Source: Oscillospiraceae bacterium
GTDB taxonomy: Bacteria; Bacillota; Clostridia; Oscillospirales; Oscillospiraceae
Direction of reading: 5' to 3'
DNA length: 64,000 nucleotides
NCBI GenBank assembly: GCA_963628785.1
Contig: CAVGGQ010000001.1
Location: forward strand, 23,969-87,968
Every line of letters starts with the position of its first letter. Position 1 is the first letter of the stretch. Made by a program: the position numbers and the translations under genes. Under the pieces are notes generated by a model that had not been told where the DNA came from, made no database searches, and was given only the letters and a program-made list of their open reading frames with translations. Shown in pieces: positions 1 through 64,000 of this stretch.

Positions 1-951
1 AACGTCGAACATATCAACGCCGGCTTTGACAAGGTTCTCCATGTAGTCGAGCGTCTCGTAGATGGAACGGCCGTTCTTGAAGCCCTTGAGGGAGGAGACG
101 GTGTCCATACGCTCGCCGTAGGTCTCTTCCAGAGCGCAGCTCAGGTCGATACGGTACATAATCGGGAACCAGGGGCCAGTGCGCTTGCGCATTTCCTTGA
201 CAATATTGATGCCGAAGAGCTGCCAATCGGTGTACTTGCCCATCTTGCGGTGGTTGAACGCGGTGTTCGTGAGCTGGTCGATGAGGTAGCCCTCGTGGCC
301 GTGCAGATACACACCGTCAATGCCCATTGTCTTGGCATCGGCAGCGCCCTGACCGAAGTTCTTCACAATGGTGTCGAGCTCAAGGTCGGAGAGCGGACGG
401 CAGGGGATACTCGGAATGTAGAAGTTCGGGTTCCAGGAAGCGGAAACGGGCAGTGCATACTTGGTCATGAGGCACTGCGGGTTGCCGACACGGCCGAGGC
501 CGGCGGTGAGCTGGATAAAGATGCGGCTGTTGCGGGCATGGACACCCTGTGCAAGGTCGCGCCAGCCCATGAAGTTCGTGCGAGTTCCGTCGATGCGCGG
601 GAAGTAGGAGAAGTTGCCCTTCTCGGTCACGGAAGCATCGATGTGGTGGCTGACGGGAATAAGACCGGTCGTGAGCAGGCCGACACCGCCCTCGGCGCGC
701 GCGAAGAAGTATTCACGCATCTTGTCGTTCGGACGGCCGGTTTCCTCGGCCATCTGGCAGTTGCCCATAGGCGCCATTACGAGACGGTTTTTGATCGTCA
801 GGCGATTGACGTGAATGGGGGAGAACATGGTATCGTACGGCCACAGTTCCTTGGTGTAGCGGCCGGTGCCGCCCTCCTGGTTTTCAAGATCTTTCCGGAC
901 CCAGTTGCCGTAGCTGTTGACCAGTCTTTCGACCAACGCGTCAGTTTTCAA
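1..951 (-). CDS. NADH:flavin oxidoreductase / 2-enoate reductase family (Old Yellow Enzyme-like). This is the N-terminal 317 codons; the 3' end runs off the window.
   Basis: My own minus-strand translation; it is absent from the ORF track because there is no stop in the window. Sequence: (TTG)KTDALVERL..FSPIHVNRLTIKNRLVMAPMG..AEGGVGLLTTG..RIFIQLTAGLGR..GIDGVYLHGHEGYLIDQL. A GTGGGGA Shine-Dalgarno lies 7 nt upstream of the TTG at 949-951. The listed 250..1026 + ORF is its antisense shadow. Confidence 0.8.
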   Translation of the reverse strand, partial: MKTDALVERLVNSYGNWVRKDLENQEGGTGRYTKELWPYDTMFSPIHVNRLTIKNRLVMAPMGNCQMAEETGRPNDKMREYFFARAEGGVGLLTTGLIPVSHHIDASVTEKGNFSYFPRIDGTRTNFMGWRDLAQGVHARNSRIFIQLTAGLGRVGNPQCLMTKYALPVSASWNPNFYIPSIPCRPLSDLELDTIVKNFGQGAADAKTMGIDGVYLHGHEGYLIDQLTNTAFNHRKMGKYTDWQLFGINIVKEMRKRTGPWFPIMYRIDLSCALEETYGERMDTVSSLKGFKNGRSIYETLDYMENLVKAGVDMFDV

Positions 952-1048
952 ATGAATTCCCCACTTTCTTTTACATTTTATGAATTTTACATTGAATTCT
1001 TAACGGATGCTTTGCGCCATTTGTGAAACCATCACCAACACCATGTTC

Positions 1049-1077
1049 AATTTAACACATTTCGCGTCGATAATCAA
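1049..1077 (-). promoter_or_regulatory. Putative sigma-A promoter for the OYE-like gene
   Basis: Minus strand reads TTGATT (1077-1072), 17 nt, then TAAATT (1054-1049) preceded by TGt (extended -10). It lies about 95 nt upstream of the TTG start. Confidence 0.45.
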
Positions 1078-1097
1078 CAAAAATTATTAAGAAATTC

Positions 1098-1126
1098 TTG
1101 ATTCTTATTTAGAAATATGCTAATAT
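1098..1126 (+). promoter_or_regulatory. Putative sigma-A promoter of the cooC-like/dehydratase-like operon
   Basis: TTGATT (1098-1103), 17 nt, TAATAT (1121-1126). It is divergent from the OYE promoter. Confidence 0.5.
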
Positions 1127-1140
1127 AGTTATGTGATAAA

Positions 1141-1181
1141 AGGAGGACAAAGTGTTCAGAAACAGACACTTTGTCCGCTAA
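1141..1181 (+). promoter_or_regulatory. 5' leader element: strong SD, a 9-codon mini-ORF, and a perfect 11-bp stem hairpin
   Basis: AGGAGG at 1141-1146. GTG at 1152 opens (M)FRNRHFVR with stop TAA at 1179-1181. The hairpin pairs GGACAAAGTGT (1145-1155) with ACACTTTGTCC (1166-1176) around a 10-nt loop, and no U-tract follows. Confidence 0.4.
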
Positions 1182-1201
1182 GTTAAAAAGAGGTACCCAT
1201 A

Positions 1202-1966
1202 ATGGAGACAAATGCAAAAATCATTGCCGTTTCCGGCAAGGGCGGTGTCGGAAAAACGACACTTGCCGCCGCTATGGTGCGCCACCTGACGGAGTGCAAA
1301 CCGGACGCAAGGATCCTTGCCATCGATGCCGACCCCGCCGTCGGCCTTTCCACCTGCCTCGGCGTGGAAGTGAAGCTCACGCTCGACGAGATCCGCAAGC
1401 AAATTATCGATAATGTAGAAGAGGGCAAAACGAAGGAAGCCATGGAACTCGTGGAAGAATCGCGCTTCCGCATCTTCGATGCTCTTGTGGAAAAGAACGG
1501 CTTTGCGTTCCTCGCCATCGGGCGCCCCGAAGCTGAGGGCTGCTACTGCCGCATCAACGCCTATCTGAAAGACGTCATCACGATGCTCTCCGGCGAGTTT
1601 GATTATGTTGTCATTGACAGTGAAGCCGGCATCGAGCAAATCAACCGCCGCGTGCTCGAGAAAGTCACACATCTTCTGCTTGTATCTGACCAAAGCCGCA
1701 AGGGCATTCAGGTCGCCGGCACCATCAAGCAGGTCGCGGACGAGCTCGTTATGTACAACCACATCGGCGCCGTCATCAACCGCGTGACGAATCCGGATTT
1801 AAATAAGTACATCACCATCCCCGGCGTAGAGATCCTCTCCTATATCGATACGGATGAGTATCATGCCGCCAACGATATTCAGGGCAAGACCGTATATGAT
1901 CTGCCGCCCGAGTCGAGCGTCTACCGCGGAACCAAGGAAATTCTCGAAAAGCTCGACATACTTTAA
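1202..1966 (+). CDS. CooC/AcsF-family P-loop ATPase (MinD/ParA-like metallocentre maturation NTPase)
   Basis: 254 aa. Deviant Walker A IAVSGKGGVGKTT, the AIDADP motif, the C-x-C motif EAEGCYCRINAYL typical of CooC, and DSEAGIEQ. SD AAGAGG lies 8 nt upstream. Confidence 0.8.
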   Translation: METNAKIIAVSGKGGVGKTTLAAAMVRHLTECKPDARILAIDADPAVGLSTCLGVEVKLTLDEIRKQIIDNVEEGKTKEAMELVEESRFRIFDALVEKNGFAFLAIGRPEAEGCYCRINAYLKDVITMLSGEFDYVVIDSEAGIEQINRRVLEKVTHLLLVSDQSRKGIQVAGTIKQVADELVMYNHIGAVINRVTNPDLNKYITIPGVEILSYIDTDEYHAANDIQGKTVYDLPPESSVYRGTKEILEKLDIL

Positions 1967-1998
1967 TTTATTTGCGCAAAACTTTTTCACCATAATAG

Positions 1999-2087
1999 AA
2001 ACCACTAACCATCAAAACCAACCACCAAACCACCAACTACCAACCGCAAACCGCTAAGCAAATCAAGTCAATCCAAACGTCAACAAA
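1999..2087 (+). other. A/C-only, G-depleted intercistronic tract
   Basis: Positions 1999-2045 contain no G and only three T (aaccactaaccatcaaaaccaaccaccaaaccaccaactaccaacc). The A/C-rich character continues to about 2087, just before the GAGGGG SD of the next gene. Confidence 0.9.
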
Positions 2088-2102
2088 AGAGGGGTGTGAC
2101 AT

Positions 2103-3299
2103 TTGAAGGATCTAAAGTATCTGATTTACTTCGAGCAGCTTCTGGATAATGCCGACAACGAACTCGTGAAAAAGGCAGCGGCCGATGGTCAGCTGGCTAT
2201 GGGCTACACATGCTATCATGTACCCGAGCCGATCCTGAACGTCGGAAACTGCTTCTCCGTGCGTCTTCGCGCACCGCACACGGGATCCGTCGACATTGCG
2301 ACATACTACATGTCGAACTACACCTGCGAGTTTGCCCGCGCACTGACCGAGCGCGCCATTGAAGGCGGCTACCAGTTCCTGGACGCCATGATTGGCGTCG
2401 ACGCATGCTCCATGATGAACCGCGCTATGGAGCATTTTGAGATCCTGCAGGTCAACGATAAGCCGAACTTTTTCGTGACCCATGCGGATATTCCTTTCAA
2501 AATCACCGACTATACGCTCGAGTCCTACACGAAGCAGATGCGTCTGCGCGTGCTCGGCAAGATGCATGAGAAGTACGGCGTGGATGTCTCCGACGAGGCA
2601 CTGCGCAAAGCGGTGGAAGAGCACAACGAAGTTTGCCGTATCCTCACCGAGATCGGCGAGCTCCGCAAGATGGAGAACCCGCCCATCACTGGCTACGAGT
2701 ACCACATTCTCAACCTTGTTTCCTACACCTGCCCGAAGGCACTGATCCTTCCGTATCTGCGCGAAACGCTCACGGAGATCAAGAAACGCAAGGTCGACGC
2801 AAAGCCGTGGTACCGCGCCCGCGTGTCCATCGTCGGCAGCGAGATCGACGATCCCATGCTCACCAAGCTCATTGAGAACTGCGGCGCTTTCGTCGTGTCC
2901 GACCGCTACTGCTTCGGCTCCACGCCCGGCCGCGAGGTCATCGAGCTCAACGATACGGACGATGTCCTTACGCAGATCTGCCTGCACTACATGAAGCACT
3001 CCGAGTGCGCACGCTACATTGCCGATGAAAAGGTACAGCAGCGCCGCGACACCGCCGACCGCCTCGCCCACGAATTCGGCGCCGAGGGCATCATCTATGA
3101 GCAGATGAAGTACTGTGACTACTGGGGATTCGAGCGCGCTCTCGTCAGCCACATCATGGCCGAAGAGAAGAACTGGCCCGTGCTCTCCATTGACCGTCTG
3201 TACAATAACGGCAACTCCGGACAGCTGCGCACCCGCGTACAGGCGTTCGTTGAGTCGCTGGAGATCAAGCGCATTCGCAAAGAAGGAGGAAACGGCTGA
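2103..3299 (+). CDS. 2-hydroxyacyl-CoA dehydratase / benzoyl-CoA reductase family, beta (HgdB/BcrC-like) subunit, copy 1
   Basis: 398 aa with a TTG start. Motifs: GYTCYHVPEPIL, GVDACSMM, FVVSDRYCFGS, YCDYW. It is about 50% identical by eye to 6903-8108. Confidence 0.8.
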   Translation: MKDLKYLIYFEQLLDNADNELVKKAAADGQLAMGYTCYHVPEPILNVGNCFSVRLRAPHTGSVDIATYYMSNYTCEFARALTERAIEGGYQFLDAMIGVDACSMMNRAMEHFEILQVNDKPNFFVTHADIPFKITDYTLESYTKQMRLRVLGKMHEKYGVDVSDEALRKAVEEHNEVCRILTEIGELRKMENPPITGYEYHILNLVSYTCPKALILPYLRETLTEIKKRKVDAKPWYRARVSIVGSEIDDPMLTKLIENCGAFVVSDRYCFGSTPGREVIELNDTDDVLTQICLHYMKHSECARYIADEKVQQRRDTADRLAHEFGAEGIIYEQMKYCDYWGFERALVSHIMAEEKNWPVLSIDRLYNNGNSGQLRTRVQAFVESLEIKRIRKEGGNG

Positions 3300-5086
3300 T
3301 GGCAAAAACTCCGAAATATCCCAATCCCAAGTTCTTCCGCGCGAAGGACAATATGGACTGGAAGGCCCAGAGCGAAAACCTCAAAGAGTTCCTCAGCATC
3401 AGCAAGGATCTGATCGCCGAGACCGACTGGAAAGCCTTCGGCAAGCGCCAGCTCAAGGGCTGGGCGGACTTCGGCAAGCGCTTTGCGGAAGAGGCGAAGG
3501 AGGTTGCCGCCATGTCCTGCGAGGAGCGCCGCGAGCTGCTGCTCAAGGGCGAGAAAAAGCTCGGCCGCCTCTATAAGAAGGGCGCCATGGCCACCGTCCG
3601 CCGCGAGTGGCGCGGTATCGGCGACACGGCGTATGACTTCACCGAGTGGCTCCGCATGTGGGGCATGCTCCTCGGCACCTTCTCCAAGGATCTCGTGCCT
3701 GCACTGAACTCCGTTCTTTACTACCGCTGGATGATGTCCTATATGTGCTGTGTCGGATTCATGGACAAGAACACCATGGGTCAGCGCGGCTCGGCTCTCA
3801 AGATGAGCCACCTCATGATCTACGATATTTTCCGCTATGTCGCCGAGAACCTCGTTCTACAGGCGAAGGGCGACGCGAAGAACGGCAATAGCGCCGAGCT
3901 GAACAAGAAGGTCGTTCTCTTCGACGAAATGACGATGGGTCAGCTCATGGCCGGCTTCCCCGACCTCATCGGCATTCCGTACCAGCTTTTTGCCGTGTTC
4001 CTGGTCTCCGAGATCGACCAGCTCACCTGCGTGCCGTATATCGACGCCGTCGAGAGCTTCGGCCTGCCCGCCGACTGCTGCCCGGTGCCGTCCTCCGAGT
4101 GCGGCGCCCTCGTTCTGGACGCTCTGCCGCACATGGGCTCCTGCTTCATCTCAAGCTCCATGCCGTGCGACGGCTCCACGATGGCCTCCTCGTACATGGC
4201 ACGCCGCTTCCCGGATCTCCCGGTGTTCCATCTGTGCTTCCCCGTCCGCTACGAGGACAAAGAGACCGTGCAGTGCGCCGCCGAAGACATCCGCGCCTGC
4301 ATCAAGTTCATTGAAGAGCAGACCGGTGCCAAGTGGAGCTGGGACGCTTACTTCACCGCCATGAAGCGCTTCAACACCGAAACGAGCTACGAGCTAGAAA
4401 AATGGGCCGTCAACCAGACGGCGTACCCGCAGATCATCGGACCGTGCTACGAGCTGTTCCGCAAGTGGAACTACGAGATGGACGGCGGCATTGATCCGCG
4501 TGTGCCGAAGACCTTCAAGAAGGTCAACAGCATCATGCTCAAGGCCTACGAGCGCAAGGAAGAAGCCTGGCCCGGCAAGATGAAATACCGCGCTATCGTG
4601 TGGTCCTGCCCCGCGCACTACTACGCGAACTTCTCCAACTGGCTCGCCAACTGCTGGGGCATCAATGTCCTCGTCGAGATGGAAAGTCTCAACTTCACGA
4701 AGCAGCTCGAGACCGAAGATCCCGAAGAAGCGCTGCGCGATCTCGCCCGTCTGTACGAGCGCATGGTCATGCGCCGTCACACGAACGGCGGCTACCAACA
4801 CGTCGTAGACGAGCTCTGGAAGCAGTGCGAGATCTGGAATGTCGACCTCATCATCATGTATCAGAACGTCGCCTGCAAGAACATGGCCACCGTTCAGGGC
4901 ATTCTCGATGATCAGGCCCGCCAGCAGAACCGCAAGATGATCTGGATTGAGCACGATCTGATGGATCCGCGTACCGTCTCCCGCCGCCAGATGCGCGACA
5001 AGGTGAACGAGTACATGCGCACCGTCATGCACGCCGAACCCGTTGACCCGACCCTCGTCGACTTTGAAGACGAGATCTGCATGTAA
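3299..5086 (+). CDS. 2-hydroxyacyl-CoA dehydratase family, large alpha (HgdA-like) subunit, copy 1, with a long N-terminal extension
   Basis: 595 aa. Its start overlaps the upstream stop (TGATG). Motifs: PADCCPVPSSECGALVLD, SSSMPCDGSTMAS, IVWSCPAHYY. It is a paralogue of 8101-9705. Confidence 0.75.
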   Translation: MAKTPKYPNPKFFRAKDNMDWKAQSENLKEFLSISKDLIAETDWKAFGKRQLKGWADFGKRFAEEAKEVAAMSCEERRELLLKGEKKLGRLYKKGAMATVRREWRGIGDTAYDFTEWLRMWGMLLGTFSKDLVPALNSVLYYRWMMSYMCCVGFMDKNTMGQRGSALKMSHLMIYDIFRYVAENLVLQAKGDAKNGNSAELNKKVVLFDEMTMGQLMAGFPDLIGIPYQLFAVFLVSEIDQLTCVPYIDAVESFGLPADCCPVPSSECGALVLDALPHMGSCFISSSMPCDGSTMASSYMARRFPDLPVFHLCFPVRYEDKETVQCAAEDIRACIKFIEEQTGAKWSWDAYFTAMKRFNTETSYELEKWAVNQTAYPQIIGPCYELFRKWNYEMDGGIDPRVPKTFKKVNSIMLKAYERKEEAWPGKMKYRAIVWSCPAHYYANFSNWLANCWGINVLVEMESLNFTKQLETEDPEEALRDLARLYERMVMRRHTNGGYQHVVDELWKQCEIWNVDLIIMYQNVACKNMATVQGILDDQARQQNRKMIWIEHDLMDPRTVSRRQMRDKVNEYMRTVMHAEPVDPTLVDFEDEICM

Positions 5087-5169
5087 TTAAATAAATGCAT
5101 GGAGCCGCGAAGCATAAGATGCGGCATCGATGAACTAACTTTTGTAACAAATTTTGGAGGGTATATATC

Positions 5170-5976
5170 ATGGCAAAGAAGTATTTCGCTGGGTGCGACG
5201 TAGGCTCCACCTATACCAAGGCCGTCATTCTTGACGAACAGGGCAACATCGTAGCCAACACCACCATCAAGAGCAAGATCAACTCCGAAGAATCTGCGAA
5301 GATCGCAATGCAGCAGGTCATCGACCAGGTCTCCGACCTGAGCTCTTCCAAAGATCTCGAGTACCTCATCGGCACCGGCTACGGCCGCAACAAGGTTCCC
5401 TTTGCTGACGAAAACATCTCTGAGATCAGCTGCCACGCCATGGGCGTGCACGTGACCGACCCCTCCGTAAAGGCCATCATCGATATCGGCGGCCAGGACG
5501 TTAAGGGCATCAGCATCGACACCGACGGCACCGTGAAGAACTTCGCGATGAACGATAAGTGCGCCGCCGGTACCGGCCGCTTCTACGAGGCCATGGCCCG
5601 TTCCTTCGAGATGGATCTTACCCAGTTCTCCAACCTCTCCCTGACCGCAAAGAACGTTATCCCCATCACCGCCCAGTGCACCGTGTTTGCCGAGTCCGAG
5701 GTCATCACGCTCGTCGGCGAGGGCAAGCCCATGGACGAGATCGCGGCCGGCATCCAGATGGCCGTTGCCAAGCGCTGCTTCGTTATGGCGAAGAAAGCCG
5801 GCGCCACCGACAGCATCACGCTGACCGGCGGCTGCGCGAAGAACGCCGGCCTCAAGCAGGCCATTGAGCACGTCCTCAAGCTGAAGGTCATCGACCTCAA
5901 GACCGACCCGCAGCTCATGGGTGCTCTCGGCGCGGCAGAGTATGCCCGTCAGAAGGGTCTTTCGAAAGGAGTGTAA
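5170..5976 (+). CDS. ATP-dependent activase of the dehydratase family (HgdC/BcrAD_BadFG ASKHA ATPase)
   Basis: 268 aa. Motifs: CDVGSTYTKAVI, DIGGQDVK, NDKCAAGTGRF and AQCTVFAESEV (the two cluster cysteines), and LTGGCAKN. SD GGAGGG is present. Confidence 0.9.
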   Translation: MAKKYFAGCDVGSTYTKAVILDEQGNIVANTTIKSKINSEESAKIAMQQVIDQVSDLSSSKDLEYLIGTGYGRNKVPFADENISEISCHAMGVHVTDPSVKAIIDIGGQDVKGISIDTDGTVKNFAMNDKCAAGTGRFYEAMARSFEMDLTQFSNLSLTAKNVIPITAQCTVFAESEVITLVGEGKPMDEIAAGIQMAVAKRCFVMAKKAGATDSITLTGGCAKNAGLKQAIEHVLKLKVIDLKTDPQLMGALGAAEYARQKGLSKGV

Positions 5977-5982
5977 TTCCCA

Positions 5983-6150
5983 ATGAAGAAATTCTGGAAA
6001 GTTTTCGGCAAAATCGCTGGCATCCTGACGGCGGTCATCGGAATCCTGTTCGTTGTGTATTTCTGGAATCTTGACCAGAAGCTGCTCTCCTGGGCTTACA
6101 CTGCGGTGAATAAGATCTTCGATCGCAAGAAGACGGACATTAAGTTCTGA
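5983..6150 (+). CDS. 55-aa single-TM peptide, below the ORF-track cutoff; paralogue of 9724-9915
   Basis: My own translation: MKKFWKVFGKIAGILTAVIGILFVVYFWNLDQKLLSWAYTAVNKIFDRKKTDIKF. An AAAGGAG SD lies upstream, and the stop overlaps the next start (TGATG). It shares the KVFGKIA-IL..LF-V-YF-LD-KLL motif with the 63-aa ORF. Confidence 0.65.
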   Translation: MKKFWKVFGKIAGILTAVIGILFVVYFWNLDQKLLSWAYTAVNKIFDRKKTDIKF

Positions 6151-6878
6151 TGGAGCTTTTCAACAGCTGCATTCACGAATCGGAGGAGCTGCTCCGCGGC
6201 TCCTCTCCGGAAAAATGGGCGTACGATTTGTCGGCGTGCTGGAAGGAAACGGACAGAAACGAACTCGTTATGCTGCGCGAAGCCGCCTTTGAACTCGGCG
6301 GCAGCGCGAAAAGCGCTGTATCCTACAGCTGCTTCACGACCGATGAGCGCCTTGTCGGCAGCGACGAGGTGTGGCTGTACGGCCCGGACCTTTCGGAGAT
6401 CAAAGGTGACTGCGCATTCGCGCGCATTGTTCTCTTTTCCATACAGGATGTCGGGGAAGAGGATGAGGCATACCGTGCGCTGCAGGACATTGAATTCGTA
6501 AAATACCATGTGTTCCCCAAAGGATACATGATCCGCGCCCTCTCCGAGGACAACCGCGAGCAGGTGCGCGTAAGCAAAGATGCCGTCCGAGCCGGGATCT
6601 CCTTCAAGAATGTCGGCTTTGACTACATCCGCAAATTCCGCGAAAAGGAAAATGTTCGCTCCGTCCGCGTGATGTTTGTCACCGAACCGAAAGCGGATTA
6701 TGCGTCACTTCGGACGCTGGCGCGCAAGGTGAACGACATTACCCGTTCCTTGAGCACCATTTTAGACGGCATCCCCACCGACTGCGACTCGTGCGGTCTG
6801 CGCGAGATCTGCGATGAGGTGGAAGGTATGCGCGAGCTTCACTTCCAAAAGGCGGGCAAGAACACCGCCGAAAAATAA
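6150..6878 (+). CDS. Stand-alone protein resembling the middle domain of acetyl-CoA synthase (AcsB/CdhC), ending just after a C-x2-C-x5-C motif
   Basis: 242 aa. The stretch EQVRVSKDAVRAGISFKNVGFDYIRKFREK..VRVMFVTEP matches the remembered ACS/CdhC stretch W-x-RVSKDAVAKGFRFKNYGE..VQVTIFTD. The C-terminal TDCDSCGLREIC sits where ACS has the first A-cluster cysteines. Confidence 0.6.
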   Translation: MELFNSCIHESEELLRGSSPEKWAYDLSACWKETDRNELVMLREAAFELGGSAKSAVSYSCFTTDERLVGSDEVWLYGPDLSEIKGDCAFARIVLFSIQDVGEEDEAYRALQDIEFVKYHVFPKGYMIRALSEDNREQVRVSKDAVRAGISFKNVGFDYIRKFREKENVRSVRVMFVTEPKADYASLRTLARKVNDITRSLSTILDGIPTDCDSCGLREICDEVEGMRELHFQKAGKNTAEK

Positions 6879-6902
6879 CAAAGTATCTACGGAGGAAGCC
6901 CC

Positions 6903-8108
6903 ATGCGTGATTTGAAAAATGTCATCTTCTATGATGACCTGCTGCAGGAGGCCTATAACTCTCTTGTACGTCAGGCAAAAGAAGAAGGCAAATATGCCCT
7001 CGGCTATACTTGCTACTTTATGCCGGAAGTCCTTCTCGATCTGCCCGGCTGCTTCAGCGTACGCCTTCGTGCGCCGCGCTGCACCTCGCCCGATATGGCG
7101 ACCTACTACATGTCCGGCCGCGTGTGCCACTATGCGCGCAGCCTTTTGGAGCGCGCTCTCGAAGGCGGCTACAACTTCATCGACGCCCAGCTCGGCACCG
7201 AGACCTGCACCGGCACCTGCCGCTTCCAGGAGCACCTTGGCGAGTTGCCCGACCTCATTCAGAATGAGAAATTCTTCGTCTCTTTCACCGATGTGCCCTT
7301 CAAGAAGAATCAGAACAGCGTAGAACACTTCACCACTACGCTGCAGGTGCATGTGCTCGACGAACTGCACAACCACTTCGGCATTGATGTGTCCGACGAA
7401 GCTCTCTTCAAGGCCATCGAGGAGCACAACGAGGTCTGCGACATCATCACCCAGATCGGTGATTTCCGCAAGCTCGACAACCCGACCATCACCGGCACGG
7501 AGTTCCACACCATCAACCTCGTGTCGATGGTCTGCCCGAAGTACCTTATTCTCCCGTACCTTCGCGAGACGCTCAAAGACCTCAAGACGCGCGAGCCCGA
7601 CAAGAAGCCCGATTACCGCGTCAAAGTCGTCCTCGCCGGATCAGAAAACGACGACCCCGGCTTCACGAAGCTTATCGAGAGCTGCGGCGCTCTCGTCGTG
7701 GCCGACCGTCACTGCTACGGTTCTCTGCCCGGACGCGAGAAGATCGAAGTGCGCGAAGGCGAAAAGCCCCTCACTGCTATCGCCCACCACTATCTCGAAA
7801 CGAGCGTTTGCCCGCGCTTCATGGAGCAGTCCTCCATGCGCAGCCGCAAGCAGTACATCGTCGACATCGCCAAGGAATACAAGGCCGACGGCATCATCGT
7901 GGAATCCAACAAGTTCTGCGAGTACTGGAGCTACGAGCGCGTGGCGGATACGCTCATCCTGCCGCGTGACTTCGGCATCCCCGTGTGCTCCATTGAGAAG
8001 GAGTACATCAACTCCGCCTCCGGTCAGCTCCGCACCCGCTTCCAGGCGTTTGTGGAGAGTCTGGAGATCAAGAAGATCCAGGAGAAGGAGGGCGTGAAGA
8101 ATGGATAA
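6903..8108 (+). CDS. 2-hydroxyacyl-CoA dehydratase family beta (HgdB-like) subunit, copy 2
   Basis: 401 aa. Motifs: GYTCYFMPEVLL, GTETCTGTC, LVVADRHCYGS, FCEYW. The C-terminal QLRTRFQAFVESLEIKKI is almost identical to copy 1. Confidence 0.8.
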   Translation: MRDLKNVIFYDDLLQEAYNSLVRQAKEEGKYALGYTCYFMPEVLLDLPGCFSVRLRAPRCTSPDMATYYMSGRVCHYARSLLERALEGGYNFIDAQLGTETCTGTCRFQEHLGELPDLIQNEKFFVSFTDVPFKKNQNSVEHFTTTLQVHVLDELHNHFGIDVSDEALFKAIEEHNEVCDIITQIGDFRKLDNPTITGTEFHTINLVSMVCPKYLILPYLRETLKDLKTREPDKKPDYRVKVVLAGSENDDPGFTKLIESCGALVVADRHCYGSLPGREKIEVREGEKPLTAIAHHYLETSVCPRFMEQSSMRSRKQYIVDIAKEYKADGIIVESNKFCEYWSYERVADTLILPRDFGIPVCSIEKEYINSASGQLRTRFQAFVESLEIKKIQEKEGVKNG

Positions 8109-9705
8109 GGCCAAAATGAAGAAAGCCCTGAAAGATTTCTGGTACGGCAAGCCGCACGGTGAACGCCGCCTCGGCGACATCATGCTCGACAAGACCGGCC
8201 TCTATAAGCACCGCGAGTGGCGCGGCGTGAAGGACACCTTCTACTACTTCAACAACATTTGGCTCTACAACTACGGCCAGATGATCGCCGACATTCTCAA
8301 GAGCGAAGACCCCATCGCCTTCTTCAAGGGCGTTTGGCGTTACCGCTGGGTCGGCCAGACCTATCTCCCCGTGCTGCACTGGTTTGACCGCGGCTTGCAG
8401 GGCCTCCGCGGCGACGCGCTTCGCGCCTCTGCGTGGCACTACCGTGCGATGGTCTGCGTGACCATTCAGCAGTTCCAGCGCATGTTCGCTGCCGACGCAA
8501 AGCTCAACGGCGGCAAGCACAATGACTACTATGAGCACACCATGGCGCACAAAGAGACCGTCTGGGGCGGCATCTTCTATCCGTGGTCCGACAAGTTCAA
8601 GAACGTTCCTCTGGAAATGATCCCGTACTTTGTCACCTGCCATGTGAATAGCCACACCGTGCTCAACTACATCGATGCCGTGCAGTCCATCGGCCTCCCG
8701 GGCGACCCCTGCCCGATGTGCCAGGCCGAGGCCGGCATCTTCGTCCTCGACGATGTGCCCGATTATTCGCCTCTCTTCGTAACATCCAACGAAGCGTGCG
8801 ACGCGTCCGTCGCGAGCACCGCTCTGCAGGACTGGTTCTTCGATAAGCCGCTCTACGCCATGCCGCAGCCGATGCAGTTTGACGATCCCATCGTCAAGAA
8901 GTACTGCGCCAAGGAGATCGAGGGCGCCTGGAAGTTCATCGAAGAGCAGACCGGCGTTCCGTTCAACTGGGATCTTCTCGTCAAGCGTGTCGAGGCTCAG
9001 AACGAGCTTCAGCGCTTCGAGTGGGAGAAGTGGGATGTGGCCGCCAACACCGATTACTATCCCATCAACGGCGTTGCGCAGGCTCTCTACCGCATCTATC
9101 AGTCTCAGTACGGCGACAACTACATCTGGCACGAGGTCGACGCGCGTGTCCGCAAGATCATGGAGCGCTGCGTGCAGAACAAGAACATCACGTTCCCTAA
9201 TACCCGCCACCGCGTCATTGCATGGTCGTGCGCACCGCTTTATTACTCCAACTGGTGCACATGGGCGTACAACTGCTGGGGTCTCAATGTTGTTATCAAC
9301 ATGGACTCCCTCATGTTCGACATGACCATCCGTACCGACAACTACGAAGACTGCCTCGAGGATATCGCCCAGTACCACATGTGGGCTCCGATGCGCCGTA
9401 TGGCCGTCGGCGGCATGCAGCACTTCTTCGAGCTGTGGAAGTACATGGAACGTTTCAACTGCGACATGGTCGCCATGTATGATCAGCTCCAGTGCAAGGG
9501 CGCGCAGGGCATGCACGGCGTCTTTGAGGACGAGTTCCGCAAGCGCAACATCCATGCCTTCTGGATTCCGCACGCGCTGCCCGACTGCCGCACCGTTTCC
9601 CGCGCGGAGATCCGCCGCATCATCAATGATTACATGACCACCGTCATGCACGAAGAACCGCTCGATCCGTCGCTCCTCGATTTTGACGACTCCATGAGCT
9701 GGTAA
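8101..9705 (+). CDS. 2-hydroxyacyl-CoA dehydratase family alpha (HgdA-like) subunit, copy 2
   Basis: 534 aa, with an 8-nt overlap onto the upstream gene. Motifs: PGDPCPMCQAEAGIFVLD, TSNEACDASVAST, IAWSCAPLYY, and a REWRGVKDTFYYF N-terminal motif shared with copy 1. Confidence 0.75.
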   Translation: MDKAKMKKALKDFWYGKPHGERRLGDIMLDKTGLYKHREWRGVKDTFYYFNNIWLYNYGQMIADILKSEDPIAFFKGVWRYRWVGQTYLPVLHWFDRGLQGLRGDALRASAWHYRAMVCVTIQQFQRMFAADAKLNGGKHNDYYEHTMAHKETVWGGIFYPWSDKFKNVPLEMIPYFVTCHVNSHTVLNYIDAVQSIGLPGDPCPMCQAEAGIFVLDDVPDYSPLFVTSNEACDASVASTALQDWFFDKPLYAMPQPMQFDDPIVKKYCAKEIEGAWKFIEEQTGVPFNWDLLVKRVEAQNELQRFEWEKWDVAANTDYYPINGVAQALYRIYQSQYGDNYIWHEVDARVRKIMERCVQNKNITFPNTRHRVIAWSCAPLYYSNWCTWAYNCWGLNVVINMDSLMFDMTIRTDNYEDCLEDIAQYHMWAPMRRMAVGGMQHFFELWKYMERFNCDMVAMYDQLQCKGAQGMHGVFEDEFRKRNIHAFWIPHALPDCRTVSRAEIRRIINDYMTTVMHEEPLDPSLLDFDDSMSW

Positions 9706-9723
9706 TGAGGGAGGAAGAAAGAA

Positions 9724-9915
9724 ATGCGTAAAGTTCTGAAAGTATTCGGCAAGATCGCCGCTATTCTGGCCGGCATCTATGCTCTGCTGTTCGCAGTGTT
9801 CTACTTCGACCTCGACGGCAAGCTGCTCTACTATGTCGTAGAGCCGTTCCTCGTAAAGCACTACGACAATATGCCCCGCGAAGACGTCACCAAGCGAGCC
9901 TACAAAATCAAGTAA
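9724..9915 (+). CDS. 63-aa single-TM peptide, paralogue of 5983-6150
   Basis: MRKVLKVFGKIAAILAGIYALLFAVFYFDLDGKLLYY.. A GAGGGAGG SD lies upstream. It sits directly after the alpha-2 gene. Confidence 0.65.
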   Translation: MRKVLKVFGKIAAILAGIYALLFAVFYFDLDGKLLYYVVEPFLVKHYDNMPREDVTKRAYKIK

Positions 9916-9921
9916 ATTTAA

Positions 9922-10080
9922 GGCAACACCGCACAATGTCGTCTGCGGCGCTTTGCGGATCTTTTTCGCCGACTCTGCGTCATCAAGCCTTGCCATACAC
10001 AAAGTATGGCTGCGGCTATCTTCCTTGATTCGACGAATAATCTTTCGCAAATCGCACTTGCCGAATTATGCGGTGTTGCC
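9922..10080 (+). repeat. MITE-like intergenic repeat, copy A (long form, about 159 bp) with 16-bp imperfect terminal inverted repeats
   Basis: The left end is GGCAACACCGCACAATGTCGTCTGCGGCGCTTT and the right end is AAATCGCACTTGCCGAATTATGCGGTGTTGCC. It aligns end to end with 54837-54996 and shares the centre CCTTGC-ATACACAAAGTAT-GCTGCG. Confidence 0.8.
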
Positions 10081-10096
10081 TAAAGCCAATCAATAC

Positions 10097-10136
10097 CAAA
10101 AGCGGCGCAGTCCCAACCGACTGCGCCGCTTGTTTC
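10097..10136. terminator. Bidirectional rho-independent terminator
   Basis: Stem GCGGCGCAGT (10102-10111) pairs with ACTGCGCCGC (10120-10129). It is flanked by AAAA on the left and TTGTTT on the right, between convergent operons. Confidence 0.7.
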
Positions 10137-10159
10137 ATGTTCGAGTGAAGATTTTGCGA

Positions 10160-11893
10160 TCAACCCGTGATTATTTTCCAAATGCCTCGGAAGAAGCGCC
10201 CGTTGGCGATCTCCACCATGCCGGGCATCAGGCCGCCTTTGATGCCGCCGGAGATCTGCATGCTGCGGATGGGCGCTCCGGCGGAGGAGTTCATCATCAT
10301 CCGGAAGTCCGGGTCATTGTAATCGGCCTTGCCGTCAAACCCATTGACCACGGTCTTTTCTATGGCCTTGTACATCATGTTCATCAAAAGGCTTTGGTCT
10401 TTCATTTCCATCACGGTATTTTCCGTAGTGAAGGAACCTTTTTTTGCCTCGGACGGCGTGTAGGTGCATCCCAAAGCCGCTTCCCAATCCTTTCGGTTCG
10501 GCTTCCCGCTGCAGTGCTCATACCAGCTGCCTGCCTGCCATGCCGCAACGCTCAAACAGTCGCCGGACTTTTCGATATCCGCCGTCAGTCCGCCGACGGA
10601 AACGGTATAGTGTCCCGCAGGCACCTTCCATCCGTCCTGCCATACGGCAAAGCTGCGCTCCGATAGTTCGAAGGTGACGGTGCGTTTCTCGTCGGGCTCC
10701 AGGAATACCTTTCGGAAACCTTTGAGTTCGCGAAGCGGGCGGTGCACTCCGTCTTGCGGCGCGGCGATATACAGCTGCACGACTTCCGCACCGGCACATT
10801 TGCCGGTGTTTTTCACCGTTGCTTTCACGGAATTTCCCGATACCTTCAAACCGGAATAGGCAAATTTCGTGTAGCTGAGTCCGAACCCGAACGCCCAGCG
10901 CACCGGAACGCCGGCTTTTTCGTAGTAACGATAGCCGACATACATGCCTTCCTCGTAGAGCGCATCGGTCGTCTTGCCGTAGATCTCCGAGGTCGGTATA
11001 TCCGCATAGCTCATCGGCCAGCTCTCGGCGAGCCTGCCGCAGGGGTATGCGCGGCCGTACAGGAGATCCGCAATGGCTTCGCCGCCCGCCTCGCCGGGCA
11101 GACCCATATAAAGAATTCCCTTGACGCTGTCCGACCATGGGCATTCCACAGCGCTTCCGCATAGCAGCACGACCACGGTGTTCGGATTGGCTTTCGCCGC
11201 CGCTTCAATCATACGGATATGCCCCTCGGGCATTTTTATATCGTTCCGGTCAAATCCTTCGGATTCGCATCGAGAGGGGAGACCCGCAAAAACGATCACC
11301 GTATTGGCATTCGATGCGGCGCTTTTTACATAAGCGCACATGACAGTGGAAGGCTTGCCCTCTTTTACGGCAATTTCAAAAGCGGTGAGGTAGAGCTCCC
11401 GCAGTGTTCGTTCATCGAGAATGCTGTCGGAGGTGAGCCGATCCAGCTCCTGCGAGTTGTCGGCAAAGTGTTTTAGGCTTGTGCCGATGCCCTGCGATTC
11501 CGCACCGCGGATAAATCCGGCGGCCAGCTTTCCCGCAAGATAGGGATCTTCACTGAAATACTCAAAAATCCGTCCACACAGCGGACTGCGTTTTATGTTG
11601 GCACCCGGCCCCAAAACGAGCCCGACGCCCTGCTTGCGCGCTTCCTCTCCGATGGCACGACCAATGGCTTCCGTGAGCTCGGGGTTCCAGCTGCCTGCTG
11701 TCGTGACCTCGGCCGGGAAACAGGTCGCCGGACGGGAATTGTTCACGCCCAGCATATCGGTCGTGCCCTCCTGCTTGCGCAGACCGTGAGGGCCGTCGCA
11801 CATGAACATCGAAGGAATGCCGTACTTTTCAAACTTTTTTGTTTGCCAAAAGCTCGCGCCGGAGCAAAGAGCGACCTTGTCCTCCAACGACAT
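10160..11893 (-). CDS. GH3 beta-glucosidase homologue carrying an in-frame internal deletion (nucleophile region missing); probably inactive
   Basis: MSLEDKVALCSG..CDGPHGLRKQ..FEYFSEDPYLAG..KHFADNSQE..VMCAY then directly VKSAASNANTVIVFAGLPSRCESEGFDR. The intact paralogue at 55023-57419 has about 190 extra residues there, including VITDWGG. The start is uncertain; the 709-aa track ORF has a non-homologous N-terminal extension that overlaps the PAP2 gene. Confidence 0.7.
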   Translation of the reverse strand: MSLEDKVALCSGASFWQTKKFEKYGIPSMFMCDGPHGLRKQEGTTDMLGVNNSRPATCFPAEVTTAGSWNPELTEAIGRAIGEEARKQGVGLVLGPGANIKRSPLCGRIFEYFSEDPYLAGKLAAGFIRGAESQGIGTSLKHFADNSQELDRLTSDSILDERTLRELYLTAFEIAVKEGKPSTVMCAYVKSAASNANTVIVFAGLPSRCESEGFDRNDIKMPEGHIRMIEAAAKANPNTVVVLLCGSAVECPWSDSVKGILYMGLPGEAGGEAIADLLYGRAYPCGRLAESWPMSYADIPTSEIYGKTTDALYEEGMYVGYRYYEKAGVPVRWAFGFGLSYTKFAYSGLKVSGNSVKATVKNTGKCAGAEVVQLYIAAPQDGVHRPLRELKGFRKVFLEPDEKRTVTFELSERSFAVWQDGWKVPAGHYTVSVGGLTADIEKSGDCLSVAAWQAGSWYEHCSGKPNRKDWEAALGCTYTPSEAKKGSFTTENTVMEMKDQSLLMNMMYKAIEKTVVNGFDGKADYNDPDFRMMMNSSAGAPIRSMQISGGIKGGLMPGMVEIANGRFFRGIWKIITG

Positions 11894-11928
11894 AGAGTCT
11901 ATGATTTGGTTTACATAATAATCGTCCG

Positions 11929-12786
11929 TTATTTGTTCTCCGTTTTGTTTTTCAATAGGACGGCGTCCGTGAGCGCTCTTGCCAGGAGAAATGAGAGCAG
12001 CATAAAGAAGGCACCCGCGGTCACATCCGATGCAAAGTGCGCAGCCAGGACGATGCGTCCGACGCCGATGACCACCGCCCATAAAAGCCCCGCGCCGAGG
12101 AAATATGCGCGCTTTCCCCTGAACTTTTCCAAAACATCGCAGAGCAGCACATAGAGGCAGGCAGCGGCCGCTTTGGATGCATGCCCGGAGGGGAAGGAAT
12201 CTCCGCCGAGTGCCGAAGAGCGAGGTTCGTACCAGACGCAAAAATCGGAATACGGTGCCGTGAGATCGCGCATGCGCGGCCGATCCCAAAAAGATTTGAG
12301 CACATTCACAAAGAGCTCCTGCAGCATTACGGTGACGACTACGATGAGTGCCGCGCGAATGACCTCGTCCCGATGCATGGAGAGGAGCTTTTTCGCGGCA
12401 AACAGAGCGCCGATGCCCATAGCCGTTCCGAGCGTTGCTCCGAGAATGAGCGCGAGCTTCGTGCTCGTATACTTCACGGAGAAGAAAAAGATGAAGAATC
12501 CGTACTCAAATGTGCCGATGAAGCAGATGACCGCCCCCAAAATGCGCCCAAAGCTCTTCTTCTGCCAAAGCGCCGTAAAGAGCACGGCAAAGGACATCAT
12601 CACGAGGAGATCCAGAGGGATCTCGCTGGCCCACTCCGCAAACTTTCCGAAGCCGCTTTCCGTATTCACGTGCGCCAGGGAGCTGTCAAGGTCAAAAAAC
12701 GCGAACAGGGCCATCAAAACCGCGAAAACGCCGATCAGTGCCAACAGACATTTCTTTGTGGAGTAAGACTCTTTGATTTCGTTCAT
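11929..12786 (-). CDS. PAP2-family membrane phosphatase
   Basis: 285 aa and polytopic. PAP2 motifs: KSFWDRPRM, FPSGHAS, GRIVLAAHFASD. Its start overlaps the upstream stop (ATGA). Confidence 0.8.
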   Translation of the reverse strand: MNEIKESYSTKKCLLALIGVFAVLMALFAFFDLDSSLAHVNTESGFGKFAEWASEIPLDLLVMMSFAVLFTALWQKKSFGRILGAVICFIGTFEYGFFIFFFSVKYTSTKLALILGATLGTAMGIGALFAAKKLLSMHRDEVIRAALIVVVTVMLQELFVNVLKSFWDRPRMRDLTAPYSDFCVWYEPRSSALGGDSFPSGHASKAAAACLYVLLCDVLEKFRGKRAYFLGAGLLWAVVIGVGRIVLAAHFASDVTAGAFFMLLSFLLARALTDAVLLKNKTENK

Positions 12787-13580
12787 TTACTTTCCCTCAT
12801 TTCATAGGTCTTGCATCCCGCACTCTGCGTAACCACCTGTCCGTCGGGCAGACGAACCTCGGCTGTGCAGTTGACGGGTACGGTAACGGAAAACGCACAT
12901 CCGGTCTCCGTTCTTGTCCAGCCACTCTCCACGCGTCCGTACAGACTGTTGTATGCGGCCTTTGCGTGCATAAAGCGTCCGCCGGGGCGCGGGGCAATGA
13001 TAAAGCGGTTTTCACCGCCGATGCGGATGCCGCACATCGTATCAAAAAGCCAGCGGCACACGGCACCCTTGGAATAGTGATCGAGCGAAGCCACGCCGCT
13101 TCCCTTGGCACGGTCACCTTCCCACGACTCCCAAATGGTCGTTGCGCCGCTCTTCGGCATGAAGAGCCATCGGGGCATTTCCTCATTTTCGAGAAGCCAG
13201 TAGGCGGCTTCCAAATCAATGTCCGCAAGCACATCGAGGATCAGCGGGGTGGAGAGGAAACCGGTGCCAAGCCGCCAGCCGTAGTTTTCAAGCGCCGTAA
13301 GAAGCCGCTTTTTTGCAAATTCGGTCTGCTCTTCATTGAGCAGGCGGAAAGCGAGTGGGCGCACCAGCTGCGCCTGACGGTCGGTGTCGAGCGTGAATTC
13401 TTTCGTTTTCATCATGGCCTGATAGGCTCTGCGGCAGCCGTCGCTGTATTCTTTATACTTTGCAATATCCGCGCGGTGGCCGAGCTCATCGGCAATCTCA
13501 CACATCAGATCCATGATAGGCCTAGAGCAAACCACGGGCTTTGCCCGCGGTGATTGGATCAACCACTGGAGCAACGCCGC
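12783..13580 (-). pseudogene. C-terminal remnant of a GH78 alpha-L-rhamnosidase
   Basis: Only about the last 260 residues are homologous: ..GTGFLSTPLILDVLADIDLEAAYWLLENEEMPRWLFMPKSGATTIWESWEG..SLDHYSKGAVCRWLF..IAPRPGG. The N-terminal part of the 383-aa track ORF is out-of-frame read-through of the transporter remnant. Confidence 0.7.
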
Positions 13581-13900
13581 TAACTTAGTGACATTGACGG
13601 ACGCGCCTTGCCCTCCGGCGTATGGGTACGGTCGATGATGTAGCCCATGATCACATTGGTGATAGCGTCGATGATTTTTGAAACTATGGGGAAGATGACC
13701 AGAAAGGCGCCGTCTGCGATACGCGTAAGATCGAGAACGTCGGTGTAGTAGACATTGAGATAGGTACCAAGCGCGGCATTGAGAAGCAGTGCTCCCGCAG
13801 GTCCGAGCAGATAGCCGAGCCAACGCTCCTTCGGTGTGACATTTTCGGAAGTGATCTTGCTCCGGAATATCTTCCGGCTCATAAGAGTTTCGCCGTTCAT
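13580..13900 (-). pseudogene. N-terminal remnant (about 100 aa) of a GPH-family glycoside:cation symporter
   Basis: [84 protein letters not shown], then a premature stop. A GGAGGAA SD lies upstream. A full GPH carrier is about 450-500 aa. Confidence 0.7.
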
Positions 13901-13993
13901 GTTTCGTTCCTCCGTTTTTGGGCATGTATTCCATTCGTATAATACCATGCCGATTTTCCGTTGTCAGTATAGCACAAGAGAAAAAGCCTTCAC

Positions 13994-14022
13994 TTGCATT
14001 TTCGTTACCGATACGATATAAT
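13994..14022 (+). promoter_or_regulatory. Putative sigma-A promoter of the interrupted AraC gene
   Basis: TTGCAT (13994-13999), 17 nt, TATAAT (14017-14022). Confidence 0.5.
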
Positions 14023-14055
14023 TGTATTCAAAATACGATGTGTGGGAGACAGTGT

Positions 14056-15255
14056 ATGGGAACGATCGATTTAGCGTATCTCTGCACGACCATCGGCAAC
14101 CTCTCCGGCGTGCCGGTACGCATTTTCGAAGGGGAGCGGCAGACATTTTTTTATTCGCAGTGTACCCTGCCGCGCGACCCGATAAACATATGCCGCGATA
14201 AGATTTTTGCCGTTTCCTCGCATATCGGGTATGTAACGACGAGCCGCTTCCATTACTACGGCATAATAAACTCCGGCAATACAAAAGTCGTCATAGGACC
14301 GACCCGCCAGATCGCCGAGACCGACCAGGAGCTGCGCGAGCTTGCTTTTCGCATCGATGTGCCGCCCGACGAAATACCGCAATTCATTTCCGGCATGAAA
14401 GGCATCATGCGAATGCCCATCGAGAGTATCCTGCAGGTCTTGTGCACCATGAACCATGTGCTCAACGGCGAGAAGCTTTCCCTCAAAGACATCGCCATCC
14501 ACGAGACCGAGCAGGAAAAGCTCATCGCTTTGCAGACGAGAGAACAGGTGGAGCAGATGCTTTCAGCCCTGAAGGATGAATACGCAGGTTTACATAATAC
14601 ATACGATATCGAGCAAACCATCCTGCGCATCGTGCGAAAAGGGGATACAGCTGCGCTTCGTGAATGGGAAGCGCATGCACCGGCCCTTCGCGGCGGCGTG
14701 CTGGCGGAAGAAACGCTTCGCCAGAGAAAGAATACCTTCATCGTTATGGCTACGCTCGTCTGCCGCGCCGCCATCCGCGGCGGAATGGATGTGGACGATG
14801 CCTTCTCTTACAGCGATTCTTATATCCGTGAGTGCGAGCGCCTCTCCTTGCCGAATGACATCACGAATCTCTAATACCGCATGGTGCTCGATTATACCGA
14901 GCGAGTGGAACGCCTGTAGCCCGGCAAGCAGCCCTCGAAGCTGACGATCGATGTGACGAATTATATTCGGCACCACCTCTCCGAGGCCATCACGGCCGAG
15001 CGGATCGCAGATGAGCGTTATCTGAGCCGCCCGTACCTTTCCCGCAAATTTAAGGAGGAGACCGGCGAGACGCTGACGGATTTCATTCTGAAAGAAAAAA
15101 CGGAGGAAGCCAAGCGCCTCCTCCGCTATTCGGAAAAATCCGTGACCGCCATCAGCTCGTATCTCGGCTTTTCCTCGCCGAGCCACTTCTCCCGTGTATT
15201 TAAAAAATACGCCGCGCGCACTCCGCAGGAGTACCGCGAAAAATACGAAGTATAG
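14056..15255 (+). pseudogene. AraC-family regulator interrupted by two in-frame stop codons
   Basis: The track ORFs 13918-14874 and 14953-15255 are in the same frame. Stops are TAA at 14872-14874 and TAG at 14917-14919 (..ITNL*YRMVLDYTERVERL*PGKQ..). The C-terminal HTH (SRPYLSRKFKEETG..SSYLGFSSPSHFSRVFKKY) lies after the stops. A GGGAGA SD precedes the ATG at 14056. Confidence 0.75.
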
Positions 15256-15263
15256 AATAAGAA

Positions 15264-15309
15264 ACGCACAGGGCCGGACAGCTTGCCGACCCTGTGCGTA
15301 TAATTTTTT
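15264..15309. terminator. Bidirectional terminator between convergent genes
   Basis: A 13-bp stem pairs CGCACAGGGCCGG (15265-15277) with CCGACCCTGTGCG (15286-15298), with one mismatch. ATAATTTTTTT follows. Confidence 0.7.
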
Positions 15310-16623
15310 TCAGAAACCGAAAAAGTTTTTGGCGTTGATGCCGCAGATGTTTTGCACCATCGATCCGAGCACTTTTTCGTCCGCGGGATATTGACCGCCT
15401 TCCGCGAGCTCCGCGAGCTTCTCGCAGAGAATGCGGCGGTAATACTCATGCCGCGGGAAAGAGGAAAACGAGCGCGAGTCGGTGAGCATACCCACGGACT
15501 TCGCGAGCATTCCGGTCTCCATCAGCTCATCGATCTGCGCGCGCATGCCGCGGATGGTGTCGTTGAACCACCACGCCGCACCGTACTGCACCTTCGGAGC
15601 AAAGTTGACGGCCATGGTAGAGAGCACCGTGTTTTCGGCGGGATTGAGGTTATAGAGCACCGTGTTCGGAAGAGCGCCGTCCGCTTCGAGATCGCCGAGG
15701 AATGCGCCGAGCTCAAAAACATCGGTCGTGCGCCCGACACTGTCGCCGCCGGCATCCGGACCGACGGAAGAGAACAGGCGGGGATTCTGATTGCGGATGG
15801 GCCCGAGATGCAGCTGCATCGCGATGCCGTGCGCATAATACTCATGCGCGAGAAAACGGAGAAGATCCGCCTTCGGCGTGCCGCGCACATAAGAGAAATG
15901 ATCGAACCCGTGATCGGACACCTTGCAGCCGAGCGAAACGAAATGCTCCAGAGCGCGGTACAGCGCCTCTTCGAGCGACGCCAAATCGGTAATTTCCACG
16001 CCGACCGCGTCGCCGAGTTTCTTTGCATTTGCGGCAAACTCCGGCGCATCGGGGTCCAAATACTTGTCGGGACGGAACGAGGGGAGCACGCGGAAGGGAA
16101 TGTTCGCATCATCGCGGATCTTCTCATGCCACTCGAGCGTATCGACGGGATCGTCTGTGGTGCACAGCATCCGTACATTCGCTTTTTCGAGCAGCGAAAC
16201 GGCATCGTATCCCTTGAGCTTTTCCTCGGTCTCAATCCAGATCGCGGCAGCCGTTTCCGGCGTCAACACTTCGTATATGCCGAAATAGCGCTGCAGCTCG
16301 AGATGCGTCCAGTGGTAGAGCGGACATCCCGCGAGCTGCGGCACGACCTCGGCCCACTTGAGGAACTTCTCATATTCCGGCGCATCGCCGGTGATATAGC
16401 GCTCGTCCACTCCGCACGCGCGCATGGCGCGCCACTTGTAATGATCGGCGGCGAGCCAGAGCTGCGTGAGATTTTCGTACTTTTTCCGCTCTGCGATCTC
16501 CTTCGGAGGCAGATGGTTGTGGTAGTCGTAAATCGGCTCGTTTTCCGCATAGGTGTGAAAGAGCGTTTTTGCAAACTCGCTTTCCAGCAGAAAATCGCGA
16601 TCCATAAACGCTTTCATGTTCAC
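15310..16623 (-). CDS. uxaC: Glucuronate isomerase
   Basis: 437 aa. MKAFMDRDFLL..IYDYHNHLPPKEI..DHYKWRAMRACGV..PLYHWTHLELQRYFG..AAWWFNDT..MLTDSRSF..RHEYYRRILC. Confidence 0.9.
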   Translation of the reverse strand: MNMKAFMDRDFLLESEFAKTLFHTYAENEPIYDYHNHLPPKEIAERKKYENLTQLWLAADHYKWRAMRACGVDERYITGDAPEYEKFLKWAEVVPQLAGCPLYHWTHLELQRYFGIYEVLTPETAAAIWIETEEKLKGYDAVSLLEKANVRMLCTTDDPVDTLEWHEKIRDDANIPFRVLPSFRPDKYLDPDAPEFAANAKKLGDAVGVEITDLASLEEALYRALEHFVSLGCKVSDHGFDHFSYVRGTPKADLLRFLAHEYYAHGIAMQLHLGPIRNQNPRLFSSVGPDAGGDSVGRTTDVFELGAFLGDLEADGALPNTVLYNLNPAENTVLSTMAVNFAPKVQYGAAWWFNDTIRGMRAQIDELMETGMLAKSVGMLTDSRSFSSFPRHEYYRRILCEKLAELAEGGQYPADEKVLGSMVQNICGINAKNFFGF

Positions 16624-17471
16624 ACCCCGCTGTAGGCCGAGAAGCCGCCGTCGATCGGCAGCACGACGCCCGTGACAAAGCCCGCGCTCTTGTCGTCTGT
16701 GAGGAAGAGAACGGCACCGATGAGCTCCTCGGGCACGCCGAAGCGTCCCATGGGCGTGGCGTTGATGATCTTGCCGGTGCGCGCCGTCGGCGTGCCGTCG
16801 TCATTCCAGAGAAGCTTCGCGTTCTGCGCCGTGGAGAAGAAGCCCGGTGCAATGGCGTTTACGCGGATGCCGGTCTTGGCAAAATGCACGGCCAGCCACT
16901 GCGTGAAGTTGGATACACCCGACTTTGCGGCGGAGTATGCGGGGATCTTCGTGAGCGGCGTGAAAGCATTCATCGAGCTGATGTTCAGAATGACGCCGTG
17001 CGAATCCTCGACCATATCGCGCGCAAACTCCTGCGTGGGGATGAGCATGCCGAGGATGTTGAGGTTGAATACCTTCGAGAAGCCCTCGGTCGGCAAATCA
17101 AAGAAGCTCTTCTTATTGGCATCGAGTAGCGTGTCCATGGAGAAGAATTCATCGTCTGCGGTCGCAGCGGGATCGTTGCCGCCGGCACCGTTGATGAGAA
17201 TGTCGCACTTGCCGTACTCTTCCAGCACGGCTTTGTGCGCTGCGGCGACGCTCTCCTTGTCGGTGACATCCACGGCAAACGCTTTCGCCTCGCCACCCAT
17301 CGCATGGATCTCGTCCGCGACGGCCTCGGCCTTGGAGTGTGTGCGGTTCAAAATGGCGACCTTTGCGCCGCACAGGGCGAGCGCTTTGCAGAATTCGCGG
17401 CACAGCACACCGGCGCCACCGGTGACCACGGCAACTTTATTCGAATAATCGGGTTTGAACGGCAATTCCAT
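16620..17471 (-). CDS. Short-chain dehydrogenase/reductase, mannonate/fructuronate-oxidoreductase-like
   Basis: MELPFKPDYSNKVAVVTGGAGVLC..NGAGGN..SSMNAF..YSAAKSGV..PGFF. A GGAGGT SD precedes the ATG at 17471. There is a 4-nt overlap with uxaC. Confidence 0.8.
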   Translation of the reverse strand: MELPFKPDYSNKVAVVTGGAGVLCREFCKALALCGAKVAILNRTHSKAEAVADEIHAMGGEAKAFAVDVTDKESVAAAHKAVLEEYGKCDILINGAGGNDPAATADDEFFSMDTLLDANKKSFFDLPTEGFSKVFNLNILGMLIPTQEFARDMVEDSHGVILNISSMNAFTPLTKIPAYSAAKSGVSNFTQWLAVHFAKTGIRVNAIAPGFFSTAQNAKLLWNDDGTPTARTGKIINATPMGRFGVPEELIGAVLFLTDDKSAGFVTGVVLPIDGGFSAYSGV

Positions 17472-17629
17472 AATAATACCTCCGGATCTTATTTTTGATG
17501 TTATTGATGCTATTATATTAGCACACACCGATTTGCAATAAAATTGCGAATTACTTCAAACAATATTGCGCTTCTGCGCATTTTATGATACTCTTAGCCC
17601 AAAGAAACCCAAAGGAGATGCATTCGGGA

Positions 17630-18439
17630 ATGGCGCGGATATTTGAATACCGGGACGATGACTTTTTCTGTCACCACAGCCGCGACGAACACCCGCAGCC
17701 GTCCGAATTCTATATGCATGCGCACGAGCGCACGGAAGTCTTATATTTTATCTCCGGCGATGCGCAGTATCTTGTTGAGGGCAACACCTATCCGCTGCGC
17801 AGTGGCGATGTTCTTTTGATGAAGCCGGCAGAGGGGCATAAGCTGCAGATCCTCTCTCCGCAGCCGTATGAGCGCATGGTGATCCACTTTTCGTCGTCGC
17901 TTCTGCAGGGCATCGACCCGAACGGCATCCTCCTGCGCCCGCTCGCGGACAAACCCCTCGGCAAGCGAAATCTGTATTTCTCTGAGAAATTTCAAGCCAT
18001 CTACGAAAACTTCGATGTAAAGGGGAGTGATGAGCGCATTCGTGTGCACATGCTCATCACGCTGGCCAATGTCCTCGAAACGATATCGTCCCTTGTTCCG
18101 AGCCGTGCCGAGGAAGACGATGATGCGGATACTCTCCCGCACCGCATTTTGCAGCATGTCAATGAGCATCTCTTTGACGAGATATCTCTTGCCTCCGTAT
18201 CGGAGAAATTCTATCTGAGCCAGTCGCAGCTCAACCGCATTTTTCGGGATGCGACCGGAACAACCGTCGCAAAATATATCCGCGTGAAGCGCCTTCTCGC
18301 CGCCCGCGAACAGATCCTCGCGGGGCAGGCACCCGCCGCCGCCGGCGCAGCCTGCGGCTTTCACGACTACTCCACATTCTTCCGCGCCTACCGATCCAAA
18401 TTCCGCCGCGCCCCGTCCGAGGATGCGAAATCGATATGA
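17630..18439 (+). CDS. AraC-family regulator with an N-terminal cupin domain
   Basis: A cupin-like HAHERTEVLYFISGDAQYLVEG region and a C-terminal HTH (SVSEKFYLSQSQLNRIFRD..GFHDYSTFFRAYRSKF). The start is ambiguous: 17585, 17618 or 17630. Confidence 0.8.
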   Translation: MARIFEYRDDDFFCHHSRDEHPQPSEFYMHAHERTEVLYFISGDAQYLVEGNTYPLRSGDVLLMKPAEGHKLQILSPQPYERMVIHFSSSLLQGIDPNGILLRPLADKPLGKRNLYFSEKFQAIYENFDVKGSDERIRVHMLITLANVLETISSLVPSRAEEDDDADTLPHRILQHVNEHLFDEISLASVSEKFYLSQSQLNRIFRDATGTTVAKYIRVKRLLAAREQILAGQAPAAAGAACGFHDYSTFFRAYRSKFRRAPSEDAKSI

Positions 18440-18442
18440 GAG

Positions 18443-18485
18443 AAAACAGCAGTGTCTGCACAGATGGCAAACGCTGCTGTTTTTC
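18443..18485 (+). terminator. Rho-independent terminator after the AraC gene
   Basis: Stem AACAGCAG (18445-18452) pairs with CTGCTGTT (18474-18481) and runs into TTTTT. Confidence 0.55.
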
Positions 18486-18492
18486 GCATTAT

Positions 18493-18528
18493 GGCAAAGC
18501 ACCGCACAACATTGTCTGCGGTGCTGCC
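18493..18528. repeat. Solo hairpin module related to the left arm of the MITE-like repeat
   Basis: GGCAAAGCACCGCACAACATTGTCTGCGGTGCTGCC compares with the repeat arm GGCAACACCGCACAATGTCGTCTGCGGC. It has a perfect 8-bp stem GCACCGCA/TGCGGTGC and abuts the stop codon at 18529. Confidence 0.55.
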
Positions 18529-20409
18529 TTATCTTACATCGTAGATGGTGATGCCGCCGGAGGAAAAGATGACCGGGTAGTTTGCATCCAAATACTCCGT
18601 GATGACGCCGGTTAGGGCGCGCTCGTAATAGCCGATGTAGACAAAGTCGATGTTCTCACTCCCGCGGTTTGCTTCAAATACCCCGGCATCGGTGAGCATA
18701 CGGTCGGCGAGCTGCTGCTTGTCCGCATAATTCAGACCGTGATAATAGAGATAGGAGGCACTGCCGCACTCAATGTTTCGGCCGGTCAGCGTCGCTACGG
18801 CGTTGTCGTGGTTATCCTCCGTCAGGAATTTCGCGTCCGGTTCGGTGTTTTCCAGAATGTACTCCGCCGCTGCGACTTCGTCCGCGGAGAATAGCTCATA
18901 GCCATAGCGCGTTGTGCCGGACGCAGCTTCGCGTACGAGCGTAAACACTCCGGCATTGGAGGAGAGGAAGAGCGCAATGGCGAGCACAATGCTGCGCGCA
19001 GAAGCGCTTTCCAACTTCGAGAGCCAGGCACAGAGCGCATCGGCGCAAACGAAGCACGCGAAAGCGTAGGCAATATAGAGGAGCTTGTTGTTGTCATATA
19101 CATTCGGTTGGAAAACGACGATCTCGCACAGCACAAAAAAAAATATCGCACCCGAGAACGCTGCGCGCTGCTTGCGGGAGACAGAGAAAAAGGCAAACGG
19201 CGTCAGCACGAAAATAAACCCGACATTTTTCACCCAGAACCACAGCCACGGATACTGCCCGTTGTTCACCCAGTCGATGACGATGCGCAGAAAATGGTCG
19301 TTGCCGCCGACGGAACGGAGCGTCCAGATCAAAAGCTGCGGCACGGCCAGCAGCACGGCGGGAAGCCCGAAGCGGAGCCAGCCGGAGAGCCAATGCCAAG
19401 TGAGCTTATCGCGGATGGCGGAATATACGAGCCAGCTTGCCGCCATGAGGCCGAGCGCAAAATAAGAGTGCGTGTGTACCATCGGCAGAAGCCCACCGAG
19501 AATACCCGCAGGTAGGTAAAGACGCGTGTCACCGCGAAACACCGCGCGGAACAGGAGATACAAAACCGCAAAGAGCGCCGCCCAGCCGAAGAGCGTGGCG
19601 CGCTGCGGGAGCAGCATGTCGGCAATGACATTCACCCAGCGCATGCCTTTTTCGGTGAGGTTCGTCGGCGTTTTGTAAAAGCCGGAAATGAGGTCGGAGA
19701 ACGAATAATCCCCGTTCAGAAAATAGATCATGCCGAGCCCGCCGTTCAGGAAAAAGAAGAGAAAAGCAAGCACCGGCGCATATTTTCTGCGGCAGAACTC
19801 GCGGGCGAGAAACCACACGCCGCAGAATACCTGCGCAAACGCAAAGAACATCGGGATCATATAAGCCCACCGCAGCGGCGTACCGAGAAGGTAAAGGCTC
19901 GAGGAAACACTGTCACACAGGAATGGATAGCAGATCTGCGTACCCGGCAGGAGATTATACTCCGGCGGGAATGTCTGCTGCTCGGCAATGGATGTGATAA
20001 AGCTTAAGTGCATCGCCATGTCGCCGTAGGTGCACTGCCCGGTATAGAGCGCGCCGTCTGCATTCCGCAGCGTGTGCGAGAGAATAAGCACAACGGCGAG
20101 CACCATGAACGGGACAAAGAGATAGGGGAGAGGTCGGTCAATTTTACCGCTCTCTGCGCACACCGCACGCTCCCGCTTTGGATAGACCCACAGCACCTGC
20201 ACTGCAAGACCAATCATGGCAGCGCAAATGTGCGCTGCCGTTCCGAAACCCCACAGGAAGGCGAACGGCACCGGCACCCACATGGAAAGGAGCGTCCCCA
20301 TAACGCTGCCGAGCCAAAGCCGGACGGCAAGCCGCTTTTCCGGGAAAATGCGCTGCGAGATCGCCTCGCCCGCGCTCTGCCAAAGCATAAACAAAAGAAC
20401 TCCGAGCAT
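18529..20409 (-). CDS. Large polytopic membrane protein, probable GT-C-fold glycosyltransferase, with a C-terminal extracytoplasmic domain
   Basis: About 626 aa with 12 or more hydrophobic helices, then a roughly 150-aa soluble C-terminus. I prefer the ATG at 20409 (MLGVLLFMLW, AAGAGG SD) because a TATAAT box overlaps the track start. The family call is inference only. Confidence 0.5.
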   Translation of the reverse strand: MLGVLLFMLWQSAGEAISQRIFPEKRLAVRLWLGSVMGTLLSMWVPVPFAFLWGFGTAAHICAAMIGLAVQVLWVYPKRERAVCAESGKIDRPLPYLFVPFMVLAVVLILSHTLRNADGALYTGQCTYGDMAMHLSFITSIAEQQTFPPEYNLLPGTQICYPFLCDSVSSSLYLLGTPLRWAYMIPMFFAFAQVFCGVWFLAREFCRRKYAPVLAFLFFFLNGGLGMIYFLNGDYSFSDLISGFYKTPTNLTEKGMRWVNVIADMLLPQRATLFGWAALFAVLYLLFRAVFRGDTRLYLPAGILGGLLPMVHTHSYFALGLMAASWLVYSAIRDKLTWHWLSGWLRFGLPAVLLAVPQLLIWTLRSVGGNDHFLRIVIDWVNNGQYPWLWFWVKNVGFIFVLTPFAFFSVSRKQRAAFSGAIFFFVLCEIVVFQPNVYDNNKLLYIAYAFACFVCADALCAWLSKLESASARSIVLAIALFLSSNAGVFTLVREAASGTTRYGYELFSADEVAAAEYILENTEPDAKFLTEDNHDNAVATLTGRNIECGSASYLYYHGLNYADKQQLADRMLTDAGVFEANRGSENIDFVYIGYYERALTGVITEYLDANYPVIFSSGGITIYDVR

Positions 20410-20443
20410 GGATCGAAAACCTCTTACTGAAAAATACAAATGT

Positions 20444-20495
20444 ATTATAATCGGTCAACGTCTTATTTGCAATAGCAGACCAAGTATGATAAAAT
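20444..20495. promoter_or_regulatory. Back-to-back divergent promoters sharing one palindromic -35 hexamer
   Basis: Plus strand: TTGCAA (20467-20472), 17 nt, TAAAAT (20490-20495). Minus strand: the same TTGCAA read in reverse, 17 nt (20466-20450), TATAAT (20449-20444). Confidence 0.5.
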
Positions 20496-20533
20496 AAACA
20501 GGCAATTTAAAAATCCCGATAGGGGGCTTTTCA

Positions 20534-22546
20534 TTGAAACGATCCCAATTGCGACAGGCAATGATTTTCCTTCTCGCCGCATTGCTCCTCTGCTCCGGTG
20601 TTTTTGCGGCCGGGTCACTCATTGATAATGCGGATTTCTCCGGTACGGATATTCCGGAAGGCTGGGACATCACGGCCTATTCCGACTCCGACTATTCCGT
20701 TTACACGGAAGACGGTGCGCTCGTGATCGAAGCAAATACGGAGAACGATGTGCGCCTGTGCCAAATGGTCAAGGTAAAGCCGAACACCGCCTATAAGCTG
20801 ACGGCGGAGATCGCCGCGCAGAATGTAAGCGGCGGGCGCGGCGTGTGCCTTGCCGTGGATAACTACATGCTTGACGGCACCTACGCCGTCGGCAACGGCA
20901 AGCTCGGCGGTTTCGACTGGACGGAAGGATCGCTCATCGTCCGCACCGGCTCCGACCAGACATACATCAACATCGCGCTCCGCCTCGGAAGCTACAGCGA
21001 GATGTCCTCCGGCAAAGCGTATTTCCGCTCGGTGGAGCTCACAAAGTGCTCGGGCGTCGAGGCTGCCTCGGCCGTTTTTCTCGAGAACACGGCACAGGAA
21101 CGGTCTTCTCAGACAAACGAGGAGAGCGATGAGGCGCGCACAATCCGCCTCAAGTCCTATCTGCACCTTTTCATCGTTTGCTCCGTCGTCCTCTCCTGCG
21201 TCTTCCTTTGGGGCTTCTACCGCAATCGCAATACCTTCTACTCTGTCCCTGCAGAGAAAAAGACGGTACGGCGCTGCTTTGCCCTGCTGATCCTCGTCGG
21301 CCTGCTCCTTCGTATGCTTCTCACCATCATCTTCGGCGGACACGACTACGATATGAATTGCTGGATCGCCTGGGGACGTGACATTGCTTCCAACGGTACG
21401 GCACAATTCTATACTGCCGCCGGCCATGAGTGGTACGACTACCCGCCCACTTATATGCTCGTCCTTGCACTTATCACGCATATCCTGAATTTTCTGCACA
21501 TTTCCGCAAACACGGGTGCGGGCATATTTGCCTTCATGCTCCCTGCGTACATTGCGGATGCCTGCACCGGCGTTGTGCTGATGCATTTGGCCCAGAAACG
21601 CGGCTTCTCGGAGAGCGCGTGCCTGTTCTTAGGTGGAATATGTATCTTCAACCCCGCCGCAGTCATTCTCTCCGGCGCATGGGGACAGATCGATTCGATC
21701 CTGACGCTGCTCCTCCTGCTGAGCTTTTCGGAACTGCTGCAAAACCGTCGGATCTCTGCTGGAGCGATCTACGGCCTTGCCATTATGACGAAGTGGCAGG
21801 CACTTATTTACGGCCCGGTGCTCGCGGCAGCGTATCTTCTTTCCGTTCGCTCCCGGAATGATGCAGTGCGCACACTCGGCGGCGTAGCGGCGGCTGTGGC
21901 CGTGATCCTCGGCGTATCGCTCCCGTTCCACGGTGACCAATGCCTTTTCTGGGTTGTGGAACGATTTCTGCAGTCGGCGGGCGGCTACGACTATGCCAGC
22001 GTGGAAGCCTATAACTTCATGGCGCTCTGCGGCGGCAACTGGACGGCTTCTTCCGATAGCATTTTCCTCGGCATCAGCTACAAAGCCTTTGGTACGGACG
22101 CCATCGTGCTTGCCGTCGGCATCTCCATCGCAATGCTCGTGCGTTCGCGTTGCCGCAAAGGCGCGGATATACTGCAGCGCACACCCGGAACGCTCTACAT
22201 TTCCGCTGCTTTCTGCATGTTTATGATCTTCACATTCGGACACTATATGCACGAGCGCTATGCTTTCCCGGTCATGGCGCTGCTCCTCTTCGGCTATGTT
22301 TGCACGCGCGAGGCGCGGCTTCTCGCCTGTTCCATGCAGCTGAGCGTTGTGCTTGCGCTCAACGAGGCCACAGCCATGTATGTCGTCTCCAACGCTGCGA
22401 CTTCGGCCGTTCGCGGCACGACACAGCACAATGTCGTAGTGGCCGTATGTTCGATTTTCGAGGTGCTGACCTTTGCCTATACGGCGTATGTCTGTCTGCA
22501 GCATCAATTTGCCGACAAAAACGGGGAGGTGGCGCGCGATGCGTAA
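20534..22546 (+). CDS. Membrane glycosyltransferase (GT-C, DUF2029/Gpi18-like) with an N-terminal secreted CBM-like beta-sandwich domain
   Basis: 670 aa with a TTG start and AGGGGG SD. It has a signal peptide and a CBM4/9-like region (NADFSG..WDITAY..VKVKPNTAYKLTAEI..YFRSVEL). About 11 TM helices follow, with GGHDYDMNCWIAWG and WYDYPPTYMLVL. Confidence 0.6.
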   Translation: MKRSQLRQAMIFLLAALLLCSGVFAAGSLIDNADFSGTDIPEGWDITAYSDSDYSVYTEDGALVIEANTENDVRLCQMVKVKPNTAYKLTAEIAAQNVSGGRGVCLAVDNYMLDGTYAVGNGKLGGFDWTEGSLIVRTGSDQTYINIALRLGSYSEMSSGKAYFRSVELTKCSGVEAASAVFLENTAQERSSQTNEESDEARTIRLKSYLHLFIVCSVVLSCVFLWGFYRNRNTFYSVPAEKKTVRRCFALLILVGLLLRMLLTIIFGGHDYDMNCWIAWGRDIASNGTAQFYTAAGHEWYDYPPTYMLVLALITHILNFLHISANTGAGIFAFMLPAYIADACTGVVLMHLAQKRGFSESACLFLGGICIFNPAAVILSGAWGQIDSILTLLLLLSFSELLQNRRISAGAIYGLAIMTKWQALIYGPVLAAAYLLSVRSRNDAVRTLGGVAAAVAVILGVSLPFHGDQCLFWVVERFLQSAGGYDYASVEAYNFMALCGGNWTASSDSIFLGISYKAFGTDAIVLAVGISIAMLVRSRCRKGADILQRTPGTLYISAAFCMFMIFTFGHYMHERYAFPVMALLLFGYVCTREARLLACSMQLSVVLALNEATAMYVVSNAATSAVRGTTQHNVVVAVCSIFEVLTFAYTAYVCLQHQFADKNGEVARDA

Positions 22547-24296
22547 TTTCATTGTTTCTTCCGAGCGAAACACTCGCCTCGATAAAGGCGACCGCCGCCT
22601 CATGTGGGCGATCACGATCCTCTATACGATTTTCACCCTGCTGAATCTCGGCACGCTTTCGTTCCCGACGAGCGTGTATACCACGAGCGACTCCGAGACC
22701 GTGCAGCTCGACCTCGGCGCGGAATACGATGTCGCCGAGATATGGATCAACGGCAACATCGCCGAGGGCACTGTGGTCTTCACTGCAGATGACGGTGTGA
22801 TCGCCGAATACTCGCAGACCTACGGCAATATGTTCTCGTGGCGGATCGTCAACACGACCATGCACACCCGGTACATCACGATCCGGCGCACCTCGGGGAA
22901 AATCTCCTTGAACGAGATCGCTTTCTTCGATTCCGAAGGCACTCTTCTCCCGGCAGTGCTCGGCGAAGGCACGAGCCTCGGCGCGGAGCTCGTCGATGAG
23001 CAGAACACCGTTCCCGAAGAGATCGGCTATATGAACGGCATGTATTTCGATGAGATCTACCACGCCCGCACGGCGTACGAGTTCATCCACTGCATGAGCG
23101 TGTACGAATGGACGCACCCGCCGCTCGGCAAGATCATCATTATGCTCGGCATCCTCATTTTTGGCATGAAGCCGTTCGGCTGGCGCTTTATGCCGGCTCT
23201 GTTCGGCGCAGCTATGATTCCGATTTTCTTCACGCTCGCCAAGCGCCTCTTCCGGCGGAGAGATTTTGCGTTCCTCGCCGCTGCGCTCCTCGTCCTCGAC
23301 ACGATGCACTATACGCAGACGCGCATCGCAACGGTCGATGTGTTCATACTCTTCTTTATTCTCCTCATGTATCTCTTCATGACCGACTACATTCAGCGGG
23401 ACTACATGACCGCGCCGATGAAAAAGCTCTTTCTCCCGCTCGGCGCGTGCGGCGTGAGCTTCGGTTTCGGCGTCGCGTCCAAGTGGACGGGACTCTATGC
23501 CGGCGCGGGACTTGCCGTCATCTTTTTCGTACACATGATCCGCATCGGTCTCTCCTGTAAAGGTGACAGAAAAAAAGTACGCCTCTTCTGGCACCGCACA
23601 TGGCTCACGGTCGCGTTTTGCTGCGTGTTCTTCCTCGCGATACCCGCGCTCATCTATTACCTTTCGTACATTCCCTTCTACCGCTATGAGGCGTCGAAGG
23701 GAACATCTGTCGATACGCTCGCTCTTCTCATTCAGCAGCAAAAGTCGATGTACAGCTACCACAGCGGCCTGACCGCTACGCACACCTGCCAGTCCACCTG
23801 GTACGAGTGGCCGTTCACCTCGTGCTCAGTGTGGTTCTACTTCAAGTCGCTCGACGGCAACAAGGTCTCGAACATTTCCTCTACCGGCAGCCCCGCCGTG
23901 TGGTGGGTGAGCGCCGTCGGCACCATCCTGCTCGCCGTGGAAGTCGTCTTCCGCCGCACAAAGCACGAGAATGCTCACTGGAAACAGGCGGGATGCATCC
24001 TGCTCGCCGCCATTGCAGCCAACTATCTGCCGTGGACGCTCGTCCCGCGCTGCACATTCCAGTATCATTTCTTCACAACCTTCCCCTTCGTGGTGCTCGC
24101 CGCCATTTTCTTCCTGCAGCATCTCGATGAGAAAGGGGAAGTGAGCGCGAAAATCAAATGGATCTGGCTCGGTGCTGCCGCAGCCTATTTTCTCCTGCTC
24201 CTCCCCGCCGTCTCCGGTATCCCCATGCCGCGCCTCTACGCGCAGTTCCTCGAGTACGCTCTCCCGAGCGCCCAGCTCTTCTTCGGCGCCGTTTAA
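22539..24296 (+). CDS. PMT-family (GT39-like) protein O-mannosyltransferase-type glycosyltransferase with an inserted beta-sandwich domain
   Basis: The start MRNFIV (GGGGAGG SD) overlaps the upstream gene by 8 nt. Motifs: MYFDEIYHARTAYEF (DE motif) and EWTHPPLGK; the protein is polytopic. Residues about 41-165, between TM1 and the DE motif, look discoidin/F5-8C-like (ISLNEIAFFD). Confidence 0.75.
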   Translation: MRNFIVSSERNTRLDKGDRRLMWAITILYTIFTLLNLGTLSFPTSVYTTSDSETVQLDLGAEYDVAEIWINGNIAEGTVVFTADDGVIAEYSQTYGNMFSWRIVNTTMHTRYITIRRTSGKISLNEIAFFDSEGTLLPAVLGEGTSLGAELVDEQNTVPEEIGYMNGMYFDEIYHARTAYEFIHCMSVYEWTHPPLGKIIIMLGILIFGMKPFGWRFMPALFGAAMIPIFFTLAKRLFRRRDFAFLAAALLVLDTMHYTQTRIATVDVFILFFILLMYLFMTDYIQRDYMTAPMKKLFLPLGACGVSFGFGVASKWTGLYAGAGLAVIFFVHMIRIGLSCKGDRKKVRLFWHRTWLTVAFCCVFFLAIPALIYYLSYIPFYRYEASKGTSVDTLALLIQQQKSMYSYHSGLTATHTCQSTWYEWPFTSCSVWFYFKSLDGNKVSNISSTGSPAVWWVSAVGTILLAVEVVFRRTKHENAHWKQAGCILLAAIAANYLPWTLVPRCTFQYHFFTTFPFVVLAAIFFLQHLDEKGEVSAKIKWIWLGAAAAYFLLLLPAVSGIPMPRLYAQFLEYALPSAQLFFGAV

Positions 24297-24412
24297 CGAA
24301 AAACCGCGCCCCTGCCGGAAAACCTTTTTCGAAGACTTTAAGAAAAAACATTGAAAATGTAGCGTATCTTCACAAGGTGTTCATAAAAATTTTGCAAGGG
24401 GATAATTTTTTG

Positions 24413-24441
24413 TTGAAATTAACCATCGAAGATGGTATAAT
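24413..24441 (+). promoter_or_regulatory. Putative sigma-A promoter of the ABC importer operon
   Basis: TTGAAA (24413-24418), 17 nt, TATAAT (24436-24441). Confidence 0.55.
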
Positions 24442-24510
24442 CCACGGTACAAAGAGAGACGGCGGCATTTTGTCCGTCACTCTCGGAAAAAAACATTTAG
24501 GAGGATACCA

Positions 24511-25662
24511 ATGAAAAAGATCCTTGCACTGCTTCTGACTCTCTGCATGGTGTTCGCACTGTGCGCCTGCGGCCAGACGGCAGAGACGACCACAACGGAA
24601 GAGACCGCCGCAACGGAGGAGACCGCCGCAACGGAGGAGACCGCCGCAACGGAGGAGACCGCTGCAACGGAGGAGACCGCTGCAACGGAAGAGGCCGCTG
24701 AAGAGCCCACAGCCGAAGAGACGGCCGAGAAGGCTCCCGAAGACTACACCGGCAAACTTGTAGTCTACTCTCCCCACGATGCGGATCCCCTGAACGACGG
24801 CGTTGCCCAGTTCCGGGAGAAGTACCCCAACATTGAGGTCGAAGTCATTGCCGCCGGCACCGGCGAGCTCTGCCAGCGCCTCGTAGCCGAAGCTGAGAAT
24901 CCCCAGGGCGATGTCCTGTGGGGAGGCGGTGCCGACACGCTCGCTGCCTACACCGATTATTTTGAGCCCTATGTCTGTGCCAACGACGAGTTCATCGCCG
25001 CCGAGTACAAGGACGCCGACGGCTACTGGATCGGCGAGTCCCCGCTGCCCATGGTCTTCATCTACAACAAGACCCTGATCAACGAGGAAGATGTTCCCAC
25101 CACTTGGGAAGGCCTGTGCGATGAATCCCTGAAGGGAAAGATTGCTTACTGCTCTCCCTCCAAGTCCGGCTCCGCTTACACCCAGCTGTGCACCATGCTC
25201 TTCAGCCAGCCTACCATCGAGGATGGCTGGGCACTCGTTGAGAAGTTCATCGCGAACCTCGGCGGCAAGCTGCAGGATTCCTCCGGCAACTGCCACAAGC
25301 TCGTTGCCGCCGGTGAGTACGCTCTCGGTGTGACCATCGAGAAGTCCGCAGTCCTCTATGCCGACAATCCGGACATCGGCTTTGTGTACCCCGAAAGCAA
25401 CTCGGCCGTTCCCGACGGTGTCGCGCTCATCAAGAACTGCCCGAACGAAGAGAACGCGAAGCTGTTCATCGACTTCGTCACCAGCGCCGAGTGCCAGACT
25501 AGACAGAACAGCGAATGGGCCCGCCGCCCGGTTCGCTCCGACATCACCCCCGAGGGCCTCTGCTCTCTCGACAAGTGCAATGTCACGGCCTATGACTTCT
25601 CCTACGCCGCCACCAACCGCGACGCCATCAAGGAGCAGTTCAACGACCTTGTTGCAGGCTGA
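24511..25662 (+). CDS. ABC importer substrate-binding lipoprotein (Fe(III)/FbpA-like SBP family)
   Basis: 383 aa. Lipobox LCACGQ, a Glu/Thr/Ala repeat linker, then an SBP core (KLVVYSPHD..VIAAGTGEL..DVLWGGG..). The substrate is not determinable from sequence. Confidence 0.75.
   Translation: MKKILALLLTLCMVFALCACGQTAETTTTEETAATEETAATEETAATEETAATEETAATEEAAEEPTAEETAEKAPEDYTGKLVVYSPHDADPLNDGVAQFREKYPNIEVEVIAAGTGELCQRLVAEAENPQGDVLWGGGADTLAAYTDYFEPYVCANDEFIAAEYKDADGYWIGESPLPMVFIYNKTLINEEDVPTTWEGLCDESLKGKIAYCSPSKSGSAYTQLCTMLFSQPTIEDGWALVEKFIANLGGKLQDSSGNCHKLVAAGEYALGVTIEKSAVLYADNPDIGFVYPESNSAVPDGVALIKNCPNEENAKLFIDFVTSAECQTRQNSEWARRPVRSDITPEGLCSLDKCNVTAYDFSYAATNRDAIKEQFNDLVAG
24598..24705 (+). repeat. 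Coding 18-bp tandem repeat, about 6 units
   Basis: GAAGAGACCGCCGCAACG, GAGGAGACCGCCGCAACG x2, GAGGAGACCGCTGCAACG x2 and a degenerate unit. It encodes the (EETAAT)n linker of the lipoprotein. Confidence 0.9.
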
Positions 25663-25686
25663 TATCCGCTCTATAAATTTACTGCG

Positions 25687-25720
25687 GGAGGCACCTTCCT
25701 AAGGTGCCTCCTTGCGGTTT
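25687..25720 (+). terminator. Intercistronic stem-loop (possible partial terminator) between the SBP and ATPase genes
   Basis: GGAGGCACC (25687-25695) pairs with GGTGCCTCC (25703-25711), followed by TTGCGGTTT. A second 8-bp stem-loop lies at 25733-25753. Confidence 0.4.
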
Positions 25721-25800
25721 ACCGCTGACATCTGCGGCAGAAGCGCTGCCGCAAATGTGAACCGTAAATCGTACATACTACACATATCGGAGGACATCGT

Positions 25801-26874
25801 ATGAGCAACCATGTAATCATCAACAACGCCGTGAAGCGCTATGGGGACTTCGTCGCCCTCAATGGTGTGTCGCTGGACATCCGTGAGGGAGAATTTTTCA
25901 CACTTCTCGGTCCGTCCGGCTGCGGCAAAACCACGCTGCTGCGCATGATCGCAGGCTTCAACTCCATCGAAGGCGGCGACTTCTATTTTGGCGAAAAGCG
26001 CATCAACGATGTCCCCGCCCACAAGCGCGACATCGGTATGGTGTTCCAGAACTACGCTATCTTCCCGCATCTCACCGTGCGCGAGAATGTCGCCTACGGC
26101 CTGAAGGCCCGCAAGATCCCTGCCAAGGACATCAAGCCCCGCGTGGATGAGGCCCTCGAGCTCGTGCAGATCTCCCACCTTGCCGACCGCAAACCGAGCG
26201 AGCTCTCCGGCGGCCAGCAGCAGCGCGTCGCGCTCGCCCGCGCCTTCGTCATCGAGCCGAGCGTCCTTCTCATGGATGAGCCGCTCTCGAACCTCGACGC
26301 CAAGCTTCGCGTGCAGATGCGCTACGTCATCAAAAAGCTCCAGCGCCGCCTCGGCATCACGACCATCTATGTCACGCACGATCAGGAGGAAGCTCTCGCT
26401 ATCTCCGACCGAATCGCCGTCATGAAGGACGGCCACATCATGCAGATCGGCACGCCGAACGAGATTTACGCCAAGCCGCAGAATCCGTTCGTCGCGGGTT
26501 TCATCGGCGTGAGCAACTTCCTCGACTGCGAGGTTAATGCTCCCGTCGCAGGGAACGCCGAAGTGACCATCAAAAACGAGCTTTCCGTTTTCATTCCGGT
26601 GCGCCGTGCCTATACCGGCAAAGGCAAGATCTCTGCACGCCCCGAGCAGCTTTTCTTCTCTGAAGACGGCATGCCCGGCACGGTTCTTTTCTCTACCTTC
26701 CTCGGCGACTTCATAGAGTATGAAGTGCAGCTCGACGACGGCCAGAGCCTCATCGTGAACGAGTACACCAAAGACACATCCGACGTTCACGCCGACGGTG
26801 AGCATGTACATCTGAGCTTCGATCCGCTGCGCATCTCCCTCTACAACGAAAACGAGGAGGTGCTCAGCCTGTGA
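25801..26874 (+). CDS. ABC transporter ATP-binding protein (FbpC/PotA-like)
   Basis: 357 aa. Walker [10 protein letters not shown], signature [14 protein letters not shown], Walker B LLMDEPLS, and a C-terminal TOBE-like domain. Confidence 0.9.
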
Positions 26875-28532
26875 ACCAACGACTCGGGCAGAAGTGGAAA
26901 CCGGACTTCTGGTTTTTCGCCAAGCTTTTTGTAATCCTCGCCATGTGCCTTTTCATCGTGTACCCGTTCTACACGATCATTACCAAGAGCGTTTTTTCCA
27001 ATAAAGTCGAGGGCATCACTCTCTACAATTTCAAAAAGTTCTTTGAAAAGCCGTACTACTATAAGACGCTGCTGCGCTCTATGGTAGTGTGCTTCTCCAC
27101 GGTGCTCACCACCACGCTTGTCGGCGTTCCGGTTGCATACCTCATGACGCGCTACAACATCCCGGGCAAAAAGGTGCTGCACATCTTCATCATCATGAGT
27201 CTCATGAGCCCGCCGTTCATCGGCGCGTACTCGTGGATAATCCTCATGGGCCGCTCCGGCCTCCTCGCCAAAGCCTTTGCGGCTCTCGGCCTTACGGTTC
27301 CGACCATCTACGGGCGCGGCGGCATCATCTTCGTGTTTACGCTGCACCTGTTCCCGTACATTTACCTCTACACCTCCGGCGCTATGAACAGCATCGACTC
27401 TTCCCTTGAAGAAGCTGCGGAAAATCTCGGCATGAGCAAGCTGCGCCGCATCTGGACGGTCACGCTGCCGGTTATCCTCCCGTCCATCCTCGCAGGCTGC
27501 ATCATGGTCTTCATGACCTGCCTTGCCGACTTCGGCACCCCGATGCTCCTCGGCGAGGGCTACACCGTGCTGCCGGTGCTCGTTTACAATGAGTATATGT
27601 CCGAGAGCGCGACCGACCCCTATATGGCGTCGGCACTGTCGGTTATCATCGTGGCCAGCTCCCTCCTGATGCTCGGCTTCCAGAAGCTCGTGGTGGATAA
27701 GCGCAACTACATGATGAGCTCTCTCCGCCCGCCCATGGAAACGAAGCTTCACGGCGGCAAACGATTCCTCGTGTCCCTTCCAATCTACATTGTGGTCGCG
27801 CTCGCCTTCTTGCCGCAGATCGTCGTTGTGTGCCAGTCGTTCGTGGAGCGCAGCTTCTCCGGCATGGTCAAGGGCATCAACCTCTCGAACTATCAGACGA
27901 TCATGTCCCGCCTCGGCCGCAACATCCGCAACACCTATGTGTTCTCGCTCATCGCCATCGTATTCATCGTCATCGTTGGCATCGTCGTCTCCTACATCCT
28001 TGTCCGCAAAAAAGGCAAGGTCGCCACGCTCATCGATACGCTCATCATGTTCCCGTATGTCATCCCCGGCTCGGTGCTCGGCATCGGCCTCATCGTGGCG
28101 TTCAACCGTAAGCCCATCGTGCTCGTCGGCACTGCATCTATTATGATCATCTCCTATGTTATCCGCAAGCTGCCGTACACAGTCCGCTCGGGCAGTGCCT
28201 TCCTTTACCAGATGGATCCGTTTATCGAGGAAGCCTCCATCAACCTCGGCGTGTCCCCGATGAAGACCTTCTTCACCGTCACGGCGCGCATGATGCTCCC
28301 CGGCATCATGTCCGGCGCGGTGCTCAGCTGGATCACCTGCATCAATGAGCTCTCGAGCTCCATCATGCTCTATTCCGGCAAGACCTCGACCATCGCCGTG
28401 GCCATCTATCAGGAAGTCACGCGCATGAGTGACGGCACGGCGTCCGCGCTCGCCACCATTCTGACGCTTACCACCATCCTCTCGCTCGTCATCGTCTTCC
28501 GCCTCACCAAAGGAAAGGTAAAAATCATCTGA
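26871..28532 (+). CDS. ABC transporter permease with two fused MetI-like domains (FbpB-like)
   Basis: 553 aa with a GTG start that overlaps the ATPase stop. About 12 TM helices and two EAA-type loops (LEEAAENLGMSKLR.. and IEEASINLGVSPMK..). Confidence 0.85.
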   Translation: MNQRLGQKWKPDFWFFAKLFVILAMCLFIVYPFYTIITKSVFSNKVEGITLYNFKKFFEKPYYYKTLLRSMVVCFSTVLTTTLVGVPVAYLMTRYNIPGKKVLHIFIIMSLMSPPFIGAYSWIILMGRSGLLAKAFAALGLTVPTIYGRGGIIFVFTLHLFPYIYLYTSGAMNSIDSSLEEAAENLGMSKLRRIWTVTLPVILPSILAGCIMVFMTCLADFGTPMLLGEGYTVLPVLVYNEYMSESATDPYMASALSVIIVASSLLMLGFQKLVVDKRNYMMSSLRPPMETKLHGGKRFLVSLPIYIVVALAFLPQIVVVCQSFVERSFSGMVKGINLSNYQTIMSRLGRNIRNTYVFSLIAIVFIVIVGIVVSYILVRKKGKVATLIDTLIMFPYVIPGSVLGIGLIVAFNRKPIVLVGTASIMIISYVIRKLPYTVRSGSAFLYQMDPFIEEASINLGVSPMKTFFTVTARMMLPGIMSGAVLSWITCINELSSSIMLYSGKTSTIAVAIYQEVTRMSDGTASALATILTLTTILSLVIVFRLTKGKVKII

Positions 28533-29140
28533 TGGTCAAAAACATTATTTTCGATATGGGGCAGGTGCTCATATACTTCGACCGCGACCGCTTCCTCGAT
28601 GCCGTCGGTGCGGAAGGGGAGGAGCGCCGTATATTCATGAACAATGTCTATCTCTCCCTCGAATGGGCGAAAATGGATCGCGGCTCCCTGACGGACTCGC
28701 AGGCTGCGGAGATCATGTGTGCACGCGTCCCTGCGGAGCTGCATGACAAGGTGCATCAGCTCGTAGACCGCTGGGACAGACCCATTTACCCCGTGCCCGG
28801 CATGGCCGATATTGTCCGCGACCTAAAAGCGGCAGGCTACGGCATATATCTGCTCTCCAACGCGAGCTATCGTCAGCACGAGTACTGGGAGCGCATCCCC
28901 GGCTTCGAGTATTTTGACGGTACTCTGATCTCCGCCGACGAGAAGCTCGTAAAGCCCGAGCGCGCCATCTATGAGCGCCTCTTCGAGAAATTCTCCCTGA
29001 AGCCGGACGAATGCCTGTTTATAGACGACTCTGCCATGAACATCGAAGGCGCCGAACGCGCCGGCATGCCCGGCATCGTCTTCCACGGCAGCGCCCAAGA
29101 ACTCCGCCAGGAACTCCGCCCCTTCGGCGTAAATATCTGA
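28532..29140 (+). CDS. HAD-superfamily hydrolase (subfamily IA, variant 3-like phosphatase)
   Basis: 202 aa. Motif I IIFDMGQVLI, LLSNAS, and FIDDSAMNIEGA. Confidence 0.75.
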   Translation: MVKNIIFDMGQVLIYFDRDRFLDAVGAEGEERRIFMNNVYLSLEWAKMDRGSLTDSQAAEIMCARVPAELHDKVHQLVDRWDRPIYPVPGMADIVRDLKAAGYGIYLLSNASYRQHEYWERIPGFEYFDGTLISADEKLVKPERAIYERLFEKFSLKPDECLFIDDSAMNIEGAERAGMPGIVFHGSAQELRQELRPFGVNI

Positions 29141-29157
29141 CCGCACCAATATAAAAG

Positions 29158-29190
29158 CCCTCAAAGTCCAAAACACTTTGAGGGTCTTTT
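29158..29190 (+). terminator. Rho-independent terminator
   Basis: CCCTCAAAGT (29158-29167) pairs with ACTTTGAGGG (29175-29184), followed by TCTTTT. Confidence 0.75.
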
Positions 29191-29281
29191 GCCGCCAATC
29201 GTAAAGAAAAGCAAAGCATACATCTTCTATGAAGTAATGCAGAAGCAAAGCGTGATTTATAATTCGCTCGTTCAATAATTC

Positions 29282-29317
29282 AAAAACCGAGACTCCAAAT
29301 CGGAGCCTCGGTTTTTT
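29282..29317. terminator. Bidirectional terminator downstream of potD
   Basis: The sequence AAAAACCGAGACTCCAAATCGGAGCCTCGGTTTTTT forms a stem flanked by an A-run and a T-run. Confidence 0.75.
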
Positions 29318-29341
29318 AGCGGGGATATTGTTTTTTTGCGC

Positions 29342-30532
29342 TCAAGTCCGCCGTTTTTTGCAGCGGTTGGCGCGGCGTCGGCGGTTTCGGACGCTTCGCG
29401 CAATCAGGAAGCCCGCAACGAGAGCGACCGTCACGGAAATGCCGATGATGGGGGTGTAGTCCGTATCGCCTTCGGTTTTTACCTCGAGCCAAAGGGAGTC
29501 CATAAGGTGCGTGGTCTCCTGGTCGAGATAGAGAAATGCATCGCCGCGGCTGAGCGTTTCCGCACTCGGGTAGGCAATATCGGATGCGGAGGTCTCCTCA
29601 TCCATGTACTGCTTTGCCTCGGTCTCCGGTGTGGAGTAGCCTAGATAGTCGAGATTCTGCCCGTTGATCTCCGGCGAGCACAGGAAGTTGATGTACGCCT
29701 CGGCGCCCTCTTTGTTCGTGGCGCAGGTGGGGATGCACAGGGCATCGATGAAGAAGTTGAAGCCTTCTTCGGGGAAACAGAACTTCAGATCCTCGTTTTC
29801 GTCGGCCATCATGAGATAGTCGCCCGCGTAGTATGGCGCGATCCACGCCTCGCCGCGCTCCATTTTGTCATAAATCTGATCCATGACATACGCCTGCACG
29901 AGCGGCTTCTGCTCAATGAGCTTGTAGGTCGCAGCACGCAGCTCATCCTCATTGTGAGTGTTCAGCGAGTAGCCGAGCATCGTCTCCGCAATGGCGAAAG
30001 CGTCGCGCGGGTTGTCGAACATCAGTATCTTCCCGGAATACTTGCTGTTCCAGAGAAGATCCCAGTTGCCGACATCCTCTTCGTCCACATAGGCACTGTT
30101 GTAGATGATGCCGACCGTGCCCCAGGTGTACGGCACGGAATACAGGTTGTCCGGGTCGTAGGATGTGTTTTTGTACGCCGCATCGATGTACTGATAATTC
30201 GGGATGTTGTCGAAATTGAGCGGCTGCACGAGACCCTCGTCAATGAGACGCCCGACCATGTAGTCGGAGGGAATGATAATGTCGTAAGATGAGCCGCCGG
30301 TCTTAAGCTTCGTGTACATCGTCTCGTTCGAGTCGAATGTCATGTAGTTCACATGGATGCCGGTCGCCTCTTCAAATGCGGCGTTTACATCGATATACCC
30401 ATCGGTGCCGTCCGAAATGTACTGCCCCCAGTTATACACATTGATAACATTGTCGGCGGCATGAGCCTCCGGCGCGGGCAGCAGCGCGGCGCAGACCATT
30501 AAAGCGAGAAGAAAGGAGAATATGCGCTTCAT
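29342..30532 (-). CDS. potD: Spermidine/putrescine ABC substrate-binding protein with a C-terminal TM anchor
   Basis: 396 aa. Signal peptide ..PEAHA/AD, then NVYNWGQYI..YDIIIPSDYMV..VPYTWGTVGIIYN. The C-terminus IIGISVTVALVAGFLIARSVRNRRRRANRCKKRRT is hydrophobic and then poly-basic. Confidence 0.85.
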   Translation of the reverse strand: MKRIFSFLLALMVCAALLPAPEAHAADNVINVYNWGQYISDGTDGYIDVNAAFEEATGIHVNYMTFDSNETMYTKLKTGGSSYDIIIPSDYMVGRLIDEGLVQPLNFDNIPNYQYIDAAYKNTSYDPDNLYSVPYTWGTVGIIYNSAYVDEEDVGNWDLLWNSKYSGKILMFDNPRDAFAIAETMLGYSLNTHNEDELRAATYKLIEQKPLVQAYVMDQIYDKMERGEAWIAPYYAGDYLMMADENEDLKFCFPEEGFNFFIDALCIPTCATNKEGAEAYINFLCSPEINGQNLDYLGYSTPETEAKQYMDEETSASDIAYPSAETLSRGDAFLYLDQETTHLMDSLWLEVKTEGDTDYTPIIGISVTVALVAGFLIARSVRNRRRRANRCKKRRT

Positions 30533-31362
30533 GCGCCCGCCCCCTTTCGACCGAACACGCCTCGCGCCTGACGGCGACGGCGGTCATCGCCCGCTTGCAG
30601 CAGGTTCATAATGACCATGACAAGCAGAATGGCGAGGAACAGCAGAGTAAAGAGTGCGTAGATCTTCGGCTGCAGCGGTTTCTTCGTGTAGTTATAGATC
30701 TCCACCGGCAGTGTCACGAAAGTTGGGCCGTATACGAAGTACGAAATGACGAAGTCGTCCAGACTCATCGTAAACGCCATGAGAGCGCCCGAAAGGATGC
30801 CCGGAAAGATCTCATGGAGAATGACCTTGAAGAACGCCTGTACCGGCGTGCACCCCAAATCGAGCGCAGCATCGCGCAGGTTCGGGTCGAGCTGGCCGAG
30901 CTTCGGCATAACGGAGAGAATAACATACGGCAGATTGAATGTGATGTGCGCAATGAGGAGCGTCGTGAAGCCGAGAATGTTGTTGAGCTTCATCATCTGC
31001 CCGATGAACGCAAAGAGCAGCGCGAGCGAAACGCCCGTGACGATCTCCGGGTTCGTAAGAGGAATGTTCGTCACGGCCATCGTGATGCGGCGCATGCGCT
31101 TTCCCATGGCGCGAATGCCGATGGCGGCCATTGTGCCGAGCACGGTCGCGGCGAGGGAAGCGATAACCGCGACAATGACGGAATTGGCAAGCAGCGGCAG
31201 CAGCACGCCATCGCGGAAAAGTTCGCCATACTGCGAAAACGTGAAACCCTTCCATGTGGCGATGTCGGTGCCGGAGTTGAAGGACGCCACGGCAAGCACG
31301 ATCATCGGGATATAGAGGAAGAGAAACACGATGACCGTAAACACTTTGTTGAAGGTTTTCAT
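30529..31362 (-). CDS. potC: Spermidine/putrescine ABC permease
   Basis: Starts [19 protein letters not shown]. It has 6 TM helices and an EAA loop [17 protein letters not shown]. The track ORF's 5' extension is rejected because it overlaps potB. Confidence 0.85.
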   Translation of the reverse strand: MKTFNKVFTVIVFLFLYIPMIVLAVASFNSGTDIATWKGFTFSQYGELFRDGVLLPLLANSVIVAVIASLAATVLGTMAAIGIRAMGKRMRRITMAVTNIPLTNPEIVTGVSLALLFAFIGQMMKLNNILGFTTLLIAHITFNLPYVILSVMPKLGQLDPNLRDAALDLGCTPVQAFFKVILHEIFPGILSGALMAFTMSLDDFVISYFVYGPTFVTLPVEIYNYTKKPLQPKIYALFTLLFLAILLVMVIMNLLQAGDDRRRRQARGVFGRKGAGA

Positions 31363-32168
31363 ATCGTCGCGACCTCCTCTCCGTCCGAGAAGCGGTTCAT
31401 GACCGCAATGCACACGAGCACCATGATCATCAGCACGAGCGAGAGTGCCGCACCGAGATTGGGATTGTAGGCGGCCTTGAACTGGCTTTCTATGACGTCG
31501 CCGATGAGTGTCGTGCCCGAAGAGCCCATTTTCTGTGAAATGTAGAAGGTGGACACGGCCGGAACGAACACCATCGTAAAGCCGGAAATGATGCCGGGCA
31601 CGCTCAGAGGAAGTGTTACTTTCGTGAACACCTGCACCGGCGTGCATCCGAGATCTTCCGCCGCCTCCGTGAGACGCGGGTCGAGCTTGATGAGCACGGT
31701 GTAGAGCGGCATGATCATGTACGGCAGGTAGTTATATACCATGCCGAGTACGACGGCGGCATCGTTGCGGATGAGCGGCAGCGGCTGCAGGCCGAGACTC
31801 GTGATAAAGCTGTTGATAATGCCGGTATCCTCCAGAAGCGCCACCCATGCGAGCGTACGCAACAGAAAGCTCATGCACATCGGGAGCATCACGAGCATAT
31901 AAAGAAATCTCTGACGGCTCGGCGCGGCGGACGCAATACAGTAGGCGACCGGGTAGCCGATGATGATGCAGATGACCGACGAAAGGATCGCAAGCCATAT
32001 GCTCTTGAGAAAAATGGGGAAGTAGGTCCCCATACGGGAAATGTTCGAAAAGGTAAATGCCCCGGTCACGGAGTCGGTAAAGGCATACCAGAAAACAATG
32101 CCGAGCGGCACGACCGTAAAGAGCGCCATCCATACGAGGTACGGCGCAGCCAGAGCTTTATTCTTCAT
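31359..32168 (-). CDS. potB: Spermidine/putrescine ABC permease
   Basis: Starts [17 protein letters not shown]. The EAA loop is [17 protein letters not shown]. It overlaps the potA stop. Confidence 0.85.
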
Positions 32169-33321
32169 TGGCGGATCCCTCCTCGTCCGAGGATCCTTCC
32201 TCCGCCTCCGGGTCATATTCGACATCGGACAGCTCGTCATACTCCTCGGAGAAGGAGCTGTAGTCGCCGTAAAGACCGGAGTACTTGCTCTTGTGCATAA
32301 TGTGGAAGCCGTCGGGAACGATGCGGATGCCGATGCGCTGCCCGACTTCGGGACTGTCCGTTGTCTGAATGAGCCACTTGAAGCCCTTGAAGTCGACGAT
32401 GACATCGTACTGCATGCCCTTAAAGGTGATGCTCGTTACGGTGCCGGTCAGCATGCCCTCTTTGACGGGGACGATGTCTATGTCCTCCGGACGAACGACG
32501 ACGTCTACGGGCTCGTCCTTTGCAAAGCCCTTGTCCATACACTGGAAGCGGCGGCCGAATGTTTCGACCACATAGTCCTCGCGCATGATGCCGTCGAGAA
32601 TGTTGCTCTCACCGATGAAGTCCGCCACGAAAGCGTTCTTCGGTTCGTTATATATATCCTCCGGTGTGCCGATCTGCTGAATGATGCCCTCGTTCATAAC
32701 GACAACGGTGTCGGACATGGCGAGTGCTTCTTCCTGATCGTGCGTAACATAGATGAAGGTGATCTCCATCTGCTGCTGGATGCGCTTGAGTTCCTGCTGC
32801 ATATCCTTGCGCAGACGCAAATCGAGTGCGCCCAGCGGCTCATCGAGCAGCAGAACTTTCGGACGGTTCACCAGAGCGCGTGCAATTGCGACACGCTGCT
32901 GCTGGCCGCCGGAGAGCAATGTCACCTTGCGGTTTTCAAAACCCTTGAGCGACACGACTTCCAGTATTTCCGTCACACGCTCATCGACTTCCTTCTCCGG
33001 CACCTTTTGAATGCGCAGACCGAAAGCGATGTTGTCGTACACGTCCAGATGCGGGAACAGCGCGTATTTCTGGAACACGGTGTTCACCTGCCGTTTGTAC
33101 GGAGGAATGTCGTTGATCCTTACGCCGTCAAACAAAACATCCCCCGAGGTAGGCTTAAGAAACCCGCCGATAATTCTCAGCGTGGTTGTCTTGCCGCATC
33201 CCGAGGGTCCTAACAGTGTAAGAAACTCTTTGTTGTTGATGTACAGGTTGATGGAATCCAGAACGGTCTCACCGTCGAAGGCCATGGTGCAGTCGACCAG
33301 GCGGATGAGTTCTTTGGCCAT
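32158..33321 (-). CDS. potA: Spermidine/putrescine ABC ATP-binding protein with an acidic C-terminal tail
   Basis: 387 aa. Motifs: [34 protein letters not shown]. The tail is [30 protein letters not shown]. Confidence 0.9.
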
Positions 33322-33379
33322 TATCCTCCCCCTCTTTTTACCGATTTTTCGCCCTGAGTTTCATAAGGGCGTTACGCCA

Positions 33380-33408
33380 ATAATATAGATTTCCGAGGGG
33401 TTTGTCAA
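33380..33408 (-). promoter_or_regulatory. Putative sigma-A promoter of potABCD
   Basis: Minus strand: TTGACA (33408-33403), 17 nt, TATTAT (33385-33380). Confidence 0.55.
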
Positions 33409-33457
33409 TGATATTTTTCGGCAAAAACCGGGAATTTTTCAGACCCCGAAAGAGGCC

Positions 33458-33501
33458 GAAAAACCGTCTGCCGTAAGGAACGATCCACAAACGGCAGGCG
33501 G
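33458..33501 (-). terminator. Rho-independent terminator after the permuted SBP gene
   Basis: The minus strand reads CCGCCTGCCGT..ACGGCAGACGG followed by TTTTTC. Confidence 0.65.
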
Positions 33502-33530
33502 GACAAAAAGACACGATTTTTCAATCGTTT

Positions 33531-34334
33531 TTACATATAATATCCGGACACGATGCCGTCTATGACTACGGCGTCACAGTCGCCGGCGGCGAGAGCGTTG
33601 AAGCATGCGGAAAGGTCATCATAATACCATACGGAACCGATCTTCTCGAGCATGCCGCTCTCCTTCAGCGCGGCGTATGCGGTGGCATCGGTGATGCCGA
33701 TGACCTTGCCCTTGAGAGAGTTCTTGCGAGAATAGCGACTGTCGGAGCGGACGATCAGTTCATGCGTGTTGCGAAGCCAGCCGGGGGAGAGGGAGACACT
33801 GCTCGCGCTGTCGGCAAACGAAGCCGCCATCCATGCGCAGTCGATGTTTCCGCTGCCGAGCTCCGCGGCCACACTGTCACTGTCGATGACCATATACTCA
33901 AAGGTCAGCCCGAGCTTCTCCGACACGAGCTTGGCAAGATCCGGGATCAGTCCGCCGAACGAACCGTCATCGCGGGAGGAGGAAATGGGCGCAATGCCGT
34001 CCTGCACGCCGATACGGAGCGTACGCGTCTGGTCGACAACGCTCGTATCTACGCGCGAGAGCGCTCCCTCCACGCCATCCAGACAGCTGTAGTCCGTGCC
34101 GAGATACTGCCCGCTCAGCCGCGAAAGCTGTCCGTCTGCGGCAAGCTCCTGCAGCGCAGCGGTGAATATATCGCAAAGGGGGTCATCCTTGCGGAACGCC
34201 ACGCAGAACTCCTCCTGATTGAGCTCGGCGATCATTTTATAGCGAATGGCCTGCTGCGAGCCGCAGCTCGATAAAAGCAGGAAGCACAGAACCGCGCAAA
34301 GCAGAAAAGCCGTGACTCTCCGTAAGTTTTTCAT
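33531..34334 (-). CDS. Amino-acid-type (SBP_bac_3-like) binding lipoprotein with circularly permuted segment order
   Basis: Starts MKNLRRV.. with lipobox LLSSCGS. The usual C-terminal element (EEFCVAFRKDDPLCDIFTAALQELAADGQLSRLSGQYLG) comes first, followed by the usual N-terminal start (LRIGVQDGIAPIS..FGGLIPDLAKLVSEKLGLTFEY..). The protein ends at ..DAVVIDGIVSGYYM. Confidence 0.65.
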   Translation of the reverse strand: MKNLRRVTAFLLCAVLCFLLLSSCGSQQAIRYKMIAELNQEEFCVAFRKDDPLCDIFTAALQELAADGQLSRLSGQYLGTDYSCLDGVEGALSRVDTSVVDQTRTLRIGVQDGIAPISSSRDDGSFGGLIPDLAKLVSEKLGLTFEYMVIDSDSVAAELGSGNIDCAWMAASFADSASSVSLSPGWLRNTHELIVRSDSRYSRKNSLKGKVIGITDATAYAALKESGMLEKIGSVWYYDDLSACFNALAAGDCDAVVIDGIVSGYYM

Positions 34335-34458
34335 AACATCGACCCTTCCGACGAAAAATCCGCCTGTACTTACATAATAACACAGGCGGTTTTTATAATA
34401 TAGGATTCTTTCGGAAAAATCAAGGCTGCGGAAAGAAATATGACAATTTCGACAGAAG

Positions 34459-35208
34459 TTATTTTTCGAGCCGACGCAGGAAGGCACGGGTTCGCTCCTG
34501 CCGGGGTGCATCGATGACTTGCTCGGGCGTTCCCTCTTCCACAATGCACCCGCCGTCCATGAAAATGACATGATCCGCGACCAGCCGCGCGAACTGCATC
34601 TCGTGCGTGACGATGACCATTGTCATTTTTTCCTCGGCAAGCGAGCGGATAACGCGCAGCACTTCGCCCGTAAGCTCCGGGTCAAGCGCGCTGGTGGGTT
34701 CATCGAAGAAGAGAAGCTCCGGGTTCATACAAAGAGCCCGCGCAATGGCGGCGCGCTGCTGCTGCCCGCCGGAAAGTTCGCACGGATATGCATCTGCGCG
34801 GTCGACGAGTCCCATTTTCGCGAGCAGCGCCATAGCCTCCTCTCGCACCTCGGCGGCAGGGCGTTTCTGCACCTGCACGGGGGCGTCCATCACATTTTTC
34901 AAAAGCGTGAAGTGCGGGAAAAGGTTATAGCTCTGGAATACGAGCCCGAAATACCGCCGGATCTCGCGCAGCTCATTCTTTGACGCGTATACACCGTTTT
35001 GCATGGCGTACTTGCCCTCGTATACAATGTCGCCGCCGTCGGCGGTCTCCAGAAGCGTGGCGCAGCGAAGCAGCGTGGATTTACCCGAGCCTGAGGGCCC
35101 GATGATAGCTGTGACGCTGCCCGAGGGAACGGTGAGCGAAATGTCGCTCAGCACGCCGTTCTCGCCGAAGCTCTTGCGTATATGACGCAGTTCCAATATG
35201 TTGCTCAT
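34459..35208 (-). CDS. Polar amino-acid ABC ATP-binding protein (GlnQ-like)
   Basis: 249 aa. Motifs: [41 protein letters not shown]. Confidence 0.9.
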
Positions 35209-35220
35209 GTCCGACCCTCC

Positions 35221-35877
35221 TCAGCGATAATAGGCAAACGCCTTCTCGACGCGTTCCATGCCGAACGCGACAAGGCTGTTGAATATGAAATAGAAAACCG
35301 CCGCCGCGGCAAAAGCGAGCATGCCCGGCGAATTCGGCGCCACGGCGATCTGCTTGGCGCGTGTGAACATTTCCACCGTGCCGATGGCGGAGGCGAGAGA
35401 TGTGTCCTTCACAAGCGTGATGACCTCGTTCGTGACGCTCGGAATGACGCGCTTTACCATCTGCGGGAGAATGATGCGGAAAAAGGTCTGTCCATGGCTG
35501 TAGCCGAGCACCTGCGCGGCCTCGTACTGCCCGGCACTGATGGACTCGATGCCGCCACGGTAGATCTCCGCAAAGTAGGCCGCGTAGTTGATGACAAACG
35601 CGACGATCACGGCCGCAAAGCGCCAGTTACGCGGCAGCACCATGCCGAGGAGAAAACTCGGCCCGTAGTACACGACCATGACCTGCAGCATCAGCGGAGT
35701 GCCGCGCATAATGGCAATATACACTTTCGTTACCCAGCGGAGCGGAGCAAAACGGCTCTTTCGCGCAAAATAAACAACGAGGCCGAGCGGCAGCGAGCCG
35801 AGCAGTGTGAGAAAGAAAATACTGAGTGTAATGAGAAACGCCTCGGAGAGCGAGAGAAGCATGGTCTGAACGGTCAT
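35221..35877 (-). CDS. Polar amino-acid ABC permease (HisM/GlnP family)
   Basis: About 218 aa with 5 TM helices. The EAA-like loop is YEAAQVLGYSHGQTFFRIILPQ. The start is taken at MTVQTML. Confidence 0.85.
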   Translation of the reverse strand: MTVQTMLLSLSEAFLITLSIFFLTLLGSLPLGLVVYFARKSRFAPLRWVTKVYIAIMRGTPLMLQVMVVYYGPSFLLGMVLPRNWRFAAVIVAFVINYAAYFAEIYRGGIESISAGQYEAAQVLGYSHGQTFFRIILPQMVKRVIPSVTNEVITLVKDTSLASAIGTVEMFTRAKQIAVAPNSPGMLAFAAAAVFYFIFNSLVAFGMERVEKAFAYYR

Positions 35878-35971
35878 AAGTTCTGTCCTTTCGGATGATA
35901 TCGGCAAATACGCACTTGTGCGCGGGGATGCGAAAGCGTCCCCGCGCGCAGGTTCTCTCTAAAGTTGTATA

Positions 35972-36844
35972 TTATTTGCACATGCACAGGCTGTCAAGAG
36001 AAAGTCCCTTGTCAACATAGTTCTGTGCGATCTCCATCATGGTGCCGTCCTCGGCCGTGGCGAGCAGCTGCTCGTTTACAGCATCGCGAAGCTCTTCATT
36101 GCCCAGCAAGAAGCCGACAGCGTACTGCTCTGTGGAAACAGCCTCGGAGAGGATCACATAGTCGCCTTCGGTGTTCGCGATTTGATAGTTGCCGACACCG
36201 ATGTCAACGATAACCGCATCGACACTGCCCTGACGCAGCTCCAGGAAACCGGTGTTGTAGTCGGCCAGCTCCACGAGCTCTCCGAAGGAAGCTGTGAGCT
36301 CTTCGTTCGCGTTCAGTGCATCGAGACCGGAGGAAGCAGACTGTACCATTACGACCTTGCCGGCGAGGTCGGCGAGGGACTCAATGCCGGAGTCGGCACG
36401 GACGATGGCGACGATGCTGTTGTCAATGTAAGGATCGGACCAGGTGTACTCTTCCTCACGGCCGGTGTAGGTGAAACCGTTCCAAATGCAGTTGATGTTG
36501 CCTGCTTTCAGCTCGGCATCCTTGGAAGCCCAGTCGATGGCGACGGCTTCGTATTCCCAGCCGAGACGAGCGCAAACTTCCTGAGCGAGCGCTAGGTCAA
36601 AGCCGTCATAGCTGCCGTCCTCGGCAATGTAGCCGAACGGAGGGAACTCGGCATCAAAGCCGACGATGAGCTTTCCGCCGGCAGACTCGGTGGTCTCTTC
36701 CGCAGCGGCTTCATCCGCAGCTTCGGCGGCGGGCTCTGCGGTGGCCGCGGCTTCGGCGGAAGATGTGGAAGTGGTGCTGCCGCATCCGGCAAGCACTGTC
36801 GCGATGAGGCACAGCGTAAGTGCAATAGCAAGGATCTTTTTCAT
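35972..36844 (-). CDS. Amino-acid ABC substrate-binding lipoprotein (canonical order)
   Basis: Starts MKKILAIALTLCLIATVLAGCGS, has an Ala/Glu-rich linker, then LIVGFDAEFPPFGY..FDLALAQEV..YAVGFLLGNEELRD. SD AAAGGAGAA is present. Confidence 0.85.
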   Translation of the reverse strand: MKKILAIALTLCLIATVLAGCGSTTSTSSAEAAATAEPAAEAADEAAAEETTESAGGKLIVGFDAEFPPFGYIAEDGSYDGFDLALAQEVCARLGWEYEAVAIDWASKDAELKAGNINCIWNGFTYTGREEEYTWSDPYIDNSIVAIVRADSGIESLADLAGKVVMVQSASSGLDALNANEELTASFGELVELADYNTGFLELRQGSVDAVIVDIGVGNYQIANTEGDYVILSEAVSTEQYAVGFLLGNEELRDAVNEQLLATAEDGTMMEIAQNYVDKGLSLDSLCMCK

Positions 36845-36962
36845 TTTGATTTCTCCTTTTTGATCTCGTGAGCGGGAATGTGAGCTTTTCACCGCTCAAA
36901 TGTTCCGATTTATTATGTTAACATACTAACACATTAGCAAACTGAAGTAAATTGACAAAAAT

Positions 36963-36996
36963 GAAAAAGAGAGAGGCTCAATGTCTCTCTCTTTTG
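36963..36996. terminator. Bidirectional terminator
   Basis: AGAGAGAG (36968-36975) pairs with CTCTCTCT (36985-36992), flanked by AAAAA and TTTT. Confidence 0.7.
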
Positions 36997-37011
36997 ACAT
37001 TTCTATCGAAA

Positions 37012-37353
37012 TCAGTCAAAAACGATTTTCTTTTTGCTGTTAGGCGTGCGCGGATACTCGCGGATGCGGGTGATATAGTCGAGATTTATGACTTCGGTAC
37101 CGTCCTTATGCTCTATAAGTATCCCGTTTTCTCCGATCTCCCGAATGACTCCGGTGATAGTGGAGCCGAATCCGCTCAAAAGATAAACGATGCATTCTTT
37201 TCCGATATACTGCTTGGCCAATTCCTTCATGGCGCTGTTCTCCTTTTTTTTATTTTTCAAAATATTTTTTATTTGCCTTGCTCGGATAGCTCTCTGCGTG
37301 ATGATCCACGAACAGAAAACGATCATGAAGAGCAGATAGTACACTTCGTTCAT
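37012..37353 (-). CDS. Small N-terminally anchored protein of unknown function (possible small beta-barrel domain)
   Basis: 113 aa with a strong AAGGAGG SD. One TM helix, then KECIVYLLSGFGSTITGVIREIGENGILIEHKDG. Confidence 0.5.
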   Translation of the reverse strand: MNEVYYLLFMIVFCSWIITQRAIRARQIKNILKNKKKENSAMKELAKQYIGKECIVYLLSGFGSTITGVIREIGENGILIEHKDGTEVINLDYITRIREYPRTPNSKKKIVFD

Positions 37354-37381
37354 AACGGAAGCCTCCTTCGGGTGTCGTGCT

Positions 37382-38170
37382 TCAGATAACTTTTCGGCCC
37401 GAGCGGGAATATTTTTCGGAGGAACGGCAGAAGGCTTCGTTATTCACGAACCAAATGATACAAACGACAAGGGCCGCTGAAAAGCCGCCGCCGAAAAGGA
37501 GCGCACGCAGTGCGCACAGAAGAGCAAGCGCCGTACAGGTCGTATTGACTGCCGTGTACGCTTTGTAAGCGCACTGTCCGATGATGATCTTTTCGGCCTC
37601 GTCGCAGCTGTCCATCCACTTTTTCCGAAACTTCATGTCGTACACGGAGCCCTGCTTTTCGGGATTCATCTGTTTGAGCTTGTCTACGCACTTCTGCTGT
37701 AAAATGACGGCCTCTGCAAGCACCGCAAGGAACGAGGCGATGCCGAGGAAAAAGAAAATCACATGCCCGACGGCCTTATGCGCCGCGCTGTACGATGCAG
37801 AAAGCACAAAAAAGGCCAAAATGAGCGCCAAGTTGGAGACCCATACGACACGGGAAATTTTACCGTCCGCGAGCTCTGAAACATCCTCATCCTCTCCGTC
37901 CCGGGTATTCAGCAGTTTCCACGCACTCCGGTACATCGGAATGCACACAGCCGCTGTTGTGACGGCGATAGCGAGCAGAAGCCAGTGCGCGATATGCTCT
38001 CCGAAAAAGAAGACAGCCGCATGGATCCCGGAGGAAAGTCTGTCCACATCGGCACTTCCGGTGCAGTATCCGATAATGCCGCCTACTGCGGCGCACACGA
38101 GCACGACGAGCAGAAATGTCGGCAAAGCCTTGCGGTTCGCCTGCTTGATCTCGTTATTTAGCATTTTCAT
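37382..38170 (-). CDS. Polytopic membrane protein (DUF3169-like partner of a YozG-type regulator)
   Basis: About 262 aa with 5-6 TM helices. The start MKMLNNE overlaps the regulator stop. The family name is from memory of this gene pairing. Confidence 0.55.
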   Translation of the reverse strand: MKMLNNEIKQANRKALPTFLLVVLVCAAVGGIIGYCTGSADVDRLSSGIHAAVFFFGEHIAHWLLLAIAVTTAAVCIPMYRSAWKLLNTRDGEDEDVSELADGKISRVVWVSNLALILAFFVLSASYSAAHKAVGHVIFFFLGIASFLAVLAEAVILQQKCVDKLKQMNPEKQGSVYDMKFRKKWMDSCDEAEKIIIGQCAYKAYTAVNTTCTALALLCALRALLFGGGFSAALVVCIIWFVNNEAFCRSSEKYSRSGRKVI

Positions 38171-38369
38171 CCTCCTCAAGATAAAAGACATCTTCTACCG
38201 AAACACTGCAAACCTTTGCAATAGTCAGTGCCAGCGTGACGGACGGCGAGTAGTCGCCCCGCTCGATAAGACTGATCGTCTGGCGTGATACGCCGCACAA
38301 TCGTCCCATTTCCTGCTGATTCACATTCAGCGCGGCCCGGCGCTCCTTAAGCCGGTTTCGCAGTTCCAT
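38154..38369 (-). CDS. XRE-family HTH transcriptional regulator (YozG-like, 71 aa)
   Basis: MELRNRLKERRAALNVNQQEMGRLCGVSRQTISLIERGDYSPSVTLALTIAKV. SD GGAGGT is present. Confidence 0.85.
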   Translation of the reverse strand: MELRNRLKERRAALNVNQQEMGRLCGVSRQTISLIERGDYSPSVTLALTIAKVCSVSVEDVFYLEEDENAK

Positions 38370-38409
38370 ATCGCACCTCCTTCGTCAACTTTTCTTGTCC
38401 AAGCGACAA

Positions 38410-38456
38410 ATATCCTTGTCATGATGCATTATATCCTTGTCATATATACTTGTCAA
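38410..38456 (-). promoter_or_regulatory. Promoter plus 13-bp direct-repeat operator of the XRE operon
   Basis: Minus strand: TTGACA (38456-38451), 17 nt, TATAAT (38433-38428). ATGACAAGGATAT is repeated exactly at 38410-38422 and 38431-43 (21-bp period). Further GACAAG copies lie at about 38395-38403 and 38450-38457. Confidence 0.55.
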
Positions 38457-38457
38457 G

Positions 38458-38494
38458 AAAAAATAAAAACGGAGCGGAATTTTCATCTGCTCCG
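38458..38494 (-). terminator. Rho-independent terminator after mnmA
   Basis: The minus strand has CGGAGC..GCTCCG followed by TTTTTATTTTTT. Confidence 0.7.
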
Positions 38495-38505
38495 GAAATC
38501 ATATT

Positions 38506-39507
38506 TTACTCTTTGGCGATGAACCCGCCGCCAAGGAGACGCTCGCCATCGTAAAATGCGGCAGTTTGTCCGGGCGTCGGGGCGCGGACGGCATCCGAAA
38601 AACGGACGACGGCGCCGCTCCCTTCGGGCGTTACGGTACCGACTGGAAGTTCCTTCTTCGAGTGCCTCACGCGAACGCCGCAGGAAAGTTCTCCCTCCGG
38701 CTCCACGAGCCAGTTCACATCCCGCACCGTAAAGCTCTGCCGCCAAACGGCGGCATCGTCCGAGGAGAGACGCACCTCATTCGTTTCGGGACAGATCTCT
38801 GATACATATACCCGCTGCCCGAAGCCGATACCGAAGTGCTTCCGCTGCCCGACGGTGTAGTGATGGATGCCGCGGTGCTTCGCGACCGCCTTCCCGTCCA
38901 GCACGAAATCGCCCGGGGGAGGCACAATGCCGCGCCGTTCGACCCACGCAGCATAGTCGCCATCGGGGATAAAGCAGATGTCCATGCTGTCCGGCTTGTG
39001 TGCGACCGGGAGACCGAGTGACTCGGCAATAGCCCGCACTTCCGTTTTCTTATACGGCGCGAGCGGCAGCAAAAGCGCATCGATCTCTTCCTTCGTGAGA
39101 CGGCAGAGCATATAGCTCTGGTCGTTCTCCGGCTGCCCTCGATATATTCCACCATCATGCACTGCGGCGTAATGTCCGGTAGCAATGTACTTCGCGCCCT
39201 GCCGCTTCGCCTCGCCCAGCAGAAAACGGAACTTTACTGCCGGATTGCAGAGAATGCAGGGATTCGGCGTCTCACCATGCAGGTACGCTTCGGCGAACGG
39301 TGCGCAGACATACCGTTCCATCGCCTCACGCGTGTCCGCAATGACGAGCGGAATCGAGAGCGAGTCGGCGGCTTCCTTCGCGGCCTCCGCACCGGGGAGA
39401 CCGTTGTCAAGATAGAGTCCGAGCACTTCCAGCCCCTGCTCACGCAGAAGATGCGCCGAGACGGCACTGTCCACGCCGCCGGAGAGTCCGAGAACAACTT
39501 TATCCAT
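38506..39507 (-). CDS. mnmA: tRNA 2-thiouridine(34) synthase
   Basis: 333 aa. PP-loop VVLGLSGGVDSAV, NPCILCN, GHYA. Confidence 0.9.
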   Translation of the reverse strand: MDKVVLGLSGGVDSAVSAHLLREQGLEVLGLYLDNGLPGAEAAKEAADSLSIPLVIADTREAMERYVCAPFAEAYLHGETPNPCILCNPAVKFRFLLGEAKRQGAKYIATGHYAAVHDGGIYRGQPENDQSYMLCRLTKEEIDALLLPLAPYKKTEVRAIAESLGLPVAHKPDSMDICFIPDGDYAAWVERRGIVPPPGDFVLDGKAVAKHRGIHHYTVGQRKHFGIGFGQRVYVSEICPETNEVRLSSDDAAVWRQSFTVRDVNWLVEPEGELSCGVRVRHSKKELPVGTVTPEGSGAVVRFSDAVRAPTPGQTAAFYDGERLLGGGFIAKE

Positions 39508-41389
39508 GGTGCGGATCCTTTCGGCTTTCCATATAGATCATCAGCGCCGTCATATCGGCCGGGGAAACACCGGAAATGCGTGATGCCTGCCCGAAGTTCG
39601 CCGGGCGTATGGCGGAGAGCTTCTGCCGCGCTTCGGTGCGCAGTCCGGGAACGCTCTCGTAGTCGATGCCCTCCGGCATCGGGCGAGCTTCCATGCGCTG
39701 AAAATCTTTGACCTGCCGAAGCTGGCGGCGGATGTAGCCTTCATACTTTAGGTTGATGGAAACCTCTTCGCCTACGGCACGCGGCAGTGCGGGCCGCTCA
39801 GGGTCGAACGCCGCGAGATCGCGGTAGTCGATTTGCGGGCGGCGCAGGAGATCGGCAAGCGAGGCTCCGGAGACAATTTCCGCCGTACCCTTTTCGCGCA
39901 GCATGGCGTTTATTGCTTCGCCCGGTGCGATGTGCGTGTGTTCCAAACGGTCACGCTCCGCTTCGACGGAAGCATACTTTGCTTCTACGGCGGCGAGCCG
40001 CTCATCGGACACAAGCCCGATGCGGTGACCGTAATGCGTGAGACGTTCGTCGGCGTTGTCCTGCCGATGGAGCAGACGGTATTCGCTGCGCGATGTCATG
40101 ATGCGGTACGGCTCTTCCGTTCCCTTGGTCACAAGGTCGTCGATGAGTGTGCCGATGTAGCCGTCCGAGCGGCGGAGAATGAGCGGCTCCTCGCCCTTGA
40201 GCTTGAGAGCAGCGTTTACGCCCGCTACAAACCCCTGCACGGCAGCTTCCTCATAGCCCGAAGAGCCGTTGAATTGTCCGGCACCGTAAAGCCCCGGGAC
40301 CTTCTTGCTCTCAAGGGTGGCGTACAGCTCTGTCGGGTCTACGCAGTCGTATTCGATCGCATAGGCGGAGCGCTGGATCTCGGCGTTTTCCAGTCCGGGG
40401 ATGGAGTGGACAACATCCACCTGCACATCCTCCGGCAGGGAAGAGGAGAGACCCTGAATGTAAAGCTCCTGCGTGTGCAGCCCCATCGGCTCGATGAACA
40501 GCTGATGGCGCTCCTTATCGGGAAATGTAACGATTTTCGTCTCGATGGAGGGGCAGTAGCGCGGGCCGGTGCCGGCAATGGTGCCGTTGAAGAGCGGGCT
40601 GCGGTCGAGGTTGGAGCGGATGATCTCGTGCGTGTGGGCGTTCGTGTAGGTGAGCCAGCAAACGGCGTGATTTTCGAGACCGTCGGCATCCGTGGAATAG
40701 GAAAACGGTTCAATCTCCTCATCACCCGGCTGGATCTGCATTTCATCATAGCGGACGGAACGCGCGTTCACGCGCGGAGGCGTGCCGGTCTTGAAGCGGC
40801 GGAGACGAAGCCCCATATCCGCGAGGCACTTCGTAAGCTCCGTTGCTGCGGCAAGCCCGTCGGGACCCGAGGTGCGGATGACATCGCCGATAATCGTCCG
40901 TCCGCCGAGATAGGTGCCGGTCGCAATGACTACGGCGCGCACGGCGTATACCGCGCCCGTGTGCGTTGTCACGGAGGAAACATGCCCATCCGTAAGGCCA
41001 ATGGATACGATCTCCGCCTGGTGCAGCACGAGATCATTCTGCCGCTCCAGCGTTTCTTTCATGATCTCCTGATACCGCCGACGGTCGGCCTGCACGCGCA
41101 GCGAGTAGACGGCTGGACCCTTGCCGCGATTGAGCATTCGGAACTGAATGCCCGCCTTATCCGCAGCCTTGCCCATCTCGCCGCCGAGCGCATCCAGCTC
41201 GCGCACGAGGTGTCCCTTGCCGGTGCCGCCGATGGCAGGATTGCAGGGCATGTTGCCCACGCTGTCAAGGTTTACCGTGAAGCACACGGTGCGAAGCCCG
41301 AGCCGCGCCGATGCGAGTGCCGCCTCGATGCCGGCGTGTCCGGCACCGATCACGGCAATATCAAATTGTCCGGCATCATAGGTCTTCAT
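39500..41389 (-). CDS. mnmG: tRNA uridine 5-carboxymethylaminomethyl modification enzyme
   Basis: 629 aa. FDIAVIGAGHAGIEAA, NPAIGGTGKGHLVRELDALGG, GPRYCPSIE, AGQFNG. Confidence 0.95.
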   Translation of the reverse strand: MKTYDAGQFDIAVIGAGHAGIEAALASARLGLRTVCFTVNLDSVGNMPCNPAIGGTGKGHLVRELDALGGEMGKAADKAGIQFRMLNRGKGPAVYSLRVQADRRRYQEIMKETLERQNDLVLHQAEIVSIGLTDGHVSSVTTHTGAVYAVRAVVIATGTYLGGRTIIGDVIRTSGPDGLAAATELTKCLADMGLRLRRFKTGTPPRVNARSVRYDEMQIQPGDEEIEPFSYSTDADGLENHAVCWLTYTNAHTHEIIRSNLDRSPLFNGTIAGTGPRYCPSIETKIVTFPDKERHQLFIEPMGLHTQELYIQGLSSSLPEDVQVDVVHSIPGLENAEIQRSAYAIEYDCVDPTELYATLESKKVPGLYGAGQFNGSSGYEEAAVQGFVAGVNAALKLKGEEPLILRRSDGYIGTLIDDLVTKGTEEPYRIMTSRSEYRLLHRQDNADERLTHYGHRIGLVSDERLAAVEAKYASVEAERDRLEHTHIAPGEAINAMLREKGTAEIVSGASLADLLRRPQIDYRDLAAFDPERPALPRAVGEEVSINLKYEGYIRRQLRQVKDFQRMEARPMPEGIDYESVPGLRTEARQKLSAIRPANFGQASRISGVSPADMTALMIYMESRKDPHHG

Positions 41390-42825
41390 GCTTTTTTCTC
41401 TGCGATCTCCTTCAGTATGGCACGGACGAGGTCGTCGCAGCGATACACGGTATCGAGCACAAGCGTCTCACGAGTGGAATGAATATCGAGAATGTCGGGG
41501 CCGATGGAGATGATGTCGAGGTTTGGGTTTCGGGACGAAAAGCTGCCGCACTCGAGTCCGGCGTGAACCGGCTCCACGGACATGGCTTTTCCGTTCTGTT
41601 CTTTGTATATACGCTCGCAGATGGAAACGAGCTCACTGCCGGGCTTGAGCGGCCATGCGGGAGAGGAGCTCAGCTGTGTCAGCTCAAAACCGGCCTCTTC
41701 CGCCTGACGAAGGAACTCGGCCTTCATTTCGGCAGTGATAGACGGCTCGCTGCTCCGCTGATGGAGCGTGAATTCCACCTCGTCTTCGCCGACAGAGGCG
41801 AGACCGGTGTTCGCGCTGCTCTCTACCAGTGTGGGAATGGATCTCGACATCGAGTGAACGCCGTCAAATACCTCGGTGATGAGCGTAAGGTAACTGCACG
41901 TGACCTCTTCGGTCAAAGCCTTTCCGGGCAGGGCAGCTTCGGATACGGCGACTTTCGCGTCCGGATCGGTCGCGGCGCAGGCGACCATTTCGGTGAGGGC
42001 TCGAGTCTTCAGCGCGGCGAGCACCTTCTCAGCATCCTTCTCCGGCACGGAGATCACGGCAGAGCAGGAAGACGGGATCGCATTGTGTGCGCTGCCGCCC
42101 TTGAATGCCGCAAGACGCACATTGGGGCACTCCGTAAGACCGGCAAGCGCGGTGCGCGCGGCAATGCGGATGGCATTTGCCAGATGCAGATGGATGGAAG
42201 AGCCGGAATGTCCGCCGACAAGACCGTTCACGGTAATGGCATAGGCCTTGCCCGAAGCTTCCTCCCAGGCGGCGGCACGGTGCATGCGATACATATCGCT
42301 GCCGGCACTCGAGTTGCACAGCGAGCCGAATTCCTCCCAGTCGAGGTTGATGAGATACTTAGCATCGAGGTGCTTCTCGTCCAGCCCATCGGCGCCGGAC
42401 ATACCGTCTTCCTCATCTACAGTGAAAATGGCGCGAATGGGCCCGTGCACGGCATCGGGATCTTCGAGGATCGACATGGCGATGGCAACACCCGCCCCGT
42501 CATCGCCGCCGAGGGATGTGCCCTTTGCGGTAAGGGTCTTCCCGTCGTTGATGACGGTGACATGGTCATTGAGCGGATCGAAGGTCATACCGTATTCCCA
42601 GACCACGACCATATCCATGTGTGCCTGCATGATCGTGCACGGTGCGTCCTCGTGGCCCGGCGTGCCGGGCTTATCGATAATGACATTGCCCTCCGCATCG
42701 CGCTCGGCCTGAAGTCCCTTTTTGCACGCCCAGTCATACAAAAACGCGCTGATTTTCTCCTCGTGATGTGACTTATGCGGAATAGTGCACAGCGAGAGGA
42801 AATTCTCAATAATTTTCTTGTTCAT
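41386..42825 (-). CDS. pepD: Aminoacyl-histidine (Xaa-His) dipeptidase, M20 family
   Basis: About 479 aa. IPHKSHHEEKI.., QAHMDMV, GGDDGAGVA, TVDEEDGMSGA. The ATG at 42825 is preferred over the TTG at 42843. There is an ATGA overlap with mnmG. Confidence 0.85.
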   Translation of the reverse strand: MNKKIIENFLSLCTIPHKSHHEEKISAFLYDWACKKGLQAERDAEGNVIIDKPGTPGHEDAPCTIMQAHMDMVVVWEYGMTFDPLNDHVTVINDGKTLTAKGTSLGGDDGAGVAIAMSILEDPDAVHGPIRAIFTVDEEDGMSGADGLDEKHLDAKYLINLDWEEFGSLCNSSAGSDMYRMHRAAAWEEASGKAYAITVNGLVGGHSGSSIHLHLANAIRIAARTALAGLTECPNVRLAAFKGGSAHNAIPSSCSAVISVPEKDAEKVLAALKTRALTEMVACAATDPDAKVAVSEAALPGKALTEEVTCSYLTLITEVFDGVHSMSRSIPTLVESSANTGLASVGEDEVEFTLHQRSSEPSITAEMKAEFLRQAEEAGFELTQLSSSPAWPLKPGSELVSICERIYKEQNGKAMSVEPVHAGLECGSFSSRNPNLDIISIGPDILDIHSTRETLVLDTVYRCDDLVRAILKEIAEKKA

Positions 42826-42843
42826 ATATTTCTTTCCCTTCAA

Positions 42844-44151
42844 TTAATAAATATCATTGACATCCACAAGGCATACGGTGACATCTTTTGTTTCGCCGTC
42901 GTGCCATACGGTGAGGGTGAGCTCATCGCCGACGCCGAGTTCGGCGATGACATCGGTCAGATCCTCGTTCGAGGTGAGCTCCGAGCCGTTCACGGCGAGC
43001 AGAACATCGCCTGCTTCTATGCCCTTCTTTGCGCAGTCGGAGCCTTCGGAAACGGCACTCACATAAAGACCGGAGGGGAGACCGTACTCATCCATGGCCG
43101 TCTGCGGTACTTTGCCGACTGTGAGGCCGAGGGCCGGGCGCCCGACTACTTCGCCGTTCTTCACGAGAGACTCCGTGACTTCCTTCACGGTAGAGGACGG
43201 AATGGCAAACCCGATGCCCTCAATGGACACGGCACCGGTATACTGATTGCTCATCTTCATATTGGTAATGCCGATGACCTGACCAAGAGAGTTGATAAGC
43301 GCACCGCCGCTGTTGCCCTCGTTGATGGGTGCGGAAGTCTGCAGCAGTGTCTGCGTCACGCCGTTGCTCGTCACGGCGCGGTCGATGCCGGAGATAATGC
43401 CTTCGGTCATCGTGCTGCGAAATTCCTTTCCGAGCGGGTTGCCGATGGCGACGACGCTGTCGCCGACCTTGAGCGTATCGCTCGTGCCGAACCCGGCCGC
43501 AGTCAGTCCGCTCGCGGCGATTTTCAGAACGGCGAGATCGGTGCGCGTGTCGTAGCCGATGAGCTTCGCCTCATATTCTTCGTCGTTCCAAAGCGTGACC
43601 GTGGCACTGCCTGTGCCTTCAATCACATGGGAGTTTGTGAGAATATAGCCGTCCTCGGTGAGCACAACGCCCGAGCCCCAGTAGTAGCTGTCCGTGCTGT
43701 CCGCATCGGGGTAGGCTGTGATGGCAACAATGGACGGAGCGCACTTTTCATAGATCTCCTCTTCTGAGAGCAGTTCACCGGTGAAGGGGAGCAGTTCGAC
43801 GGCAACATTGCGGTCGGCTTTCACCTGCGGGATGGTGCACTCTTCGGCTTCCTCGTAGCTCGAGAAATAGTTATCGAAGAACGACTTGTAGTCGTCCGGC
43901 ATCTCGCCGTCGGAGTCCGTGCCGGGAACTGTGCTCTCACTCTCTGCGGCTGCCGGACTGCGGAAGACGCTGCACGAAATGACCACAAGCGCCGCTGCGG
44001 CGAGAACGATGAGAATGATCGCCCAAACCGGGAATTTTTTCCTGCGCTTTTTGACCTGCGCATACGCTGCCGTTGCGCGCTGCCCCTCGTCACCGGGGCA
44101 GACATACCATTGGTTTTCCAGATTTTCCATATGATTTCCTTCCTGCGTCAT
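42844..44151 (-). CDS. htrA: HtrA/DegP-family serine protease with an N-terminal TM helix and a C-terminal PDZ domain
   Basis: 435 aa. Motifs: TNSHVI, DLAVLK, GNSGGALIN. The PDZ-like end is GDVLLAVNG..LTLTVW. Confidence 0.85.
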   Translation of the reverse strand: MTQEGNHMENLENQWYVCPGDEGQRATAAYAQVKKRRKKFPVWAIILIVLAAAALVVISCSVFRSPAAAESESTVPGTDSDGEMPDDYKSFFDNYFSSYEEAEECTIPQVKADRNVAVELLPFTGELLSEEEIYEKCAPSIVAITAYPDADSTDSYYWGSGVVLTEDGYILTNSHVIEGTGSATVTLWNDEEYEAKLIGYDTRTDLAVLKIAASGLTAAGFGTSDTLKVGDSVVAIGNPLGKEFRSTMTEGIISGIDRAVTSNGVTQTLLQTSAPINEGNSGGALINSLGQVIGITNMKMSNQYTGAVSIEGIGFAIPSSTVKEVTESLVKNGEVVGRPALGLTVGKVPQTAMDEYGLPSGLYVSAVSEGSDCAKKGIEAGDVLLAVNGSELTSNEDLTDVIAELGVGDELTLTVWHDGETKDVTVCLVDVNDIY

Positions 44152-45569
44152 TGCTTGAGAGCCAGTGTGAACACAAAGTCGGTCACACCCTGACGGCTGG
44201 TCACGGCAATATCCTCGCCGTGGTTATTCAAAATGGTTTTCACGATGTAAAGCCCGAGACCTACGCCGTCACGGTCCTGACTGCGGCTGCGGTCAGATTT
44301 GTGGAAGCGGTCGAAGAGAAGCGGTATCTCCGATTCCGGGATGGTGTTGCCGACGTTGCGGACGGATACATACGCCTTCTTGCTGTCCTTCCAAAGTGAA
44401 ATGGTGAGCGGGGTATTCTCATGCGAGAACTTGATGGCATTGTCTAGCAGATTGTAAATCACCTGCGTAATGGCATCCGCGTCGCCGAGCACCGGGATCG
44501 GATCCTCCGGCACCTGAAAATCGACATCGAGATGCTTCGCATCGATTTTGTCGGCAAAATTGATGAGCGTGAGACGCAGCTGCTCGGAGATATCAAAGCT
44601 CTTTTTGAGAAGCTCCGTACGATCCTTCGTCTGCAGACGTGAAAGCTCCAGCATGCTGCGAACAAGCCGCGCGAGCCGCTTCGTTTCCGAAGAGATGATC
44701 TGCAGGTACTTTTTCTCCGATTCCGGCGGGATGGTGCCATCGAGAATGCCGTCGGCAAAGCCGGCAATGGTCGTCATCGGCGTTTTGAGCTCGTGCGAAA
44801 CATTCGCGATAAACTCTCGCCGCTTCATCTCGGACTTTTCGAGCGAGTCCGCCATGGCGTTGAACGCTTCGGTCAACTCACCGATCTCGTCTGTGCTCTC
44901 GGTCGGTTCTACGCGCACATCAAGCTCGCCTTTGCCAAAGCGGCGGGCCGCATCGGCCATGTCGCGGAGCGGCTTGGCAAAATAGCGCGAGCTCACATAG
45001 CTGAATATGAGCGCAAGGCAGAGCACCACAAGGCTGATGGTGAAGAAGAGCGGCACGATCGTCTCCCACACATCGAGCACCGCATTCGTATCCTTCGATA
45101 CGAAAAGATGCCCGAGAAATGTGCCGTCCTCGCCCGTGAGGGCGGAAACCACGGTATAATGCTCGTTTGAGTAGAAGCCATTGAGCGAACCGATCACGGT
45201 TAAGGAGCCGCTCTCCGGCAGCGCATCGCGCACCGTTTCATCAAGTAGCATCCCGATGTGCTCACAGAATACGGCGGAATCCGAGCAGGTAATGATGTAG
45301 CCCTTCGGGTTCGTGATGAATATGTGCTGCCCGGTGCTCGCGCCGATGGTGCTGAGCGTCATACGCAGCTCCAGCGAGCGCATATCGCCCTCGGACGCAT
45401 ACGCCACCGCCATGCGCGATATTTCGCGCGAGTTTGTTGTGATGCTCTCACGCGCCTCGGCCACGAACACCTGCCGGCTCGCAAAACCGAACGCCGCGCC
45501 GATGAGCAGAAAGCTCACAAGCACCATGACCGCCGTCGTGGCAAAGTTTTTGAAATATGTTCTGTGCAT
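44148..45569 (-). CDS. Sensor histidine kinase (CssS/WalK-like: 2 TM, HAMP, HisKA, HATPase)
   Basis: Starts MHRTYFKNF. H-box FIANVSHELKTPMT, N-box YNLLDNAIKF, G-box DRDGVGLGL. Confidence 0.85.
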   Translation of the reverse strand: MHRTYFKNFATTAVMVLVSFLLIGAAFGFASRQVFVAEARESITTNSREISRMAVAYASEGDMRSLELRMTLSTIGASTGQHIFITNPKGYIITCSDSAVFCEHIGMLLDETVRDALPESGSLTVIGSLNGFYSNEHYTVVSALTGEDGTFLGHLFVSKDTNAVLDVWETIVPLFFTISLVVLCLALIFSYVSSRYFAKPLRDMADAARRFGKGELDVRVEPTESTDEIGELTEAFNAMADSLEKSEMKRREFIANVSHELKTPMTTIAGFADGILDGTIPPESEKKYLQIISSETKRLARLVRSMLELSRLQTKDRTELLKKSFDISEQLRLTLINFADKIDAKHLDVDFQVPEDPIPVLGDADAITQVIYNLLDNAIKFSHENTPLTISLWKDSKKAYVSVRNVGNTIPESEIPLLFDRFHKSDRSRSQDRDGVGLGLYIVKTILNNHGEDIAVTSRQGVTDFVFTLALKQ

Positions 45570-45570
45570 A

Positions 45571-46263
45571 TTATTCCACGGACTCGAATTTGTAGCCCAC
45601 GCCCCACACGGTCTTGAGCGACCACTTGTCGGACATGCCCTCGAGCTTCTCGCGGAGCCGCTTGATATGCACATCTACGGTGCGGGAATCACCGAAATAA
45701 TCGAAGCCCCACACCTCGTCGAGCAGTTGATTGCGTGTGAACACGCGGTTCGGGGAAGAGGCGAGGTGGAACAGCAGCTCCATCTCCTTCGGGGGAGCCT
45801 CCACACGCTTGCCGTCGACAACAAGCTCGTAGGAATCGAGATCGATCACAAGCTTATCAAAGGTGAGCCGTTTCGTGCTCTTGAGCGGCGTATCGTCCGG
45901 CTCGGAGCGTCGCATAACGGCATGAATGCGCGCCATCAGCTCTTTCACCTCAAACGGCTTTGTGACATAGTCGTCTGCGCCCATCTCCAGACCATTGATC
46001 TTATCAAATGTCTCACCTTTAGCGGTTAACATAATAATGGGAACTTTGGAAGTCTTGCGGACCTCGGAGCAGACGACCCAGCCGTCAACGACCGGAAGCA
46101 TGATGTCGAGCAGAATGAGATCCGGCTTGAGCTCCTGTGCGCGGCGGATGCCCTCACCGCCGTCTGCGGCGAGTGACACATCAAATCCGTCCTTTTCGAG
46201 ATAAAGACGCAGAAGTTCCGCAATATTGCTGTCGTCCTCTACCACAAGTACCTTTTTCGCCAT
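45571..46263 (-). CDS. OmpR-family response regulator
   Basis: 230 aa. KKVLVVEDD, LILLDIMLP, and a winged-helix end VWGVGYKF. Confidence 0.9.
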   Translation of the reverse strand: MAKKVLVVEDDSNIAELLRLYLEKDGFDVSLAADGGEGIRRAQELKPDLILLDIMLPVVDGWVVCSEVRKTSKVPIIMLTAKGETFDKINGLEMGADDYVTKPFEVKELMARIHAVMRRSEPDDTPLKSTKRLTFDKLVIDLDSYELVVDGKRVEAPPKEMELLFHLASSPNRVFTRNQLLDEVWGFDYFGDSRTVDVHIKRLREKLEGMSDKWSLKTVWGVGYKFESVE

Positions 46264-46430
46264 AATTCCTGCCTCCTTATGAGAGTATGTGAAATTAAGA
46301 ATCCACTAATACACTATCATAACATTATATACCCGATACATAAAATGCGCAAGCCGTTGACCGCATTCAAACCGCCGACAGCTTGCGTTTTTTATTATGC
46401 TTTTGTAAATTTTCCGCCGAATGGCGTTCC

Positions 46431-46907
46431 TTATCCGCGCACATCGCGCACCATCGCCTGCAGCTCGGCGTGGGCGCTGATGAGCTCGTTGGCGCGCTCC
46501 TCAAAGCGCTTCCATTTTTCCTCGGCACCGCGCTCGGCATCTTCCAGCGTTTTCTTGGCCTGCGTGTTGGCATCCTCAACGATCTGCTTTGTCTCCGCTT
46601 TCGCGGCGCGAATGGATCTCTGCCGCGCCTGCTCGGCGGCTTTTTCCCGCTGTTCGTTGTCGGCTTCCGCTGCGCGGATGGAGTCGAGATACTGCGCGGC
46701 TGCCGCCTGCGCCGCATCAAACACGCCGTTGAGCTGCAGCGCTGCCTCGGCGATCGAGCCGCACTGCGAAAGCCGCAGCGTGCGGTCATCGAGCTGAGCG
46801 CGCAGCTGCGCGATCTGTGCGTCCTTTTCTTCGTTTTGCTTCTGCGACTCATAGAGCATTTCGATAAGCTCCGAGCGGCCGAGATGTCTGAGTTCTTTAT
46901 CTGTCAT
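46431..46907 (-). CDS. Coiled-coil protein of unknown function
   Basis: 158 aa, rich in Ala/Glu/Gln heptads. It has no TM helix and no motif I recognise. Confidence 0.5.
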   Translation of the reverse strand: MTDKELRHLGRSELIEMLYESQKQNEEKDAQIAQLRAQLDDRTLRLSQCGSIAEAALQLNGVFDAAQAAAAQYLDSIRAAEADNEQREKAAEQARQRSIRAAKAETKQIVEDANTQAKKTLEDAERGAEEKWKRFEERANELISAHAELQAMVRDVRG

Positions 46908-46991
46908 GAGATATCCCCGATTTCTGCAATATTATCCTTATAAAGGATATCATTTTTCCCAAGGCAATGCAACAAAAAGATTTACGCAATC

Positions 46992-47020
46992 TTGACAACG
47001 CCCACCGAAAAATGTAATGT
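46992..47020 (+). promoter_or_regulatory. Putative promoter of the LytTR two-component operon
   Basis: TTGACA (46992-46997), 17 nt, TAATGT (47015-47020). This would place repeat copy B in the 5' UTR. Confidence 0.4.
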
Positions 47021-47028
47021 TATATAAA

Positions 47029-47097
47029 GATAATACCACATAATTCGGCAAGAGCGATTTCCACAAAGTGCCGCAGACGACATTGTTCGGTATTGCC
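47029..47097 (-). repeat. MITE-like repeat, copy B (short form: left and right arms only, inverted orientation)
   Basis: The reverse complement reads GGCAATACCGAACAATGTCGTCTGCGGCACTTTGTGGAAATCGCTCTTGCCGAATTATGTGGTATTATC. This equals the two arms of copies A and C without the roughly 90-bp centre. Confidence 0.75.
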
Positions 47098-47129
47098 TGA
47101 AGTATCCGTCGGAAAGGGGAGAAGCGCAT

Positions 47130-47837
47130 TTGATACGCATCGCCATCGTGGAGGATGACGAGAAACAGATCACAGAGCTCCGGCAGTATATGCACCGCTA
47201 TGAAAAGGACACCGCCACGGAGCTGAAGGTGTATGTTTTTCACGACGGAGCGGAGATCCTCGATAACTACACGCCGCAGTACGACATTATATTAATGGAT
47301 ATCGAAATGCGCCTCGTGGACGGCATGACCGCCGCCGAGGAGATCCGCCGGCAGGATGCCGAAGTCACGCTCATCTTTGTCACCAACATGACGCAGTACG
47401 CTATCCGCGGCTATGAGGTCGGCGCGCTCGACTATGTTGTAAAGCCGGTCTCTTATTTTGCATTCATGCATAAGCTGACCCGCGCCATATCCAAACTCCC
47501 CAAGCGGGAAAAATCGTTTATCACGCTCGCGCTCCGAAGCGGCGTGATGCGCATCGCCGTGTCGGATATTTATTATGTGGAATGTCAGGGCCACACGCTC
47601 TATTTCCACGCCGCGCAGGGCGTCTTTGAGATGAACGGCACGATGAAGTCCATAGAAGAATCGCTCAAAGACCTGCAGTTTTCGCGCGGCAACAACTGCT
47701 ATCTCATCAACCTTGTACATGTGGACGGTATCGAGGATAAATGCGCGCTGGTAAAGGGCGAAAAGCTCATCCTGAGCCGCCCACGTCAGAAAGCATTTAT
47801 GCAGGATCTTACGAAGTATTGGGGGAGTGTGCAATGA
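47130..47837 (+). CDS. LytTR-family response regulator
   Basis: 235 aa with a TTG start and AGGGGAG SD. Receiver domain IAIVEDD..IILMDIEM. The LytTR C-terminus is ..IYYVECQGHTLYFH..YLINLVHV. Confidence 0.9.
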   Translation: MIRIAIVEDDEKQITELRQYMHRYEKDTATELKVYVFHDGAEILDNYTPQYDIILMDIEMRLVDGMTAAEEIRRQDAEVTLIFVTNMTQYAIRGYEVGALDYVVKPVSYFAFMHKLTRAISKLPKREKSFITLALRSGVMRIAVSDIYYVECQGHTLYFHAAQGVFEMNGTMKSIEESLKDLQFSRGNNCYLINLVHVDGIEDKCALVKGEKLILSRPRQKAFMQDLTKYWGSVQ

Positions 47838-49177
47838 TACAGGAAACCGTCGAAGTCATCGGCGCGCTGCCGGATATACCGCGCTTTTATACCGCCCTTG
47901 CCGAGTGGCTCGCGTGCGCATTCTGCATTCTGGAAATGAAGCCGCGCCTCTCGCGTTGGCCGCTCATCGGCATCTCCGCGCTGGCACTGGCCGCTCTCTC
48001 CACGCTCCTTATGCTCACGCCCGGCCTTACGGACATTCTGTGGATCCTCTGCATGATGGGCGCCATTGCCATCATGTACGGCTTTATGTTCTTCTGCTGC
48101 AGTGAAGACTGGCGCGATGTCGCGTATTACCTTTGTCGTGCCTTTGTGCTTGCGGAATTTTCCGCATCGCTCGAATGGCAGATCCACTGCTATACCATGA
48201 TGCGTTGGGGCGAAATTTCCGCGGCGGGGGAGGCCGTCCTCCTTGTTGCCGTATATGCCGGCGTATATGTGCTCGCATGGCTCCTCTACCGCAGCAGTGC
48301 GCCGAAAGGACAGGGACTGCACATAAAAGGCAAGGAGCTCATTTCCTCACTCATCATCGCCGTGGCGGTCTTCTGCATGAGCAACATCGGCTTTGTATCG
48401 CAGACAACGCTCTTTTCCTCGCACTACGGCATGGATATCTTCAATGTCCGCACCATCACGGACCTCGGCGGCGTCGCCATGCTGTATGCCTATCATATGC
48501 AGCTGCGCTCTCTCCGCATGCACATGGAGCTTGAGAGCGTGGAGCTCATTTTGCAGAACCAATATCAGCAGTACCGCCAGTCACAGGAGACCGTGGAGCT
48601 TATCAACCTCAAATATCATGATCTCAAGCACTTCATCATTGCCCTGCGCAGTCAGGAGGGCACGGCGGCCTACGGCGAAATGCTCGACCGCATGGAAGCG
48701 GACATCAGCTTCTACGAAGCGCAGAACAAAACCGGCAACGAGGTGCTCGACACGCTTCTCGCGATGAAGAGCCTCATGTGCCACAAGTACGATATCTCCA
48801 TGACGAGCGTCGTGGACGGCAGACTCTTTTCCTTTATGAATGTAATGGACATCTGCTCCATCTTCGGCAATGCTCTCGACAACGCCATTGAATATGAGAA
48901 AAAGGTGGAGGATCACAGCAAGCGCCTGATCCATGTAACGGCCACGCGCCGGATAAACTTTCTGCTCATGCAGTTTGAAAACTACTGCGACAGCACGCTG
49001 TCTTTCCAAGATGATCTGCCCGTGACAACGAAAAAGAACCGCGAGTTTCACGGCTACGGTCTGAAGAGCCTGGAGCAGTCCGTTCACAAGTACGGCGGTG
49101 AGATGACCATCACCCAGGAAAACGACACCTTCCGTCTGCAGCTTCTCGTTCCACTGCCCGCCGGAACCACCGAATAA
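47834..49177 (+). CDS. Membrane sensor kinase of the AgrC/VirS-like GHKL class
   Basis: The start MIQETVE overlaps the regulator's stop (ATGA). About 6 TM helices, H-box KYHDLKHFIIAL, N-box FGNALDNAIEY, G-box HGYGLKSL. Confidence 0.8.
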   Translation: MIQETVEVIGALPDIPRFYTALAEWLACAFCILEMKPRLSRWPLIGISALALAALSTLLMLTPGLTDILWILCMMGAIAIMYGFMFFCCSEDWRDVAYYLCRAFVLAEFSASLEWQIHCYTMMRWGEISAAGEAVLLVAVYAGVYVLAWLLYRSSAPKGQGLHIKGKELISSLIIAVAVFCMSNIGFVSQTTLFSSHYGMDIFNVRTITDLGGVAMLYAYHMQLRSLRMHMELESVELILQNQYQQYRQSQETVELINLKYHDLKHFIIALRSQEGTAAYGEMLDRMEADISFYEAQNKTGNEVLDTLLAMKSLMCHKYDISMTSVVDGRLFSFMNVMDICSIFGNALDNAIEYEKKVEDHSKRLIHVTATRRINFLLMQFENYCDSTLSFQDDLPVTTKKNREFHGYGLKSLEQSVHKYGGEMTITQENDTFRLQLLVPLPAGTTE

Positions 49178-49189
49178 CCGCACACCGAC

Positions 49190-49220
49190 AAAAAACGGCT
49201 GCCCTAAGGCAGCCGTTTTC
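49190..49220 (+). terminator. Rho-independent terminator
   Basis: AAAAAA, then CGGCTGCC (49196-49203) pairing with GGCAGCCG (49208-49215), then TTTTC. Confidence 0.8.
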
Positions 49221-49267
49221 GCGCATTTAGCATCCTGCACAAAATGACTGTCATGTTTTACAGCATA

Positions 49268-49298
49268 TTCACAAATGCGAAATACCTTCTTCACAAAA
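49268..49298 (+). promoter_or_regulatory. Candidate LytTR-type operator: two 9-bp direct repeats with a 13-nt spacer
   Basis: TTCACAAAT (49268-49276) and TTCACAAAA (49290-49298), 22 nt start to start. They lie immediately downstream of the LytTR operon. Confidence 0.35.
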
Positions 49299-49677
49299 AC
49301 TTTAAAATCCGTGCAGAAAAATACGCAATTTATGAAAAATCGCACACAAAAATCGAAACCTTGTGTATAGTGTGCACAGTACCAAAAGCAGCGGAGAACG
49401 TGTCTCCCTGCGTTTGCTCTCTTTTAGCCGATTGTAAAAGTCATAAAATCGAATAGAGTTTTTCAATTCAATCCCTCATTGTGATGAAAATTTCTATTTG
49501 CTGCACAGCAGAGAAAAAATCCGCTGCTTTACCTCGTGAAAGTGGTTGATTTTTATGAATTTATCAAGTTTTGCAAACGGCTATAATAAAATCAGAAAGG
49601 AGAAACGATAGGGGATCCAACCGGTATCCAGTGGGTACAAGCAAATCTTACAACATAATTTCAAAAGGAGGAAAACC

Positions 49678-52599
49678 ATGAAAAAGAAAAAAATACGGGT
49701 TGGCCTTTGGGCCACGCTTACATCGGTGACAGCAGTATTGTTGTCCCTCAGTCTTATCGGCGCACCGATTGCGCTTTCCAACAAAAGCAATGTAGATAAA
49801 TTTTTAGGGGTTAGCGGTGCAAGCGTTTCCGGCGGCAGCGGCAATGAGTATTACACTAGCGATTATGCTTACACCGTTGAAGGTGAAACACAGCTGCTTG
49901 CAGATCAGCAAGACCTCTACAGACAAATCGTGGCAGAAGGCACGGTGTTGCTGAAAAATGAAAACAATGCACTGCCGCTGTCTGCCGCGGACGGTACTGT
50001 GAATATTTTTGGCAATGCCGGTCCGCAGTACCTTTCCGGATTAAATAGCTCGCTGAAAAACGAAGGCTTTACCGTGAATGATGACTGCTGGAACTTCTAT
50101 GCTACCGGCGGTCAGAATGTTACAGGCAATGCCGTGAATGAAAATCCTTGGGCAGCAGTAACCTCCCAGAATTGGTACAAGAGCCTGGGCGGCACCGCAA
50201 TTGTTGTCTTGGGCCGACGCGGTCAGGAAGGCTCAGACGACCAGTGGACGGAAGAACGAGACTATCTGGCACTTTCTACCGAAGAGAAGGACATGCTTAA
50301 CGGTGTAGCGGAATTAAAACGTTCCGGCACCTTTTCCAAGATGATCGTCATCATGACCTGCACCAATACGATCAATTATGCTGATGGAGACTGGAATGAT
50401 GCCATTGACTCGATTCTTTGGCTGGGCAATGTAAATGACCTGGGTACGGAAGCCCTTGCGGGAATTATCTCCGGTGAAACAAATCCCTCCGGTCGTCTCT
50501 CCGATACGATTTATAAAAATGCACATGATAACCCGGTTATGACCAACTTCGGCCGCATTAGCGCGGATCTGTCTCTGCTTTCTGACGGCAAATCCGATGA
50601 GGTTCAGGCACTGTCCGATGAGTGGAAACCCTCCAGTGACAAGGGCAACCATTGGCGCAGAAATTATGTATATGCCGAGGGTATTTACGTTGGCTACCGC
50701 TATTATGAGACGCGCTACGAGGATGTGGTTTTAGGCACCCCAAATGTCGGCAATTTCAACTATGCAGATTATGTGGCATATCCCTTCGGATATGGCCTAT
50801 CTTACACCGAATTTTCGTATTCTGATTTTCAGGTTACAGAAACGGACAGCGGCTTCGATGTCTCTGTAACGGTTACCAATACCGGCAATAGCACTGGCAA
50901 GCATTCGGTCACCGTTTATATGCAGTCTCCTTACACCGATTATGACAAGCAAAATGGCGTTGAAAAAGCTGCCGTTGAGCTGGTAGGCTATGAGAAAACG
51001 CAGCTGCTCGATCCCGGCGCATCGGAATCGGTCACCGTCAGTGTTGCCAAAACCGAGCTGCGCAGCTATGACTCAAACAATGCTAAAACATATATTCTTG
51101 ATGCCGGTGACTATTACTTTACGATTGGCGAATCCTCTCATGACGCAGTGAACAACATTTTGGCCGCGAAGGGTATGACAGTGACCAATGGCATGACGGA
51201 CAGCGGCAATGCGTCGCTGGTCTATGTATGGAACAATCCTACGCTTGACACAGAGATCTTCGCCACCTCTGCTGTGACCGGGAATGCGATTACCAATCTG
51301 TTTGATGAATCTGATCCTAACAAAAACGAAGAACTCTCCAAAAACAACAATGTGGTTTGGCTCAGCCGCTCCGACTGGGAAGGAACCTTCCCCAAGCAGG
51401 CAATTTCTCTGGTTTATACGGACGCTATCGCAGATCTTGCCAAGCCGATCACCTACCAAGCAGGATCCGGTGATGCATCTTCTGTTCCCACCCATAAATT
51501 TGGCAGCACCGAAACAAGTCTGACGCTTGTGGATATGTATGGCAAAGATTACGATGATCCTGATTGGGAAAATCTGGTTTCGCAGATGACCTATGAAGAA
51601 ATGGTTACCTTCATCAATGATCCTGAAGGCGCGGTTGCTTCTGTTGGCAAAGTAAAGGGTACTGCCGGAAACGGCTCCACGGGTCGAAGCGAAACATTTG
51701 TAGCTTCCGGACTCCAGGGTATTTCCTATACATCCACCGAAATCCGTGCCGCAACTTTTAACAAAGATATCCATGAAGCAGTCGGCGCTATGACCGGTGA
51801 AAACCTGCTGCATTCGTCTACCACGGATAGCAAGAAAGCCGCATTGTACGGTTGGAGCTGCGATACCCATCGCTCTCCCTATTCCGGCCGTAACAACGAA
51901 TACTATTCTGAAGATCCGTATCTCTCCGGCCAGGCATGTGCAGCAGAGACCCGCGGCATCGTCGGAAAAGGCGGTATCGTATTTACCAAGCACTATGCGG
52001 TCAATGATCAGGAAGAATATCGTCATGGCGTAACTGCATGGCTGAACGAGCAGGCTTTGCGCGAGATTTATCTTGCTCCGTTTGAAGAAGCTATTGTAAA
52101 CGGCGGCGCAAATGGCCTGATGAACGGCTTTAACCGTGTAGGTATTAAGTGGGCCGGTGAATATTATAACCTTCAGGTTGCCTATCTGGAAGACGAACTG
52201 GGCTATAAGGGCATCACACTGACGGACCAGTATGAGTCTGACTATCAGGATTCCGTAGATGGTATTCTCAACGGCACCCACGCATGGCTGGGCGGCGGCA
52301 CATACAAGGTGTGCTATGAGGTTTTGTTGATGGACGAGTACCGCAATGATCCGGTGATTCAGGATGCCTTGTTTAACGCGGTAAAACGGAATCTCTATGT
52401 AGATGCCAATTCCATGATTATCAACGGCATGAGCTCGGATACGGTCGTGGAAGAGAGCGTTTCCTGGTGGGTTCCTGCACTGACTGCCGTGGAGATTTTC
52501 TTTGCGCTTGCGACTGCAGGCTGCGCGGCAATGCTCGTGCTGAATATCGTAAATTATCAGAAGCGTAAAAAGGCAATCGAGTGGATCATGCGGAACTGA
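49678..52599 (+). CDS. GH3 glycoside hydrolase with reversed domain order, an N-terminal signal/anchor and a C-terminal TM helix
   Basis: 973 aa with an AAAGGAGGAAAA SD. The alpha/beta-sandwich and Fn3-like parts come first (VLLKNENNALPL..NPSGRLSDT..YVGYRYYE..PFGYGLSYTEF). The catalytic-domain motifs come last (YYSEDPYLSG..KHYAVNDQEEYR..GITLTDQY). The gene uses A/T-richer codons than its neighbours. Confidence 0.8.
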   Translation: MKKKKIRVGLWATLTSVTAVLLSLSLIGAPIALSNKSNVDKFLGVSGASVSGGSGNEYYTSDYAYTVEGETQLLADQQDLYRQIVAEGTVLLKNENNALPLSAADGTVNIFGNAGPQYLSGLNSSLKNEGFTVNDDCWNFYATGGQNVTGNAVNENPWAAVTSQNWYKSLGGTAIVVLGRRGQEGSDDQWTEERDYLALSTEEKDMLNGVAELKRSGTFSKMIVIMTCTNTINYADGDWNDAIDSILWLGNVNDLGTEALAGIISGETNPSGRLSDTIYKNAHDNPVMTNFGRISADLSLLSDGKSDEVQALSDEWKPSSDKGNHWRRNYVYAEGIYVGYRYYETRYEDVVLGTPNVGNFNYADYVAYPFGYGLSYTEFSYSDFQVTETDSGFDVSVTVTNTGNSTGKHSVTVYMQSPYTDYDKQNGVEKAAVELVGYEKTQLLDPGASESVTVSVAKTELRSYDSNNAKTYILDAGDYYFTIGESSHDAVNNILAAKGMTVTNGMTDSGNASLVYVWNNPTLDTEIFATSAVTGNAITNLFDESDPNKNEELSKNNNVVWLSRSDWEGTFPKQAISLVYTDAIADLAKPITYQAGSGDASSVPTHKFGSTETSLTLVDMYGKDYDDPDWENLVSQMTYEEMVTFINDPEGAVASVGKVKGTAGNGSTGRSETFVASGLQGISYTSTEIRAATFNKDIHEAVGAMTGENLLHSSTTDSKKAALYGWSCDTHRSPYSGRNNEYYSEDPYLSGQACAAETRGIVGKGGIVFTKHYAVNDQEEYRHGVTAWLNEQALREIYLAPFEEAIVNGGANGLMNGFNRVGIKWAGEYYNLQVAYLEDELGYKGITLTDQYESDYQDSVDGILNGTHAWLGGGTYKVCYEVLLMDEYRNDPVIQDALFNAVKRNLYVDANSMIINGMSSDTVVEESVSWWVPALTAVEIFFALATAGCAAMLVLNIVNYQKRKKAIEWIMRN

Positions 52600-52649
52600 C
52601 CCGACTTTCGGAAAACCTGAATACAAAATAAGCTCTTAAGGGGGTTTAC

Positions 52650-53879
52650 ATGATAATGAAATTCAAGTCCGTGGCAGCGCTTCTCCTATCCCTGACGGTA
52701 CTGTTAGGGTTAAGCGGATGCGCCCTTTATGTGGATGATACACACAATGTTGCGGTTTCAACAGTGGCATCGGACGAGGCTTCCTCCGGCGAGGTCTCTG
52801 CTGATATCGCTGAAGAGGAAGTGGAAAAGCCTGTCGTGGTCGCATCCTATTGCGAACCCAATGAGTCTTTCTTCAACGCTTCCGCGCCAACGAGTTTTTA
52901 TGAGGATAAGACTTTCCAGGCAAAAGCCGGTTTCTTCAACGATGTATTTGTTGTCGATGGTACCTGGGACTACAGCGATGAGACCGGTCTAACGCTTGCC
53001 TATAGCGATGGTACGGCTATCCCCGTGACAGAAGAAGATGGAATTTACTCCTGGCAGCTTGAACTTTCGACATCTATGCCGGTAGCGCAGATTTTTGATA
53101 ACCGTCTTTCCGTATACGATTTGACCAGCTCCTGCAATGCAATCCTCGGCACATCTTATACTTTGCCGGAAGAACCCGCTTTCACGGTCAACTTCGCATC
53201 CGGCAACGATAATGTGAGTGGTGAAACCCCTGCATCCTTTACCGTGCACACCGGAGAAAGCTTCACACTCCCGGAAAATCCCTACAGCGGTCAATATACG
53301 CAATTTTCAGGCTGGTCGGTCAATGGTACTTTGTATCAGGCCGGTGATGCCGTGCAGGTTGAGGGATATTACAATTACGATATTACCGGTTCCTGGGACA
53401 TTCAGCACATAGCGGACGCTGTGACACAGGATGATTACAAGTATTCCTATGAGCAGCGGGATGGTATCCCGATGATTCTGTATGCTGACGGAACGGTTCG
53501 ATTGCACTATGCAAATCTGGTGACTGATCGAGGCTTCTGGGAAGTAACGGAAGACGATAATGGTCAGGCGGTTCTTTCCATCTATAATGAAATGGGAATC
53601 GCACCGGAAAATCTGATATCCGCCACAGAAGAAGACGGCGAACTGGTTTATTCTCAGGAAGGCTTCTATTATGACTGGGGTCAGCCGGATATCGGGTATG
53701 GCAGTGGAATTTTCCGCACTCTGTATACGCACAGAATTGATTTAGCCGCATTCCTTTCCGCCTACAACGAAACCTACGGAACGAGCTATGAGTCTGTTAG
53801 TGTGGGAAGCGGAACAGCTGTATTCACCGAACAGGATGACCCGAGTTCCGGCACACTGGGCATGATTATGCCATTTTGA
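52650..53879 (+). CDS. Lipoprotein of unknown function with a Listeria/Bacteroides-type (Flg_new-like) repeat
   Basis: 409 aa. Lipobox LLGLSGC. The repeat-like segment is FTLPENPYSGQYTQFSGWSVNGTLYQAGD. Confidence 0.6.
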   Translation: MIMKFKSVAALLLSLTVLLGLSGCALYVDDTHNVAVSTVASDEASSGEVSADIAEEEVEKPVVVASYCEPNESFFNASAPTSFYEDKTFQAKAGFFNDVFVVDGTWDYSDETGLTLAYSDGTAIPVTEEDGIYSWQLELSTSMPVAQIFDNRLSVYDLTSSCNAILGTSYTLPEEPAFTVNFASGNDNVSGETPASFTVHTGESFTLPENPYSGQYTQFSGWSVNGTLYQAGDAVQVEGYYNYDITGSWDIQHIADAVTQDDYKYSYEQRDGIPMILYADGTVRLHYANLVTDRGFWEVTEDDNGQAVLSIYNEMGIAPENLISATEEDGELVYSQEGFYYDWGQPDIGYGSGIFRTLYTHRIDLAAFLSAYNETYGTSYESVSVGSGTAVFTEQDDPSSGTLGMIMPF

Positions 53880-53896
53880 GAAAGAGGTGAACGATT

Positions 53897-54625
53897 ATGG
53901 CAGAAAATAAGAACAATGAAACGAAAGAACAGCTCTTGTCTGAATTGGAATGGGAGATAGACACTCGCTCCCGCAGACAGAAGCTAGAGATCCCTGTGGC
54001 TACACTGGGGGCATTTACCACTGCCTTGATGCTTGTAGTACCCTTGATTATCTATGACATTTTAGGCGCCGGTGCTTATTATTTCGAGTCCCATGCGCGT
54101 TCGCTTGTCAACATTTCGGCAGCCGCCGGCGGAAACTCGGTGGCAACCTTCTGGTTCGGACTGATTTATTTCTTCTCCCACACAGGTGGCGGCCAGTTTA
54201 TTCCGCAGCAGTTGTTTTCTGCACAGTGGATGGCTTTGCAGGCAATCAAATCCGACAGCATCCCCGCTGCGTATTCGACACTGGGGTCTGTTACGATGGT
54301 CCTGACGGTCCTGCTTTTTGCAACGGCGGTTGTCTCGCTGGTGCTGTATATTGCGGATCGCCATTCTTCGAAATCTGCTTTGCACAAAGCTGTTAAATAT
54401 TTTTCGCTCTCCGCTTTTTGCATCCAGGCGGTTACCGCTGTATGGTTTTTCATTATTGTGCTGGGGCTTTGTCTGAAAATCGAGCCAACCGGTCAGATAT
54501 ATAACATGCAGGACTTCATGGTCTATGGCGGTGTCAAAATGACCATTGAATGCGTTTTTGCTGCGGCAATGGCGGTTTTGAACATTCTTCTCTTTTGGAC
54601 GATCAAGAAGAAACCGAACGAATGA
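53897..54625 (+). CDS. Polytopic membrane protein of unknown function
   Basis: 242 aa with a GAGGTG SD and about 6 hydrophobic helices. No motif recognised. Confidence 0.55.
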   Translation: MAENKNNETKEQLLSELEWEIDTRSRRQKLEIPVATLGAFTTALMLVVPLIIYDILGAGAYYFESHARSLVNISAAAGGNSVATFWFGLIYFFSHTGGGQFIPQQLFSAQWMALQAIKSDSIPAAYSTLGSVTMVLTVLLFATAVVSLVLYIADRHSSKSALHKAVKYFSLSAFCIQAVTAVWFFIIVLGLCLKIEPTGQIYNMQDFMVYGGVKMTIECVFAAAMAVLNILLFWTIKKKPNE

Positions 54626-54836
54626 GATAAGCTACGACCGCACCACCGCAGTTTCCGATTCCACCGGCTCGCATTGATCTTAATTTCCTTTTCTCCTTTT
54701 TTCTCCCTGCTCCGGCCAACCGCCGGAGCAGGGGAGACACCTATTCGATAATTCTCCGGAGGGAGAAGCACAACTGCAATGTATTCCAACATTGTTCCTC
54801 CTAAAATCCGGTTCTCCCTTCTTTCTTTTTATCCAA

Positions 54837-54996
54837 GGCAACACCGCACAATGTCGTCTGCGGCACTTTACGGAAATTTTGCTCCCGCATTTCGTTGCAT
54901 TTCCTTGCAATACACAAAGTATTGCTGCGTCAATGTGCCTCATTCGGAAGCAAAATTTGCTTGCAAATCGCTCTTGCCGAATTATGCGGTATTGCC
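54837..54996 (+). repeat. MITE-like repeat, copy C (long form, 160 bp)
   Basis: GGCAACACCGCACAATGTCGTCTGCGGCACTTTACGG ... AAATCGCTCTTGCCGAATTATGCGGTATTGCC. It is flanked by CCAA on both sides and ends 26 nt before the GH3 start codon. Confidence 0.8.
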
Positions 54997-55022
54997 CCAA
55001 ATTTTGATTCGAGGTTATTTTC

Positions 55023-57419
55023 ATGCAGTATGCAGACATTATTTCCCGCCTTACCCTTTGGGAAAAGGCCCGCCTTCTCTCCGGCAAAAGCAATTGGGAA
55101 ACATATGCAGTTCCCAGGGAGAGCATCCCGTCTGTATTCTGCTCCGACGGCCCCCACGGTCTGCGCAAGCAGAAAGGTGCCGCCGACCATTTGGGTCTGA
55201 ATGAAAGCGTAAAGGCGACCTGCTTCCCGACCGCTTCCTGCCTTGCTAACAGCTGGGACGAGGAGCTCCTTCGTGAAGTCGGTACGGCCATCGGCACGGA
55301 AGCCACTGCAGAGGATGTTGACATCCTGCTCGGCCCCGCGCTCAATACCAAACGAGATCCGCTCTGCGGACGCAACTTTGAATACTATTCCGAGGATGCT
55401 TACCTCGCGGGAAAACTCGCGGCAGCTTACATCCGCGGCTTGGAACATACGGGCACGACCGCATGCCCGAAGCACTTTGCGGCCAACTCACAGGAACTCG
55501 GACGCATGTACAGCGACTCCGTCGCCGATGACCGCACCCTGCACGAAGCCTACCTCACCGGCTTTGAGATCGCCGTAAAGGAAGGACACCCCGGTGCGAT
55601 CATGAGCTCCTATAATAAGATCAACGGCACCTACGCGAACGAAAACTCCCGGCTCCTCACGGAGGTGCTGCGCAAAAAGTGGGGCTTTGACGGTGCCGTG
55701 ATCACCGACTGGGGCGGCTCCAACGATATCGTCGCCGGCATCGCTGCGGGTTCAACGCTCGAAATGCCGGGCCCTGTGCTCGACAGTGCCGAGCGGCTCG
55801 TGCGCGCCGTCAGCTCCGGAAAGCTCTCCGAGGAAATAGTCAACAAGCGCGTGGACGAGCTTCTCACCATCGCGCTGCGCGAAAAGAAATCGGCCGAGCC
55901 GAAGTTTGAAGAGCATCACGCCCTTGCAAAAAAAGCGGCCTCCGAGGGCATCGTACTTTTGAAAAACGAAAATTCCCTTCTGCCGCTCTCTCTTGATAAA
56001 AAAATCGCCGTCATCGGCACCTTCGCCGAGACGCCGCGCTTCCAGGGCGCGGGCTCCAGCCTTGTAAACCCGACATTCATCGATAAACCGCTCGAATGTT
56101 ACCGTGCGGCGGGACTTTCTGTCATCGGCTATGCCGCCGGATGCCGCCGCGACGGAAAAGCGGACGAGAGGTTGCTCGCGGAAGCCGCCGCGCTCGCAAA
56201 GAAGGCGGACATCGTCCTTCTTCACATCGGTCTTCCCGAAGCGTTCGAGAGCGAAGGCCTTGACCGCACCACCATGGCGCTCCCCGAAAATCAGCTCGAG
56301 CTTTGGGGAACTGTCCTGAACGCGAACCCGAACACCGTCGTCATCCTTTCCGCCGGTTCTCCGGTAGAACTTCCCCTGACCGATGCGACTCCCGCCATCG
56401 TACAGGCGTATCTTTACGGTCAGGCGGGCGCAGCCGCCATGGCCGATATTCTTACGGGAAATATCTCACCGTCCGGCAAGAGCGCGGAAACATATCCGAT
56501 GGCATGGGAAGATGTACCGGGTTATTCCGATTATCCGGCTCCCGGTGAGCACGCGCTCTACCGCGAGAGCCTGTTTATCGGCTATCGCTATTATGACACG
56601 GTCGACAAAGCCGTCCGCTTCCCGTTCGGCCACGGCCTGAGCTATACGACTTTCGCTTACTCCGACTTGGAGATCGCAAAGAACGCCGTGCGTTTCACCG
56701 TTACGAACACCGGAAAGTACGAGAGTGCGGAGATCGCGCAGCTCTATATCGGCAAGCCGGAGAGCAAGATTTTCCGCCCGAAAAAGGAAATCAAGGGCTT
56801 TGCCCGCCTCACCCTGAAACCCGGCGAGAGCCGTCGCACGGAGATCGCGTTTGACGACAAGTCGTTCCGCTACTTCAATGTGAAAACCGGAAAGTTTGAA
56901 GAAGAGGCCGGAACATACGAGCTTTATATCGGTGCCTCCTCCGTGGACATCCGCCTCGAGGGAACGATCGAGCGCACAGGCACAGATGCTCCCGCACCGT
57001 ACGACAAAGAAGCTTTGCCCTCGTATTTCTCCGGACATATCGAGAATGTGAGCGACGCGGAATTTGAATCACTTCTCGGCCACCCCACTCCGAATGAGCC
57101 GTTCGACCGCGAAGTTTTGTGGAACAGCCCGGTATCGAAGCTGGCCGACTGTAAAAGCGGCTTCTGCCGCATGATCGGGAAAATCTTGAAGCGCAAAGTC
57201 GAAAATGCAAAAAAGCCCGACTTGAATCTTCTCTTCGTCTATCGCCTGCCCATCCGCGGCATTCCCAAAATGATGGGAGCCTTTGTAAACATCCAAATGG
57301 CGGAAGGCATCCGTATGGCAGCCAACGGCCGCTTCTTCCGAGGCCTGGGACGGATCATTCGAGGCTTTTTCGCCGGACGGAAACAGCTGAAAGCATTGCA
57401 AAGTGACAGAAAGGCATGA
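55023..57419 (+). CDS. GH3 beta-glucosidase (intact, canonical domain order, long C-terminal extension)
   Basis: 798 aa. Motifs: SDGPHGLRKQ, FEYYSEDAYLAG, KHFAANSQE, SSYNKINGTY, VITDWGG, NPNTVVIL, GYRYYD, PFGHGLSYTTF. Confidence 0.9.
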   Translation: MQYADIISRLTLWEKARLLSGKSNWETYAVPRESIPSVFCSDGPHGLRKQKGAADHLGLNESVKATCFPTASCLANSWDEELLREVGTAIGTEATAEDVDILLGPALNTKRDPLCGRNFEYYSEDAYLAGKLAAAYIRGLEHTGTTACPKHFAANSQELGRMYSDSVADDRTLHEAYLTGFEIAVKEGHPGAIMSSYNKINGTYANENSRLLTEVLRKKWGFDGAVITDWGGSNDIVAGIAAGSTLEMPGPVLDSAERLVRAVSSGKLSEEIVNKRVDELLTIALREKKSAEPKFEEHHALAKKAASEGIVLLKNENSLLPLSLDKKIAVIGTFAETPRFQGAGSSLVNPTFIDKPLECYRAAGLSVIGYAAGCRRDGKADERLLAEAAALAKKADIVLLHIGLPEAFESEGLDRTTMALPENQLELWGTVLNANPNTVVILSAGSPVELPLTDATPAIVQAYLYGQAGAAAMADILTGNISPSGKSAETYPMAWEDVPGYSDYPAPGEHALYRESLFIGYRYYDTVDKAVRFPFGHGLSYTTFAYSDLEIAKNAVRFTVTNTGKYESAEIAQLYIGKPESKIFRPKKEIKGFARLTLKPGESRRTEIAFDDKSFRYFNVKTGKFEEEAGTYELYIGASSVDIRLEGTIERTGTDAPAPYDKEALPSYFSGHIENVSDAEFESLLGHPTPNEPFDREVLWNSPVSKLADCKSGFCRMIGKILKRKVENAKKPDLNLLFVYRLPIRGIPKMMGAFVNIQMAEGIRMAANGRFFRGLGRIIRGFFAGRKQLKALQSDRKA

Positions 57420-57454
57420 TATAATATCCAAAAATTTGCATATCGGTTAACCGA

Positions 57455-58636
57455 ATGAGAAAAGCGAGGCCTAAGTTGACGGAACACAACAGTTCGTTTG
57501 ATATCGTGGTCGTCGGCGCCGGATTCGCCGGAGCCGCTGCGGCCCGCCTGATGGCGGAAAAAGGAAACACTGTGCTCGTACTGGAGCAAACCGACCGCAT
57601 CGGCGGCAGCACCTGCGATGAGCGCAATGCAGCGGGGCTTTTGATCCATCCGTTCGGACCGCATATCTTTCACACGAATGACAAGAAAGTCTACGATTTT
57701 CTCTCCCGCTTTACGGCGTGGCGTCCCTATCATCACCGCGTCCTTGCCAAAATCGGCAGTATGACGATCCCCGTGCCGTTCAATCTAACTTCGCTCGAAG
57801 CGGTCTTCCCGGAGGACGCGGAAAAGCTCTCCCGGGAACTGATGGAAACCTTTGGCGAGGGAGCAAATGTTCGCCTCAAAAGCCTTCTCACAAGTGAAAT
57901 TGCCGACATCCGTCGCGTGGGCGAATATGTGCGCGAGAATATTTTCCGCTATTATTCCGAAAAGCAGTGGGGGATACCCTTTGAGAAAATGGATCCGTCC
58001 GCGCCGGACCGTGTACCCATCCGCCTCAGCCGCGAGGACGGCTATTTTACCGACACTTATCAGGGCATGCCAGCCGACGGCTATACGCCTGTTTTCGAGC
58101 GTATGCTCGATCACCCCGATATTACGCTCGCCCTCGGCACATCGGCGATATCGCGCCTCTGCCTTTCGGACGGCATCGTTCTGCTTGACGGCGTTCCCTT
58201 CGCCGGCCATGTCATATACACGGGTGCGGCGGACGCGCTTTTCGAAAATTGCTTCGGCGCCCTGCCGTACCGCACGGTACGCTTCGAGTTTGAAACGCTG
58301 AACACCGAGCACTTCCAGAGCGTCGGCACGGTAAACTACACTGTGAGCGAAAAATTTACGCGCATCACGGAATTCAAACACCTCACGGGCGATGCATCCC
58401 CGGTCACGACTATCTTGCGGGAGTACCCGAAGGCGTATGTCCAAGGCCAAGGCGACAGCCCGTATTACCCCATCGCCTCTCAAGAGAGCGCGGAGCTGTA
58501 TGCAAAATACGCCTCCCTTGCCAAACAGTATTCCCGCCTTCATCTCCTCGGCCGTCTCGGTGAATACAAGTATTACAACATGGACGCCGTGGTGCGCCGC
58601 GCCATCGATGTGACGAGCGATATTCGGAAAGGATAA
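57455..58636 (+). CDS. glf: UDP-galactopyranose mutase
   Basis: FDIVVVGAGFAGAAAA..VLVLEQTDRIGG..HPFGPHIFHTN..YQGMPADGYT..GRLGEYKYYNMD. The start is either 57455 or the TTG at 57476. Confidence 0.85.
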   Translation: MRKARPKLTEHNSSFDIVVVGAGFAGAAAARLMAEKGNTVLVLEQTDRIGGSTCDERNAAGLLIHPFGPHIFHTNDKKVYDFLSRFTAWRPYHHRVLAKIGSMTIPVPFNLTSLEAVFPEDAEKLSRELMETFGEGANVRLKSLLTSEIADIRRVGEYVRENIFRYYSEKQWGIPFEKMDPSAPDRVPIRLSREDGYFTDTYQGMPADGYTPVFERMLDHPDITLALGTSAISRLCLSDGIVLLDGVPFAGHVIYTGAADALFENCFGALPYRTVRFEFETLNTEHFQSVGTVNYTVSEKFTRITEFKHLTGDASPVTTILREYPKAYVQGQGDSPYYPIASQESAELYAKYASLAKQYSRLHLLGRLGEYKYYNMDAVVRRAIDVTSDIRKG

Positions 58637-58645
58637 CCAATCGGT

Positions 58646-59653
58646 ATGAAAATCACCTTTGCCGTCCCGTGCTACAACTCGGCGGCCTATATGAGAAAAT
58701 GCATCGAGAGTCTTCTCTCTGTCGATGACCCGAAGGCGGAGATCGTGCTCGTCGATGACGGCTCTTCGGACGATACGCCCGCCATCGCAGATGACTACGC
58801 CGCCGAATATCCGGAGAAGATCCGCGCCATCCATCAGGAAAACCGCGGCCACGGCGGCGCCGTGATGACCGGCCTTGCCAACGCCCGCGGCGAGTATTTC
58901 AAGGTCGTAGACAGTGACGACTGGCTCGACACGAAAGCCCTCGCCGAGGTGCTGCACTTTCTCGATGCCCCGCAGGAAAAACCGGATATGATCGTGTGCA
59001 ATTATGTATATGACAAGGTCGGTACCGCGCACAAAAAAGTGATATCTTACGGCAATGCCCTGCCCGAGCGCAAGATCATTTCCTGGGACGAAGTCGGCCA
59101 CTTCGCCAAAGGACAGTATATGCTCATGCACGCCGTGATCTACCGCACGGAACTCCTTCGCACCTGCGGGCTCGACCTGCCGCTGCATACCTTCTATGTG
59201 GACAACCTTTTTGTGTATGTCCCCATGGCGCAGGTTCACACGCTCTATTATATTCCCTGTGACCTCTACCATTATTTCATCGGCCGCGAAGATCAATCTG
59301 TGCACGAGGCGGTAATGATCCGCCGCATCGAGCAGCAGATGCGTGTCAACCGCCTCATGGCCGAGCAGCTCGATCCGATGCAGGTGGAAAACCACCGCGT
59401 GGCAAAGTACCTGTTCAATTATCTCGAGATCGTCACCGCTGTCACCTGCATCCTCACGACCATCAGCGACAGTGAGGAAAACTATCAAAAGCGCGATGCG
59501 CTATGGGCCTCGATCGAAACAGCCAACCCGAAGCTCTGCCGCAAGCTGCGCCGCGGCATCCTCTGCTTCTCCACCTGTCCCAGGACCCGCCCCGGCCGCA
59601 AGATCGCCATCGCAGAATACAAACTCGCCAACAAAATTTTCGGCTTCAACTGA
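58646..59653 (+). CDS. Family 2 glycosyltransferase
   Basis: 335 aa. ITFAVPCYNSAAYM, VLVDDGSSDDT, FKVVDSDDWL. Confidence 0.85.
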   Translation: MKITFAVPCYNSAAYMRKCIESLLSVDDPKAEIVLVDDGSSDDTPAIADDYAAEYPEKIRAIHQENRGHGGAVMTGLANARGEYFKVVDSDDWLDTKALAEVLHFLDAPQEKPDMIVCNYVYDKVGTAHKKVISYGNALPERKIISWDEVGHFAKGQYMLMHAVIYRTELLRTCGLDLPLHTFYVDNLFVYVPMAQVHTLYYIPCDLYHYFIGREDQSVHEAVMIRRIEQQMRVNRLMAEQLDPMQVENHRVAKYLFNYLEIVTAVTCILTTISDSEENYQKRDALWASIETANPKLCRKLRRGILCFSTCPRTRPGRKIAIAEYKLANKIFGFN

Positions 59654-59668
59654 ATCGTGATCCCACCT

Positions 59669-59695
59669 CTCCCCGCCCGTCGGGGAGCATTTTTA
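59669..59695 (+). terminator. Rho-independent terminator
   Basis: CTCCCCG (59669-59675) pairs with CGGGGAG (59681-59687), followed by CATTTTTATT. Confidence 0.7.
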
Positions 59696-59724
59696 TTGCA
59701 ATGAAGCCGTAAATACGGTACAAT
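59696..59724 (+). promoter_or_regulatory. Putative sigma-A promoter upstream of the small ORF and ispE
   Basis: TTGCAA (59696-59701), 17 nt, TACAAT (59719-59724). Confidence 0.5.
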
Positions 59725-59760
59725 GCATGTGTCACTCAAAGTGATAAGCGGAGGAAAATT

Positions 59761-60006
59761 ATGTATCATTTTATGAATACGGGTACATCCTACTCAGATA
59801 CTGCCGTACCGGCTTGCTCGGACGGATCGCTTGCCGCCTATGCGGTCATTCAAGATGCGAAGCTCCCTTTGCTGCTCGACAAATCGGCAGACACAGATCC
59901 GGCTGCCAAAGCCGCACTCTACCGAACTTGCGCCCGGTGCATGCCCGCAGAATATAAGATCCGGAAGGCATCGCAGGAAGACATGAGCGGGAGGGACCGG
60001 AAATGA
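59761..60006 (+). CDS. Hypothetical 81-aa protein, translationally coupled to ispE
   Basis: Strong GCGGAGGAAAA SD. Its stop overlaps the ispE start (ATGA). No recognisable motif. Confidence 0.4.
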   Translation: MYHFMNTGTSYSDTAVPACSDGSLAAYAVIQDAKLPLLLDKSADTDPAAKAALYRTCARCMPAEYKIRKASQEDMSGRDRK

Positions 60007-60869
60007 CGATCACGGAGAAGGCTTATGCAAAACTTAATTATTCGCTCGATGTGCGCGGAAAACGCACAGACGGATACCATGACCTCACCATGGTGATGGG
60101 AAGCGTCTCCCTTTGGGACGATGTGGAAGTTACGCTCCGTACCGACGGACGCATTAACGCCGCGTGCTCGCTCCCCTGGCTCCCCCGGGACGAGCGGAAT
60201 CTTGCCGTTCGCGCGGCGAAAGAATTCTTTCGCGAACTGGATGACGCTGATCTCGGCGCGGACATCCGCATCGAAAAACGCGTGCCGGTCAGCGCCGGCA
60301 TGGCGGGCGGCAGCACGGACGCCGCCGCCGTTCTGCGCGCTCTCAATATATTGACCGGAGCGAACTTCCCGGCGGAGCGCCTGCGGGAGATCGGACTTGC
60401 CATCGGCTCGGACGTGCCGTACTGCGTCTCCGGCGGAATGATGCTTGCGGAAGGGCGCGGTGAGATACTCGCGCCGCTGCCGGAGCTGCCGGGCGGATGG
60501 ATCGTCATTGCCAAACCGGCCTTTTCCGTATCGACCGCCGACCTGTTCCGCCGCATTGACAAAAGCCGCATCATGGCGCACCCCGATACGCACGGTCTCT
60601 GCGATGCGCTTAAAGCAGGCGACCTGCATGGCGCGGCGCGGCGCATGTTCAATGTATTTGAAGAGGCTCTCCCGCAAAGCTCCCGCGAGATCTTCGCCAT
60701 ACGCGGCACACTTCTCGACAGCGGCGCACTCGGCGCCGTGATGACCGGCACAGGCAGCGCCGTGTTCGGCGTATTCGATGAGGAGAAAACGGCGCGGGCG
60801 GCCTATGAGCGCCTTCGGGAGCGATACCGCGAGAGCTTTCTCGTTCGCGGCATCGAACGCATTCTTTAA
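60003..60869 (+). CDS. ispE: 4-diphosphocytidyl-2-C-methyl-D-erythritol kinase
   Basis: 288 aa. AYAKLNYSLDV.GKR.DGYH and the GHMP motif KRVPVSAGMAGGSTDAAAVL. Confidence 0.9.
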   Translation: MTITEKAYAKLNYSLDVRGKRTDGYHDLTMVMGSVSLWDDVEVTLRTDGRINAACSLPWLPRDERNLAVRAAKEFFRELDDADLGADIRIEKRVPVSAGMAGGSTDAAAVLRALNILTGANFPAERLREIGLAIGSDVPYCVSGGMMLAEGRGEILAPLPELPGGWIVIAKPAFSVSTADLFRRIDKSRIMAHPDTHGLCDALKAGDLHGAARRMFNVFEEALPQSSREIFAIRGTLLDSGALGAVMTGTGSAVFGVFDEEKTARAAYERLRERYRESFLVRGIERIL

Positions 60870-60918
60870 CGGATTCTTTATGCTGTTCTATGGTAAAATC
60901 ACATCGAGGTGAATCGCC

Positions 60919-62079
60919 TTGTGGAAGAAGGAAAACTGGAAGCTGACATGGAAGGGCGTAGGCGTTATGGTATCGCTCTTCGCGTTGGCCACGCTCATCT
61001 GCGGCTTGCTGCAACAGTTCGACTTTAGCGGCGGCGAGGTGAGAAACGAAACCTATGTGCCGCTCGTATATGTCCTGTGCGTGCTGCTCACATCACTCCT
61101 AACGGAAGGATATCTCTGCGGCATGATCGTCTCGCTCGCCAGTGTGTTCGCCGTGAACTATGTGTTTACCTATCCCTATATGGCATTAAACTTCACGCTG
61201 GAAGGCTACCCGGTGACCTTCGTCACCATGCTCACGGTGTCCATTACCGTCAACACCCTGACGACGGATCTGCAGCGGCAGGAGCGCATCCGCATGGAAG
61301 CGGAAAGCGAGCGCATGCGCGCCAATCTCCTGCGCGCCATTTCGCACGACCTTCGCACGCCGCTTACGGCCATTGCCGGCTCTGCCGCGGCACTCCGCGA
61401 TAACGACAACCTGCCCGACTGGCAGAAAAAGCAGCTCCTTGACAGCATCAACGCCGATGCCGGGTGGCTCATCCGCATGGTGGAGAACCTTCTTTCCGTC
61501 ACGCGCATTGGCCTGGATGAAGCGCACATTGAAAAGCAGGACGAGGTCGGCGAGGAAGTCATTTTCTCGGCCATTTCCAAGTTCCGCTCGCATTTTTCGA
61601 ATGTCGCGGTCAAACCCGACCTGCCGGAGTCGGTGCTGCTCGTGCCGATGGATCCGGTGCTGATTGAGCAGGTGCTCACAAACCTCCTGGAAAATTCTGC
61701 TCGCCACGGTGCGGCCACGGAGATCACGGTCTCTCTTGAGCGCAGGGGCGATGTCGCTGTGTTCTCCGTCATCGATAACGGCACCGGCATCCGCCGTGAC
61801 AAGCTGCCGCATCTCTTTGACGGTAAGGGCTTCGAGCCGGAAAAGAACGGCGTCGGCGGCCGCAGCCAGATGGGCATCGGCCTTTCCGTCTGCATGTCTA
61901 TTGTAAAAGCGCACGGCGGCAGCATGAGCGCCTGCAATCTTGACGGGTGCGGCACGAAAGTGAGCTTCTCCCTGCCACTGCCGGAGGAGAGCGCAAACAA
62001 CTACGGCTCGCCGGAAGACCCCGCCCCTGACGGGGAAAACTTCACCGAAGAAGGAGAAAACCATGGAAACGAAGGATAA
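60919..62079 (+). CDS. KdpD-C-terminal-type sensor histidine kinase (membrane DUF4118-like domain, HisKA and HATPase; no N-terminal KdpD/Usp domains)
   Basis: 386 aa with a TTG start (uncertain). 3-4 TM helices, H-box LLRAISHDLRTPLTAI, N-box LTNLLENSARH, G-box GIGLSV. Confidence 0.75.
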   Translation: MWKKENWKLTWKGVGVMVSLFALATLICGLLQQFDFSGGEVRNETYVPLVYVLCVLLTSLLTEGYLCGMIVSLASVFAVNYVFTYPYMALNFTLEGYPVTFVTMLTVSITVNTLTTDLQRQERIRMEAESERMRANLLRAISHDLRTPLTAIAGSAAALRDNDNLPDWQKKQLLDSINADAGWLIRMVENLLSVTRIGLDEAHIEKQDEVGEEVIFSAISKFRSHFSNVAVKPDLPESVLLVPMDPVLIEQVLTNLLENSARHGAATEITVSLERRGDVAVFSVIDNGTGIRRDKLPHLFDGKGFEPEKNGVGGRSQMGIGLSVCMSIVKAHGGSMSACNLDGCGTKVSFSLPLPEESANNYGSPEDPAPDGENFTEEGENHGNEG

Positions 62080-62785
62080 AATTCTTATAGTGGAGGATGA
62101 CGAGACCATCGCTGCATTCCTCGTGGCGGTGCTCAATGCCAATGGCTTTGATACCATCTGCGCGAGCATGGGCAAAGAGGCCGTATCCCTCATCAGCTCC
62201 CACTGCCCGGATTTGGTGCTGCTCGACCTGAGCCTGCCGGACATGGACGGCATGGAGATCCTTGAGGGGCTGCGGAAGTGGTCGACGCTGCCGGTGATCG
62301 TCGTGTCCGCGCGCGGGCGCGAACGGGACAAGGTCGCGGCACTCGACATAGGCGCGGATGACTATCTCACGAAGCCCTTCGGCCCGGGCGAGCTGCTCGC
62401 GCGCATCCGTGCGGCACTCCGCCACGTGCGCACTGCCGCCGGGGGAGAGGCCGGACGGACCGGCGTGTATCGCTGCGGTGATCTGGAAGTGGATTTTATG
62501 CGCCGCCGCGTTCGCATCGGCGGCGAGGATATTCACCTCACGCAGAGCGAGTACCGCATCCTATCCCTGCTCGCTTTGCATGCGGGCAAGGTGCTGACGT
62601 ATGATTTCATCCTCCGGGAGCTGTGGGGGCCGTCGGCCGGCAGCAGCAACCAGATCCTCCGCGTCAACGTTGCCAACATCCGCCGCAAAATCGAAAAGAA
62701 CCCCGCAGAGCCGAAATATATTTTCACCGAGATCGGCGTAGGCTATCGAATGACCGACGCCGACCCGCGGGAAAACAAAACCTGA
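62063..62785 (+). CDS. KdpE-like OmpR-family response regulator
   Basis: 240 aa. ILIVEDDETI, LVLLDLSLPDMDG, PVIVVSARG, GADDYLTKPF, and a winged-helix end GVGYRM. Confidence 0.85.
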   Translation: METKDKILIVEDDETIAAFLVAVLNANGFDTICASMGKEAVSLISSHCPDLVLLDLSLPDMDGMEILEGLRKWSTLPVIVVSARGRERDKVAALDIGADDYLTKPFGPGELLARIRAALRHVRTAAGGEAGRTGVYRCGDLEVDFMRRRVRIGGEDIHLTQSEYRILSLLALHAGKVLTYDFILRELWGPSAGSSNQILRVNVANIRRKIEKNPAEPKYIFTEIGVGYRMTDADPRENKT

Positions 62786-62791
62786 AACAGC

Positions 62792-62826
62792 GAGCCGCCT
62801 CAAGGGAAACCCCCGAGAGGCGGCTC
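62792..62826. terminator. Stem-loop terminator between convergent units
   Basis: A 10-bp stem pairs GAGCCGCCTC (62792-62801) with GAGGCGGCTC (62817-62826). On the minus strand, T-rich sequence follows. Confidence 0.55.
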
Positions 62827-62844
62827 ACTGTGCTTCGAGCGCAT

Positions 62845-62960
62845 TTATTCACCGACTTGCTCGTAGCGGGCGGTAACGCGTGTCGCGCCGTCGTAGGTGC
62901 AGGTGAAGAGGGCGAGGTCGTATTCGCCGGAGATCATTTCGTCGATCGCACCGGGGGCGC
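62845..62960 (-). pseudogene. C-terminal remnant of a sortase
   Basis: My own translation of the frame ending at TAA 62847-62845: ..GAIDEMISGEYDLALFTCTYDGATRVTARYEQVGE*. This resembles the conserved sortase end (L-x-T-C-T..R..V). No upstream catalytic part is present. Confidence 0.5.
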
Positions 62961-63272
62961 GAGCTTCGCCATTTTCGGGGCGGCGCTCACATCGTAAACA
63001 TACACGCCGTTCTCATTCTGCGGAACGGAAATGATAAACGGAGAAATGTTTTGATAATTTTCGGAGGACTTCGTCTGCTGAATGAGATAGAGCCCTGGCT
63101 CAACGGCAGAGAACACGACGGAGCCGTTGTCGTTGCAGATGGAGACAAGGCAGCCAAAAGCGCCCGCCCAAATTAATGCAACGTAAAACCATTGACTTAA
63201 AAATCCGAAAATGCCACCTGCAATCAGCATCAAGATACCTGCAGCCATCAACGAGCTGACTTTTTTCTCCAT
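62934..63272 (-). pseudogene. Chimeric ORF: a two-TM N-terminus fused to a fragment of a SpaA-type pilin domain
   Basis: MEKKVSSLMAAGILMLIAGGIF.. then GSVVFSAVEPGLYLIQQTKSSENYQNISPFIISVPQNENGVYVYDVSAAPK. The pattern is pilin-like: G-Y-x-L-x-E-T, P-F-x-V-x-V-P, YDV-x-V-Y-PK. There is no signal/LPXTG context. A GGGAG SD precedes the ATG at 63272. Confidence 0.45.
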
Positions 63273-63297
63273 GATTGACTCCCGTAATACTGTGATT

Positions 63298-64000
63298 TTA
63301 TATTGTTTCAAAGATTCTTGCACCCTTTGTCATCAACCAATGATGAAGCCATCCGGCGGCAATGAACAATCCTGCACAGAGCAGTATGAGAAAAGCACTC
63401 ACACTGACGACATTGCGCAAAAGCACATAGATACCAGCAAATACAACAATAATTAGCCAACCGCCGAACAGTGCCGCTGCGACAGGCATGCTTTGCTTGA
63501 TCGGCACGATTTCGCTTGTCCAATGGAAATTTGGCATTTTCAGGTTCAAGGACAGCCCGATTTCTGCCATCAGCAGTGGGAAAAGTGCAGCTAATAAAGG
63601 AAGCAGGACGGCGCAAAGCAGCTTCGGTTTCATCAGCCATTCCAGAACAACCACCGGCGGAATTGCGGGGATCCCGGTCAAAAGCAACTGCAGCATCAGC
63701 TTTGCCCGCAGTACCTGTCTGCCGGATACCGGCAAGGACTGCGTGATCCACAGATTCTTTCCTTCCAGTGAAACGGAGGGAGCCGCCATATCGTTCATGG
63801 TCGTAAGCAAACAGACGATTGCAGCGGCAAGAAGTGGAGTGAGATCTGCAAATTTCGGCACTGTGATGAACTGGCGAATCACATCTGCCTTCCATACCAA
63901 CGCTACTGCCGAAACAGGCATCAGGACGATCCCCAAGCCGCAGCTGAGCATATAATTGGCGCTGCCGGTAAAGCACTGAAGCTCCTTTCGGAGTAATGCA
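63298..64000 (-). CDS. ABC exporter permease-like polytopic membrane protein; the 5' end lies outside the window
   Basis: The reading frame is open to the window edge (..LLRKELQCFTGSANYMLSCGLG..). EGKNLWITQSLPVSGRQVLRAKL is followed by several TM helices. The family assignment is from memory of 'putative ABC exporter' permeases. Confidence 0.55.
   Translation of the reverse strand, partial: ALLRKELQCFTGSANYMLSCGLGIVLMPVSAVALVWKADVIRQFITVPKFADLTPLLAAAIVCLLTTMNDMAAPSVSLEGKNLWITQSLPVSGRQVLRAKLMLQLLLTGIPAIPPVVVLEWLMKPKLLCAVLLPLLAALFPLLMAEIGLSLNLKMPNFHWTSEIVPIKQSMPVAAALFGGWLIIVVFAGIYVLLRNVVSVSAFLILLCAGLFIAAGWLHHWLMTKGARIFETI

What the first reader, a model, noticed from the sequence alone, without database searches (positions are those of the whole stretch)
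9922..10080. Undescribed-looking 160-bp MITE-like intergenic repeat family with 16-bp terminal inverted repeats
Seen:
- Copy A (9922-10080) and copy C (54837-54996) align end to end. Their roughly 40-bp arms are near-identical and they share a central box (CCTTGC-ATACACAAAGTAT-GCTGCG).
- The two ends are inverted repeats of each other (GGCAAYACCGCAYAAT).
- Copy C is flanked by CCAA on both sides, and copy A by TAA/TAAA. These may be short target duplications.
- A short arms-only derivative lies at 47029-47097, and a solo arm-like hairpin lies at 18493-18528.
- The left arm contains a stem (CCGCA..TGCGG; 8 bp in the solo copy).
- No transposase is present in the window.

Inference: this is a non-autonomous mobile element or a REP-like structured repeat, possibly with regulatory or sRNA potential.
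Basis: seen in the sequence. Interest (0 to 1): 0.6.

Follow-up and report, generated by a model that had tools for sequence, protein, structure and literature searches.

The report
IS5-driven hairpin MITE family, gut Oscillospiraceae
The repeat is a real, very abundant miniature non-coding transposon (MITE) of an uncultured gut Oscillospiraceae bacterium that borrows the transposase of an IS5-family insertion sequence. That is an ordinary kind of element, but it comes in sizes down to 34 bp and carries a hairpin core that also occurs between other, unrelated inverted-repeat ends.

Summary
Copies A (9922-10080) and C (54837-54996) belong to a family with about 160 BLAST loci in the 2.08-Mb assembly. 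I verified 98 paired elements: about 45 of 146-165 bp, 23 of about 82 bp, 11 of 41-70 bp, and 13 or more of 34 bp.

- **Ends:** the ends are GGCAAYACCGCAYAAT inverted repeats.
- **Duplications:** perfect 4-bp duplications flank 29 of 48 candidate pairs of full length (three of them false or non-family); the consensus is T-T-A-A/G.
- **Partner:** the same ends and the same 4-bp duplications bound a 1,130-1,134-bp IS5-family insertion sequence in related genomes. It encodes a 325-aa transposase (NCBIfam transpos_IS5_4, 320 bits).
- **In this genome:** only a 152-bp deletion derivative and a 55-nt contig-end stub of that IS are assembled.
- **Mobility:** sister species show filled versus empty sites.
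- **Excluded:** Rfam gives no match, and a REP/RAYT origin is rejected.

The verdict is a new member of a known kind. This scan has noted similar IS5-type MITEs in gut Oscillospiraceae before, on other DNA.

Three extras are not fully explained:
- The 34-bp elements carry target duplications.
- The roughly 128-nt hairpin core recurs in gut metagenomes between unrelated end sequences and in 99-nt tandem arrays.
- One strand consistently folds better, yet insertions show no orientation bias to genes.

The genome search and the look-up of sequencing runs closed mid-session.

The parts
9922..10080 (+). Full-length MITE, subfamily A (159 bp). The left end carries the hairpin module and the right end is GAATTATGCGGTGTTGCC.
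   Evidence: It folds as one rod hairpin: DNA -37.1 kcal/mol, z -5.6.
9918..9921 (.). Left target-site duplication of copy A (TTAA). Its partner is TAAA at 10081-10084 (3 of 4 match). The element starts 6 nt after the TAA stop codon (9913-9915) of the 63-aa ORF.
9988..10015 (+). Apical box CCTTGCCATACACAAAGTATGGCTGCGG of copy A: a 6-7 bp stem with an ACAAA loop.
54837..54996 (+). Full-length MITE, subfamily C (160 bp). It ends 26 nt before the ATG of a GH3-like gene.
54833..54836 (.). Left copy of the perfect 4-bp target duplication CCAA of copy C. The right copy is at 54997-55000.
47029..47097 (-). A 69-bp internally deleted derivative with arms only. Its left end is degenerate (GATAATACCACATAAT) and its flanks are TAAA/TGAA.
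18493..18528 (+). A 36-bp 'nano' element: a 12-14 bp end, a 10-nt loop and a 12-bp end. It has a perfect TTAT/TTAT duplication (18489-18492 and 18529-18532).
   Evidence: DNA hairpin -11.8 kcal/mol, z -3.4. The class is supported genome-wide.

Best explanation

**Structure (shown).** Each copy is a non-coding, rod-like imperfect palindrome bounded by 12-16 bp terminal inverted repeats, GGCAAYACCGCAYAAT.

**Mechanism (inferred).** A DDE transposase of an IS5-family (IS5-group) insertion sequence with the same ends is supplied in trans. It binds the two ends, excises or copies the element, and inserts it at T-T-A-A/G-like tetranucleotides. Staggered cuts there give a 4-bp duplication. Such AT-rich targets are rare inside the 58% G+C genes. 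Insertions therefore accumulate in intergenic DNA, very often directly at or after TAA stop codons.

**Size classes (inferred).** Internal deletion, plus use of a fortuitous internal end-like sequence (TGCGGCGCT...) near the left end, produced a ladder of still-mobile sizes: 160, 117, 82, 54 and 34 bp.

**Status of the evidence.** Shown: repeats, ends, duplications, target bias, empty sites, and a partner IS with identical ends and duplication length. Inferred: that this transposase actually mobilises the elements, and that they are still active in this genome.
For: - **Copy number:** 160 BLAST loci and 98 verified paired elements covering 0.54% of the genome.
- **Duplications:** a perfect 4-bp duplication flanks 29 of 48 full-length pairs, three of which were later found not to be family members (C48, C74, C12); about 0.4% is expected by chance. 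Position-wise the consensus is T/T/A/A-or-G.
- **Partner IS:** the IS is 1,130-1,134 bp with ends GGCAACACCGCACAA... and duplications TTAG/TTAG and TTAA/TTAA (L048, L057, L069).
- **Transposase:** it scores 320 bits on NCBIfam transpos_IS5_4 (cut-off 140) and matches Pfam DDE_Tnp_1 plus DUF772. It is about 45% identical to annotated IS5-family transposases.
- **Remnants in this genome:** a 152-bp derivative keeps the IS left end, a promoter-like TATAAT and the first 27 codons, flanked by TTAA/TTAA (C12:16281-16432). The same 55 nt sit at the end of contig C40.
- **Filled versus empty sites:** G018 is filled where G000 C6 is empty. G002, G010 and G015 are filled where G000 C91 is empty.
- **Position:** 80 of 98 elements are intergenic, and 12 distances to a gene's 3' end are exactly 0.
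- **Cultured relative:** Vescimonas fastidiosa carries a 74-bp member with TTAA/TTAA right after the truA stop codon.
Against: - No intact copy of the partner IS is assembled in this genome: PF01609 and tblastn both find nothing. Current activity here is therefore unproven. The assembly has 138 contigs, and 23 of 276 contig ends carry the element, so multi-copy IS copies may simply be unassembled.
- The duplicated tetranucleotides are looser than the classical IS5 YTAR target.
- MITE interiors show no similarity to the IS interior, so descent from this IS by simple deletion is not shown. Only the ends are shared.
- Transposition has not been tested experimentally.
Confidence: 0.9

Rival explanations
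1. The conserved hairpin core is the real functional or mobile unit: a strand-specific structured DNA or RNA module. The IS5-type ends would be only one of several 'coats' that let it spread. The element would then be a chimera of two systems rather than a plain MITE.
For:
- Interiors of elements with unrelated ends are 71-73% identical to subfamily C, z 7.5-9. That is as close as subfamilies A and C are to each other. The ends in question are GAGGCACTGCCGAGCGATAC and GGAAGAGCCAATATCCCAACT.
- A 160-161 bp family with GGCCWTGTTTGAAAA ends and TA flanks, at 10 distinct loci, shares part of the core.
- The core also occurs without recognisable ends, and as 99-nt tandem arrays between rsmH and an ftsL-like gene.
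- The helix under the apical hairpin covaries: 7 of 12 pairs show double changes.
- The strand complementary to the box folds 12-22 kcal/mol better in 11 of 12 element types.
Against: - In this genome all 64 cores lie inside GGCAAC-ended elements.
- The T5 and T6 end types were each seen at a single locus, so their mobility is unproven.
- There is no orientation bias to genes: 26 versus 18, p = 0.29, and 33 versus 21.
- Rfam gives no match.
- Covariation in palindromes can arise from template-switch correction rather than selection. Such corrections are visible.
- The element types share ancestry, so the strand asymmetry is not 11 independent observations.
Confidence: 0.3
2. The repeat is mainly a host-useful RNA element transcribed with neighbouring genes, such as a 3'-UTR stabiliser, an RNase III site, a terminator or a small RNA. 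ERIC, REP, Correia and bcr1 have been proposed to act this way.
For: - Many copies lie 0-10 nt after stop codons, and full-length copies are enriched between convergent genes: 15 of 32 classified, against 15% of intergenic spaces.
- Rod hairpins are predicted at -67 to -86 kcal/mol as RNA.
- One strand folds better in 43 of 48 full copies.
- bcr1 sets a precedent for a transcribed MITE-like repeat with compensatory changes (PMC3184786).
Against: - Orientation relative to the upstream gene is random.
- The position after stop codons is explained by the AT-rich target preference.
- No promoter consensus was found. The only terminator-like match inside an element was one weak stem in the left arm of copy A (9941-9960).
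- There is no Rfam match.
Confidence: 0.1
3. The repeat is a REP/REPIN-type element spread by a RAYT (HUH tyrosine transposase).
For: - Short GC-rich hairpins of 34 nt occur singly, and inverted arms make REPIN-like doublets.
- A Y1_Tnp fragment lies at the end of contig C53.
Against: - Clear 4-bp target duplications are present, which HUH transposition does not make.
- The Y1_Tnp fragment reads like an ordinary IS200 TnpA N-terminus (reading from memory, not tested), and I saw no family repeat in the 398 bases read around it.
- There is no conserved GTAG-type head.
- The ends are identical to those of a DDE IS.
Confidence: 0.02

Closest known systems
IS5 group of the IS5 family (E. coli IS5, ISKpn26 and relatives) and MITEs that use their transposases
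   Same: - The IS is about 1.1-1.2 kb with roughly 16-bp inverted repeats starting GG.
- It has a single transposase of about 325 aa with DDE_Tnp_1 plus DUF772 domains.
- It makes a 4-bp target duplication at an AT-rich tetranucleotide related to YTAR.
- The MITE shares only the ends with the IS.
   Different: - The transposase is only about 45% identical to annotated IS5-family proteins.
- The target is looser (TTAA, TAAA, TTAT, TTTG, CTTG and others).
- The host is a gut Oscillospiraceae bacterium.
- I could not query ISfinder, so I do not know whether this particular IS has a name.
Correia elements (CREE/NEMIS) of Neisseria, and ERIC of enterobacteria
   Same: - All are MITEs of 100-160 bp with more than 100 copies.
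- All form long imperfect palindromes and sit in intergenic DNA.
- All have full-length and internally deleted size classes.
   Different: - There is no sequence similarity, and no match in 5,426 E. coli genomes.
- The duplication here is 4 bp, against TA for Correia.
- A partner IS is identified here.
bcr1 repeat of the Bacillus cereus group (about 155 bp; PMC3184786)
   Same: - Both occur in Firmicutes and are about 155-160 bp.
- Both have short direct-repeat flanks and are distributed differently between close relatives.
- Both keep a fold through compensatory changes.
   Different: - bcr1 has 5-bp duplications and a two-hairpin cruciform.
- The two are unrelated in sequence.
- bcr1 transcription is shown. 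Here it is untested.
REP/REPIN elements with RAYT transposases
   Same: - Both include hairpin units of about 34 nt, singly and as inverted doublets.
- Both are enriched between convergent genes.
   Different: - REPs make no target duplication and depend on HUH transposases.
- Here duplications are present and the ends equal those of a DDE IS.

Membership tests
MITE (miniature inverted-repeat transposable element) | Small size (under about 500 bp) and no coding capacity | tested here: met
   Elements are 34-161 bp. The two subfamilies differ by indels and no ORF is conserved.
MITE (miniature inverted-repeat transposable element) | Terminal inverted repeats | tested here: met
   The ends GGCAAYACCGCAYAAT are present at both ends. 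They are 93-98% conserved across copies.
MITE (miniature inverted-repeat transposable element) | Target-site duplications of fixed length | tested here: met
   A perfect 4-bp duplication flanks 29 of 48 full-length pairs, three of which are false or non-family (C48, C74, C12), and 49 of 98 verified elements. The background rate is 0.4%.
MITE (miniature inverted-repeat transposable element) | Multiple dispersed copies, with presence/absence differences between relatives | tested here: met
   There are 160 loci. Empty sites are seen at G000 C6 and C91 where G018, G002, G010 and G015 are filled.
MITE (miniature inverted-repeat transposable element) | An autonomous element with matching ends that supplies the transposase | tested here: met
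   An IS5-family IS with the same ends and the same duplication length is found in L048, L057 and L069. Only remnants of it occur in this genome. Mobilisation itself was not tested.
IS5 family, IS5 group (partner IS) | DDE transposase matching the curated IS5 model | tested here: met
   NF033581 transpos_IS5_4 scores 320.4 bits against a cut-off of 140. PF01609 and PF05598 also match.
IS5 family, IS5 group (partner IS) | 4-bp duplication at a YTAR-like target | tested here: met
   IS copies show TTAG/TTAG and TTAA/TTAA. The MITE consensus is T-T-A-A/G, but looser than YTAR.
REP/RAYT system | No target duplication, and a RAYT gene flanked by the repeats | tested here: not met
   Duplications are present. 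The only Y1_Tnp hit is a contig-end fragment; I read it as IS200-like from memory and saw no family repeat in the 398 bases read around it.
Any Rfam RNA family | Score at or above the family's gathering threshold | tested here: not met
   The window gives 0 matches at gathering thresholds. The best E-value hit on copy C is Flavo-1 at 14.7 bits, against 42 needed.
ERIC / enterobacterial repeats | Sequence similarity to ERIC copies in E. coli genomes | tested here: not met
   blastn of copy A against 5,426 E. coli genomes gives no match at E <= 1.

The most novel reading that the evidence does not exclude
The roughly 128-nt rod hairpin core runs GTCTGCGG...CTTGCMATACACAAAGTATKGC...CTCTTGCC. It may be an independent, strand-specific module of gut Oscillospiraceae that has been packaged repeatedly between the ends of unrelated transposons. 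Those ends include IS5-type ends with 4-bp duplications, GGCCWTGTTTGAAAA ends with TA flanks, and several others. The core also persists naked and in 99-nt tandem arrays. Its invariant apical box would then be a recognition site for a host or mobile-element protein, or part of an RNA. The MITE in this window would be a carrier rather than the whole story.
Probability: 0.3. Interest if true: 0.6.

Novelty: new member of a known kind. Interest (0 to 1): 0.38.

Why it matters
**For annotation.**
- The family explains about 100-160 unannotated intergenic hairpins in a small gut genome.
- It also explains much of the assembly fragmentation: 23 of 276 contig ends carry the element.
- It warns against reading these hairpins as terminators, riboswitches or small RNAs.

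**For biology.**
- It is a dense case, about one element per 13-20 kb, of IS5-driven MITE expansion in Oscillospiraceae, a dominant but poorly studied gut group.
- Members exist in a cultured species, Vescimonas fastidiosa, so experiments are possible.
- The 34-bp elements with target duplications suggest that 12 bp at each end may be enough for this transposase. That would be a compact substrate for studying IS5 transposition.
- If the shared-core reading holds, it would show modular exchange of a conserved hairpin cargo between unrelated transposon ends.

Tried and rejected
- **Rfam:** gathering thresholds on the whole window and an E-value scan on copy C found nothing meaningful.
- **REP/RAYT:** rejected because of the target duplications. 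The single Y1_Tnp fragment reads like IS200 (from memory) and I saw no family repeat in the 398 bases read around it.
- **Transposase in this genome:** PF01609 and tblastn found only the 27-codon remnant.
- **Candidate full-length elements:** pairs of ends 0.7-3 kb apart in G000 are just neighbouring MITEs.
- **ERIC-like origin:** no match in E. coli genomes.
- **Phage carriage:** no match among 50,697 phage records.
- **Plasmid relatives of the IS:** at DNA level only distant proteobacterial IS5 fragments matched.
- **Promoter or terminator in the element:** no promoter consensus. One weak terminator-like stem lies in the left arm of subfamily A.
- **Orientation bias to genes:** none.
- **Literature:** searches for the end and box sequences and for MITEs in Oscillospiraceae, Faecalibacterium or Vescimonas found no description.
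- **The look-up of encoding contigs:** a window protein had no record.

Full report
**Observation.**
- Copy A (9922-10080, 159 bp) and copy C (54837-54996, 160 bp) are collinear.
- They share near-identical ends and a central box (CCTTGCMATACACAAAGTATKGCTGCG) and differ in the arms between.
- The 16-bp end GGCAAYACCGCAYAAT occurs six times in the window, in three inward-facing pairs. The chance expectation is 1.72, and no shuffle out of 100 reached six.
- Copy C has a perfect CCAA/CCAA flank. Copy A has TTAA/TAAA.
- The 69-bp piece at 47029-47097 is an arms-only derivative with one degenerate end.
- The 'solo hairpin' at 18493-18528 is a complete 36-bp element. It has two 12-14 bp ends around a 10-nt loop and a perfect TTAT/TTAT duplication.

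**Family size.**
- The window lies in a 2.08-Mb, 138-contig, 58% G+C assembly.
- BLAST with copies A and C finds 160 loci.
- The 31-nt left-end module GGCAACACCGCACAATGTCGTCTGCGGCGCT occurs about 130 times.
- Pairing inward-facing ends gives 98 verified elements, 0.54% of the genome.
- The size classes are about 45 of 146-165 bp, 23 of 71-95 bp, 11 of 41-70 bp and 13 or more of about 34 bp, with a few of 102-139 bp.
- Full-length copies fall into subfamilies A and C (19 and 26 copies). Each is about 94-95% identical to its consensus.
- Twenty-three of 276 contig ends carry the element, so it breaks the assembly.

**Target duplications and target choice.**
- A perfect 4-bp direct repeat flanks 29 of the 48 candidate pairs of full length (three of which, C48, C74 and C12, proved false or non-family) and 49 of all 98 verified elements. 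Random positions give 0.4%.
- The duplicated tetranucleotides are AT-rich: TTAA 8, TAAA 7, TTTG 5, TTAT 5, TTTA 5, CTTG 3 and others. The position-wise consensus is T-T-A-A/G.
- With a simple codon-usage gene caller, 80 of 98 elements are intergenic. The median distance to a gene's 3' end is 21 nt, and 12 distances are exactly zero.
- Full-length copies are enriched between convergent genes: 15 of 32 classified, against about 15% of intergenic spaces.
- This pattern follows from the target preference. In a 58% G+C genome, TAA stop codons and their surroundings supply the targets.

**The partner.**
- Fixed-length duplications point to a DDE transposase.
- One atypical 152-bp element (C12:16281-16432, TTAA/TTAA) begins with the family end. 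It continues with a TATAAT box and an ORF start, MNKQMSMSALNDELSQVRTKKKEFL. The same 55 nt end contig C40.
- Searching related genomes with this piece, and all species genomes with a back-translated pattern, led to full copies. These are L069 (Oscillospiraceae bacterium C.6_5, 1,134 bp), L048 (1,130 bp, TTAG/TTAG) and L057 (TTAA/TTAA, frameshifted).
- Their inverted repeats begin GGCAACACCGCACAA, 15 of 16 identical to the MITE end.
- The 325-aa protein scores 320 bits on NCBIfam transpos_IS5_4 (cut-off 140). It carries DDE_Tnp_1 and DUF772 and is about 45% identical to annotated IS5-family transposases.
- IS length, inverted-repeat length, protein size and 4-bp duplication all fit the IS5 group. 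That comparison rests on established knowledge of the group.
- No transposase body is assembled in this genome. Given the fragmentation at repeats, that does not show absence.

**Mobility over evolutionary time.**
- A sister species (G018) has at least 22 matches, up to 98% identical.
- Other species of the genus carry a third subfamily (G). It has the same ends and apical box but different arms, about 72% identical.
- A G018 copy sits where G000 (C6:33650) has none.
- G002, G010 and G015 share a copy at a site that is empty in G000 (C91).
- At C32, G000 and G003 carry independent insertions in the same spacer.
- A cultured relative, Vescimonas fastidiosa MM35, has a 74-bp member with TTAA/TTAA directly after the truA stop codon. 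This places the family in named Oscillospiraceae.

**Structure.**
- All three subfamilies fold into one long rod, at -67 to -86 kcal/mol as RNA. Copy A as DNA gives -37 kcal/mol, z -5.6.
- The arms differ in sequence between subfamilies but stay complementary.
- Five copies from both subfamilies have independently converted GGCTGCGG to GGC-AAGG. This makes the apical palindrome perfect. It is the signature expected of template-switch 'quasi-palindrome correction'. It suggests the hairpin forms in vivo as DNA, and it offers a non-selective route to apparent covariation.

**The 34-bp class.**
- A pattern of end, 8-12 nt and end finds 38 candidates, against one in the reversed genome.
- Seven have perfect 4-bp duplications and nine have 3-of-4 matches. 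Expectations are 0.4% and 4.5%.
- Most share the loop CAATGTCGTC, which is identical to the sequence after the left end of full-length copies.
- There the next bases (TGCGGCGCT) resemble the inverse of the end (TGCGGTGTTGCC).
- I infer that these elements arose from the left end by use of this internal pseudo-end.
- I also infer that about 12 bp per end is enough for transposition.
- A few candidates with unrelated loops and T-runs may be ordinary terminators.

**Beyond the family (unexpected).**
- Hits from relatives that covered only the centre of the element led to a metagenome scan with the 22-nt apical box.
- The box sits in homologous cores of about 120-130 nt bounded by different inverted repeats:
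  - relatives of the present end (GGGCAATACCACACGATT, TCGGCAATACCGCGCAATCGG);
  - GGCCWTGTTTGAAAA, as 160-161 bp elements at ten distinct loci, always with TA on both flanks;
  - GAGGCACTGCCGAGCGATAC;
  - GGAAGAGCCAATATCCCAACT;
  - AGGGTGTCTCTGACAAATC;
  - AGTAAMCG-type ends;
  - a perfect 22-bp pair in L035.
- With ends and the search box excluded, the interiors of the GAGGCAC and GGAAGAG elements are 71-73% identical to subfamily C (z 7.5-9). That is as close as A is to C.
- The core boundaries (GTCTGCGG... and ...CTCTTGCC) coincide in four end types.
- The core also occurs without recognisable ends, and as 1-4 tandem 99-nt units between rsmH and an ftsL-like gene.
- A helix just below the apical hairpin covaries across 27 diverse cores: 7 of 12 pairs show double changes.
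- The strand complementary to the box folds 12-22 kcal/mol better, with more G-U pairs, in 11 of 12 element types and in 43 of 48 full copies here.
- Orientation to genes is nonetheless unbiased: 26 versus 18, p = 0.29, and 33 versus 21 in metagenome loci.
- In this genome every one of the 64 cores lies inside a GGCAAC-ended element.
- I cannot decide between two readings. One is a very old MITE whose ends were re-tooled for different transposases. The other is a discrete hairpin cargo with its own function.
- The single-locus end types and the shared ancestry of the element types limit the inference.

**Comparison and novelty.**
- The element meets every defining feature of a MITE, and its partner meets those of the IS5 group.
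- It matches no Rfam family, nothing in E. coli genomes and nothing in phage records.
- I found no paper describing it.
- Reviews document comparable copy numbers and size heterogeneity for other MITEs (PMC10969869). They also document fold-preserving changes in bcr1 (PMC3184786).
- Earlier notes of this scan record similar IS5-type hairpin MITEs in gut Oscillospiraceae, and a TGTTTGAAAAATG-ended family, on other DNA. I treated those notes as leads only.
- The verdict is a new member of a known kind. The open side question is the shared, strand-asymmetric core.

Noticed in passing
G000 contig C12:16281-16432 (outside the window): The 152-bp derivative of the partner IS ends in a 27-nt back-to-back pair of ends, GGCAACACCGCA-TTA-TGCGGTGTTGCC. 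Two termini are separated by only 3 nt, like an even smaller element or an end-to-end junction.
   Followed up: partly
G000 copies C15:21866, C90:2024, C112:2206 (subfamily A) and C66:1335, C119:666 (subfamily C): The same change, GGCTGCGG to GGC-AAGG, makes the apical palindrome perfect. It arose independently in both subfamilies and looks like quasi-palindrome template-switch correction.
   Followed up: partly
Metagenome loci L123:4187-4406, L131:8547-8766, L133, L114, L087: The hairpin core forms 99-nt (about 102-nt in L087) head-to-tail tandem arrays of 2-4 units. In L123 and in the single-unit loci L099 and L079 it lies between rsmH and an ftsL-like gene (MANYRHGATYGSLAYDLDAL...); the array in L087 lies elsewhere, and L131, L133 and L114 were not checked. 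The unit number differs between samples.
   Followed up: partly
Metagenome loci L074, L080, L084, L111, L115, L142, L165, L174, L179: A second MITE family of 160-161 bp has ends GGCCWTGTTTGAAAA and TA on both flanks. It carries a related core. No partner transposase was identified.
   Followed up: partly
G000 contig C53:13606-13695 (contig end): This is the N-terminal fragment of an IS200/IS605-type Y1 transposase, cut by the contig end. I saw no MITE-family repeat in the 398 bases read around it.
   Followed up: partly
window 10100-10131: A strong bidirectional terminator-like hairpin (13 pairs) lies 20 nt beyond copy A. It sits between the small ORF and the convergent beta-glucosidase-like gene, so copy A lies inside the 3' untranslated region.
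   Followed up: no
window 54997-55023: Copy C ends 26 nt before the ATG of a GH3-like gene. No sigma-70 consensus was found in or next to the element, so that gene's promoter must lie upstream of, or read through, the 160-bp hairpin.
   Followed up: partly
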